Shown in pieces: positions 1 through 64,000 of a stretch of 64,000 nt of DNA. The position numbers and the translations under genes are program-made. The notes below the pieces were generated by a model that did not search any database, had not been told where the DNA came from, and saw only the letters and a list, made by a program, of their open reading frames with translations. Origin of the DNA: Ascidiella aspersa (taxonomy: Eukaryota); the NCBI GenBank assembly GCA_963924565.1, contig OZ004608.1:31992001-32056000 (forward strand). Direction: 5' to 3'. Each line of letters starts with the position of its first letter. Position 1 is the first letter of the stretch.

Positions 1-841
1 CGGCTTCAACCGAAAGTAGCACCTGTTGATGCTCTTCGCCTGATGCCATTTTCTAACCGGTATAAAATTTTGTTTTTTTTGCAAATAGCTAAGTTTTGGT
101 CCAAATAGCTAACGACAAATTACAGTTGACTTTTTTTTAGGATTTTAAAAAAGTAAACAAAGCAACTTGACAACGAATCGCTCAAGCATATCAAGCTATG
201 CACGCATGATTTATCGGCAATTTTTTCATCAACTTAGGCCAATTTACCGTGGCCATTCAGAAAACCCTGGTTTAGGTATATTATTTTTATTTCTTTGGAT
301 CATTTCGACGGGTTAAAAACTTAAAATTGTCATGTATATTCAATCAAGATATTTAGAAATAGTTGGTGACTGTCAATGTTGTAATGACGTAAGTCTATGA
401 CTTGAATAAGTGCACCTATTTCACTGTTTTCAAATGACTTAACTCGACTCAATTGAGAAAATCACTTGACTTGAATTTATGTCTTGTACACAAAGACGTG
501 ACGTGTGTTAAATGCTTAAGATGGCCGTTAATATAGTTGTGGACTGTTTAACTTAATTTAGCCAATTATTAAATGTAGGATATGTTAACTTGTCAGTTAT
601 TTCAGTTTTTAGTGCTTGGTCAGAATGGTACGTGTTATGCCAATGCTATTGCGTGGCACCAAAATGTTTTGTCGCTGTTCAAAGCAAGAATTGGACATGA
701 AACACTTTAAAATACATTTTTTAATAGTACAACAATAAGCGTAAAAAAGTAAATCAGCAATAAAATACAAGCAATATGCCTCCGACTCTTTGTCCATTTT
801 TCAGTTCGGGCGATCTCCAATCGCGCTGCACCTCAACGCAA

Positions 842-2698
842 TCATTTGATCTCTACCGCCGCCCAGCGCGCGTCGTTCTTAAGTTTGTACTCCCGCTGGC
901 GGCACTCGCGCAGCATTCGCATGTCGTCGTACAGCTCCTCGCGCTCAAAGTACAGCAGGTTGTCCATTCGCACCAATTCGTCCTCCCGCTCGCGATTCAG
1001 GCGCGCCATCTCGCGGGCACGAATTTCGGCGTCGCGCTGCCGCTTGCGGGCCTCGGCCTCCTCGAGGCACTTCTGGTGCTCGTTAACAATCACTGAGCAG
1101 CAAACAAGCTGCTGGCGTAAGTCGTCCAGCTCGTCGCGCTGTTGCTTGTACATTTCAAACAGCTTTTCGCGTATTTCTCTCTCCTGTTGGTTTGAAAACC
1201 GCTGCTGCTGATGCTGCTGGTGCTGCTGGTGCTGCTGCTGCTGCTGCTGCTGGTGCTGCTGCTGCTGCTGGTGCTGCTGCTGCTGCTGGTGCTGCTGCTG
1301 CTGCTGCTGCTGCTGGAAATTTGAAAACCAACCTGCGTTTTGGCCAGCACAAGGCTGGTTAGCGCTTAAATTGCTTACTGCCTCTTGAAACGACTTTACA
1401 TTGTTTTGTTCCGGGTTAAGTGGCCACGATTCACGCGGCGGTTTTCGCGCGGGCGGAGTGCTAACGTCCTCGGCGATGTTGTTCGAAAAGCAGAACTGCC
1501 GGTAGTCGAACAGAGTGTTCACGTCGCCGCTGCTTTCAGCCCCAAACGCGGCTTGCGGAAAAGCGTTACGTTTGGGCGACGACTGGTTGTTGTCGGGGTA
1601 GTTCAGTGCAAAGTTCTGGGCTTCGTACCTGTCTCTCCAAACGTTAATGGCGCCCAGCGCTTGCGACGTTTCAATTCGCGCCGATGGACGCACCGCCTCG
1701 TTATTGCTTATATTGTTTGACCAAATGTTGCCAGTTTCCTGCTCAAACGGTATAAATGCGCCTGTTGTTGAGGTGCCGGGAAACGCGGCTTCTTGCGTCG
1801 TCCGCTGAGCCTCGTTGTTTCCATCTTGCGGCTGAAAAGTTTTAAACGTGTCCACCGCTAGCTGCGCCCAAGGGTCGGTGCCCGTGCAAGTAAAGCCTGT
1901 GGTTTGATCCTGTGGCTTATCCGGGTCGGACCAGATTGTCTGTAGCTCATATTTGAAAGCCTCTCCAACACTTCCTAGCGGAAGCTCTTCCGCTCGCTTT
2001 TCGGCCGTTTGGTGGCGCGGATCGGGCGGAGTCAGATCCGGGTCAGTGAGGAACTCCAGGCTCCACGAAGACGAGTGGCTCGACGCCGGTCCGCTGTCGG
2101 TTGTGACGTCATCCGAGGAGAAATCGCTCGGCGACGTTACGTCCGAAATGGTGACGTCACGCTGCGTCAGGATGTCGATTTCTTCGACTGTTCCAGATGA
2201 GTCGGAGCTCACGTAATGAAAGCTCTGGTTGCAGTGAATGGGTTGAAATGGACGATCGACTGGATTGTTCCAAACCCAAGGTCCTCGATCAGTGGATCGC
2301 GAGGACTGCGACCTTTCTTGGAGGTTTACCCTTTTAGGGACTACCTTTCTTTGGTTCCAATAGTCGTCGTCGTCGTCACTATCCGATGAGGTCCACATTT
2401 GACTGTTGGTGGATCGTTCGGAGCGTTTCGTAGCAACGAGCCGTGGTGACGAATCATCATCCGATGAAAATGAAATATCAGTGTCGTACGAAAAATCAAG
2501 TTTTTCGCGTCTGGAAGAACTGGCAGAGACGGGATTACTACGACTCCTGTGAAAATACCTGTATTTGTAAAGCTGACACAACCTTAAATTAATATTAGAT
2601 GATATCTAGGAGTGTGCTTACCTATTGCAGGAGACTCGGTGCATGCCGTCAAGGATTCCTGATTTCAGTTGCAGCCAGGAGTCAATATCCTCGGATTT
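842..2698 (-). CDS. Orphan low-complexity protein (Ser/Asp-rich N-terminus, poly-Q/H tract, C-terminal charged coiled coil), about 575 aa if initiated at ATG 2644; exons 2698-2622 and 2546-842
   Basis: 1.7 kb open exon ending at TGA 844-842. A 75-bp GTAAG...TTTTCACAG intron (2621-2547) joins it in frame to an upstream open exon (KSEDIDSWLQLKSGILDGMHRVSCNR) that begins after a TTTATAG acceptor. No recognisable domain; true 5' end uncertain. Confidence 0.7.
1201..1316 (-). repeat. (CAG)n microsatellite interrupted by CAC/CAT, encoding poly-Q with periodic His
   Basis: Directly visible gct/ggt triplet run on the + strand inside the CDS. Confidence 0.95.
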
Positions 2699-2949
2699 CT
2701 ATAAATATGATAACAACATAAACGTAAAATCTACTTAGGTGAAGTCAGGTATATGCGAAATCTTTTTCCAAGGTATCCATTTGCAAATAACTTAAGTCGA
2801 TTTTAAGTTCATATTATTTCAATCAAAACATGGGAGGGTATGTTTTAAAAATATTAAAACTCACAAAAATAAAAAAAATATATAGAAGGTTCTAAAGGCC
2901 CTTTGAAAACGTGTCGAACTCTTATACAGTATCAAAATGGTTGTTACTT

Positions 2950-3588
2950 CTAGCTAAATGCATCGCACTCAAGCCATGACTTAATGTTACTCACCAATTC
3001 TTCGGAGAATGCCAAATAAACCAGAAAGGCGGCGAACACAACACCGATCAGGGTAAACGGACCCACTTCAATGACACTTATCAATGCTTGTAGGCCGTAG
3101 ATACCAGATGAAGGCCGTTCAGGAAAATAAATGTCGAACTGTGATTCGTTGATACGTCTCGAAACGTAAGCCACAGAGGAAAGTTCGACTTTCGAGACAG
3201 AATAACTGTAGCAGAACTCCAGGTGTCCACAATCGAACATGCAAAACTCTTCGGCCCGCTCGCCAACGCTCAAATCTTCCACCAAAGACTCGGCAACAAA
3301 GTGTACCAGTCTCGACTGGTAGCTGTCGGTGCGTAGGGTAACATTTAGGTTGATCTGGGCACACATCAGGTTGAAACCACTGGTCAGATAGTCGGCGCTT
3401 TGGGCCAGGTGGCTCATCATACCGATTGAAATCTCACCGACTTCCATTTTCCACTCTTCCTCATTTAACTCGACGAATTCGTCGTTAATTGGCGCTTTGG
3501 CGTCGTAAGGGTGACCGTAAATGGTCCCCGACGCGTAGAGAATGAAGCAAATTGCAAAAGAAAGCATGTTTCCTCGCTGAAAATTCAT
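2950..3588 (-). CDS. Orphan single-exon type I membrane protein, about 212 aa (signal peptide, Cys-containing ectodomain, C-terminal TM helix)
   Basis: ATG at 3588 in CACC-ATG context just after a TGCAG acceptor; hydrophobic N-terminus (MLSFAICFILYASG) and hydrophobic C-terminal segment (FTLIGVVFAAFLVYLAF); GC higher than flanks. Confidence 0.65.
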   Translation of the reverse strand: MNFQRGNMLSFAICFILYASGTIYGHPYDAKAPINDEFVELNEEEWKMEVGEISIGMMSHLAQSADYLTSGFNLMCAQINLNVTLRTDSYQSRLVHFVAESLVEDLSVGERAEEFCMFDCGHLEFCYSYSVSKVELSSVAYVSRRINESQFDIYFPERPSSGIYGLQALISVIEVGPFTLIGVVFAAFLVYLAFSEELVSNIKSWLECDAFS

Positions 3589-3965
3589 GGTGCTCACTGC
3601 AGGCAGTTTACACGGATGATAACCGATATTTTTCACATTTTTTAAGTTACCAAGTTACGCCATTGTGACGTTGATCGATTGTGAGAAAACAACTAGTGTT
3701 TTTTTAATTTATTAAGGGTGTGTTTGTAAGTTTTTTAAATCGTAAAGTACGTTATATTTGCTTTGTTCTAATCGCCGGATTTAGTTTGAGCTCACCGTAC
3801 AGTTATAGTTACGTCACAAGGTCGATGTGTGAATCATAACGGCCCTACAAAACACGAAAATAATAATTTTACCTTGTTCTATGATTTTTTACCTTGTAAT
3901 ATTTTAGCACTACTGATTTTCTGGATACAATAGGCTTTGTTACGTAAATTGTTGAAAACATATGT

Positions 3966-4210
3966 CAGTGGTTCTCAAACTTTTTCAATTTGCAGCGCAG
4001 CCAAGTAATAAAAAATCGTGGAACACTGTTTTTATACAATTTTGTGATGGGTTCACCTGAATTTTGAAACAAGCTGGAATAAAACGGTTGTTGTCATTTC
4101 TAAATAGAACAGCTGGTTTGCATGCTGATTTGTAATACAATATTTTTTTACATTTATAAAGAGTTTTGCAGCACACTTAGAACCTTTTGAGGCAAGTTTA
4201 AGAACCACTG
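3966..4210. mobile_element. hAT-like non-autonomous MITE
   Basis: Termini CAGTGGTTCTCAAAC ... GTTTAAGAACCACTG; degraded 8-bp TSD (acatatgt/tcatactt). Confidence 0.75.
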
Positions 4211-4560
4211 TCATACTTTGAATGCTAAGCTTCCGACTACTGTGTAGAAAGTTTTTTTAATACAGGATTTTTTTATCAGCGTTTTAAATTTTTTGCGCGT
4301 GTCTTGCTTTTATTTAGGTCATATATTCTTAACTACTTTGACATTTCAAAATAATCTTACAAACTACCTGACTTTTTATAAATAAACTAAAAAACCTAAA
4401 AACATACGGCTATTTTACTATGACGATATATTTTTTTAAAACAATAATGAAAACAACAATGCAATTATTTACTTGCGTTATCATTTATTTTCTCAAATGC
4501 GACATAGTGATACTTTACAGTAAAAAAATACAAAACAAAATACAACAAGCAACATAAAAT

Positions 4561-6656
4561 CTAGAACATAATTTCTTCCATAGTAATTATCTTGCTTTGG
4601 ATAATATCTTTCAGCCAGATTTCACGAAACTTTGAATTACCTGGTCTGAAATATGAAAAATACATATTGCAGGCAAAACTTCTCAAAACAGGTATATTCT
4701 GTTCAGCAATTAATAATAACAAAATTCTGGACAACACAAAATAACAACATATATGCTCTACTTTTCAATTATTATCAAGGTTTTTTGTTAAACAAATTGC
4801 CTATTCTAAATTAAACATAGCGTTGAGTTTTATACTGTATATAAAAAACAGCAAATGATCCTAATTATTGCTAGGAAAACTTTTTAATAAAGATAATTAA
4901 ATAATACATAAATGGGTAAAAATAAATAATACATCAAAATTACCAACCTGTGAACGAGTCTGTTTCCTTCAAAGACATAATAAACAGCAACAGGGAGATC
5001 CTTTAAAACAATATAAGATAGATTAGAATTAACCTTACAAAAAGAATACGATGAAGAAAATACAGTTATAGTAACTGTATAAATCAGCGAGTCTGAAAAG
5101 TATGGCAGATCTTGACGAGATCTTACAGGTGCACAGCTGAAAAAAATGGGGGTGACAGGGTGTGCCATAGGTCAAAATTGCACATTTTTTTAGATGCAGG
5201 TTGAGTTTATTGAAAAAAACTCGGTGCACCTGCCATACTTTCTTCATTGGTAAATTAATCTAACCTTTTTAGCCCACAGACTAATTTTCTTACATGCATT
5301 CAAATGAGGTAAAGGACTCGGGTTGAGAAAGATTGGTATAAATATTAAATGTCCCTAACCACCAAATCAATAGATTTAATTATAGTATACATTTCATTAT
5401 AAAGTACTGCACCTGTGGCTTTATTTTGGATACATGGATGGTGAAATATACACAGGCAGTTGCTCTGGGAATTGGCTTCCTTCTAGTTGGAATACTCCAC
5501 CTTACTCTGTATTTGTATCTTTTGTCATAATCATGTTCTTCTTCACCCAAATAGTCAACACAATACAGCCAAGCACCATCACGATTCCATGTCTTAAAAT
5601 TGAATATAAAACTTTGGAGCATAATAGTTGAAGGTTGTAGCAAGACATAGTAAGAATATCAAAGTCTGATTTGGAAAATGAATAAAGAGTTATTCGAAAT
5701 GTTTAATTTGATACCCACTTCTGTGTGGGCTTGGAAAATATAAAACTGTTACAGTAAAACAGTTACTTTTTTGGGTACATATAAAATTATGTAATTCATA
5801 TTTTTGAAAAAAAAAACTTTTATTTATGTTTAGGCATCCATGTACGGTCAGTTTAATAACTGTTAACATTGTAAACAATTTAACACTTACTTCAACATAT
5901 TGTTTAATTTGCTCTAAACCGACAGTGTTGTTAAAGTCTTTGCAGGGTGACCATTTAATATCAGGTGTGGGAATATGTAGCTCGTCATCATAAGACACAA
6001 TAATGTTTGCCTGTACTAAACAAGAAGCAGTGATTGACTTAAATCCTATTAGCATTAGCAGTTTATTTATGTTCTGTATAAAAGACTCATCCACTAATTT
6101 TTTTTCGTTACCCACTTTTTGCTTAGCAAATATGTTTAATAGAAAATGTTTTGGCGCTGGTCCAGAGTCCTACCACAGGGTTGAAACATAAAGCAAACAC
6201 ACAATATTTAAGTTAGGGTGTCGGTTAGTGTTTGGGTGATGGTGGGTCAAGGATTATTATCTGATACCCTAACCCAAATAAGGTTCGTTGTGGTAGGATT
6301 ATACACCAGCGCCAATGTTGTATTTAGGGTCAATGAAATTTTACTAAAAGTCGGTTTGAATTACTCATAACCATGAGTTTTAAGTAGGTTTTATAAAAGC
6401 AGTAAGTTGTTATTTTATACCAAAACTCTCACTATACCGTAAAATACTCTTACCATACCGTTAAAATTGTATTTGATAGTTAAACTTTACTGTAAAATAC
6501 AATCGTCACAAGTTTCGGAAATTCTAATTTATCAATCAACAGTTTATTAAATAATCCTACCAAATTATATCTTTTCTCCAAACTGACAGCCTTTAATGCA
6601 CTTTCAATTGCATTGTTAACCAAATCAAATGCTTGTTTTTCGTAATAGCTCTCCAT
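4561..6656 (-). CDS. AKAP14: A-kinase anchor protein 14 (AKAP28 family), 177 aa; exons 6656-6561, 6010-5891, 5592-5413, 5000-4948, 4645-4561
   Basis: Five phase-compatible GT-AG exons; family motifs YRVRWSIPTRRKPIPRATACVYF and HRPGNSKFREIWLKDIIQSK. Confidence 0.9.
6151..6315. mobile_element. MITE family A (TIR about GGCGCTGGTCTAGAATCCTACCAC, internal telomere-like GTTAGGGT/ACCCTAACCC motifs)
   Basis: About 24-bp imperfect TIRs; related copies at 16677-16817, 24297-24502, 24585-25580, 25918-26110 and 61293-61487. Confidence 0.8.
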
Positions 6657-6723
6657 CCGTAGGTCTGTGTGCGTTTTACGAAAAAAATCACTCAAAAAAT
6701 GAATCCAATAGTTGACTCAGAGT

Positions 6724-6737
6724 GTCGCCATGGAAAT
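6724..6737. promoter_or_regulatory. Putative RFX X-box in the AKAP14/CEP76 divergent promoter
   Basis: GTCGCCATGGAAAT closely matches the X-box consensus GTNRCC-AT-RGNAAC (last base differs); about 70 bp upstream of the AKAP14 ATG. Confidence 0.55.
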
Positions 6738-7667
6738 GTGCTGCGGGTAGTCGTCCGTGAAAAATCATAACGTGCCACATATTTTGTGTGGTGATTTAAA
6801 AAAAGAGAAGTATAATTTTTGTTTCAGAGAAAGCTTGTATTTGTCTGGAATTCTTCGCCAACTAAAAGCTTATACGTTTTGTACATAATTTTAACGTAAA
6901 AATGATCATCTAAGGTGGATTCCCACATCACGTGATCACAATACAACGTCGCCAAATTTTAAAATCGCGATCAGTTTTTGATTCCGTTGATGCTATGTTA
7001 GTAAAGTAAAGGGTGTATGAAGTTCCTAAGAATTAAGGCAAAAGACACCCATGATCTCGGCGAAAAGTACCATGAAATACGTAATTGATAACAAACGTTG
7101 ATCCTATTTGTTTTATGTTACTATCTAAAATCTAAATAATTGTCACCCTTCTGTATTTATCCGTGTGACTGTGTCCGACGTGTGTGGCATGTAATATCAT
7201 ATTGCTTCTCCACATAATATCAGTCCTAAATCGAACTGTGATAGAATATATAACACTGACTAGATTAAACTTTAGTTTTGGTTTTTTTAAGTTTTTAAAT
7301 ATGAAGAGTCTTTACTTTTAAATTACTACTTACGTAGTTTTACTTTAAATCAGTGTTTGCTGATAGAATTTTATGGACCCATCTGCCACTGTGGAAAGTA
7401 TGACAGATTTTTTTTTATTTGAAAGCATGGTAGATATTGACAACATCTTAGGATGCGAGGGCAAAAAATCGGGGTGACCCTATGTACCAAAAGTGATAAG
7501 TTGGATTTTAAAAAGGTGGTACACTAAATATATTTTTTTGCATATTTTTTATCAAACTTGACTCTTAACTAATGGCACGAATTATAAAAAATAGCAATAT
7601 TATTCACCCCTATAACAGTGGTTGTCTTTTTAGATTTCCATGTAATATAGTATTAAAGTGTCAAGGT

Positions 7668-9665
7668 ATGGCCTTGCCGCCACAGAAACGAGCTGAACTG
7701 AAGCAAATCATTCACAACCAACTGACGCAATCGGATATTCAAACACAGATCAAACTTGCGGTATCCAGTGCATTATCTCAAACCAGAGAGGAAGACAGCA
7801 GAAATGTGACTGAAGAGCAAATTTTAAGTGATCTAAAGCGACAGGGCATTGTGCAAAATTTGCTGGAAAAGTTAAAATTTGAATCACCGATTTATGAAGA
7901 TGAAACCAAGCCGTCCACACATAAAGTTGTAGATGAGGAAGTTTTACAGGCTAAACTAAATGCAAGAGCAGCAATTGACCCAACCAGAAGATACATATAT
8001 TTTCAGGTACTTGGTGGAAAGGCATTCTTGGATCATCTTAACGCCCCTGCTCATCCAACTGGGGTACATCAAGAGTGTTCGACTTTTTCGTTGCACGTTC
8101 ATTTCAGAGGCCAGCGGTTTAGGTCAAAGCATGTTCCAGCCGCTTGTGATCCTGCATTTTGTGAAAGTTTTCTCTTGGAAATCCACAGTGACCAGGTTGG
8201 CGATGGCGCCGCAATTGCAGATACAAAGAGCATGCTTTTCATGTCCGATGACATTCATCTGATTGTCATGCAACATGAAACTGATGGAAAAAGTTCAATT
8301 ATTTCGTCGCACTACATTGAATGGAGAAAGATACTGACAACTCCAAAGCAGTACCTATCAAAGTCTATTGAGCTAATGGGAATTGGAACTGAATGCAAAA
8401 TACCGGCTGGGATTCTAGATATTCGACTGGAAGTAATTCCATCCTCTAGGGATCTGTCTTTAACCTACGACATCTATGAAGCCCAACTGCAGATGGAAAA
8501 ACAGAGAATAGCGGAGCGCGACCGGCTCTTTCTTGTTTACGCCAAACAATGGTGGAAAGAATACCTGCAGATAAGAGAGGACCACAACCTGCGTTCAGTT
8601 AAGATTTTTGCAGAGGATGAAAACGGCACCAACCGGCTTGTGTGCAGTTATGTTCATCCGCTCAGCACAGGAAGACTGCTTAACACCCCCAGAAGTGTTG
8701 CCAGATTTGTCAGTGCCTTTGGCTACGAAAAAATGTCCTCCATTGGGTCGGCGAACAAAAACCAGCACTGGCTCACCACACATGCTTTTCTATGCCTAAA
8801 AAAGGGGGACCATGAAGATCATAGCAATTTGCTATGCAGTTTATTACTCGGGTTTGGCCTACAGGCATTTGTTTGTATTGGAACCAAGCAAAATAACTGC
8901 TCGTTTACTTGGGTGATGACAAAGTACTGCGATGGCAGTGTGCAGTTTTGGGATCCAGTTTCTGGAATAAGATATGTCCATAGGCGCGTTGAGCCTGATG
9001 ATCCGCCTATGATAAAGCAGCCCGAATGTAGGTATCCTTACAAGACAGTGGACTGCATCTACAATAACCAATCGTTCTATGCAAACTCGCAACATCTTAA
9101 CCTGGTTGAAACCTGTCGTTTTGACATCGATGACCCTTCACTGTGGAAGAAGATGAGTTCGGATGCAATTAAATCAGTCACTGGAGCGACCAAGCTGAAT
9201 TCATCACAGTCCTTTCCACCACTTGCAACACCAACCTTGGATGCCTTGCTTGTCAGTTCCAACCTGGAAATGGAACTCAAGTCACTCATAGTGGATCACA
9301 GAAATGACTTTGACCTAATGACATCGTGGGATGACCATCTTGGTCACATGTTGGCCACTTCCTTGGCCTCCTATGAGCTGGAGCGGCTTAGTGGAATTCC
9401 GAACATTGGAAACAATGATTTTCAGGATATGGTGAGAAGAGCTGTGCCAAACGGAAACACCTTCAAGGGCTTTCCTATCCAGGTTTTACACAGGGATGCC
9501 CGGAGAGCTTTTAAGACAGCCCTGAGGAACTCAATTTGTGCCGAAATCATCAACTGTCGTGGAGATGAAGTGCGACATTCTGTTAGAGTTGTTGTTACGG
9601 TTTATCCAGATGATGTGCTAGTGTCGTGGGTTATGTTTGCGTGTAGATATCGATCTGTGAATTAG
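7668..9665 (+). CDS. CEP76: Centrosomal protein of 76 kDa, 665 aa, intronless CDS
   Basis: N-terminus MALPPQKRAELKQIIHNQL matches the CEP76 start; C2-like region (YFQVLGGKAFLDHL, LHVHFRGQRFRSK), transglutaminase-like GDHEDHSNLLCSLLLGFGL and C-terminal VSWVMFACRYRSV. ATG 7668 preferred over 7572 because a TTTTTAG acceptor ends at 7633. Confidence 0.95.
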   Translation: MALPPQKRAELKQIIHNQLTQSDIQTQIKLAVSSALSQTREEDSRNVTEEQILSDLKRQGIVQNLLEKLKFESPIYEDETKPSTHKVVDEEVLQAKLNARAAIDPTRRYIYFQVLGGKAFLDHLNAPAHPTGVHQECSTFSLHVHFRGQRFRSKHVPAACDPAFCESFLLEIHSDQVGDGAAIADTKSMLFMSDDIHLIVMQHETDGKSSIISSHYIEWRKILTTPKQYLSKSIELMGIGTECKIPAGILDIRLEVIPSSRDLSLTYDIYEAQLQMEKQRIAERDRLFLVYAKQWWKEYLQIREDHNLRSVKIFAEDENGTNRLVCSYVHPLSTGRLLNTPRSVARFVSAFGYEKMSSIGSANKNQHWLTTHAFLCLKKGDHEDHSNLLCSLLLGFGLQAFVCIGTKQNNCSFTWVMTKYCDGSVQFWDPVSGIRYVHRRVEPDDPPMIKQPECRYPYKTVDCIYNNQSFYANSQHLNLVETCRFDIDDPSLWKKMSSDAIKSVTGATKLNSSQSFPPLATPTLDALLVSSNLEMELKSLIVDHRNDFDLMTSWDDHLGHMLATSLASYELERLSGIPNIGNNDFQDMVRRAVPNGNTFKGFPIQVLHRDARRAFKTALRNSICAEIINCRGDEVRHSVRVVVTVYPDDVLVSWVMFACRYRSVN

Positions 9666-10140
9666 CTTGTAATTTTGCTTTTATTATCTTTGTTTTTCAT
9701 TTTTATTTGTGTCAAATTGTTTAGCGCAGTATTAAAGATTATATTTTCTACCTTAGGACATGATTTCAATCTCCAGAAAAAATTGTCTAACTTTTTAATC
9801 TGATTAAACTTACACAAACCACATTTTTAAAAATAGCAGTAGCTTAGGTGTAATGTCTGTTTCAGGGCCACGTTTTGTGATAAAAAAAACAAATTTTGTC
9901 TTAATAGAGGACTGCTAAATAACGTCAGTTGAGTTTGTAAAATAATAATTAGTTGTATTTAGCCAGGATAGGAAGTTCAACACACTTAGTTACATTTTTT
10001 ACAGACGACTGATTCACAAATCAAGGTGAATATGTTTTTTTAGTTACTGACCTTCTACTTTGTCATCTTTATGAAAACTGAAATCGTATTTATTATTTTA
10101 CAAACTAAAACAAAGAAAACTTAAAGGGTGAATGTATAGT

Positions 10141-10398
10141 GGCAGTCTTCTTCCTACTGGCCAAAAAGCAGGCCGGGAATAGCTGAAATGTCAGTATTAT
10201 TTCAGACCCATTCCTCGCGCAACCGATCTCCGTTTGAAGAGCCCGTGCCGCCATTCGAAGTAGGATCAGAGTTGAGCATCGGCAGGTTAGCATTTTCTCT
10301 TTATGGTTATGGTGGCCAGTATAAATATAAGTAATAATTTTAATATTTTACTGCCCTCCCCAAAAAAACGGTGTTTCCTAGGAGAAAAAAAATGGCAG
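10141..10398. ncRNA. Candidate structured non-coding RNA of unknown family
   Basis: GC-rich island in AT-rich intergenic DNA with nested inverted repeats (10141-10146/10350-10355; 10155-10163/10313-10321) enclosing a two-armed junction, followed by a second hairpin (10351-10398). Confidence 0.4.
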
Positions 10399-10667
10399 GA
10401 TACTTGGTCAATGTAAACAAGGTTTTCGCAATTTGGGGGAATTCCCGTTTATACGCAACAACACGAAAAATTAAAAGTAATTTTCTATGGCAAAACATGT
10501 TATACCATAATTAATAAGGTAAATGTTGTTTATAAAAGGTGAGCACAACGTTATTTAACTTGTGTGTTAAAAATCGTTAGCATATCGTCTTAGTCACAGG
10601 ATATATGTACTTGGCAATATTAAAGGTAATTCAACCAATTCCTACTGATAAAGTTTAACTTAAAACT

Positions 10668-10719
10668 TTGTAACGATAGTGGCCATTTTTAGATCTAAAA
10701 ATGGCCACTATCGTTACAA
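10668..10719. repeat. Perfect 52-bp palindrome upstream of EIF2B1
   Basis: TTGTAACGATAGTGGCCATTTTTAGA|TCTAAAAATGGCCACTATCGTTACAA, no spacer and no mismatch. Confidence 0.95.
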
Positions 10720-10804
10720 CTTCGACATTACAAGGTGAAGGTTCAAAAAGTTTTTGAATAGCATTGCTGCCTGCTAAGCCGATTTTAGAAATAATATAAC
10801 AAAA

Positions 10805-11722
10805 ATGGACAATGAAAGCATCAGCCAATTCTTCTTGGACAAACTGCAAGACAAGCAAACTTCATCAGCGATTGCTGCCATACAAACCTTACTGGAATGC
10901 CTGCGCAAAGACACTGCTGAAACATTGGCAGGGTTGCTGGACAGCCTTAAAGCGGCCATTAAAGTGCTGGTGGACACCGATTGCATTGCGAGTACTTCAG
11001 TTTCATCTGGTGCTGATCTCTTCTTAAGGTTTATTACATTGAGCGCATCACTAGAATCATCAGACTTTCTTCAAGTGAAAGAAGTCTTAACCACCAGGGG
11101 CGAATTGTTTCTTCAGAAAGTCTTAGGTTGTCGACAAAAAATCGCACAGCTAGGAGTGCCGTTTATCAAGGATGGAACAGTGATATTGACCCATTCAAAT
11201 TCAAGGGTGGTTGCTTCTGTGCTAATAAAAGCAGCATCTGCATGCAAGCGATTTTCTGTGTACATTACGGAGTCCTGTCCTGATGAATCTGGAATCGAAA
11301 TGGCCAAAATGCTCAGACAACATGGCATACCAGTAACTGTAATACTGGATGCAGCGGCTGGATATATTTTGGAGAAGGTTGATTTGGTTTTAGTGGGTGC
11401 TGAAGGTGTTGTCGAGAATGGAGGCATTATAAACAAAATTGGCAGTTATCAAATAGCACTATGTGCTAAGACGCTAAACAAACCCCTTTATGTTGTTGCG
11501 GAGAGCTTCAAGTTTGTCAGGCTCTTTCCATTGAATCAAAAAGACCTGCCTGACCAATTTAAATACAAGGCGTCGGTTTTAAAATGCGACAAAGTGGATT
11601 TAAATCACGAGCACCCCACTGTGGACTACACCCCACCATCTCTTATAAGCCTTTTAATCACTGACCTTGGTGTGCTGACACCATCTGCAGTGAGTGATGA
11701 ACTTATTAAACTTTACTTGTGA
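10805..11722 (+). CDS. EIF2B1: Translation initiation factor eIF2B alpha subunit, 305 aa, intronless CDS
   Basis: IF-2B family motifs [43 protein letters not shown] and [19 protein letters not shown]; typical length. Confidence 0.97.
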
Positions 11723-12538
11723 TATCACTGTTTCTTAAAATTATTTTTTCCGTACATTTGGAAGTTGCTGTGACTTTACAGGAAATAAGTTCTGGTGATT
11801 GAAATAAAATGAGCGCATGTATATCGCTTGGTAAAACATGTTAAAAAGCAGTTTGGCAACTAACAAAAACACAATTATTACAACAAAATTTTAATTGTAC
11901 AGACTCTCTACAAACATGTTGCAGTTAATAGTTTTGCAAATACATTATTGACACAGCAGTGAAATAAAAATCAAAATAATTGCCAATATTGGCAGAGATA
12001 AACAGCTTTCAATACAAATCCTTAGTTAAGTTTGCAAAAGGAAAAATATTTGTCAAAACATTTTATACAAATAACAATAAACTTTTCATAATTGACATAA
12101 AATATGGCACTGTATTTCAGTCGATTAAACATGGCTGTTTTTTATCTAGATATTAAATAAGACAGTATCACTGTGATATTACAGAACAAATATTGTTCGC
12201 AGTTTGGTAACAATGTTTTCAAGTTTTTTTTTAACTTTCCAATACAATATATTAAGAAGGTTTGGACAGAAAACAATGAGAACTATGCTGTCTAATTAAA
12301 ATATTATATATAGTTTAGTTTACGTAGACATTGTTATGATTGATATTGGATTGAAAGGCTGCCATTTTAGCTAAACTATAGTGTATAAAAAAGTGTGAGA
12401 CGTCCTTAGGAATACTAAACTGGGTTGAAAAGTAAAAGAGCATTATTTTACTACTCTCGGCCAAAACACTTTGCATTTGAACTGTAACAGGTCAGCATAA
12501 AATCAAGCCGAAATATTTATAAAAATGTCAGGCATTAC

Positions 12539-15500
12539 TCAGTCACTAGAAGTGCTGCTGGAATTCGATGAATCTGAAGAGGAGTCTTCAGTCGGGGATG
12601 GCGGTCGTCGCTTCCGCTTTAACATGGGAGAGTAACTCAAGGATCGGGAATGCTGTCGTTTGCTGCTACGTTTGTCGTCTTTGGACGACGCCTTGGTTTT
12701 AACCGGATTCTTTCGCCTCGGAGGAGACACGGACGGTGACGTTATTTGACGCTTTCTGGGCGGACTTGGAGACGAAGTGCTTTGCCTTCTTTGGATCTTG
12801 GAGCGGACTGTCAATCTTCGAGGCGGAGACGAATCTGATGTGGATGATTCATCATTCACCAGTTGCCTGGCAACGATATCGGCAATATCTTCACTGGAAC
12901 TGGACGAAGTTGACGATGATGAAGCTGCTCTGGTCCTGTGAGATTTACGCTCTTTGCTTTCACCTGATTTTGATGATTGCTTTCTTTTAGGGAGATCATC
13001 TTCTTTCCTGCTTCTGGAAGTATGCTTTGTTCTCGGACTATGGCCCCTTTCATTTGTTCTTGAACGATTTTTAGGAGTCAAAGACCTTGATCTTCTTCGT
13101 CGACTTGCAACAGGAGAACTTCTCCGATTTTCGGTTTTGCTCTTAGTTTTTTGTTCCCTAACTTTACGTTCCTGTGAGGAGTCGGATTCAGAAGATACTT
13201 CGGTTTGTTTTCTTTTACCCTGTCTTGCTTTTGGAACTGGAGCGTCGCTGTCCGAAGATTCTTCACTTGATGAAGAAACTTGCTTGCGATGTTTCGATTG
13301 TTTGTTAGACCCCCGACTCGGTGGTTTCTTTTTTTGTTTGGCAATTTCTTCGGATGCAGATTCACTGGAAGAACTGGATGAATCCATTCGTTTACGTTTT
13401 ACTTCTTTGGACTTGCGGGATAACTTCTCAGCGCGCTGACGCTCAAGTGCCTTTTCCGCCAAGTAACTTCGCTTTGCCTTGCTGTATGTGCCCGTATCTG
13501 ATTCAGAGCTTGATGCTTTGTCCCTATTATGTTTGGATCTTCTTACAGGGGATCGAGGCTTTTGTACTCTTTTTACTTCTTTTTTGCTGTCATGTTGCCG
13601 TATTTTGCTATGGGAGTGTTTGACCTGTATTTCATTATCAGAGTCTTCAGAACTATCAGAATCAGAGCTCGCCTGTTGTTTTTTCTTGGCAACATGAACT
13701 CGTTTTCTGTTCTTTTCGGATTCCCTGGAAGAAATTTTTTTGTCAGAGTCAGAGCTCGATTGTTGTATTTTCTTGGCAACATGAACTCGTTTTCTGTTCT
13801 TTTCAGCTTCTCTGGAAGATACTTTCCTGTCAAAGTCAGAGCTTGATTGTTGTCTTTTCTTGGCGACATGAACTTGTTTCCTCTTCTTTTCAGCCTCTCT
13901 GGAAGATATTTTTCTGTCAGAGTCTGATGACGAAGAGGTTGATGATGATGGACTCTGATCTTTGGAAATATAGGCTTTCTTTCTTCCAGGCTGTGGTGCT
14001 CGCTTGGCAGCAGGCTCTTGTTGGTCTGAATCTGATGATGATTCACTCTCACTACTACTATTGCTTTTGGTTGGTTTGGACCTTTTGTCTGTAGGTTTTT
14101 GATGGCTGTTTAAAGGCCGTCGTTCAATAGAACGTCCTTCATGTTGCCTAGCTCTGCTGTTACTGTTGTCGCCATAATGGGCCCTGACAGGGGACCTAGC
14201 TTGTCGTGATGGTGGGGACATTGAGCGGTTATGGTGCCTTGAGACCCTATCCCTTGAATGACGATCTCGTTTTTCTGGTGATCTATTATGTCTGGAGTGG
14301 TTTCTTCTCTCCTCACGAGGTCTTGACGATTGAGCACCAGTGCCTCTTCTGTGGCGCATTTCTGGCGATGGGGAACGTCTGGTCATTCGTCTTTCATGGG
14401 ACTTTGACCTACTTGGCCTGTCTCTATGCGTTCCACGGTCGGGTCTCTCTTGGAGCTTCCTCTGATTGTGTCTTTCGAAAGAAGGAGAGCTATTTCTTTG
14501 GGCATAGTGGGATGTTCTTGAGTCTCTCTGTTGAACATGGTGCACTCTTGGGGGAGAGGGAGACCTTGTGCGTTGGTTTCTATCATTTGGTGGTGACAAG
14601 TGTCTACGGCGCACTTGCTTGTTTGGGCTTTCATCTGATTCTGAATCTTTATTCTCTACTGTTTTTTTGCTATGTCTTTGTTTGATTTCTTCTTCTTCTT
14701 CTGAAGAGCTGCTAGATGAAGAGGAACTGCTTTTTGCTTTCTTCTTCCTAGTTTTTGTTTTTTTCTTTTTCACATTGACATTTGAATCCTCTGAGTCGGA
14801 ACTGCTGGAATCAGAGCTACTCGAGGATGAGACCTGTTTGCGGCGTTTCTTTTGCTTCTTCTTATCGTTGTTTATTTGTTCAACCGAAGGTGGGGAGTGG
14901 CTTGGTGATTTCACGATATCGTACCTCTTTGCCTCTTCCCCTTCACCCTTTGCCATGTTACCAGCAAACGAACTGCCCTTCACATAGTCCTTGCGAATTC
15001 CGAAGGCATCTCGGATCTTTTCATTTTCCCGTTCTTTCATTTCGGCTACTTGGTGAGTTTCGGAAACAACCGGCCGACCAGTCGAATCCTCTTTTCCGGG
15101 AAGACACTCCTGATTTTCGAGTAACATTTGACGATAGGACTCTACTTTTTCATTGATTTCTTTCTCATCATACCCTTGCTCCTCCATAAGATCCTGTTAA
15201 GATAAAATAGATTTGCAGTTTTAACAAAGAAGAAGTTTAGTAATTTATTAATCATGCAGAAATGTGCACAAACATGTTTTCTAATTGTGTTATTAATTTA
15301 ACAGAGGGCCTCATTAATTGTCCAGTCTGTACGTACTCAAATTCAGTATTGTAAACATGTGATTTTCGAAAAAATCAAGTCATTTGTTACCCAAGTTGAG
15401 TTCAAGTCGAATCATTGGCATTAAAAATAAATGTTAAACTATTAAAAATAATAAATTCATTATCTTTCGAATCAACGTTGTCCATAGCAAGCATCCAAAA

Positions 15501-16465
15501 AGAAACAAAAGGCAAGCAAATTTGTTAAAAAAATTGTAAAAAAAAACAACTAACAGGTTAATGCCAGTCATTTACCCTAATGACCTAAATCCTTTAGTGC
15601 ATTAAAGTTAAGTTATTTATTACAATACTGTGCAAAATGCAAAACATTTGGATACTTAATAATTATTGTTTTACGAACTTTTTATAGCTTGGCATAGCTC
15701 TATAAAGCCACTTACAAATTTGCTTTCTGGTTGGGTTTTTTATTTTACACAAAAGTACATATTTTTGATCAGTTTTTATGCAATTGTAATACCTTTCCAT
15801 TATATAATGGATTAAAAAGTGCCTGTTTTTCTATGGGCAGTAGTAAAAAACATAATAACGATAACACATCAAGTGAGATGTAAAATTTGATTTACCTGCA
15901 ACTCCATGCATTTCACTTCAGCTCTGCGTTTCAAATCATGCAAAATGAGTTCCGCGTTAGGTTTTCTTTCAAGTCTAAAAACCAAGTTAGATTAATGAGC
16001 TGCATCAATAACAAGAATTAATTAATGGCTGATCCAATGAAAAACTCGCACAACAAAAGATAATTTCTTCTCGATAAACCAAGCATAAAGTAATTTACTT
16101 TTTAAAAATGAGGATCAACACTTAGTTTGCAATATTAAGCTATGAAACAAATTTTGCTGATATTTCATGGTAGGGTTATGTTTTTAATTGGATACATGGC
16201 TTTTAAAATCGTTATAAGACAAAATCCTTATAGGTGATAAATATTAACGATTACAATGTGATAAATATTGACGATTACAAGTTGCCAATATTGGTAAAAT
16301 TAAGGTGCAACATGGTGCTTACCTGGAATCCAACTTTGCTAGTTCTTCGTCTGTTTTGAATCCAACTTTGTCCTTAATTCTTCGAACGACTGAAAGATTT
16401 CTTTGCACGAAGCCATTTGTACCACTGCCTCGGACAGTAGTCAAACCAATGCCATTGTATGACAT
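12539..16465 (-). CDS. SRRM2: SRRM2/CWC21-like splicing coactivator, about 958 aa; exons 16465-16323, 15974-15896, 15193-12539
   Basis: Conserved N-terminus MSYNGIGLTTVRGSGTNGFVQRNLS, cwf21 domain (ILHDLKRRAEVKCMELQDLMEEQGYDEKEINEKVESYRQML), long RS/Ser-rich tail; phase-compatible introns. Confidence 0.93.
13655..13935 (-). repeat. Coding tandem repeat, about 3 x 87 bp (29 aa)
   Basis: SSSDSDRKISSREAEKKRKQVHVAKKRQQ repeated three times with few substitutions. Confidence 0.9.
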
Positions 16466-16676
16466 GATCGTTTGTTTACCAAAATAGTGTTTTCAACATA
16501 TATTAAATTGTATCTAAAACAATAAGTTTAAAATTTTGATGCTTGGAACGTTTTTGTGAAAACATTTTAAGATATCCACTGAATTCTATTTTTCCTACAC
16601 ACAAATTTTTTTTTGCTGTGTACACCTTTTAATAGAAAATGACACCATATGAAAGAGATTCGTCTGCATATTTTTA

Positions 16677-16817
16677 GGCGCTGGTCTATATAATCCTATA
16701 CTAATTTTTTTGTCCTGGGTTAGTTAATATTGTTAACATATTTATTCTACCATAAGCATTTCTTTTGACCAGTCGTTTCGTTACTGCAAAAAAGTGGTAG
16801 GATTCTAGACCTGCGCC
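16677..16817. mobile_element. MITE family A copy
   Basis: GGCGCTGGTCTA... / ...GTGGTAGGATTCTAGACCTGCGCC termini. Confidence 0.7.
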
Positions 16818-17411
16818 AGTAATGGCGTGGTAAGAAATTATTATTTGTTAAACAGACTACGGCATTGACTCCAGGTTGAATATTTTTAATACGATAAAAC
16901 GCCGAGCTATTATGTACGAATTTGAATTTTAGAGAATAAACACCTCTACTAGTTATTTACGCTAAAAAAACGTGTCAAACAAGCGTTTATACAAGACGTT
17001 TACACACGGACACATAAAAAGGCAAGCTAAAGCAATCTAGTTTCAACTTTCAAGAATTCATTTTTTTAATTTCTATTACTTTTTAGTTCGGCGACATGTT
17101 GTTCAGGGCCCTCAGGGTGCAGCCATTTTGTGTCTATTGTTTTGTAAAAGAGTGAAAATAACACACTTAATACTAAATTAAATTTGTATTTTAAAACAAA
17201 GTGCTGTATGCGAATGCTGTAAGATCAGGTTTTTGCATTTGAACTCAAAATACGTAAATTTAGTTATACAGACTGCAATACACTTTCTGGTTTGTATTCT
17301 TTTAATCGTTGCCTGTAATCATTACTTTTTTAAGTGCCAAGCTGTTAGTGTTTTTGTTTCGTCTACAATTTATATTTTGTTTTCAGTGAACATACATAGT
17401 TATTCCTAATT

Positions 17412-19371
17412 ATGTCTCGAGTCATGTTGGAGGCTGTTAATCACCTGTTGGCCTCTGGTCAATATAAGAACTGGCTGTCTTTAATCAAAGGAATCCGAAA
17501 TGGAATAGTGTAAGTATATACTTTGTAAAAAATAACCTGTTTGAGTAATGTGTTACAAATTATTGTTCCAGGTATGGAGTCAAAATTAGATTACCACATG
17601 CTCTTGTGATGACATTCCTATTTAAAAGTGCTCCGTAAGTCTGAAGTTTTGTTATTTTTTTACAGAATTTCTGTAACAGCTAAATATTAAAAATTTTGTA
17701 AAGAGTTTTATTTTTGTTGCAACATGTTTTTGTCCACAGATTAAAAGACAAAATCAAAATGATTTTGAGAGCAACGATACAGCATGCCAGGAACCTCGCC
17801 CAGTTTGTGTTCCTGTACAAATTTACGACGGGCACTCTTGTAAGATTGACTTCCACAAAAAAGAGCCAACTGCACGTTGCTGCTGCTGCCTTCATTGCCG
17901 GCTATGTTGTGTTCGGGCAAAACAACCCTATTAACCAACAGGTTTGTTTTAGCCCACACATGTATATACCCAGAATAACATAAACTTTGTGCTAGCTAGT
18001 CTGCATTCTGTCGCAGGTGTACACCTAATATTTTTTATTCAAATTTGTGTGTACACCTGAACTACTATATTGCACACTTTAATTTAAAAAAAAAGTTGGG
18101 TTGTTGGAGGATTTCCAATCTCAGGGGTGTAAAAAACATGATTGCACGCCTTTACAAAATTTAACGATGCACACCTAAGATCTTGGCGGGAGGGGGCCTG
18201 TAATGCAGACCGGTTAGCCAGTGTGACTTCTAGGGTGGTAATGTACATTTGCTAATGTCCAATAGTCAGGGTTTGGATTGTGCAATGGCCTGTTCGCCAA
18301 TCCAAATGCAATTCACTCCGCGGGAGTGATTGACACAAACTTTTGAGTGCTCAAAGCAAACATTTGTTGTTGAACTCAAATTTTGATCGGCGACAAAAAT
18401 AAGACAGAACATAAGATTAAAGGCCAAATATTGTGTAAATCACAAACGATACACACTTGTATAACTACCAATTTTTTAAAAATCTACAAAAAACATGCTG
18501 CAAAGTACTACCTATTCAATTAGTCCATGAAACAATTGAGGTCGGTAATGCAAAACAAAATTTAACCCTGACTTAGAGGTGGGTTACATTAATGCTGCAA
18601 AAGCAATTAGGCAGTCTGAGGTAAATTGGCAGATGGCATACCAACAATTTTAGCGAGTCTTATGTTCTGGTAAGTGCTGATTGCTAGACGCTACCCCGAC
18701 TGGAGAGCGCAAGTATTAATTTAATAACAACCCTGAATTGTGTACATAAGTTTCAAAAACATCTAGGGAAATGTTATGAAAATCTTATCTCTTCAGTTCG
18801 CATTTTGTGTCACTTTTTGTTGAAGTCTCAGGTGTACAGCACCACATTTTCAGGTGTGCAGACTTTATGCACATTCAAGGTTTCAGATCCTACACTACTT
18901 ACCTGATTCCCCAACTTTAGGTGTGCAATTTTCATATTAAAGTGTGCATATAAACTGCTTTAAAAAATCTCCAACATGCACACTGCGAATTCCTGATGAA
19001 ACAACTATGTGATGTTCTTAGTAGACAGTCATACATAAAACTGCGAATAGTTATTTCTCACGAAAAGGCTACAGGCTAATAACAGTATTGTTTTACTTCA
19101 GATCAACATGTACCTACTTTCAAGAATCCTATTTGGGCTATGTCGTCTGGGTTCAGAAAAGGGTTACCTACCCTCCACGGACCCAAAACAAGGGGGCAGG
19201 GACTATTTCCCCCTGTTTGGTGCCACCGTGTGGGGCATTGTTTTGTGGCTGTTTGAATATCACCGTCACACGCTGCAACCTTCTTTGCAGTCATCGATGA
19301 CCTATTTGTATGACGACAGTGATATCTGGCATGACCTTACTGATTTTCTTATTTATAACAAACGTTCTTGA
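17412..19371 (+). CDS. PXMP4: Peroxisomal membrane protein 4 (Tim17/22/23 family), 210 aa; exons 17412-17509, 17572-17634, 17740-17941, 19102-19371
   Basis: Motifs KGIRNGIVYGVKIRLPHALVMTFLF, HARNLAQFV, QINMYLLSRILFGL and LQPSLQSSMTYLYDDS; phase-compatible splice sites. Confidence 0.95.
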
Positions 19372-20720
19372 ATTATCTTAATAGTTTCTTTTAGTTGCAT
19401 TGTTTGTTCAACTACCTTAATTTGCATTTGAAAGCTGCTCTGTAATATTATGCAGTTGTAAAAGTAAATTGTTTACTATTGCAATTTTAATGAAGTATGC
19501 TCTTTTGTGATTTGAAAGCCTTAATCGTGTATTTTTTGAGTCGCTATCCTATGTATCTTTATTTATTTATATAAATGTAGAATAACAAATTATCACCTGC
19601 ACAGGCAAGGATCTATTTTATGTTACTTGGTGGTCAACACAGTTATTGCTATAATGTTAAATTTAATGTGGGTGCTGTTACCCCATTTTTAAGCTATGAA
19701 AATGTTTTGTGAATTGCAGTAACCACACTGTGCTAAAATATCTTCATTGTATATATATATATATATATGCCATTTATGGTGTTGGTACATATTTCATTTC
19801 AAACAGACAAACACAGTTTTGTGTAAGGAGCTTTTACTTGGTATGGCCTGTTCAACTTGTATCAGAATTCAGACTGAACATCGGTTTCTAAAAGCCTTTT
19901 CTACCCGATCATTTAAACTTTAAAATACTTGTGTGTTTTTGTGTGAAATTAAACAACAACTTATTAAAAAAGATGCAATACCTTCTCCACCTGATTTGAA
20001 ATGCAATTCAGTTTATTATACATTTTTTTATTAAAAGCAATAACCTTGAGTTACATGCACAAAACTAAAAAAGCGGTTTTGATTTATTTGTTGCAAAACA
20101 GATGGAGATAAAAAAGTACCATTAGTGCCAGATAGTAAATATTAGGTTGTGGGTAGTACCATTGTGTGGAAATATATCTTAGCGGTAGCATGGCCATTAG
20201 GATAAAAAGCGTGAGGTAGATTTAAAAACTAAAGCTTAAAGCAAATTGTATATGAAGTGTGTAGGGACAGAGGAAAAGTTTAAAATTAAGGTTTATATGA
20301 AGTTTAGTGATTTGCAAACAATTTATATACAAAAAGATGTACTAAAAATGTACAAATAAAGTTAGAACCAACATACTGCATTGTTGCACCAACTTCGAGC
20401 AATAAAATCATAAATTAAAACCGTAACATATTATATATATATATAAGTACTTGTTTTTTACAGTAAAGAAACATATTACACATGTATCTGGTCATGCCAG
20501 AAAAACGACACAACCTTGCATCGCAACTAATATTACAACTAAATGTGAAATAAAGATGGTATCTATCTACAGCATGGGAAGTGACTAAAGTGTTTTAACT
20601 TTTTTTCATATTTATAACATTATCATATTGCGGTGCTGCCAGTTAGCACTGCTCTCATTTTGCTGCGGTGTAGCACATGTATATTTGTGCTTTTAACAGT
20701 GGATGTAACCGTAGCACATA

Positions 20721-23270
20721 TTACATGGCTACTTGGCTTTCAAGGGCGTTTGTAAGTTTTCCAGCATTCACCAATAGCTCATTGATGTACGAGGATGCAG
20801 TGGAAAACACTGGACTCGCCTGTGGTTTCCGCAAGTTGTCATAGGTCTGCGAACCAGAATCTGTTGGAGAAACACCATTTCTGTCTCCGTCCAGCATCAA
20901 ACACTTCAGCTGATCGAGCTGGTCTCGGATATTTTTGTTGTGGTCCTCCAACATTTGAACCTGACTGTCCAGTCTGTCTGAATGATTGTGGAGCACCTGG
21001 GCTTTGGCAGCAAGCTGAAGGTCTGTGACTAGGTTCGTGTCTTTGTTGGGCTGTGACTTAGGAGGCAACGACGGGGCAGGACGGGCATGGCTACTGGTCG
21101 CGACGTAACTACCGCTGAAAGGTATCTCGTCCTGTTTGTGGTTAAACAGCGCAGAGTGTCTGTGCGGAAACTCTGCCGTTTTTGCCGCTGATTTGTCGAA
21201 TCCCACGTTTTCGCAGTACTCCAGAATTAGTCGGTGCTCGTCGTCCATGCCATCGATGAGCGAATTGATTGCCACGTGTTCGTCAAGTTGGGCTAGATGA
21301 CTCGCATATTCCTGGATGCGCGAATGCGTTTCTGATGTTACGTTTCCGCCTATGTCACTGCTTTCGATTTGTGGCGAAGTCGAGCCATCATCGTTATTCT
21401 CTGAATTATTTGGCAGATCTCTACTGATTGCTACTTCGGTCAAATTGGATTGTGGCTTATTGTTGGTTGGTAGCATTTGAACAGGAAGGTAGCCGATATT
21501 TTTCTTACTGCTCCTGCCTTTTATCTTGTTTTTAATTACTTTGGTGAAGTCGCGGATGTTTTCAATTGATGTGGTGGGAAGGCAATACTCGGCCATCGGA
21601 TAACAGAATATGTTTCCATTAGCGATGCGACCGGAGAAGAAGCAACTCTGGCAGATGTCATAGTTGAAGTGGCGCAAGCTTCTGTAACGAAAACCGACGA
21701 TCGGAAACTCCCTACACACCGAACAACGAGCGGGGTGACTTACGTGTTCTGCCGCTGCCAGACGATGAAGTACTGGAAGCCATACAAGTGACTGGGGTTC
21801 AAGTTTCAGCCAGTCGATAAACTGTGCCGAATCCAGCTCGGGTTTTGTACCGACAAGCTGAAAACAGCTTCTTATGCTAGGCTGTGCATTACATCCACCG
21901 AATGCAGGCGATTCTCCAATTTGCCAGGGAATGCGCATGAAGTTTTCAACAATGCATCCCAATGAGCTTTCATCTAAAAAGCCGGCAGAGGTTGCATTCT
22001 GGCGGAAAATGTAACGGTACTTATCTTCCAGATTTGCCTTGCACAGGGAAATTAGGGCTATCTTAAAGGAAGCGGATCCGATTCGTCCATGACGCTTTGT
22101 GTCAAAAACATTGAGGATCCAGCTTAAACACATGTCCACACACAGCGGGACATTTACAAGTGTTTTGTGATCGCTTTCCAGCGAGTCGTAAATAGTGGTA
22201 AGGCATCCGATCATTTCCAGGATTCCCATAAACTGATTGATGACAGGATACTTGAACGAGGAGTTTATCTTGTGCTGCTCAAACGCTATATCAGCAGTTT
22301 GAAGGGGCAGCAAGTCCAAACACAAAGCTTTTTGAAGCCTTCGCAGCTTCATGGCCGTTCTGTAAGCGGAAAAGCGAACGTCGTTTAAATCTGCCATTGA
22401 CTCCATGAGCTCGGCCATTTTTGGGTGATCCCAGCTTGTCGTTTCTTCCTGGTGGTTTATGTAGTACGGCACTTTGTTGTCTGCGACCGCTCGCTCCCAC
22501 GGACCCTCCACTGAGCTGGTGAGAAACAGCTGCGAGTTGGGACCGAAGTCTCTCACGGCGTCGACCAGCTGCTTAAACCTCTCGCCACAAAACACCTGCA
22601 GGAGTTTCCACCTCATGTGGATTTCATCCACCTTATGCACTGCCTCGGCCGACAGTCCCATGTTCATGTCTTTCAGGCTTCCAACCTGTCTGTCAAGGTG
22701 CGCGACGCCGTCCGATAATTCTTTGATCTTCGTCAACTGGAAGTTCTTCATGCTGGCGACCTGATCCTGCAAGGATTCAATCGGAAGGTCCCCGACGTTT
22801 TTCCAAGTGTCCCTCTTAATCTCAAGTTGTTTTAACTTCTCTCTGCAATCCGTAATCTGAATCCAAAGGTTTTTGACGGCAGGAAGGAGTTTCTTGATCT
22901 GCTTCTCCAACTGACCGCTCTTTTTTTGCACAACATACCATTCATTTTCAAGGTCCGCTGCCAATCTTTTCATTGATGCCAGAACCTCATTTTTTTCTTG
23001 CTCCAGGAATCCTGGTTTGTCGGTTGGTGATACGGCTTCAATGTCAATCTGACTGGCAAGAGTTGTTCTCACAGTATCAAGGCTACTTTTGATTACGGAT
23101 TGTTTTGCCTCCAGCTCCAGGATAAGCATTTGATGTTGGTTGTTCTGCTGTTGCAAGATGTTGACGTCGGCAACACACTGCATGACCATGTTGCTGACAT
23201 GTTCGTGTTTAATTTTCAGCCAGTCAAGCAAACCTTCCAAAATCGAGCAGATGTTTTTCCACTCGTTCAT
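20721..23270 (-). CDS. Short dystrophin-family protein (Dp116/DRP2-like: spectrin repeats, WW, EF-hands, ZZ, syntrophin-binding region), 849 aa, intronless CDS
   Basis: WW domain [74 protein letters not shown] and [35 protein letters not shown]. An in-frame TAA lies 15 nt upstream of the ATG. Confidence 0.93.
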
Positions 23271-24009
23271 TACGCCTTTAATTTAAAATTTACCTGCAAA
23301 TAAAGACTTATTTTAAAGAACATACTTTTTTAATACAACCTAAATAGCCTTACTATAACTGCTGTATAATTTATTTCAATTGCCAAAAAAAAAATAATTA
23401 AATTACTAGAAGTGCAAATTCGTCAGACCGCAAAAATAGCAGCTAGCATAGTAAACATCAACAATGTTTTCTTCTCTATTTTATTCTAAGTTCGTTTAGA
23501 CGCGAAAGATGATCCCATTTTTCATGATATAGTGTGTATATTGTATAACCTTGTAGTGCAACTGATTGCCGAAATGGAAAAGCACCAGATAGTGCGAAAA
23601 CACATCTCACTGAACACGCTGGTAAGCAGCAGCTGTTTGCTTACGTTGTGACCTACTTTAACCCATTCCCTTAGCAAGGAGACGTGAACTCAAGCGCCCG
23701 ACGTCTTGAAATAGCTGTAACTTTCAAGGTTAATATTCAAAAGCTGGTGCGAAAAATTGGAGCGACATAGCACAACGAGTGATAATGAACATGTTTTAAC
23801 TAAAAATTAAAATTCATAAACATTTAAGCTGTACCTGCGGTTTAAAGTCGCAAATAAAACTCCATCCCGCATAATAAAAATATTTTTCGTTCTCTATCGC
23901 CTCGTGTGCCAACATTGCGAGACAAATGCAATTTAAAACGTTTTTCATTCGCTTTTTCTGATCCGCTGTAAATCTTCTTGATTCTTAATCAATATCGCAT
24001 TTAATCAAA

Positions 24010-27000
24010 ATGAGCAAGGCACACCCCCCTGAGTTGAAAAAGTAAGATGATATATTGTTGCTTAATGCTAACGACTCGATTAAATTAACTTTTTGTTTTG
24101 TTTGCAGGTTCATGGACAAAAAGCTTGACTGTAAGTAGAATTTACTATTTGTCAGAAACTAACTATCCAATGAATAGCGCTTAGTCGGTTAATGCGTTTA
24201 CCCAATTAAGATTTTGCTGCATAATATCTTTTATGCAGATAGTATTAGCACAACATATCATTTTTGAATAAAAAATACCTTCACACAAAAACATTGGGCG
24301 TTGTTCTAGAATCCTACCACATTTTCGTCCGGGGGTTATATTGCCAACAATATTTGGGTTAGGTGAGAGTTTGAGTGGGTCAAGTATTATTATTATTATG
24401 TTTATTCTTCCATATTTATGCCCTCCTTGCAATTTGAATTTTAACAAATCGTTTTGTTACTGTAAAGTTAAACTAGAGGTGGTCGGATTCTAGACCAGCA
24501 GCAAACGTTGTCATCCACACTGAAGGTAGAATAGACCACAAGCAAAGTAAAATGTGTTTTAAAATAAAAATAAAAAGTTGTTTGGGAACTGGTATAGAAT
24601 CCTACCACTACACACTTTATTTGGGTTGGGGTGTGGGTTAGAGTGGTTTAAGTATTATTATTAAATAATGAATATAATAATACTTGACCCAACCCAGGTT
24701 GGAAAGTTTGGATAAATCCCCCGCGCAGCAGCACCTTCAGCCGCGGTCACAGCCACGCATTTTATAGAAAATGTGTTCAGCCGCGCAAACCTGACTCAAG
24801 CAAACGCGCAAAACTTCAGCCGCGCAAACTTCTGTATGGAACTAAATTACCTAAAAATGAGTAATGCTACTAAAATATAAATACGGGCTTTAACAAACTT
24901 TACTATTTACGAGAAGTATATTAACGTAATAGAAACGTTAGTATGGCTCCTGTTATACTGACGTCACATTTATTCACTCGTGTATGACCGAAAATGTGTC
25001 ACCTTAAATCAGGCCTACACAACTAAAATGGTACAAGGGCCACAACAAGCACAATAAAAATTGGCGGGCCGCATACTGAAGTTGCATAACGTTTTTAAAC
25101 GCTAGTCTATAAGACGTATAGAATATAATGCATCATATAGAATACCCTGCGAAACGCTAAAAATTTTGGTCACGCATCAGTGGACAACAGTCACATGTTT
25201 AGTGACGTCAAATTAGGCAGTATCGAGTAATATTGCACATTAAATGCTACACAATCCAACTTTTTAAATATTTAGCTGCGCCCGCACACCAGACAAAAAT
25301 TGCTCAGTGCTTCAAGCATTCCATGAATGCTGTAAACCTGTAAGTTTATTATTATATCGCAACTTACAACGTTCGGTAGCCTGGTGGTTTATTTTCAGCG
25401 CAAGTTCAAGTCGAAATTTTATTTTCAGCCGCGCATTTTTTCAGCTGCAAAACATCTCCCCCGCGCAATATCCAAAGTTTCCGATCTGGGACCCAACCAC
25501 ACCCAAACGCTAACTCGCACCGTAACACAAATATTGTGCATATTAATTTAATAATTGTGGTACGATTGTAGACCAGCACCTACCTTTTTTAAATTGAAAA
25601 ACTGTTCACACAAAACAATTGTTATTCACAGTGGAGTGAAGAATATAAATAAGCAACAGAGAATAGTTGGTTTGTAATCCAAACATTAACATGCTCTATA
25701 ATTAAAAACTTTTATTTTCTTTCCAGTGAAATTAAATGGTGGCAGACGTATTCAAGGCATATTGAGAGGATTTGATCCCTTCATGAACCTTGTAATAGAT
25801 GAGGGTGTTGCAGTTGGAAAAAGAAAAGACGATATCCCTGAACCTGTAGGAATGGTGGTATGTCATGCTTTTTTGGCTTTATTTTGCTTGAATCAATAAA
25901 CATTTCCATCTAAAAATTTGGCGCAGATCACATTTCGTTGTGGGGTTTATTGCTAACATTGTTTGGGTAGGGTTGCGAGAGTTTGGGTGGGTCAAGTATT
26001 ATTATCATTTTTGTTTATTATCCCATATTTACTTATTTCTTGCTACTTCAATTTTAACAACTTGTTGGTAACTGTAAAAACAAAGTGTTAGGATTCTAGA
26101 CCAGAGCCAAACATTTCCCTACTATCATTTTTGGACTAACAGGTTGGGATTTTACACTCTTTTATTTAAAGCAATATATTTCCTTAACCAACGTTTTGGC
26201 TTACTATACAGCAAGCCTTCGTCAGGGACTGACACACTTAGCTAACAGGACGCGCTTAGATACACTCTTTTTGTGCAACAATAACAAGAAATTGTGTGCA
26301 TCGCACATGGTAAAACATCCTTCGCATTCAATATTTCGATGGACAATCAAAACGGTTTCACAATAATATTTCTCAGGAAAGATTTTGTGCCATGGAAATG
26401 ATAAACGAATGATTTATAAACACTGAAGTGGATAAAAAACCTACACGCAGTTTACCCTGACTGCATTCCATAATTTGTGGCTGCCAAAGATATATATGTG
26501 AAAAAATTTTGTATTGAAATCCTACGCCAAAATAGGACAATAGATACACCAAAAATGATAATTTGTTTTGGTAATTTAACTAGTGTGGCTATATTCCGCG
26601 CTAAATGACATCACTGGCATGATTTTGGTCAAGCATTCCACGCCACAGATCTCTGGCACCAAAGCAGTGGAATGCAATCAGGCAGTATACCAAGACTTTT
26701 CCATTTTCATTTTTCAAATCAAAGTATGATTGGCTTGCTTCATACAGTTATAGGTGACAATTTTTGTTTTTTGCAAATTACCTCATGACTCCTTGGGAAT
26801 GATTTAAAAGCCATCTTTTGAAAAATGTTTATGGTATTATGACTGCACTATGACTCTGTCACAGAAGCAATGAATCTTCAGTACTTTGTCCAAGAGGTTT
26901 CTTATGTCTATTAATATATAAGTTGATTTCTAGTGATCAATAACTCAAATTAAGGTTAATTTAGTTACTAACTTGTTGCCGTAGGAATTTCCAAAAAATG

Positions 27001-28144
27001 TAATTTGATGTTGAGCACATAACTAAATTTCATTTGTCTATCGATGTGTGAAAAACAGGCTGATTTTAAGAGTTTATGTATATACCCAAGTAGTAAGACA
27101 TGCTAACTTATTGAAAAAACAATTTTTTTGGTAGGACAAATTGCCATATGGCATACCAGCGTTTTATACGATTGCATTGAATTTAAGTTTACTTTACTAA
27201 TCAGCACTCAGCACATCATTGTGATTTCAGAAGGTTGTAATTTAATTTTAAAAGTACAGTGCCTCAAAGGTTGTATTTTCTTTTAAAGCAAATCCTCATA
27301 ATTTGCACTTTTTATAAAGACACATTCTTTAGCAAATTCATACAATATTTTCTTCCTACCTTTAAGGCAAAGGGGGACTCTGATAAAAAAAAAACAAGCC
27401 AATCCCGATACAATTTTGAAATGCCTATTTCTAACTCATGGCCCTCAAGCTAAAGTTATTATAAAGATCACTATATTATATTTTTGTTCAGGTTTTTTTA
27501 CATGTCATTCATTAACAAATATAATAATGAAGTTAAACAAGTTCTAAGCAAATTTTTCTATCCTGTCCATAGCATTAATCCTTGCGTATATCCAGGCTGT
27601 TCGCCAGTCTTTACAGTAATTTGGCCCCTTTATGGATATGGTGACCTCTGTCTGCTTCATAATTTTAACTATATAACTAAGCACAATGTTAGGAATTCAA
27701 ATTGTCGTAATTAACTCGATCCCATTTTCAAATGTGTGTTCCATTATGTAATATTTTCAAGTCTTTAGTATTGTGTAATACTTCCAATGACTTGAAAATA
27801 TTACATAAATGGTGAAGTAAAACTTTGGTACTGAAGGCATTAAATTTAAATATCCTTTTAAAACAGCGATCGTGTGGTCTACAGGAAACCATTTCCGTTA
27901 GAAATCTGTAAAAAATACCATTACATTTTTTGCTGCACATTTCGGTGAAAAATGCAAGGAGCCAAAAATTTGGTTCTATTGTACCAAAAAATGCACTTTT
28001 TGGGGCCACTTGAGTGTGGAACTCAACTGTGTACTGTAAACTGTTGACTTTATTATTGCACAATTTTTACTTTGAAACACTTTTTTACTCCAGGTTGTTC
28101 GAGGAAATTCAATTCTCATGATGGAGTCTGTCGATCGGGTTTAG
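24010..28144 (+). CDS. SNRPG: Small nuclear ribonucleoprotein G (SmG), 78 aa; exons 24010-24041, 24108-24130, 25727-25857, 28094-28144
   Basis: [17 protein letters not shown]...[26 protein letters not shown]...[19 protein letters not shown]; AATAAA near 28295. Confidence 0.97.
24297..24502. mobile_element. MITE family A copy in SNRPG intron 2
   Basis: GGCGTTGTTCTAGAATCCTACCAC ... GTGGTCGGATTCTAGACCAGC termini; internal GGGTTAGG. Confidence 0.75.
24585..25580. mobile_element. MITE family A copy split by a nested insertion
   Basis: Left half 24585-24693 and right half 25490-25580 rejoin across the duplicated GACCCAAC. Confidence 0.7.
24694..25489. mobile_element. hAT-like non-autonomous element with perfect 8-bp TSD
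   Basis: TIRs CCAGGTTGGAAAGTTTGGATA / TATCCAAAGTTTCCGATCTGG; TSD GACCCAAC on both sides; subterminal TTCAGCCGCG repeats. Confidence 0.85.
25918..26110. mobile_element. MITE family A copy in SNRPG intron 3
   Basis: Closely similar to 24297-24502 internally; right TIR TAGGATTCTAGACCAGAGCCAA. Confidence 0.7.
26216..27240 (+). mobile_element. Possible heavily decayed piggyBac-like transposase remnant
   Basis: Frame-broken peptides in piggyBac order (YFDGQSKR...[39 protein letters not shown]); similarity judged by eye only. Confidence 0.35.
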
Positions 28145-28435
28145 CAGCTGCTTCACACATCTCAACATATATTCACGACACACCACCGTGGTAGCGATGA
28201 GACGCGTATATTTTTGGCATTTTAAATTGCCCTATTTTTCGCTTGTGTTCGCCGTTTTTTATTGAATTCATTGCCATGCGATTGCGTTTTTATTAATAAA
28301 ACGAATCCTGTAAAGCTGTGAACTGTTTTGAATTTATTTAAACAATATAATTTGATTTATATCATTTTGGTAAACCAGAAGTACAGGACCCTATATGGTC
28401 TGTACCACTCAGCGGTTCTTTTTATTCCTTGCCAT

Positions 28436-28807
28436 CAGGGCTTTGAAGCAGGCCAAAAAGTTAAATTGCTCCAGCTCCGGAGCTTTTTGATACCTCTGCG
28501 CCGGCTCTATTACGTCAAAAACTTGGGTTTAGGGATGAACGCTTAATTTGCATTATCTAGCGTTTCAAAATATTCACAAACAAAACACCACAATGGTTAG
28601 TTAGAAAAGGGGCAACAATTCTTAATTTTTTGAAGGGTTGCTGTTAAATTATGTGAATTCGGCTAATAGTTGCAGCATAGAATCTTATAAAATACATCGG
28701 AGCCGGAGCTATTTTTTAAACAACTGGCTCTAGCTCCATTTGAATTTCACAAAGAGCTCCAGTTCCGGTAGAATACACGGCTCCGGGGCTCCAGCTCCAA
28801 AGCCCTG
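28436..28807. mobile_element. hAT-like MITE with GGAGC/GCTCC subterminal repeats
   Basis: CAGGGCTTTG ... CAAAGCCCTG termini; TSD cttgccat/cttgcaac. Confidence 0.8.
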
Positions 28808-29969
28808 CTTGCAACGCCTTTTAAAAAGTTGGTGGGATTTTTGACGCACCATCGATAGTAGCTGAATTTCACATATTTTCTTTATTTATAATTTTGTGTC
28901 GTAGCATTATAATTGATCGCTGTATGTTTGTAGCAGTTGATAAGAACTTACATGATCGAGACAATAATATTTGCACAAACCATTTGTTACAGTAATGAAG
29001 TTTATGAACCAGGATCATTGTGCAAGTCATTCGTAAAATTCAACCGACAGACCAGGGTGTTGCGACGTTTTAAATGTCCAACTATGCTTCTAAAGCCGAT
29101 GTTTTAATAAGGTAGTAGAAGATTTTGTGCGTTCGACGCAATAAAAGTTCGTTTACGTTGAAAGAAAATTTGATTTAATTATTTAAACGAATATCCACCT
29201 TTTAGATTTGTCTTTTTTTTTGTTAATGTTCGATTTTACGATTTTCGAAAGGTTTGTCAAAAATGCAATAAGCAAAGGTATCATACCGTGCCTGGTACTT
29301 TTGACATTTACTAATATACTAGTGATATAGTCAAGAACACCTATTTTTAGCTTAGCTTTCTTATTTAAAATACAGATAAAGCAATATGGATATTTTATTT
29401 ATTTCTTTATTTTATATCCTAAAACCGTTTTTTACTTTACCCCTGTATGAATGGAAAGAGTCATTCTAGCACTCTAGCAAGATGCTTGGTCCGTCGCTGT
29501 ACAAACGTAATAATCCACTTTTAAATATTATGTTGGCGCCCACGGATGGTTTAATTATTACTAGAAACATCAGAGGGCGGTCACAACTTGTTTGACTTTT
29601 TGGACACCTGGATGAACACACGCGTAGTATTGCATGGGACGAGTAACGATACAACCTATTAAAAGTATCGTTTCCGGTAATAATAAAAATCATCCCGATA
29701 GGGCATCTAATCAAACTATGTTCAGTTTATAAAAAAATGTAATAAATTGTCTTAAGGTCGTGCATTACCAAAAACAAAACATTCATCTGTAATTAGGCTA
29801 TCTAAACATTAAAACGCCGTCGTTCACAGCTTTCCATTTTTATAAACACAATCGTTAACAAAACAATAAAAACAATTGCAAAAATGGAAATATAAATGAC
29901 ATATGTTTTTAAATAATAATTTCACACAAATTCATCGTTTAAAAAAACAATTAAAAAAAAAAATTTCAA

Positions 29970-32900
29970 AACATTCACTAGTGGTAAGCGCCTTGGAATG
30001 CAGTCTAATTGGCGACAAAAAACGCTCGGGGAAAAACGGTCGATTAATTTTACCTTGAGGGAAGCCCTGCTTTTAGATGAGCGACGTGGTAGAGAAAATT
30101 TAGTAAACTGGGAGAGAAAACTTTGGCTGGCCAATTTAGGTTTGTTCTTGCAGTGAAAGGTCTTGTGTCACGTAATCAGATTACAGATATGTTAGTGTGT
30201 AGTTGCTAGTATTTTAGATCTAATATTTTAGGCCGAGTTGGTTTCTGAAATCAAGTAGCACTGACTACATTGAATTTGTTTTAAATTATACAAATATTAT
30301 AGTTGCAGTTTTAAAGGTTTTGTTGGTTACAGTTAGAAAGCGATTTGTTTAGTTAGATTTTAACGTTGAATTCAAGTAGTGGCGTGTATAGGAGCCAGTT
30401 AAACGTGTTAAGGCGTGTACTATTAATTTAAAATAAATTTGAAACCCTTACTCTTGGTCTCAGGTGTATATATATCAAATATGCCGACTACCGTAATATA
30501 CCAATTTACTTTTTGCCAGGAATCTAATTGAGAACTTCGAGGCCGGTTACATCAAAATCCATAGGATATATAGTGTGTTATATCTTTATCTTTGTACGCC
30601 CATTTGTAGAATGCTTTAACAGCAGAGCTGATAAATTTGTGTTGTTTTATCTTAGATTGGTCGACAAATGTGGGACGGAGAGGGTCGCCTGGAAAGAAGA
30701 TGGAAATCGAAAAGGCCACGTTTCTGTTAGAAGGTATGTTTAAAAAAAATCTCAAGACTTAATAAGAATCGGACACTTTAGTGTAAGTTGTTCGCAAGAT
30801 TAAATTTTCTTGTAGCAAACCTAATTAGGCCTACATAAAGGTTACAGACTGTTTTTGTCATTTTAATATAGTTTATTTTTTTAATGACATAATATGTGTC
30901 TAAACGTATTACGCCAATAAACTAAATAATTCCTAATAGTTTTATTTTGAGTTATACAGTACAAATTGCCCTATCCGTTTTTTTTTGTAAATAGGTTGTG
31001 ATTTCTTGCAGATATCTTCGATCAAACACGCCGTACCCTCATCGTTTTACGGATACCAGTGGACTTCGCTACAATTTTGATCTGCATCCGATTACCAAGT
31101 AACTTAATATTTTTTACTGGCTGTAGCGCGCGTCGTCTTCGATTGTAGGGTATTTGATACGTGGAGTTTTAGGTAATGGTCTTTTTCAAACCTCCACAGT
31201 CTAATAAGTGGGTCATTAGAGTAGCATTGGCGTTGAGATGCTGATTTTGTCCCTAAAAGTCGTCGTTGGTCTTAATATGACATTCGGTACGCCAAGTCGA
31301 TGAAATTTGCTTAGGCCTACATAAAGGTTATCTGTAAGGTATAGGTTTCGTGTGCTTAATGTTACGGACGTTATGCGTTTAGTATTGTCGCAAACCGATA
31401 TTTCGCAAGCGTGCGCAACATAACGAACATTCACCTGAATGCTTTTCGTAGTCTTACCATACAATCGAAGTTGACCAGTTATGTATGTACAAAGGTATTA
31501 AAAAGTTTAAAACAGTTAGAATGTTTTTGCTAAAATTTATAACATTTTGGATATTGTAAAAGATCGAATACTGCAAAACTGTGCTACAGCCATTTTTAAA
31601 CTGTAATATGTAACTTTTTCTTTTTGGTTCACGGTCCGCCTAATGTATACTAATTGTAAAAAATGTTTAGAATTTTTTTTTTTTTTGTAATTACTATTTA
31701 ATTTTAAATAATTTCTTTTTCGTTAATTAGAACTTTAAAGTTTTTATAGAATAGCTTGCTGATCATGAACCAAAAATAAAATGAACTGTACTTCTAAAAA
31801 ACTATGGCGTTTATTAACGTGCATAGCATTTTGTGTGTTTTTATGTAAAACGTCGACGCGCTTTCGCTTTCCGAGTTTCGCCTTTGCGTGAATAAATGTA
31901 AAACTTGCGCCTGAAATAAGCAAATAGGGCAGAAGTCGAGACAACATTCAACAACCGAAGAAAAAAGAACAAGACAACAAAAAAGAAGAAGAAAAGGGCT
32001 TTAAGTTCATTTAGTAAGTTAGGCTATTACTTTATACACACACTTTCGGGCAAAATTTCACGATTTTTGTTTTACAGGATGATAGCCTGACCACCATCTT
32101 CACCGAAGAAACGGATCTAGAGCGTCGAATTTAAATCTCCGCTGCCACAGCTGGTAGATAATAATTGTATATACATTACCGTATAGCTTTATATACTTGT
32201 GGGAACTCGTAGTTCATTTAGAAAGGCCATAGCGTTTATCAGATTCAATTAAATTGCCTTTACCACAATAAACGATGCTGTTAACGTTATATCAATCGTT
32301 AAAAAATATGTTTTACACTTCACACGTCTAATTCAAATCATTTTCGATTCAGATACGGACAACTATCATCGAACCAAATGGACTCAGCTTTCAAGCAACA
32401 AGGAGACCTCTTGTAATTTCGGGTCAGACTTCCAGGTGATTATAAACAATACTTTCGTTGCGAAATTTGTTTACTTCGCTAAAGCCGCTTAATACGCTTT
32501 TCTTGGTATACTACGTTGGCTGGCTATATTTGGATGTCACACGAGGTTTTGGGAAAGTTGTCAATTTTTAGCCGAGTAAGAAATCAGTTCAGTGTCTGAA
32601 AGGTAGCATTTTGCATTTTGCTCAATGCTAAGAGCATTCCCAACTTTCCATTTCTTTGCAGGTGCTTAACTGTTGTTTTCTGTTCAGGTTTATTTTCACT
32701 CTTTTTACAGTGTGTAGGGTTGTTTAGGCAAACTTTTAAAAAGCACATTTTTGTAATAATGATGTTATTGGTAATTTTGCAATCAAGACCGATGGTCCTT
32801 CATAATCGAACGGTAATGTATAACTACGAAAAAGGTAATTGTCTCTTTTTTACTTGAACTTATTAAAACTGTAAAAATGATTTACTTATTTTACAGAAAT

Positions 32901-32975
32901 CATACTGCTTGATCTTGCCAAAGTGAAGATGAACGTCGATTAAAGACCTAAAAATATCTAATAAAACAAATAAAA
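29970..32975 (+). ncRNA. Candidate multi-exon lncRNA or small-ORF gene (exons include 30656-30733, 31012-31098, 32078-32153, 32353-32435, 32897-polyA)
   Basis: Series of short GC-richer segments bounded by good acceptors and donors on the + strand, ending at AATAAA 32960-32965; no long spliced ORF could be assembled. The 5' boundary is a guess. Confidence 0.5.
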
Positions 32976-34318
32976 TACAAAAGTGTCGTTTATTGTTGAA
33001 AACTCAAACCTTCTACATTTGTCTGCAATCGTTTTTTACAGACTTTTATGTTTGTCGCGGTGTACCCTTAACATTTATTTAATAAAAAGGAAATAATATT
33101 CGCCTTGTTCGTTTATAACAAGGGTATATTACATTCTAGAAAGATATAATTGATCACCCTATAGGTTGTATGACCCACAAGTCCAACCAAACCCGAACCG
33201 GAGCAACTTTTACTTCGACTGACACCAAACCCGAAACATTTTTTGATAAAAGGAGCCGAACCGGAACTCAACCGAATATTTCGTATATGTTTTGGTTAGG
33301 ACGCGTTGCGGTATCGGTGGCTCCGCTATCGATGTTTGAATGCTAGCAATGTTTTTCCTTTGGTTAGGGCTAGGTGCCGCAGGTTTGTAACTGTAAATTA
33401 AAGGCGGAATAGCATGGTAAAATATTTTCCAACCATGTACGATGGCTAGTTGAATTGTATGACGCGATAGGAAACGTTTGCTGAATATCCTCGTTTTAGT
33501 TGCGTAAAGGGGTAAAATAAATGCTGTAGAATTGAAGACCGACTGCGGACTGGACAAAATTGCACATTTGGCCGTAGTCACAATTGGGACCCTGGTTCAT
33601 TTTTGGCTGCAAAAACGCAGCCCCGGTTTTGGGTTAGATAGGATGTTGTTACGTCTTCGGTTTTATTCCAATTTGTTTCTTTTCGAATTTGATACCGACT
33701 TGTCACAATAGTTGTTGTTGCGTCGACGTGAACCGTTTAGTTTAAGGTCCGAGATATTTCTTTATAATTGTGTGCAAAAACATTGTCTGATTCAATACCA
33801 TAAAAAAGTATAAGTTTACCAGTTTTGGATCCGATCCTGTAATATCGGATATGTGGCAGATAATCGATATTCCCCGTTAATTCTCTGGTAATACACTAAT
33901 TAAACGGTTTATGTGCCTTCAAGAACACTTAGGAAGTTTTGGTCTGAACGCTGACGCATCAACGGTAAGGTACTTTTAAATAGATTATGGGTCTGTATTG
34001 AAGGTGTAATCGAAAGTCAATCTTTTAGAACTGGGTTTATCTTAAAATTACTGGCGATGAAACTTTTATTCGGGGCTGTAGGCGTAGTTAAAATAAGCAG
34101 AGTCCGGCTCCGTCCAAATGGGCGATATCGCAAAGTCCGCGAGGCCGACCCCGACTGTACAGCCCGCGTATGCCATCGAGTGGATCTAGAACAATCAAGT
34201 CCTAAGGGTGTAGTATATCTCATACACCCACATCAAGTGGATGGAAAATATTCAACTATTGTTATTTCCCTTTACGATTATTATCTGTTTGAAACCTTAC
34301 CGGTTTCTAATTTGTTAC

Positions 34319-34330
34319 TGCGCATGCGCA
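34319..34330. promoter_or_regulatory. NRF1-type palindromic site TGCGCATGCGCA
   Basis: Exact match to the NRF1 consensus in a CpG-rich patch. Confidence 0.45.
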
Positions 34331-35883
34331 CGTCGAACTGGGGATTATGGTAGTTTTTGTAGTCTTTTACTAGAGTCCGACACACGCGAAATAATCCGAC
34401 TTCTTAAATCCGACTTTCTTAAGTACCGAGTCTGACCCCGACAGTAGTACTGTTCTTAATATATTAGTGTTGTTATTTTATTAGGCTTCATTACGTTTGT
34501 CCAATAGGATTTATACCAGTAACATAAGTTCCAACCATCCTACATTTCTGTGGTAAACCTTCGGGCTTCCAATACAGTGTAGAATTCATGTGGTCAGTGT
34601 TATCTATAGATTGCAACAAATGTTGCACAAGATGTGTGCGACCAATATCTTGAAGCAATGAAGCAATATTAGCCACATGTCAATAATAAATATTTTATCG
34701 ACAACGCAAAGGAAACAACTTAACTCATGAATGCTGGATTTATTGAAAGCATAAAACCTATTTTTGCGAGTCAACGCAATCACAAAGTTACTGGTATAAT
34801 AGAAGAGTATTATTATTTATGTAATGCAAGGACTTAACATGTATTTATTTTATATTTTAACTAAAAGCTGTTACAATGTTTCGCATACTTTTTTTAATAT
34901 CTGCAAACTGTTGTTGTTAACAAATGGATTATGAAAATACCAAATTTCTACCACGCTCAGAAATGATTCCCTTGTCCTCTATTGTGAATTTATTAAATTG
35001 TTTTTGAACATACGCTCTTTCACATAATTAAGTAAAGTCATTTTTCTTTCGCCGATTTTGTACTAATCTCTATCTGTCACATCAAACACAAACACAAAGC
35101 CTGTTCAGTATTTATATATTGTATTGGGTAATAATAAAAAAAGAACAAAAAAAAAAAGAAGAAAAGAATAACAAATTGCACTCGCTTTAAAACAAGTTGG
35201 GCGATTAGCTATTTATAGTAAAAACAAAAAGAAGAAAACGTGCAACGCAAAATTGAACTATGCTAAACGGCTCACAGTGAAATAATCGTAAACTTAAAAG
35301 AACTCTTTACTCAGTCAATGTCTTAAATTCTGCGAAAGAAAATATGCTAGAACTGCAGTTGTTTTAAATTAATGCGATAAGAGTCACGATCAGAACGGTG
35401 GTTCAAACTGAGTAACGCTATCACGAAAAACTAACCGAGGTTAAACCTAAAGGATTAATTTCGTTTTTAGAGAAACAGCGATAACCAGGTAGATGCAACA
35501 AAAGCAGTGACAGATCGAAATGCAACGATTAATTATATATTTCCATGTTTTGCTGTAAAACCCATTTTAAAGCGACTTCGTAGCAGACAAACTATTGAGA
35601 AAAAGCAATGTACGCCTGCAACTTCAGCCATTGAGCATTTAAAGACAGATTTATAGTGGGCTATCCAGTAGTTGGTCAGCCCAACCGGTCATATGGTCAA
35701 TGTCCCCAGACTTTGCAACTCATCCGGTCAGCTGGTCAGCTCTGTTTTGAGTTGTAAAGCTCCTCAAAGAACTCGCCTTGTGCCTTCTTTCCCGAGCGTG
35801 TCTAACTCCGGTTATTGCGCGTACTGGTACAGTAGTTCGCGATACGAGTAGCGGCCAATCATTCCGACTGGTCAGTCGTTCGG

Positions 35884-38800
35884 TCAGTCTTGCTTGCGGC
35901 GGTAGAGCTCGTTGAACTTGCCGTGAAGCGACTTCATGAATTCGACAAAGTCGACTTGGAGCTCGGGAAAGTCGGGGTCATAGGGCGCGATCTCGGCGAA
36001 GCAAACCCTTCCGACCATCGACATCGTGTCTTCGATGGTGCGCAGCAGACAGGCAAGGAACAGAGGCATTGGAAGTTGAAGTCCCATCACGTTAACGGTG
36101 GGCTGGCGAAGGCTGACAGTGGCAGGAGGGTTAAGATCTCGGGTGCTGGTTCCGACGCTGCGTTGAAATTTGCCGTAGAAGCTCGACCAGAAGTCAAAAT
36201 CGTTGTCGCTGCTGTCCTCGAAACTGTCTTGAGTCGTGTCATTTCTGCTGCTGTTGTTGTCGGGGCTGCTTTCGCAATGGTTGCAAAGCGGACAACGCTT
36301 CTTCTTCGTGGCCGCGGTGCTTTCGTGTAGGATAATTTCCTCAGTTAGCGCTTTACACTCCGTCTGGTCAAAAGTGGGCATGGTACCGCGCTGCAGGACT
36401 CTATCGCACACTGGCCGGTCCAAATCGTCCATGTCCAGAAGTCCGGGCAGGGTGATTGGGGCCAGTCGGGCCGCCGGGCGCGGTTCCTCCTCGGCCGGCG
36501 GTTCAACCAGGGACGCGAGGCCCGCCGGCGCCCTGGGAGTCGAGGCCACCACCTGGCGTGTTCGCACCTCCATAAGCTTGAGTTTGAGCCGAGCGTTTTC
36601 GGCCATCAGCCGCTGGATGTCGCTCTGGTGCTGCGAGTCACGGATTCGAAGCTGGATGACTTCGTCCTGTAGGTGGCGCACGCGAGTGCTTGCCGTTACT
36701 GCAAAGAAAATAACAAAGCACGATAAGTTTGTTGCTTGACGTTTGGAAGGCGGGATTAAATGGAGAGGAAATTTTAGTGCTAATGTCGTAATTTGGAGTT
36801 TGATTAATGTAAATTATTGTTAAACATCAAAAATTGTTTTTTTTTGTGGCCGGTTATCGATTGACATGATTCGGTAACCTGATGATAACGCTAATGAAAT
36901 TTACCTACGTTAATAGGAACCCTTATTTTTGTTTCCACTATAGACTTTTCGAAATAAATAGTATTTTTTGCGGGATTCCAATAAAATTATTTATTTAAAG
37001 CTTTATTTTAAGAAATCTTTTGGCAAGAAATGTAGTATTTTTTCTAACCTAAATTACAATTTAAAATCACCTAATAAGAATATCAAAGCCCATACAGAAG
37101 TAGGCATCAATGTTGAAAATGGATAAAGAATTATTCGAAACGTTCAAAATTCTACTTTCTGCATGGGCTTTGATATTCTTATTACGTCTCACTACAACCT
37201 CCAACCATCATGCTCAAATGTAAAATTATAATTACCGTTTTCGTAGAGTGCCTCGCGCATCAGTTTCTCCTGTCTTCTCTCCAGCAAAGTGAGCGAGCGG
37301 TGGTTCATTCCGATTCGCTCGCGCAATATGCAACTCTCCGTCGCCTCTCTGCGGACGCCCGCTATCACCTCTTCGACCTCGTCATTTTTCGAGGCCACCA
37401 TCTCCTTGGCCTTGCGAAGCCGCTCGACAAGTTCACTCAGCGACCTGAAACGAAGGTAAGAGTTTTTTTCATTGAATTGCAATTTTTGTATCGATTTCTG
37501 GCGGCGCGCGTTAAAAGATCTTAGATCGGTAAACTAGAATAGCAAAAGAAACTAAAAAAAAATAGTTTTGTTTAATTCATAAATTTGAAAGGGTTCGACA
37601 AAAGAAATACTTTAAAAAACATGCTCGTAAAGTTGTAAACTTGCAATTTGTTTTTATCGATTGTGGCGTTGCGCGTTTAAAGATCTTAGATCGGTAAACA
37701 AGAACTGCAGTAGAAACTAAAAAAATAGTTTTTTTTTAATTCATAAATCGGAAAGTTTCGACAAAAGAGAATCTTAAAACAAATTATTCTCGTAAAATTG
37801 TTAACAAAATGTTACGATTTGTTTTTCGCGAACTCAAATGTAAAAGGAAAAAAAATCTTGAAAAAGAATTAACGCAAACGTTTTAAACGTTTGCAAAAGT
37901 ATCTGCAATGAGGATTATTGCAGCGTCACGCTAAAACGTTTGAAAAAAATATTTGTGGTCCTTAATGAATAAATTGGCTGCACCTTGACAAAGCAAACGT
38001 AAGGCAGTGGGCAGATAAACAACAAGTTGAAGAGCTTTTTCGCAGCAGAATCAACAAACTAGGGCGTTTTGACGGACTGGGGACAGTGACACGACTTGGC
38101 AGACAAACAAGACAGTAAACTCCAGCCGAGAACCTACACCTTCAACCAACACGGGCGAAACAATGAACGCGAAAGTACTTCGATAAACAACTACTCTAGG
38201 GGTGATTCCATAAAGTTTTCCATTTAAACAACGGCGCCCAATTTCCCGCGTTCGAGGAGTTTCAAACCGCAACAAAGTACATGCAAAGCGGTAGCGGGGG
38301 GCGACCGACACCTGTGGAGCTGCTGGGCGTTTGTTTATTGAGGTTACGTCACTCACGTGAGGTAGTTGATGACGTGTCGATTGCGCAAGCGCTAATTCGG
38401 TTCCGTCACGTTCGCAGCAAAGCAAATAGCGGAGGTTATTTTTTTCGGAGGCCGTCCTTAAAATGGTGAAACTAATGTTCTAAGCGTGGGTGAACGCGAT
38501 TTGCATGTTTTATAAACGCGGGCGTGGCCGTTAACGCCTTGCGTTGGTTTAAGGCTATGTTATTTTGCGGTTTAAGTCCTTTAGTTCCGTCAAATGCGAA
38601 AATAATTTGCGTGACGTTGCTAGCGTTGATTGCACCTAAACTTGTAAAACGAAACTAACTGAGATAAAAAGGTGCATTTCGGAGTTTAAAATAACCTTCT
38701 AAATACGCCTCATTGAAGCATTAACACAGCTTTCGCTTTCTTTTGAAAAAAATCTCATACTTTAACCATGTTTTGTGCCTAATAAGGCAGTTAACCACTT

Positions 38801-41800
38801 GTCCGAGTTTTGTTTAGCAAACATGGTCGTTGAAACCGTTTTTTTTATGCTAATAAGTTTTGTGGCCATGTTAAATAGCCAATCGGTTACCATATACACC
38901 AGTTGATGCAAACACACCAATCACCTCCGAAAGGGTTGCGAAATTTTGCGAGCGCTATACCGCAGAGCGCGTCGAAGCTAAGTCAACACAAACGCAGGCG
39001 CCTGATTCGCTGTGACGTCATCAGTGTTGCCCGGTAACCGGTGGCGGGTGCCAGGGGTCCTCGGGCCAAGGTTCAATGTGCGGGCTTGTAGAACGAACTT
39101 GCTCTTGACATGTGTCACGTATTCTGTGCGAATCTTTGATCAGACGCGCGGTCAAAAACAAACTCAATGCCGATTTGCGAAACTTCTAGCGCGCTAATAA
39201 ACCAAGTACAAAGGCAACTCACTGTTGCAGGTGATTATCGGGGTTCAAAGGAAGGTATTTTAGAAAATTAAGCGCTGACCGAGACGTTCCAATTAATAGT
39301 TAGGCCCTATAGGTATTAATTTGTCGTCTATGGTTGTGTTAAATGTTTATCTGATCTATGTCGGTCTTCGCATTTGTCTTATTTAAAAGCTTTAATTAGA
39401 ATAGGAATTTTTACCGCTCGACGCTTGTCAATATAAAAATAGAATTTTCCTTTCATGTGCGCCACCTGAATTTTAAAAGGTAGGCTGGCCATTTTGACTA
39501 TAATAAATTTAGGAAGAAAGCGTTTTATAAAAGAATAAAAATATATTCGAAACGTTCAATTTTGGCTTTGTTATTCTTCCAACGTATATCTAAAATCTCC
39601 ATGAAAATTGTAACTGTCACTCTAATTAGGTGAAAAGAATGAGTTAAAAAGCCAAATAAAAAAACGGCCGCTTAAAGGAAGGCGTGGTCATTTCGTTCAA
39701 GAGTTTCTCGCTTCACAACATGAAACATTTATCGATTAAGTACGGCGGGGTTACTCGGCCACGGATCGAAACATCATCGACTGTATTATCGAACGAACGA
39801 TAACGCGGCACAGTTTTGAAAAATTGCGGCGCTCGTCACGATTTAGACATAAAAACTTATATAGCGCCGCGAATGACGCAAATCAACCAATTGGGCCGTG
39901 CAGCCAAAAAGATAGACGATTGTCACCGTTTTTTTTGCCATTTGTTTGTCTCGCTCGATATAATATTTTTATAATTTTTTTGATGAATTCGTGGACATCT
40001 CCCTGATTTTGCGTTGTTTGTCTACCCCCTAAAACTAAAAATCGTAAAAAAAACAAGCTAAAATCGTGAAAAGCATCCAGGTACATGCTCTGTTTCTAGA
40101 CAGACTTCAAGCATTTTAGTGCGCAAATCTTACACATACTTCAACAGAAGGAGCTATAGTTTTATGAACAATTCGAGACCCTCGCCCTGATTTTACGCAC
40201 TTTTCTAAACCCTAATCATAATTAAATGCGACAAAAAAACGGGAAATGGTAAAAGGGATCCAAGCAAGTGTTCTGGTTTGTTTACAGACTTTTAACATTT
40301 TAGTGTGCAAAATTAATGTTCACATCGCCATTTTAACCAAAAGAACTAATTACCGAAAAAACGCCAATACTTAAAAGGGGTTTATAAGCGTCCCGGCATC
40401 TTACCTAAAAAACTGATTTTAAGCAGTTTTTCTACCGCATATTCATAAAAAGGAGAAATGGTAAAAATAACCCAAGTAAGTTCTCTAGTTTCTTAATATA
40501 CCTTAAGCATTTAAAAGCATTTAACATCTAGTTGACAATTCCATTTTTAACAAAAAAAGCTATTTACAAGCAAAATATCAAAAATGCCAAAGCTCACAAA
40601 TGTCCCGGCCTATCACCTAAAAAACTACTTACGGGTCGCGGTCGTCGCCGATCTCGGTCGCCTCCGACGCCACCGAGTTGACCTCGAAGTATTCCTCCTC
40701 GTCACGGGTGACGTCATCGCCGCCGCCGGTCAGAATCGTGTCGTCACCGCAGTCGAACACGCCGCTCGTCATCAGCGACGAGTCGCAGTGTCCAGAGTCG
40801 TCGTGAGTCCGTTTCAGGTCGCCGAGACAATAGTCAACAGTGGAGATTGCTTTGTGACAGGAGGAGGCTGGTTCTGGCTCTTCCGGAATCTGTTCCGGGA
40901 AGAGGGGGTCTTCTATGTCCGAGAGGAAGGAGTCGTCGAATTGTGGGTCGCCGCGAAGGTCCTTGTATTCTTCGCGCCATCTTCCTAGCGACTGCTGCGA
41001 TTTAGCGATGTTGCGATGAAGCACTTTAAAAAAATAGTTTTTTTAAGTTGTTTTGATGTCTTGGGCTTTTAGGGGGTTGTTTGCAGTGAACACTGAGTTG
41101 TTCTCGGTTTTTGCCGGTTAACGTTCCACACATATGATGTTCTTTGGCTATTTCAGGACACCACTCGCGTTTTTTTGTGATGCTTACGCAATTTGGATAG
41201 GTTTAATCTGTTTAAAGTGTTCTAACTTTTAACATCCATGCACAAAAGATAATGCTTTTAAAGGCCTTTTTACAGTCAAATTTTATTTGTTAAATGTTCA
41301 GCTTATACTGAAATGCGTGTCTTGAATCAAGTTGATTTGTGTTCTGCTCTAAATTTACTGTTAACTGTAATGTCACGACCATACAAAGAAACCAGGCAAT
41401 GACTTTCGGTCATGAAACACAGTTCAATACAACGCTAGTTTTGAGTGATTAAATTCTACAGACTGAAACGGAATTCGCCAATGGGTAAATTGGCCCCATT
41501 TGCGGCGAATTTGTACCAATTACAGTCACCAGCACGAGGATTTGTTCCTCTCTAGCAAATATGCCGAAAACCTGACGTGCTCGTTGCTGTTTTCAAATAG
41601 CAGGAAGCGCAGAAACGTGGCATGGCCGTGTTTTAACAAACGGCTGTCGTGTTGTTTTGATGTCACAGACACGTCGGACACATGCAAAAGCGATGGTGTA
41701 TCGCACTGTAGACAGCACTGACAGCATGCCACAACACGCTAAATGCATTTTTTATGCTGACAGAGCGCGACAGTGTTTAACAGAGCACCTTTAATCGCCG

Positions 41801-42781
41801 TGAACGTTCGCGCCTAATCGTTTTACCACATAAAAGCGAAGAGTCTCGGCATTTACTCAACAATACACACGTTTGACCTTGCGACCAAGTAAATCAAGCA
41901 AGGCTAAAAGCGAATCTAAATGAGGGGCAGACGAATTTTTTTATTCTGAAAACGGCAAGGATCCACCATCACAAGCCGGATATAATTTTTTTTTTACCTT
42001 GATTATTTTAAACAAGTTAGGTATAAATTGTTGTTTAGTACAACTGTATTGAGCTTCATGAAGTTGTGGTTTAGTTTAAAACTCCATCTAAACTCAACTT
42101 GGATTTTCATCTTACAACATTTTAACAGTATTTTATCTTCTTAAAAATTTTCGTTGGCCTGAAGAACTAACAGCATCTGGCCCGTTGGCTGTAGTTTGGT
42201 GACCGCTAACTTAAACCTATATGGCTAAATTTCTCATGCACCTAGCCAGTAACTGTGGGAAGGAGGTAATAAATATACGCCAGAGTTCGACGCATACCCA
42301 CCGACGCAGAAACTATTCGCGTCGGAGGTTACCGTTTGCCGATGATTTGCGTTTCCCACCGTAAACGAAGCGTCCAATTTCACCGCGGGCGCGCGCCTAG
42401 CCAAAGCACGGCCATTAAAATACGCACCTACCTAAATATTTATTATCATTCTGCTACGACGTTGCTTCAAATGCAAATTTTAACCGCTTTGAATCGTTAT
42501 AAGTTGCTATTAAAATTTTCTGAACCCATCTTAAATATTCAGTATTATTCATAAAGTTGCGTCAAAAGCAAAGTCCATTTTCATCGCAATTTGGACTTCA
42601 AACGGAAATTTACACTTCCACGCTAGCAACTGTACGATACGATAATGTCCAGCATCTTACCTTGAAGTACAGAGACGAGGTCACTGTCGTCGGTCAGCAT
42701 TTCAAAGTTAATTTCGGCCACTGCCTCTCTCATATTCAGCACTTGACAGAAATGATGTGATGTTCTTGCGACGGGTATATC
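35884..42781 (-). CDS. Orphan coiled-coil protein, at least about 495 aa; exons 42781-42661, 41023-40633, 37444-37236, 36698-35884 (possible further exon 46066-45972)
   Basis: Four GC-rich exons join in frame through canonical GT-AG introns (phases 1, 2, 1); acidic N-terminal half, about 110-aa heptad region, CPLCNHC motif; first in-frame ATG at 42733. Confidence 0.8.
37072..37183. mobile_element. Short foldback MITE
   Basis: TAATAAGAATATCAAAGCCCATACAGAAGTAG ... CTACTTTCTGCATGGGCTTTGATATTCTTATTA; partial relatives near 5650-5710 and 39530-39580. Confidence 0.7.
37477..37805. repeat. Tandem duplication, 2 x about 163 bp
   Basis: Both units share AAAGATCTTAGATCGGTAAAC...AGAAACTAAAAAAA...TTCGACAAAAGA. 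Confidence 0.85.
40040..40626. repeat. Degenerate tandem repeat, about 3 x 200 bp
   Basis: Recurring ACAGACTT..CATTTTAGTG.GCAAA, GAAATGGTAAAA and GTCCCGGC...ACCTAAAAAACT motifs at about 190-210 bp spacing. Confidence 0.6.
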
Positions 42782-45700
42782 CTTTAGTAAGAAGTTCAAC
42801 CACCAAGTTTTTCGATACTAATTAAACAAGCGAGCTATACTGGCTGAAAGAAACCGCAGGGGTTTAGAAGACTGGTGCTCTTGCAATGTAAGCAGTTTCA
42901 ACAACATTTTGATATTAACTGGTCAAGCCAGCTGGATGCAAGTAACAATAGAGGGTTAGAAGACTACCCAGTGACTCACACACAGCAAAGGGCTACTTCG
43001 TTCGTTCACTTACTCACTCGCACACAATAGCCCGCGTCTAAACTCCACGCAAAACGACCAGGCCGAACTTGTCAAACGAGGAAGTGACGCGACATCACTG
43101 CACAAACGCACACCGCTGGGCTATACTGATTGCTGTTGTGTTCAGCGGTTATTGAAGCTTTCACAGGCCCAGCGCCAGTTCTACGATGGGTCTATATCAG
43201 CGTCAAAGACTGACGGCATCAGCCATCCCGCTGTCAGCGCGCCCGACACACTTCAACTGAGATAAGCCGGCGCTCGTATAGAGGCGACGACGAGTTTTAT
43301 CTCGCGCTCAAGCCAAAGGCCCCCGGGCTGCATATCTCGCACAATCTCGTTTAAGTTTTTTTTTTAACTTTGAACTTTAACAAAAAACTACCGCCTCGGT
43401 ACTTGTCCGACGACCGATTCTCATCAACCAGCTTCCAGGTGCCCGAAATATAACCTTTTCCTATTGCGGATTAATGAGTGGGTGGTTGGTCGACCTGATT
43501 AACGCCCAAACAGCTACATACACAAGCCTTGATCACTGTATAAATGCAGACAGGATGCATGTTGTTTTATAGTTCGACATCGCAGAGCGTATACAGCTTT
43601 AATCTGTTAGATATAGCTCGTCTAATTTTCTTTTAAAAATATTCAATATCCATGCTCGCTTTAGCCAAAGTGTATATTTCATATTTTAAAGATCTTTTAC
43701 TTTAATTGTTGATTTCTTTCCAAGCTAGTTCTAGTACCACAAAATGACAGACTGTACTAAACCTTACTAATATACTGAAAGTACCACACATTGGTCTTTA
43801 ATAGATCACTGGATTGGTGAAACCAAATGGCTGCTAACTGAACCTCAACATTTATCATCCACGTTTTTTTATTAAAACATGTAACTTCTATAACTAAATC
43901 GATGCCTAAAGCTTTATCACTACATCCAGGTTGTTAACTAGGCAGTCCACTAAATCGCCGTCAAAATAGTACAAGAACTAAACCCATTACAAATCACATC
44001 AATAATGTAACTGAATGCTGCCATGACGAAGCTCTACCTTTACAAACGTCAAGTGGTGCTTCTAATTGCCTCTCCGCCGCCGACTGATTCATTCATCCTG
44101 AGTGGCGAACGAGTTTAAATAAGACTCGCAGATCTGGACAAGGGATTAACTGGCGATGTGCCACGCTTCTTTGTTGCTACTGCTGCTGTCTTGTCTCTAG
44201 TGCGAAATCCCATTTGATAACAAGTCAACGGAGAGGTGCACAATTTAAACCGTTCAGTTGCACTGGTGACACGCGCAGACGTAGCGGGAGAGCTTTCACA
44301 CTTTCCCTGCTCGTTGCCTTTTTTCGATCGCGCGTCTAGGCCCTATCCGTCGCGGTCACGTCATCGGTGGGTGACGTCACGAGCGGACTGCGGTGTATTT
44401 TTCGGCGTCCCGAGTCGAAAGTCTTCGCTGTATTTCGGTACGGCTGTTATACACGAGCTCACTGGCGCAATATGAATATTGACGATGTTTTTACCGACGC
44501 ACCCATAAATTATCCTACCTCACCTAGTAATGTGAGTATGTGACGATTAAGTCTGGCATAGCAGTTATAGGCAGCTTTTACTTTTTAGGTAAAGTTTGCC
44601 AACCTTTTTTAACTTGCGGCCTCTTTTTACAAGCATGTTTGTCTTGTTATGACCAACTTTTTCTGAGACTATATTTTGAACACAACAACATCCGCAAAAC
44701 TTAAGTAACACAAAAACAACTTAAAAAGTTTGTGTCCACTGGTTGAGAAGCGCCGTTTAAAGGAACCAACACATTTCCACTGGTTTTATTGGCGACAAAA
44801 CCCTGGTTCGTTACCAAACAAAGAATCCGTTTCCTCCATAAAACCCTTTATTAGGAACTATAAATTCTGGTTTGAAATCACCTGCGTAAGTCGCTTACGA
44901 AATATTTTGTTTCGGTGTTCGTTGCGTGTGTAGTTAGGGGATTTTTCTAAACCGCCAGAAAACGAAATTATTATTCTAGATAGGGTGTGCACGCCCACAA
45001 CGAAAGTGGGCGGAACCTTTTCGCCTTTTCGCCATTCGTGTATTGATTTTGACTGGAAAAATACACTACGCCTACTCTAAAGGTCGCAACCTCAACATCT
45101 GGCAGTGCTAGTGGCGACCCAAAAGGCTCGTGTTTATTTTTGCTATTTGGTCTTTCTGTCTTTAGAAACCGGTTTGGCTACGTCACTATGACGCCACGGC
45201 GCAGAATTTATTCCTTCGAAAACGCTGTGTGCGAAACGGTTACACTTTTCCTGTGTGTGCCTACTGGCGCTAAACAAACGCTCTCGGTCAATCTTTGGAG
45301 CCTCGTGAAACATTAACCACTGATTCCTATTGTAATTCGTGTGATGCAATGCCTTTGTAATAAAGAGCTGGGGGTAGGGGCAGTTCAAGAGCAATCCCAA
45401 CAAAGCGGTTTAGCGTTACTACTTCATCTTTCCGGAAAAGACGCCACGTATTAGACCGGAGTTTGTCTAAAGCTAATTACAGCGTTAAATTGAGGCGAAC
45501 ACTACTGACGTATAAAGGTACACTTTGTACCGGCGACAGCTGATAATATCTTAAAGTTTGCGCAACCTTTCTTTGAGCTACATCCGCGGCGACATAAAAG
45601 AAGAACTCTATTCCGCCATTAGACGCACTTGCCGCCGGATAGAACTTACATTTCTATGAATCACAGCAGTATGCCGATATCCGGTGAGTTCGGACCTTTC

Positions 45701-47062
45701 AATGAAAACTAGCAAGTGCACAGACATCAAACGTAGACGGTCGAGCGTCGCGCAGACTTTAATCTTGACTGGCGTCCCGGCATTGCTATTGTCCACTTGC
45801 ACCGGTCGCGTGTCCGAAACGGAAGGCTGCTGCTGTACACTTGTACCGCGCTGCGGGCTGGCGACCTTGCGGTGCAAGTGTATCGATCTCTCTTCGCAAC
45901 AAAGCTCTAGCAAGCTGTTTCGACTGCCGTGTTCATGAATAGCAGTCTCTATGTGCTGACTGGCCACTTACTTCGTTAAGTCCCCTCGACCAAAGAACTT
46001 TAACCAAATAGGCTTCGATTTGTAATTGGTATTTAATGTCTTGTAATCCGTCTTCGTTCCCCGTTGCTGCAAACCCAACACCGAAAATCTAACGTTGCTG
46101 ACAAATAAATTTCGAATTTTTAAGGTGTTTGCTTTCAACTGAAATAATTAAACCATCCTGTACGTTTATATTGTTTACGTTAAGCTAAGGGAGTTATTAC
46201 AAGAACCCGTCATACAACAATGTAGTGCGTAAGTAAAAACAAATACCCTTAATTGCCATCATGCTGCTTCACTTTTTATAATATTAAGCCATTCCAGCTT
46301 CAGTTCTTGCAACCTTGTAGCCTACACAAAACGCAGTACGCTCAACTGCTGACAGGGTGCACCACAAGAATTTACCGCTAGCTTACAGCGTTGCTTTTAA
46401 ATCTATACCAGTTCGGCTTATCACACGCCCACGATTTTCACCTGAACTGCACGCTTGGCTAGCTGAACGCGAAGGCCGATTCACGCCAAGCGCACATACC
46501 TTTAGCGCTGAACCTTGTCATATAACCAAACCAAATCGGCGCCTATAACAACTAACACTATAATAGAAGGCATTCCTTCGACTGTTAAGTTTGACCGCGT
46601 GCTTCTACCAGGCCGCTTTATCACCAGGCGACCTCGTTTAACTTGCCCCTTGAAACAACAAAAAGGCAGCAGTTCTCTCTCTTTGTTGCTGATGCTATTT
46701 CGTCCGCTCATATGTCATTTCCACTTGCTGCCCCACGGGCCTTGACGGGCCCCGTACAGCCCCAATTACCGCGCTGCCATAATTACGCGTAATTAAAATG
46801 CGGCATTTAAGTCGCGCTGTCGCCGTATGCTGTAAAAACATTGCCGGTCGATCGGCATTGGCGGATTCCTTCTCTGCAGCTTACGAAAACTGCTGTCAGC
46901 AATTTGTCTTCGACGTTTTAGCGAGGATTATGCTAATTTCGTTGATCGTTTATAAGTCTTGTAATATCCCGATTAACGAGTACGATGGGGCTTGTTTGTC
47001 GGCATTATGCATACGACTGTGGCGTTATGTTAAATTCAGATGCGGCTGGCATCTGTTTAGCG

Positions 47063-48026
47063 CAGTGTTTCTCAACCTTTTTCACCCCAGGGCGCACTTG
47101 TAAACCTTTCAAAACGTTGCGGCGCACCTGACGAGCGAGTCGACTGCTAACTTTGTTTGGATACTTGTTTTTCCTGGCAGTTTTTATTACATTAGGCTCC
47201 CAATTCTATTATCTATAAAGCAGCTTGCGGAGTCGGTTAAAAATAACTCGACTCCAACTCCCGAGTCCTACTCCGGCCAAATGTTTGATTTCGTCAAATT
47301 CCGAGTCCGTCTGCAACCCTACAGCATTTTCCCCCATTTATTAAGGTGGATTTTCAACAATCTCCTCATAGGGGTGTCATATATCTCATCCAACCACAAT
47401 ACATTGCTGGAAAATATCCACCATTGTATTTCGCCTTTTTAATTTGCATTTGGCGGCATTATTAGTTTTAAAATTGGTACTGCGCACGTCGGACTCGGGA
47501 CTCCATCAGTCCGATTTCAGCAAAACAAATCGATTACGGTAAGTCCCAAATATGACTCCCGACTCCACAGCCCTGCTATAAAATGCGATGTGCTCAATAA
47601 GAAATGGCTAAAGAAAAAGAAAATAAATGAAATAGGCCTTTCATATTGTAAATTGTGAAAACACACGGTATGTTAGTTAAAGTTCGATGGAAACACAGAA
47701 TAAGCCCCAAAAGCAACAACATCCAACTCAGGATAAATCCAAAATGTAGCGGAAAAAAACAGGGTATGGGACGATTAAAGGACATATTCTTTGGCATGGT
47801 CTTACTCCGAACTGTTTTTTATGCCGAAGTTGCTGTTGTTTTAATTGCGGTCTTATGGCGGAAGTCCCTCTAGATATGTTGCAATAGTTCCTCTTTCTTT
47901 GTTAGCGAAGAGCCAACATCAACCATTGGGACTTCAATAAGGGCTACGAATCTTTGTAACACTTTTTCCCCATTTTCTCGCGGCGCACCTGGCCACCTTC
48001 CACGGCGCACCGGTTGAGAAACGCTG
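47063..48026. mobile_element. hAT-like MITE (GGCGCAC repeats) carrying a nested element
   Basis: CAGTGTTTCTCAACC ... GGTTGAGAAACGCTG termini. Confidence 0.8.
47221..47575. mobile_element. Nested hAT-like MITE with GACTCC repeats
   Basis: CAGCTTGCGGAGTCGG ... CCGACTCCACAGCCCTG; TSD ctataaag/ctataaaa. Confidence 0.75.
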
Positions 48027-48210
48027 GTTTAAAACATCCTTCTCGCTTCGGCTAAGTTGAAAAATGACTGATTTGCTGACAAGCATATCGTGCTTACCGA
48101 TGTGAAGCAAAACGGTAAAATACTCGCATAGTTTCCTAGTTTAAGGCTGCTTGCTTTAAAATTCTCATAATAATTGAAAATGAATTTTATAGTTTCTCTG
48201 GAGTCTAGAC

Positions 48211-48543
48211 CAGTGTTTTTCAACCAGTGGGATGGTCGCTCTTGTGCGGATACAAAAAATTGTAGTGCGGATGACGAACGTCGTGCGGATGAATGTGCGG
48301 ATAAAAATGGTGCATTTTATTATTTTATATGTGTAATACAGTAATCAAATAAGCTGGTGCGCCCACCTATGCGTTACAGGTACAGTAATATAGTCAAGGC
48401 TTAGGCCCACGGTTTTAATACACAAACCCTTACATTGAAAAAAAAAACGTAAGGTTGTAAACTTACCGTGCTCGTTTCGTGCGGATCAAAATTTTCCGAA
48501 ATAAAAAAGTGCGAATAGAAATTTTAAAGGTTGAAAAGCACTG
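48211..48543. mobile_element. hAT (Charlie-like) MITE with GTGCGGAT repeats
   Basis: CAGTGTTTTTCAACC ... GGTTGAAAAGCACTG; TSD gtctagac/ctctagac (NTCTAGAN target). Confidence 0.85.
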
Positions 48544-49939
48544 CTCTAGACATTTTCCTAAACGATTTAAATAACTAATCTATTGTATAGATTTTCAGTA
48601 GAATCACGTCGTAGATTTTCTACGACAAAGTTATAGCAAACGAATTTGTACCTCTAACCTCAATAGAAATCTAAATTAAACATTGGAATGCCATAAATCC
48701 TTGAAATAGCTCGTAAACATAATACCGTATTGCAAACCAGTTAAGCAATTTGTAACTCATTCTACACTTTCCAAGATATGTTCCAAAAAGTTGATTAGTT
48801 TACACAGCTTTTCTATATAAAGCGTCCTAAACACCGTCAGGTGAGACCTGCAAAAGCTTGCACAAACTGTACCCTTTAAAACTGCACTTCGAAATACATG
48901 TAATCGCGCGATAGAGAATAAATGTATTGGTTCATGAATAAATAAAATCGGCAGGAGGAACAGACGAAGGGCGAGAGAAGCACGACGTGATACGTCATTA
49001 AACGGTGGCGCTCAGGAAAAATTGGCGTGACACCATTCGCAAATTTCCAAAAAAACGAAGTGAACTGTGGAAGATCGTATTGCAATTGTGATGAACTTTT
49101 AGGATATGTACGCGTAGGAAAATCACTTCACGTCGCAAACAGGGCAGAAAATTGATGCACTTCTTGTGACTTAAAGAGTTAACTGGATTAAACCAACATG
49201 TAAAGCAATAACGGATAGAGCACTGATTCTTAAAATGTAATTTTCTCGAAGAGAATTTTCTTCTTGAGAAGAACTGGATAGAATTCAATTCCCTCTATCA
49301 AGTAAAGAGTTATGCCGTGCAATAAAAGAAAAATGTCGTAAAGTTTGCATTTTAAACGTACACAATTTAAATTATTATGGAAGACCAATGAAACTTGTGT
49401 TCTGCCAAACGGTAAAATATACCATCTCTTATCATTAGAAAATTAACCCTACATGTATAGTCAAATAACCATCCAAGGGGGTTAATTACACACTCTTACA
49501 GAAACCACAGAACTTGAGTGTATACTCAACGCCAAGAAAATACATCTTGGTCCTTATAATGACGCCAGCGCCTTCGCAGTCATTGTGCTGCTTGCGCACT
49601 TTCGGGCAAAGGGCGCCAAGAATACCACAGGTACACCGGCCTTATCAGCAGCGCTCAGTCGGCGTCTGGCAATTACTTCGCCGCCGGCTTCCAACCGCAG
49701 CGCCTCGCCTTTTCACTGGGGAATAGTTCACCTTGGCCCAAGACGAAGGTGTGACCGCGATTAGGCTGCAGCTCTCTGAAACCATTCTTGAATTAGACTG
49801 CAGCTTTATTCGAGTCACAGCCTGGGGTTTATTTATCGTGGGTTTATGTACATTTGTCCCAGGGATCACGAACGTCTTCTCTTCGTTGTTAGGTGACACA
49901 TTGCCGGTATTTGTGGAGGCAATCCAAATTAAACGCTTG

Positions 49940-52900
49940 TCAGGTCGTACTCGAAGTTAACGATGCCAAAGAGCCGTACACGTCAAGCGGCGTTTCTTGT
50001 ATAGCGCTCGGGCGACGCCCAACGGTTGAGTTTGTGCCTTTATTGTGATCGCCAGCGGCGCTAGACGCATCTGCGGATTCAGTTCCAACCTCGTCCGAAA
50101 CACTCGGTAGCAGAACTCGCTTTCTCGACTTTCCAACTGCTTTAACATTGGCTTTCAGATTTGTCTTGCTCGACGCTGTGGATACAGAGTCCTTGATGCT
50201 GGGGGTCGAGCTGGATTTGCTCTTTGCCTTTGCCTTGGCTGCTCCCGACTGCTCTCTAACGGAAGGTGGAATGGCCTTGGCGCTGACCAGACGGTGGCGC
50301 AGTTGGATCACTTCACGCGCTTTGCTGTCACGCTCGCTTTCGGTGTCGGCTAGTTGTTGCTGAAGGCAGGCCACTTCGCGATTCTAAATATATAAACATT
50401 TTTTTTATATTAGGATTACTACTTATTAATTTAGACATTTTTACACATTAGCTGTTCCAGTCCTCAATGTAGACGTTTGAAATGTGTAGGATTTCTTACA
50501 GTAAATGTTCAGAACCGCATTTAGTTTTATTTTCTTTGCAAAACAGAGGGCATAACCCATTGATTGGTTTTGATTTCCTTAAGATAAAATGCATAGCATT
50601 TAAAAAACGAAAGAGTTTATACCAGATTTTGTTTTCATAGATTTATTCTTTTAAGGTGTCGCACGTATTTTAAAGGATTGCAGGGTGTAAAAAAGTGTAA
50701 AACTTTTTAACAATGTAACAAAATTCAAAGTTGAAAATTACAAAAAAAAAAAAAATACGCAGTGTTCAACCGTCTGTTTTAAATTGTGTTCACCATAAGC
50801 ATACCAAACAGTAATGTAGCCTAATTGAAAAAGCCGTACCCAAACAGCGTCTAAAGAGTTCTTTAGCGTGTTGAGATTTTCCCGATAGACGACGTTCAGT
50901 TTTTCGACGATGTCGGGCCTCATAATCATGCCCACCGCGTCACTGGCCGGCGCCCGGTAGCTCCCCATGTCCGGATCCGACAGGCCAGACCGGACGGGAG
51001 ATGGCGGTATGGCGCTGTCCGGACTGACGTCACGTCTGAAGGAAATAAACGCGTTTTTGAGGCAACTTTTAATTTTAAAGATTATGGCGTCTGAAAGTTG
51101 TGAAACATCATAAAAGAGATTTTGGAACAATGAGTTCGAAGTCTACCAAATTATATAACAGGGTTTCAAAAACCTGGTACTCAAAGGGGTTCACAGGATG
51201 TTTTCGTGATGTAATATTATGTGTGTGACGACAAATTTTATGCTGTTGAAAAAGCCATACGATCAGTGACCATTTATTTGTTATTGGCAAGCAAGCAGCA
51301 ATTAAAAAACATTTCATTTTCCGCTCATCGGATGTTGATTATAGTTGGTGAAATATGATGTAACTACTTGAACTTCCTAATTTTCATCGCAAAACTGTTT
51401 TCTGTTGTAGTAGCTCACGAATATGTGGTTTGACCAGTTTGTTGTAAAGCGGAATGTTTTGAAAAAAACATGCTTCGGTGATTGATAAAAAGTGAAAATC
51501 TTCAAAATACGGACATCAATCTTATTTTAAAGAACGTCTGACCCAGAATAATAGCAGCAGAACACCCGTGCACCATCACAAACAAATAGAAGTCATAAAA
51601 CTATTTTACACAAATCTAAATTCTTCTTACCCTGTGTTGTTCCCCTGGGTCGATGGTTGGCGGGTGCTTCCCCTCATCGACACGTGTACGTTGGAAATGG
51701 ACTGGACGTTTCCCCGTCCCTGGTTGCTGGACATCTGGCTTCCCTCGTACATTGCATTGGCGGCCCGGTTACGTCGAGCTTGCTGCATCACTAGGTTCTG
51801 GTAGAAACATATTCGATCGGATGTTTAAGTGGTACAATATGCGGACAACGAAGCGATATTGCCTGTGTGCTGTGCATGTTGAACTGTTGAGCACAATGTT
51901 TCTGAACAGGGTCAAAACGAAAACAACCTACACCAATGATTTTTAACCGGTATTCCGCGAAATTGTAGCGTTCCGCGAAATATATCGCCAGGCAGGAAAT
52001 TTAGTAGTTTGACTAATGTTCTATGCCATGGAACACCGGTCGAAAATCACTCATTTAACACTGGACATATCACGTAAGTAGCTTTTGTTATATGAAAGTA
52101 TTTATCCTTTAAATGTTTCATAGTGATTATAAGATTCGTTATGTAATAATTTCATTGCAATTTTGGCTGTCTGTTGCTGCTAAACAATAAATCATAGTTC
52201 CGTGATCCACAAAACGTTGGAAAACACCAAGTTACACTGCACTACGTCCGGAATCAGCCAGCGACGGCTCTGTATTATTAGGACAACGCATACCCAGGTT
52301 GCAGCTAGTCCACAAGAATACTTTTCGGAAAGCAGAAAAAGTTATTGTTTTCGTACGCAAGGAAGATTACGTCACTCACCATGACCCTCGGATACTTGGC
52401 CAGCGTGTCGGTGACGTCATGTGACGCAAGCACGAACAGCTCCGAGTAGCCGCAGGATATGACGTCACACGTGCGTCGGTGGTTGCGTTGCATGTTGAAG
52501 AGGTTCATTTCGCCGAACACGTCGCCGTCCTTCACCACTGAAACACTTCCATCGTGTTCCCTGCAAGTAGAATACCAGTTATTTAATCAAAGTACAAAAA
52601 TCGCCTTGCCAAAACATTATTTTTTGCTGATTTTTTTTTAATTTAAAAAATAATTGTTGTAAGCAAAGCCTTTTTTTTTCTATGACCTTACGACTGTTTG
52701 GAAGTGTTTTGGAGCAAAAATGCCCCTTTTCTGGTTTTGAAATGATTGTACCATGCAGTGCTTATTGGCAATAAAATACTAAATGTTGGCAATAAAATAC
52801 TAAGTTTTAGCATCAGCCCTTTGTGTAGGGATTGTTTGTCGTAAATTTATTTTTATCTGCTCTACTAATTTCGGTATTCAAGCCTTGTCGTTCATTGTGC

Positions 52901-55900
52901 TGCGAAATGGCCTATTGAAAAGTTTCTGTAAGACACATTCCAAGTTTAAGTTTTGGTGTCAGACAATTAATTACGTTTTGGTCGAATAACCCGACTTGAT
53001 TTTCAAATAATTTGAATGTTCCCTTATTGCCTTGTGTGGAGGTTGCTATCATATTGTTTGGATCGAAATAATTTCATTTGTTTAGACCAGGGGTCGGCGC
53101 CTCTTTGACAAATTAGACACTATTTCACATACTTTTTGACTATTTTAACTATATATAAGTGCGAAAAATTTTCGCTCTTCGCGCGAATGATCTTTCTACG
53201 TCCAGTTTGTTTATGCTTTGATGCTGCCTTTTCAACTAGATCAGCGCTTCTTTACCGTTGCGCGGTGGAAAGCTACCAAAGTGCGTCGCGGAAAAACGGA
53301 AAACGTATTAAAAAATATTGGACATATATTTTTTAACATTTTTTCATTTTTTATTTTCGGCAATGTAATAAAAACTTGCAAGAATTTAAAAGAAATGCCG
53401 ATGTACCATAAAAAATCGCGCTTGCTTCGCTCGCTAGTTGTGCCTTGACTTGAAACAGTTAACAAACACTGAGCTAGCTTAACTTTAAATGTTATCTCGT
53501 TACCCAAAGTAGTTTTATTTCACTTTTCATTAGTAGTATGGACGACGACATGTGAACTCGAATTTTGAACCAAACATACGCTTTTTTCGCGCTTTGCGCC
53601 AACACTTTACTGCCTCCTTAAATTTAAATAAACACGTTTAAGTGCAAAAACGATCCGAGGCCCGCCTGATTAACAGTTGTCCTAAATTGTTAATAACACA
53701 ATTCTTAGTTATCATTTTGTGCGGCCCGCAGAGACCTTCCTGAGTTTGGTTTTGGCCCGCGACTAGAAAAAGGTTGCCGACCCCTGGTTTAGACGCTAAA
53801 CCACTTTTTATGGCTTGCCATTTGTTGCAAAATCGATTGACTGGAATTCTAGTCGCTTCAAAACGCCTTGTTAACAACACTGGCCACTGTTCGTGTGTAC
53901 TTGATTTATATTGCATAACGTAAAACTCACTTTATGACTTGCAGGGCACCCTCTCCTACAATGAACATCTCCGAACCGGCGTCGCCACTCTTGTACACCG
54001 CTTGACCAGGAAGGTAAGTACGTCTGGACATACGAGAAACCAACTCTCGCAGCAGGTTAGAATCGCAAGACGACAACTCGGGCAACTGCAAAATGTGTAG
54101 AAATACGATTAGATAAATTAAATGTTTTTAAATTGTTTTGAAAAAATAGAAATTAGATAAATCAACTTTTGAGTTTTTGTAATTTAAAAAAGTCAAAATT
54201 TTGAAGGTTTTAAAAGTTCTGAGACTATTTTAAGTAAATAATGTTGCAAAATTTTATATATATCGTTTGACTTTTTCGTTTATTTGATTTACAAGCTTAA
54301 GAAAGCTTAAGACGACGTAGTTGACAAACTATATATTCTCTTCCTGTTTTACCCGAGGGATTTAATGCAGTAAACATTCTACTCGGTGTCTTTTCAAAAC
54401 CTCGCACATGTGTTATTGCATTTTTTATGGCTTGTACGTATTTTTAGCTTGCCGAGTCGTTTTTTTGTACCTGCTTTAGAGCCTTGTAGTTTCCGTGAAG
54501 CTTCATTTCGTCTTTGATTGCGATGGGAAGGTGGCGAAGCATCCGCTTTTCATCAAGTTGATCAAAGTCATGGCTGGGATGAAGAATTGTTTAGTTACTT
54601 TTGGTTACAAAGAGCAGATTAGATTTTAAACTTTTAAAGAAGTGCGTTTAATCTAAAGATACAAGTTTTCCACCTTAGAATTTCGTAAACCAACAAACTT
54701 TATTAAAACCAAAACACTCCTAATATAATAAGAAGAAACAAAGAAATCCAAGGATATTTTCAATGATATACAATTTCATTCTAAAGATTCCGGTTTTTGT
54801 TATTAGTTACATGTGAGTTACTCCTAGGAAATTTATTTTTTCCAACTGTCTTACTGAAGCCATGTGTGCTGATAGAATTGCTCGACCCTGTCCCGTGTTT
54901 CCTTCGGTAGGTGGCGCTGTTTCATGAACCTTCGTGATGACGTCATGGCCCTTTCGAACTCGTGCTTTTTGCCTTGACTCGCCAGAACCAAGCTTGTTAT
55001 GTAACCTTGAAAAAAAATAGTTTTATTTGTTAACATTTCTATGTTGGCAAGGCATGTTAAAAGTCGGGTAAAACTTAATAGACGCAAGATTATATTTAAT
55101 AATATAAGAATAAATTGTTTCAATTCCAACGGGTTTATATTTAATTACAAGCATAAAGATGCAAAAGTTATGCGAGGCAGAAAATAAGAACTTCAGTTTT
55201 TTGTAATTTTGTAAATATTCTCGTTTTGGCAACATAGTGTGTATCTAATTCACGTTTAAAATTGATAAACGTAAAAAACAATCACATATTTCAAAGGATC
55301 AGATTTTACCATAAAAAAACTGGTTGTAGCACAAGTCGAAGCCACACTTACCAATCACAAAACAAGTGAGTGCGAATCCAGTCAGGGTCAAGTAAATGGT
55401 GAAGGCGAATCTGTAAACACAAAGTGGTCTGTTTGATTTGGAATCGATCACCAAAACAGGGTGACAGCGGATGTGCCTGCGCCTGTTGAATGGTGGTTTT
55501 AACCAAAGTTTGACGCCATCTCGGAAGTCGTAGCACGGTGTTTCTATGTCTGATTTTACTGATACTGTCAATTGTCAAATCGGTTTGTTATCAAAAGTAG
55601 AAAAACATTACGTAATGTTACTTTTTGTCGATATAAAAGCGAAAACAATTATTGTAAACTTTAAAATAGGTTTTTGATTTTTGCATGATATGTAGAGTTA
55701 ATTTTGCGAGCTGTACCACCAGTGTTATACATACCGCCGTAAATTTACGTGATAGAAGTAAAAATTAAACAGTTTTCATATTACACACTATCAAAACTAA
55801 TAAATAAATTATTATCAAAACTAATAATAATTAAGGCCGTACATTTTATTGACGATAAGGAAGCTTTAACTAAACTAATCCATTAAACGTTGGTTTGGTG

Positions 55901-58900
55901 AAGCGCGTTGTAAAAATACCATGAGCTGTATTCTAAAGAATCGTAACAGTTAGGCTTTTAAAGACACGCGTTTTGCACCCATACTATACGCCGTGTCTTT
56001 TTTATACAGTAAATTTGGAGTATTGCTTAAAAACCACGGGAATGATCTTTTATGGAGATTTTCTACACTTTATCTGAGCAAAAATAAATTGGATTTTAAA
56101 CCTTTTATCCCTGTTAAAGGACGAATACGTTGATCGGGAAATTTAAACACGCTCCCAAAGAACGGAACTGGCAGTTTAAAGCGACCCCACAGTGCTACAG
56201 CGCAACGTTGGATGTAAACACTCGAACCGGAAAACTAACATCGGCATCAATTCCGACAAAAATACGCCACAGGAACTACAGTAGCTGAAGAGAGGAAAAA
56301 CACGGGAACAATCTCGACGTACTGCCAATTGCTTTCCGGTAGAGTCTCCTCCGCGTTCCAAAACATGGATCTGAGCGCCCAATAGAAGGAATAGGTGTAC
56401 TGGCGCGTCATCAAGGCGTACTCGGGAAACAGGCTCGGGTCCGGGTAGGCCCAGGCGGCCAGCGACGCACCTGCGATATTATAGCATCAGTGAAACTTTG
56501 AAGCAGAAAACAACTCCAGTATTTTGCAATTCAAAGTCCAAATGGTCGCAGGCGAAGCAAACTCGGATTCACACCTTTTTGTCATTTTTGCCGCTGCTTT
56601 GAAGTACATTTAGTTAATAGATACGCACAAAAATTGTTGACGACATTCAAACTTTGAAAAAAATATCGGCGACGTTTTCAACTTGGACAAAATAACAATT
56701 CCAAAACTGGTGGTTTTTTGTCAGTTTATTGCGTTCGTTTTATTAACTTAATCTTGTTATCAATCGCATCGACGTAATCCAGACAAGTTTATTGCAATAT
56801 GCTTTTAAAATCCTAATTAGGCACTGAATAAAAAAATGCATGGCATAGAAGAATCACAATGCTGCTAATACGTTGGCGCTTTTATTCGTTGCAATTTTAT
56901 GACTTTTTGTTATCATGCACTTACCGTAGCCGTTGACAAGAGCCAGGGCAAAGTAGATACAGGCGTTGTAGTGTATGACCAGCAGGACGGCATGCATAAT
57001 GTTGATACACCTCCACAGGGTCGGCCATTGAGTGCGCATCTCCACCGTCCGGTACCAGTTGTACTGCACGGAATAAATATGAAGTTGTGTTTTATGTTGA
57101 ACAGTTGTTCTCAAGTTTTGTCTGCTAACTAAGAAAATCACCCTTACTTTACTGTACTTTAAAGAACGAGGCAAATGTCATAATGTTATTTAAAGGTATC
57201 TCGCATCCAAGTGACTACACGGCTGTTTGTAACTTCAAGAAGTACACTGCTTTACAATTTTTATTCAAAAACTAAAAATCATTTTCTGCTGCAGTATGTA
57301 TCTGTTATGACCCAGCGAAAAGCGAAGTTTTGCTCTTGTAGGATAAACCGCTCTGGAACCAGTTAACTTTTCAACCCTAGTGAAACTACAATGGTAAACG
57401 TGTGACAGATGTTTTTAAAGAAGTCCTGTAAACTAAAACAACTTGCCTTAATACGGAAGCCTTTGCTTTACTTAGTTACAAAGGTTGAAAGTGAGTATCC
57501 TAAACACTTACCGCCCGGTAAACCTTCAGCACTCTATTCATCCTAAAATATGGGTTGATTGTGAGCACAAAAAATATATCAGTCGGAATGACGGACAAAA
57601 TGTCCAACGCCAAAGTCCACTCTCTTCTGTGGAAGTGAATCAGGTCTTCTGTGTCTGTAAAAAAGATCAATTCAAGTAATAAATGCAACAAAGACATAGC
57701 GACTCCGCTTATGTTTAACAGCAAGTAAACAAAAGCAAAATTGATGAGAATTTTGGTAAAATCAGATTACAAAAATGCAGTCGATGGAATTATTATTTTT
57801 TCGACAAATTAAATAAAAAACGATTTTCCACCATGCCATCGCAATATTGGCAAAAGACAAGTGCTACACAAAAATGTATTGCTATAAGATAGGTATACCT
57901 TTTATATATACGCCACTCTTCATGATACGCGTTCGAAATTTGATGAAAATGTCAACGATGTATATCACGTCGCACGTCACGTCGATGCAAAGCCACAAAC
58001 CACTCCAGGGCACTTGTATGTCTGCGAAAACAAAATAAGGCTAAGAATTTGCATGGATTTCAAGACGGTTCTTGGTGTACACTGTACACCTATAAAACGC
58101 CTATAAAATAAAAAAAAACTTTTTATTTGAAACAAGTTTTAAAATTTTAGGTGAATTTTTCACTTTTTGGAGGACATATTGTGTACGTGAAACACTTCAA
58201 GATCCAGTGTAATAGGAGTCAGCTAACGCAAATCATACGCACTTTTGTTTGTCAATCTATTGGTTTGCCAGTCACGAACGGGTTTCGTCAATAAATTGCA
58301 TGTATGTTTTTAGATTTAATAGCTTTCTTTTTTTTATAAATTAAACGAAGAAAACGCACTTCATCCTTTTGGAAAAGGCTATATGCACTTTACATACTCT
58401 CTGCAAAGTAGCAAACCTTTTGGCTATTAACAGGTAAAGCGCGAAAAATGCAGGGCTTAACTGCGGTTCAATCAAAAGTTTTTTCTGTTGAACTATTTCT
58501 ACAAAAAACGGAACTTTAAAGCAGCTATTTTTGGCAGCTTTGCTTCGAATCGTAGTTAAACTAAAGGCAACGCTGTTCAAAAGCATTGTCGGACCACTTG
58601 TGGTGTTTGACCTTTTGGTGATACGCAACCCGTATTTTGTTGAAAAAGATAACGAGCGATTGGTCGCAGTGCCGCAGCGGGCAATAAGCGGGTCAGAGTT
58701 GTTGGCCAGGGGCGGGTCCAAGTTTTGTTTCGGGGGAGGAATTTTGTTCTCGAAAAACTTGATTCTCTTAATCTCCCAAAACTTGTTTCTCATGCAGATG
58801 CATCCAGTCTGATCGCGCGAAGAAAAATATTACGTTAATTTGGTTTAAATTGGCAAAACCGTCAAGTTAAAAGGGTACGTGGCGTTATGGCCACATAATA

Positions 58901-61900
58901 GAGTTTGGCATAATGCTCGACTCAGCATTTACAATTTAATTTAACGAAAACTGCCTTTATACAGTTTATGAGTTCACACGCCGCAAAACGCTATTATATT
59001 CATGGTGTCTTTTTGGGACAAAAATGTAGTAGAATTGGATAGAAGTTATTTCGTATTGCATAGTAAAAGTTGGCATAACAAATAGATTTGAGGGGTCATG
59101 GCCTGATGTCCCTCCACCCTGGATCCGCCCATGCTGTTGACACAAGTGTGCCCGTTTAGCTGGGCCACGTACCAAAGACTTGAAGGCGTTCGGCGTCATA
59201 GCGTCGCAATGCACCACGCCACAGGACTCAAAATAGCAGCGGTCAATTCGCGTGGCAGCCAGTGGAACGGAATCTGTTTATAGCTGCATATGCATATGAC
59301 CTTCGTCCTGAGTTTCCTGTAATTTGCGATTTAATGGATCTTGACCCACTTTTAATCGCGGGACATAAATAAGTGTATCTCGTATACGCCTTATAGTTGC
59401 TTGTTTTGTTCTTCACCATAAGGACAAGGCTGATATTTTTAATAGGCATCAAGCTTAGATTTTTATTCTTTATGAGACTTGGCAAACTTGAAAACTAGTG
59501 TTTTGTTCTAAATTCAAAGGTACCCTCGTTGTTTGAAATAAATTAAAATTGTAGGAATTGCGTAGTAGAACAGTGGTTTTAGCCTGTGGTTAATTATATC
59601 TAAAGGGTCAATTGTCAATTTAAAGGGGTGGTTCCATCTTTGAACTAAATAGCAGTAATAAAGATTATTGTCAGCTTTTCGATTTTGTTACTTTGCTCAT
59701 GAAAAATCAAAATGCAGTGGTTTGGTGGCTGTTTCAATGAAATGTAAAATATTTTGGGGCAGTTTACCGAGTTGGCTTTTGTGGATTTTAAACAGAAGTT
59801 TGTTTCGTTCCACGATCGTGTTTTTAACTATTCCTCTTTGCTATATCCCGATAGATCACAGCGCATTAAGGCAGTTTTACCAAGTTGTGTACTGCGCCCA
59901 TGTTGTCAATTTGACCACTCAAACGAGAAGCAATTAAAACGCTATGCCAAATCACGTAAAACGGAGCACGCAAGCTCAGCGTTGTTGACCTACTCCTGTG
60001 TATATTGTTATCGAACGGGAAATAATCGAGCTGGCCGATTTTGCCAAAACCAACTGGCGCTCGAAAAGTTGTCGCTCCGCCCCAACGACTGTCGCGTGTC
60101 GCCAAGTGCCGCTTGTCGCTTTGCGTGCGTCGCGACTTGGCATAGCTGCTTATTGAGATAAGGACTTAATCAGGTCCTTGTCGAACGGGTCATAAGGTCG
60201 CGACATTTTCAGCAGAAAGAAAACAATTTTATCGTTTTCAGCTCAGCCTAAACGCCGAGCAACACAATTTTTTTCAGAAATTGCCTACATGAAAATCTTA
60301 CAACATAATTTAAGGAAATATTAAGGTTTAGAAAACTCCACCTAGTAATAACAAGGAATTTAGATTCTGCATGTTTTATTATAATCTTAATAGGGAATTT
60401 AGATTTGCACACTATAAATAATTATGACAATTAGGTATTTACATGACACACAATTATAATGGTAATGTTAAATAAATATAGAGAAATACCACACTTCATC
60501 GGAAATGGTCCTCTTCATTCTGAAAAGACTACCAAATCCTTGGTTTTTACCAGCTTAAAGAGCCCATAGCGCTCAGCTTTAACAAAGCAGTTAACATCGC
60601 CTAAAAATAGACACACACCTGTATCGAATGTAGCTCGCAGCGGGATCACCCAAACGTTGTACAGTACGGCTAGGGTTACAACCATTAACCAACAATAGAG
60701 GAAGGTAGATTGCGGCAGATACGACTTCCGCCAGATGGAGCTACAGAGGCTACTCAGCGAAAGCTTTTTCGTTCGAAATTTCTTCTTCGACGATATTCGG
60801 AACCTTGACGTGTCTTCTTGATCAAGATCATCTTCTGTAATGACGAATCAGTAAAATATTAGGAAACCAACGACATCTCTCTTAGATTGTCAAATTACTT
60901 TTACACAAAGTACAATTCAAGCAAAAACTATAAAGTCAACACCCAGTCTTGACCTTTTTACGAGCAAAACTTGAAGTAAAAATTGAATGTTGTTTTTCAA
61001 ATCTTACCAAAATTAAATAATACGAAGTCTAGGTCAATTCACATGCCTTAACAACTTTCTAATATTTTGCCCTAATAAGTCAAGATGATTGATTCATGAA
61101 ATTATGTCATAAAGACTGAAGGCAATTCGAGTCATTTAATGATAATAACTTCAGTTCACTGAAGTCAAGTCATTAAGAGGTAGAATCAAAGAATCTTAGT
61201 TCTACGTCAAAAAAGTCAAGTCGTTTGTAAACAGGTATACTTAGATCATTGCAACACTGATTGTAACATACAGTTAATACCATATATAAATCGGCGTTCC
61301 AGATTCCTACCACAGCGTTGAAACAATTAATGAAGTAATGGACAGTATTTTGGTTAGGGTGTCGGTTATAGTGTTCGGGTGTGGGTGGGTCAAGTATTGT
61401 TCTATTTAATATTAATTTTAACCCTTACCCAAACCCACACCCTAACCCAAATACTATTTTGTTGTTTTGGGATTCTAGACCAGCGACAAAAAAATCGGTC
61501 GCGTATTTCAACTGACGCTTCAAAACTCGCTACTCACCGGACGACGAGTCCTCTTCCATGGGTCCGGACTCCTCGATGGTGATCGGCACCGGGTTGCCGG
61601 CCGAGTTGACCGAGTAGATGCCGGACTCGTAGGCGCGGTACCCGGTCGCGGTAGTGGGCGAGTCGCCAGGGCCCTGGTCATCGCTGTCCGAGTAGCGAGG
61701 CACGTAAGCAGGGTTTGTGTACCTCGAAGTACGAAACGCGTCCCGTCGGCCGCTTTCTTCAGCCATAGAAGCGCCTTCGAGGCTTTTTAGTGCGATCGCG
61801 TCTTCCCTTTGACTGCTCGAGGTGCTCTCGCTGGTCAGGAAGCGAGAGTCTCCTTGAGCGCGCGTCTCGGGCGTTACGGCGTCCAGCCGCCGCCAACGCA

Positions 61901-62186
61901 GCGCCATGCGCACCGCTTTGGCCAAAGTGCCGAATACGCCGGGTTTCTTGTCCTCATTTCCCGCCGTTTCGCCGACTTCTCCCGGGCTCACAAGACGCTG
62001 AACGTTGAAGTCCTGCGAGCCGGAAGCTGTCGAGTGCTTGGGCGTGGCGCTCTGCGACTTGGCCGACCAAGACTCGCGCGGTTTTCCCGGCGGCTGTTCG
62101 GCCTCGGGAGCGTCGCTGGAAAACGGCGGCGATTCAGCGTCCCTCGCCTCCGCTGCCTCGACCGTTGGGATAGGGTCGGTGTCCAT
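49940..62186 (-). CDS. Cyclic nucleotide-gated channel subunit, divergent, about 957 aa; 14 exons: 62186-61538, 60834-60619, 58021-57899, 57654-57512, 57063-56925, 56470-56323, 55410-55352, 55005-54855, 54573-54471, 54085-53931, 52560-52380, 51797-51631, 51035-50840, 50383-49940
   Basis: S1 LYNVWVIPLRATF, S2 DVIYIVDIFIKFRT, S3 LDILSVIPTD, S4 FRMNRVLK, S5 IHYNACIYF, C-linker, and CNBD (YLPGQAVYKSGDAGSEMFIVGEG, FGEMNL...RRTCDVISCGYSELFVL); all introns GT-AG and phase-compatible. Confidence 0.93.
53088..53786. mobile_element. hAT-like MITE with perfect 8-bp TSD
   Basis: CAGGGGTCGGC ... GCCGACCCCTG; TSD GTTTAGAC on both sides. Confidence 0.88.
58707..59133. mobile_element. PIF/Harbinger-like MITE
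   Basis: CAGGGGCGGGTCCA ... TGGATCCGCCCATG termini. Confidence 0.55.
61293..61487. mobile_element. MITE family A copy in CNG intron 1
   Basis: GGCG...ATTCCTACCAC / GGATTCTAGACCAGCG termini; internal GGTTAGGGTGTCGGTTA matches the 6151 copy. Confidence 0.75.
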
Positions 62187-64000
62187 TTTTTTTTATACTT
62201 CCTTTAACGCCCGATAAATCGCAATCGCCGTCGTTGTTCTTATTGGCTGCTGGAAGCAATATTAGAAACTGTAACTTTGCATTCAACTTAGAAATAAGTA
62301 CGCTGTAACAAAGATTTGAAGAAAAGTTATAGCTGCGGTTGCCTTCTATACAGCGTGCTGTGCCTATGAGGGTTTTGGTTACAAAAAATAAACGCTCAGT
62401 AAAAGTGTGGCGTAATGAGCAAACTTTGTGACATTACTCTATACAGAATAAGGCTACTGGTAAAGTGAAAACATATATCACTGTTCATTCACGATATGAA
62501 AACGCCCGTTTTAATTACCACATTTCTGCCTTTCATAATATAATACTTGCTGTTTGCATATGCAGGATAAAACTGTAAAATAATTCAGTGACTATAATTT
62601 TTACAATGCTAGTCACCGACTGTTTCTTTCAGGGCGCGTAAAATACTGACTTTCGTTCAATTTAAACCGATTTAATCCGGTGCACAACGGGGCAAATTAT
62701 TCGATGCTGATAAAGGTTTCCGGCAATAAAAGTTGGCTGACGTAACAATTGGTTCCGCTCCTGACCCGGCTCGGAAACTTGCAATCAGTGCTAGGATGGC
62801 CCGAGTTAATTGCTCAACGTTTTGAGTCCTTTTTAAATAAACTGACTTTTTTCTTGATCGTTAATCTACACAGGGTATAACTTTTTATATTATTTTTTAT
62901 ATTTTTTTATGAATGGCAATTTTTTTTCGTATTTTCAACCTTTTCTCTTATTATGCTGTTATTGCGATATATGATTCGCCTTGGCTTATAGACAACTTAT
63001 CAAAGTTTTTTCACTTTGACTGAACTAAAATACACCAATTGTTCGACTTGTGTTATTGTTAAAAAAATATTTTATAAACTTAAATGCCTTACCAAACAAA
63101 AATACTTTTAGTAATTTAGATTTTAGTAAAAAAAAAACGAAATCGTGACAAATTTATTAGACTGGCATCATCTTTTTTTACTTGACTTAAACTAAACTTT
63201 ATAGGTTTAAAAAAAAAACGTTTAACCAACAACGATCTGAAATACTTTCATTTGGATTATTTGTCAAGTATTTGTTTTTTATTAGTTGTTAAGCTTTCTC
63301 TAACTGTATAATTACCTAAAATACAATTTATTTCTCGGAATCTATTAGAATACTTCTGTACATTTGCTAGGAAAAAGTTACAATTTTTAAACTCAACTAA
63401 TTTATGTTATTGGTTACAAAATGACCAACTTTCTGAGAACAACAAAAAAAGTGTCCGCCCTTCCCGACTGCTACAATCAACAACAAGAGAAAGTGAAACC
63501 GCCCCAGCCCAATTGTTTCCTTAGTGATTTACGTAATTTCACCGCGACCGGTGTTCCGCCAGTTTAAGTAAACCTGTAAGAGAACGAACCGGTGTCAGTT
63601 TGGCGGAACAACAGTTCCTTAGAAAACCGTGATGGTTGTGTAATGACAAGTCGGTGATTTATGCTGATGATAATTGTTTTTGCTTATTGCGCATTTTTGC
63701 TTTAATCTTCTCTTTTATCGTTGATATTTCCTATTTTCTGATGTAACCTGAGTTCCTTATACCTTCAGGATCAATTGACTCGATAACCACTGTGTGGTTC
63801 TTTGTTGATCCTTTGCTACTGTGTTCGCATTGTAGCAACAAATAAACAGGTATCTTATTGATTTCGCAATGACACTTTTGCCTTTTAAACGTCATTTTGC
63901 CTGTTAGTTAGAAACAACATTAATTTCCCATTCTATTTTACATACAAATTAGCACATTGCATTTCAGATTTTTACATTATCAAAAGCACGAGTTCTTTCA

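What the first reader, a model, noticed from the sequence alone, without database searches (positions are those of the whole stretch)
56323..56470. CNG channel with a radically rewritten selectivity filter
Seen: the pore segment reads QYTYSFYWALRSMFWNAEETLPESNWQ, followed by S6 FAFTIYLTLTGFALTCFVIG. Known: CNG alpha subunits have YWSTLTLTTIGETPPP and beta subunits YWAVKTLITIGGLPDP, while K+/HCN channels have GYG. Here TIG is replaced by bulky FWNA with two Glu, yet S1-S5, the C-linker and the nucleotide-binding cassette (FGEMNL...RRT) are intact and all exons stay in frame. Inference: altered selectivity (for example Ca2+-favouring), a modulatory subunit, or a non-conducting pore, by analogy with pore-dead HCNL1 proton channels.
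Basis: partly seen in the sequence, partly recalled or inferred. Interest (0 to 1): 0.72.

Follow-up and report, generated by a model that had tools for sequence, protein, structure and literature searches.

The report
Pore-eroded fourth tunicate CNG channel
This sea-squirt-like animal keeps and transcribes an extra copy of a cyclic-nucleotide-gated ion-channel gene whose otherwise near-invariant ion filter has been rewritten, so it likely acts as a damping partner of normal channels rather than as a normal pore.

Summary
Confirmed. The exon at 56470-56323 (minus strand) belongs to a 14-exon, 957-aa CNG-type gene. A spliced contig contains it at the predicted junctions, and 16 of 16 listed exonic variants are synonymous. 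Aligned without gaps, the filter TIGE becomes WNAE: the key glutamate stays, T-I-G is lost, and the upper S6 gate Phe becomes Thr. The genome also holds ordinary CNGA, CNGB and CNGD-like genes, so this is a fourth copy. It shares four exact intron positions with the CNGD-like gene and none with the others, so it likely arose from it. The only relative found (one exon, P0004) has a different odd filter (LVND): 0 of 13 residues identical there against 20 of 35 in the flanks. The FWNAEE motif is therefore not conserved, which argues against a tuned calcium filter and points to a pore freed from normal constraint. HCNL1 shows the same signature, but its S4 proton-pore change is absent here. Best reading: an accessory or inhibitory subunit that does not conduct alone (inferred, untested). 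This scan's earlier notes held no match.

The parts
61538..62186 (-). exon 1: start codon and low-complexity acidic N-terminus
   Evidence: its length fits the record offsets of the X3 contig; its joint was not directly seen
60619..60834 (-). exon 2: pre-S1 and S1
   Evidence: the X3 loose end at 58024 matches its end
57899..58021 (-). exon 3: S2
   Evidence: X3 joint 57654/57899; weak Ion_trans hit
57512..57654 (-). exon 4: S3 and S4 (R367, R370, K373, R376)
   Evidence: X3 joints; alignments
56925..57063 (-). exon 5: S4-S5 linker and S5
   Evidence: best PDB hits CNGA3 and CNGA1, E about 1e-6; X3 joints
56323..56470 (-). exon 6: turret, pore helix and altered filter (the finding)
   Evidence: present in the spliced X3 contig with one synonymous difference
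56349..56360 (-). filter codons W461-N462-A463-E464, in the place of T-I-G-E
   Evidence: gapless alignment to own-genome CNGA and CNGD-like exons; coordinates
56370..56372 (-). R457, at the position of CNGB1 K841 and CNGB3 R403
55352..55410 (-). exon 7: S6, hinge G484 kept, upper gate Phe replaced by T488, lower gate I492
   Evidence: X3 joints
54855..55005 (-). exon 8: end of S6 and first part of the C-linker
   Evidence: X3 joint and loose end
54471..54573 (-). exon 9: C-linker
   Evidence: X3 loose ends
53931..54085 (-). [quoted passage not shown]
   Evidence: Pfam cNMP_binding E 2.7e-4; the X3 loose end at 54471 matches its start
52380..52560 (-). exon 11: phosphate-binding cassette (G645, E646, R658, T659)
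   Evidence: Pfam cNMP_binding E 6e-7, over cut-off; PDB CNG hits
51631..51797 (-). exon 12: divergent C-helix and linker
   Evidence: no PDB hit; joint not seen in RNA
50840..51035 (-). exon 13: start of a putative coiled coil
   Evidence: corrected donor; joint not seen in RNA
49940..50383 (-). exon 14: putative coiled coil (no CLZ match), low-complexity tail, stop codon
   Evidence: joint not seen in RNA

Best explanation
This is a transcribed, selectively maintained fourth CNG-channel gene, likely a duplicate of the tunicate CNGD-like gene, whose filter and S6 gate have eroded; it likely does not form a normal cation pore alone and is predicted to work as an accessory subunit that damps or retunes canonical CNG channels. 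Shown: gene structure, splicing, the substitutions, purifying selection, three ordinary paralogues, shared introns, and an unconserved filter in one relative. Inferred: it folds and reaches the membrane (S1-S5 charge network kept); it may bind cyclic nucleotide (cassette kept, C-helix divergent); four Trp461 side chains at the filter base would obstruct a homotetramer; as one subunit in four it would lower conductance and Ca2+ block, or suppress the channel.
For: (1) Spliced contig and 16 of 16 synonymous variants. (2) Erosion is concentrated in the pore: of columns where CNGA and CNGD-like agree, 4 of 21 are kept in filter plus S6 against 80 of 159 elsewhere (p=0.009); of columns at least 90% conserved in up to 34 other CNG models, 4 of 13 against 56 of 84 (p=0.03). 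(3) Against P0004 the filter segment is 0 of 13 identical and the flanks 20 of 35 (p=2e-4). The same segment is 11 of 13 and 13 of 13 identical between orthologue pairs of the CNGD-like and CNGA genes, at similar flank identity. (4) All 63 of 80 metagenome CNG loci in which a pore was read keep Ile then Gly or Ala in the filter. (5) Canonical partners exist in the genome. (6) No CLZ match, as in the CNGD-like gene; Lagman et al. propose CLZ-less subunits as one-in-four partners of CNGA (PMC9803222). (7) R457 and I492 match CNGB-type positions. (8) The vertebrate subunits that form no channel alone all act as accessory subunits (PMC10761061).
Against: Known accessory subunits keep TIGG or TVGD because all four subunits line the pore, so a filter this free fits a conducting heteromer poorly. 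R457 is Val in P0004, and the genome's own CNGB has Met there. An acidic residue at the filter-Glu position and the following Pro are kept in both sequences, which could mean a working outer mouth. The C-linker that mediates assembly is eroded (7 of 17 columns). Co-expression with a partner is not shown. The conservation test rests on one 57-aa exon of unknown species. The tree does not place the gene: sister to CNGD-like AU 0.18, sister to CNGB AU 0.49.
Confidence: 0.45

Rival explanations
1. It forms a conducting channel with unusual selectivity or gating, for example a wide non-selective or calcium-favouring pore. The Trp at the filter base could take over from the lost S6 gate Phe just below it.
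For: E464 and P468 are kept, with Asp and Pro in P0004. Loop length is unchanged. Thr-to-Trp at the filter base with Phe-to-Thr directly below looks like a reciprocal size swap. The S6 hinge Gly and the S4 arginines needed for gating are kept.
Against: 0 of 13 identity to P0004 in the segment. The second Glu is Arg in P0004. R457 would repel Ca2+. Ile and Gly/Ala are invariant in all 63 surveyed pores. Filter replacement makes HCN channels non-conducting (PMC7306766).
Confidence: 0.25
2. It is a stand-alone pore-dead protein like HCNL1: a homotetramer whose central pore is plugged and which works through another part, as a cyclic-nucleotide sensor, a scaffold through its C-terminal coiled coil, or a conductor through S1-S4.
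For: A filter that differs between species is the signature that flagged HCNL1. S6 and the C-linker are eroded while S1-S5 keep 20 of 23 near-invariant columns. It has its own putative coiled coil.
Against: S4 has no gap in its basic series (R367, R370, K373, R376, as in the CNGA paralogue), whereas HCNL1 needs an Arg-to-Met gap. Eukaryotic CNG channels are not opened by voltage. The acidic filter residue is retained.
Confidence: 0.22
3. It is an assembly artefact, a mis-modelled exon or a decaying pseudogene.
For: No exonic reads in RNA run X6 (about 6% of the run read). The branch is very long.
Against: The exon is present in the X2 contig, X5 reads and the spliced X3 contig. All 13 introns are GT-AG in an open frame. 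16 of 16 listed variants are synonymous where 22% is expected. A matching exon exists in another organism.
Confidence: 0.03

Closest known systems
CNGD subfamily (Lagman et al. 2022, PMC9803222), represented by the own-genome gene at G000:C4:16.60 Mb, named CNGD-like by elimination
   Same: Four identical intron positions and phases, a shared 2-residue C-linker insertion and 1-residue CNBD deletion, a similar S4 end, and no CLZ match.
   Different: The CNGD-like gene keeps TIGE and the S6 gate Phe; core identity is only 29%; the tree neither supports nor rejects the grouping.
Vertebrate accessory subunits CNGB1, CNGB3 and CNGA4
   Same: Basic residue at the pore-helix position that faces the filter mouth, and Ile at the lower gate; proposed role.
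   Different: They keep TIGG or TVGD. The window gene keeps the filter Glu, has the long CNGA-type turret and lacks the S6 arginine gate (T496). A separate true CNGB exists in this genome.
HCNL1 proton channel of fish sperm (PMC7306766)
   Same: Cyclic-nucleotide-channel paralogue whose filter is lost and differs between species.
   Different: It belongs to the HCN branch, is voltage-gated and conducts through an S4 with an Arg-to-Met gap; none of these is seen here.
CNGA1-3 and TAX-4 principal subunits
   Same: Best PDB matches for S5, turret and CNBD; filter Glu, S4 arginines and hinge Gly kept.
   Different: T-I-G lost, gate Phe lost, no CLZ, no shared introns with the genome's CNGA; a sister position to it is rejected (AU 0.0003).

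Membership tests
CNG channel family | Six transmembrane segments, C-linker and CNBD in one chain | tested here: met
   31% identity to own-genome CNGA against 22% to HCN
CNG channel family | Phosphate-binding cassette Gly-Glu...Arg-Thr | tested here: met
   G645, E646, R658, T659
CNG channel family | Selectivity filter TIGE, TIGG or TVGD | tested here: not met
   WNAE; only the Glu is kept (definition)
CNG channel family | Cavity gate Phe and Val/Ile in S6 with hinge Gly | tested here: not met
   G484 and I492 kept, Phe replaced by T488
CNG channel family | Cyclic-nucleotide-gated cation current | not testable with these tools
   needs electrophysiology
CNGA subfamily | C-terminal leucine zipper (CLZ) | tested here: not met
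   Pfam CLZ hits own CNGA (E 1e-10) but no exon of this gene (exons scanned singly); 55 of 1000 shuffles reach the pairwise score
CNGA subfamily | Groups with tunicate CNGA | tested here: not met
   AU 0.0003 on 17 of 36 sequences; 0 shared introns
CNGB subfamily | TIGG-type filter, short turret and S6 arginine gate | tested here: not met
   a separate CNGB lies at G000:C3:28.66 Mb
CNGB subfamily | Basic pore-helix residue facing the filter mouth | tested here: met
   R457; not kept in P0004
CNGD lineage (tunicate) | Descent from the CNGD-like gene, judged by shared introns | tested here: met
   4 shared positions, hypergeometric p 8e-8; only the CNGD-like orthologue L089 shares them among 31 metagenome models, and one other shares one
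CNGD lineage (tunicate) | Protein phylogeny places it in the CNGD clade | tested here: inconclusive
   long branch; not rejected (AU 0.18) but not preferred; no named CNGC, CNGD or CNGF references were available
HCNL1-type proton channel | Filter absent and unconserved between species | tested here: met
   0 of 13 identical to P0004; one relative only
HCNL1-type proton channel | Arg-to-Met gap in the S4 basic series | tested here: not met
   R367, R370, K373, R376 are unbroken; M368 sits at a non-basic position
HCNL1-type proton channel | Hyperpolarisation-activated proton current | not testable with these tools
   needs electrophysiology

The most novel reading that the evidence does not exclude
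A pore-dead member of the true CNG family in animals: a chordate pseudochannel kept by selection for a job that needs no central ion pore, either silencing canonical CNG channels from inside the tetramer or relaying cyclic-nucleotide binding without current.
Probability: 0.4. Interest if true: 0.75.

Novelty: new variant of a known kind. Interest (0 to 1): 0.55.

Why it matters
The CNG filter is described as highly conserved, and published surveys list three classical CNG genes for Ciona. A fourth, expressed gene under selection whose filter drifts freely is a natural experiment. It tests what one aberrant subunit does to a CNG tetramer, whether the filter Glu suffices for conduction, and whether CNG proteins have non-conducting roles. 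It can be tested directly by co-expression with three ordinary paralogues from the same genome.

Tried and rejected
Alternative canonical pore exon: none in either flanking intron and no second copy in the genome. Full-length orthologues: two 'longer' searches, with the pore exon and the CNBD exon, scored nothing (weak evidence). The profile search returned only P0004. The HMMER representative search gave four hits, three unrelated by inspection. The first metagenome scan confirmed no locus; the second gave 80 CNG loci, none scoring best against the window protein. Candidate loci at G000:C7:21.37 Mb and C6:30.65 Mb were chance matches. No RNA holder was listed by kind; X3 counts as RNA only because its contig is spliced. 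The Protein Atlas gave no answer. No structure or complex was predicted: those tools take only contiguous translations and the pore is split over exons. The gene being the tunicate CNGA or CNGB orthologue was rejected because both exist elsewhere in the genome. A CLZ-like coiled coil looked borderline (14 of 500 shuffles) on a mis-set junction and is not significant after correction (55 of 1000). Ten literature searches listed no paper on such a gene; for I saw 25 of 147 listings. PMC12125802 gave no pore-variant passages.

Full report
OBSERVATION. The window's minus strand carries a 14-exon gene from 62186 to 49940. All 13 introns are GT-AG and the frame is open for 957 aa (which corrects an exon-13 donor I mis-set). 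The reported exon is exactly 56470-56323. Exon-wise searches place the protein among CNG channels: S5, turret and CNBD match CNGA1 and CNGA3 best, and Pfam cNMP_binding passes its cut-off. A GH6 match over cut-off elsewhere in the genome fits a tunicate; that tunicates carry GH6 in their cellulose synthase is recalled.

IT IS REAL AND EXPRESSED. Run X3 holds a 1738-nt contig that skips the introns at 57654/57899, 57063/57512, 56470/56925, 55410/56323 and 55005/55352; two of these are printed with the cut shifted by a base or two. Loose ends match the exon 2-3, 8-9 and 9-10 joints. The library type of X3 is not on record; splicing is the evidence that it is RNA. The joints of exon 1 and of exons 10-14 were not seen. 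Run X2 and DNA reads X5 cover the pore exon. RNA run X6 gave no exonic reads in about 6% of the run, so expression is low or restricted there. Of the variant rows shown (40 each; 281 and 87 rows not shown), 16 lie in exons. All 16 are synonymous, including one in the filter Ala codon, whereas 22% of possible changes are synonymous. The rows shown are the best supported, so rare changes are under-counted.

WHAT CHANGED. The pore exon aligns without gaps from the pore-helix Trp to the post-filter Pro. W461-N462-A463-E464 stand where CNGA has T-I-G-E, so the Glu that governs Ca2+ block is kept and T-I-G is lost (filter definition: PMC10761061, passages). R457 lies four residues before the filter, where CNGB1 and CNGB3 have the Lys or Arg that weakens Ca2+ binding. 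In S6 the hinge Gly484 and lower-gate Ile492 are kept, and the upper-gate Phe is Thr488. Three of the four disease-linked S4 arginine positions are kept exactly and the fourth is shifted by one. Erosion is concentrated in filter plus S6: 4 of 21 shared columns are kept against 80 of 159 elsewhere (p=0.009), and 4 of 13 near-invariant columns against 56 of 84 (p=0.03). For the filter alone the first test gives p=0.07. The C-linker is also eroded (7 of 17). The end of the C-helix has lost its hydrophobic residues and has Asn where the CNGA paralogue has Asp; that this Asp selects cGMP is recalled.

HOW UNUSUAL. A metagenome scan seeded on S5 motifs, and so blind to the pore, gave 80 CNG loci. 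A pore was read in 63. Sixty have x-I-[G/A]-[E/D] and three have a CNGB-type TIGG; they reduce to 27 distinct motifs. The other 17 were mostly too short. None resembles the window gene.

THE ONE RELATIVE. P0004 is a 57-aa reading frame from an unnamed contig. Its ends mirror this exon's ends, and it is 20 of 48 identical to the exon against 14 and 12 identities to the CNGA and CNGD-like exons. Orthology is inferred from that. Its filter reads LVND. Residues 455-467 are 0 of 13 identical and the flanks 20 of 35 (p=2e-4). For orthologue pairs of the ordinary genes the same segment is 11 of 13 and 13 of 13 identical, with flanks of 27 of 40 and 20 of 32. FWNAEE is therefore not a conserved motif; only the acidic position and the Pro persist.

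ORIGIN. The genome holds a CNGA with TIGE and CLZ (C3:12.17 Mb), a CNGB (C3:28.66 Mb) and a CLZ-less TIGE gene (C4:16.60 Mb). I call the last CNGD-like by elimination from Lagman et al. (PMC9803222; passages and section 5). The window gene is a fourth. It shares four intron positions and phases with the CNGD-like gene and none with CNGA, CNGB or HCN (p 8e-8). Among 31 distinct long metagenome models, only the CNGD-like orthologue L089 has all four and one other has one. The remaining 49 loci were dropped as short or redundant. Protein trees give a long branch: a sister position to tunicate CNGA is rejected, and positions next to CNGD-like or CNGB are not (17 sequences). Site patterns are even between CNGA and CNGD-like (35 against 34). 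A duplicate of the CNGD-like gene is the best reading; a survivor of another ancient subfamily is not excluded.

MECHANISM. A filter free to change between species is hard to reconcile with a tuned selectivity. It is the signature that marked HCNL1 as pore-dead (PMC7306766, passages), but HCNL1's S4 Arg-to-Met gap is absent here. Folding determinants, the nucleotide cassette and the outer-mouth acid are kept, there is no CLZ, and normal partners exist. I therefore favour an accessory or inhibitory subunit that does not conduct alone (0.45), over a conducting channel of odd selectivity (0.25) or a stand-alone pore-dead protein (0.22). The main weakness is that known accessory subunits keep near-canonical filters. 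Nothing functional was tested.

PRIOR KNOWLEDGE. Two papers list three classical CNG genes for Ciona (PMC9803222; PMC8835908, passages). A precedent for asymmetric divergence of tunicate duplicates exists for HCN (PMC3487815, abstract). PMC12549891 was seen as passages only. Ten searches listed nothing on a pore-eroded tunicate CNG gene. The four supplements of PMC9803222 held no tunicate names as text; their trees are figures I could not see, so an orthologue may sit there unremarked. Earlier notes of this scan gave no match.

VERDICT. A real, expressed and selected fourth CNG gene with a degenerate, unconserved pore. It is a new variant of a known kind, with interest 0.55.

Noticed in passing
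window 53080-53794 (intron 10 of the CNG gene): High-copy element with 19-nt terminal inverted repeats and DNA depth hundreds of times that of its flanks; MITE-like.
   Followed up: partly
window 20724-23282 (-): Intron-free 853-aa stretch with WW, two EF-hand and ZZ domains, the C-terminal part of a dystrophin/utrophin-like protein; unusual to be in one exon.
   Followed up: partly
window 7569-9662 (+), 10778-11719 (+), 12542-15196 (-): Long single-exon reading frames: CEP76, an IF-2B-family subunit, and a cwf21-domain Ser/Arg-rich protein.
   Followed up: partly
G000:C5:23.18-23.21 Mb (L018, L019): A multi-repeat cyclic-nucleotide-gated K+-channel-like gene with several CNBD hits and a GYG pore, possibly the tetraKCNG orthologue.
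   Followed up: no
G000:C3:28.66 Mb (L031, L032): The genome's CNGB has filter TIGN instead of TIGG and Met at the pore-helix position where vertebrate CNGB has Lys or Arg; its core has only two introns.
   Followed up: partly
window about 61150-61570: A second high-copy stretch just downstream of exon 1.
   Followed up: no
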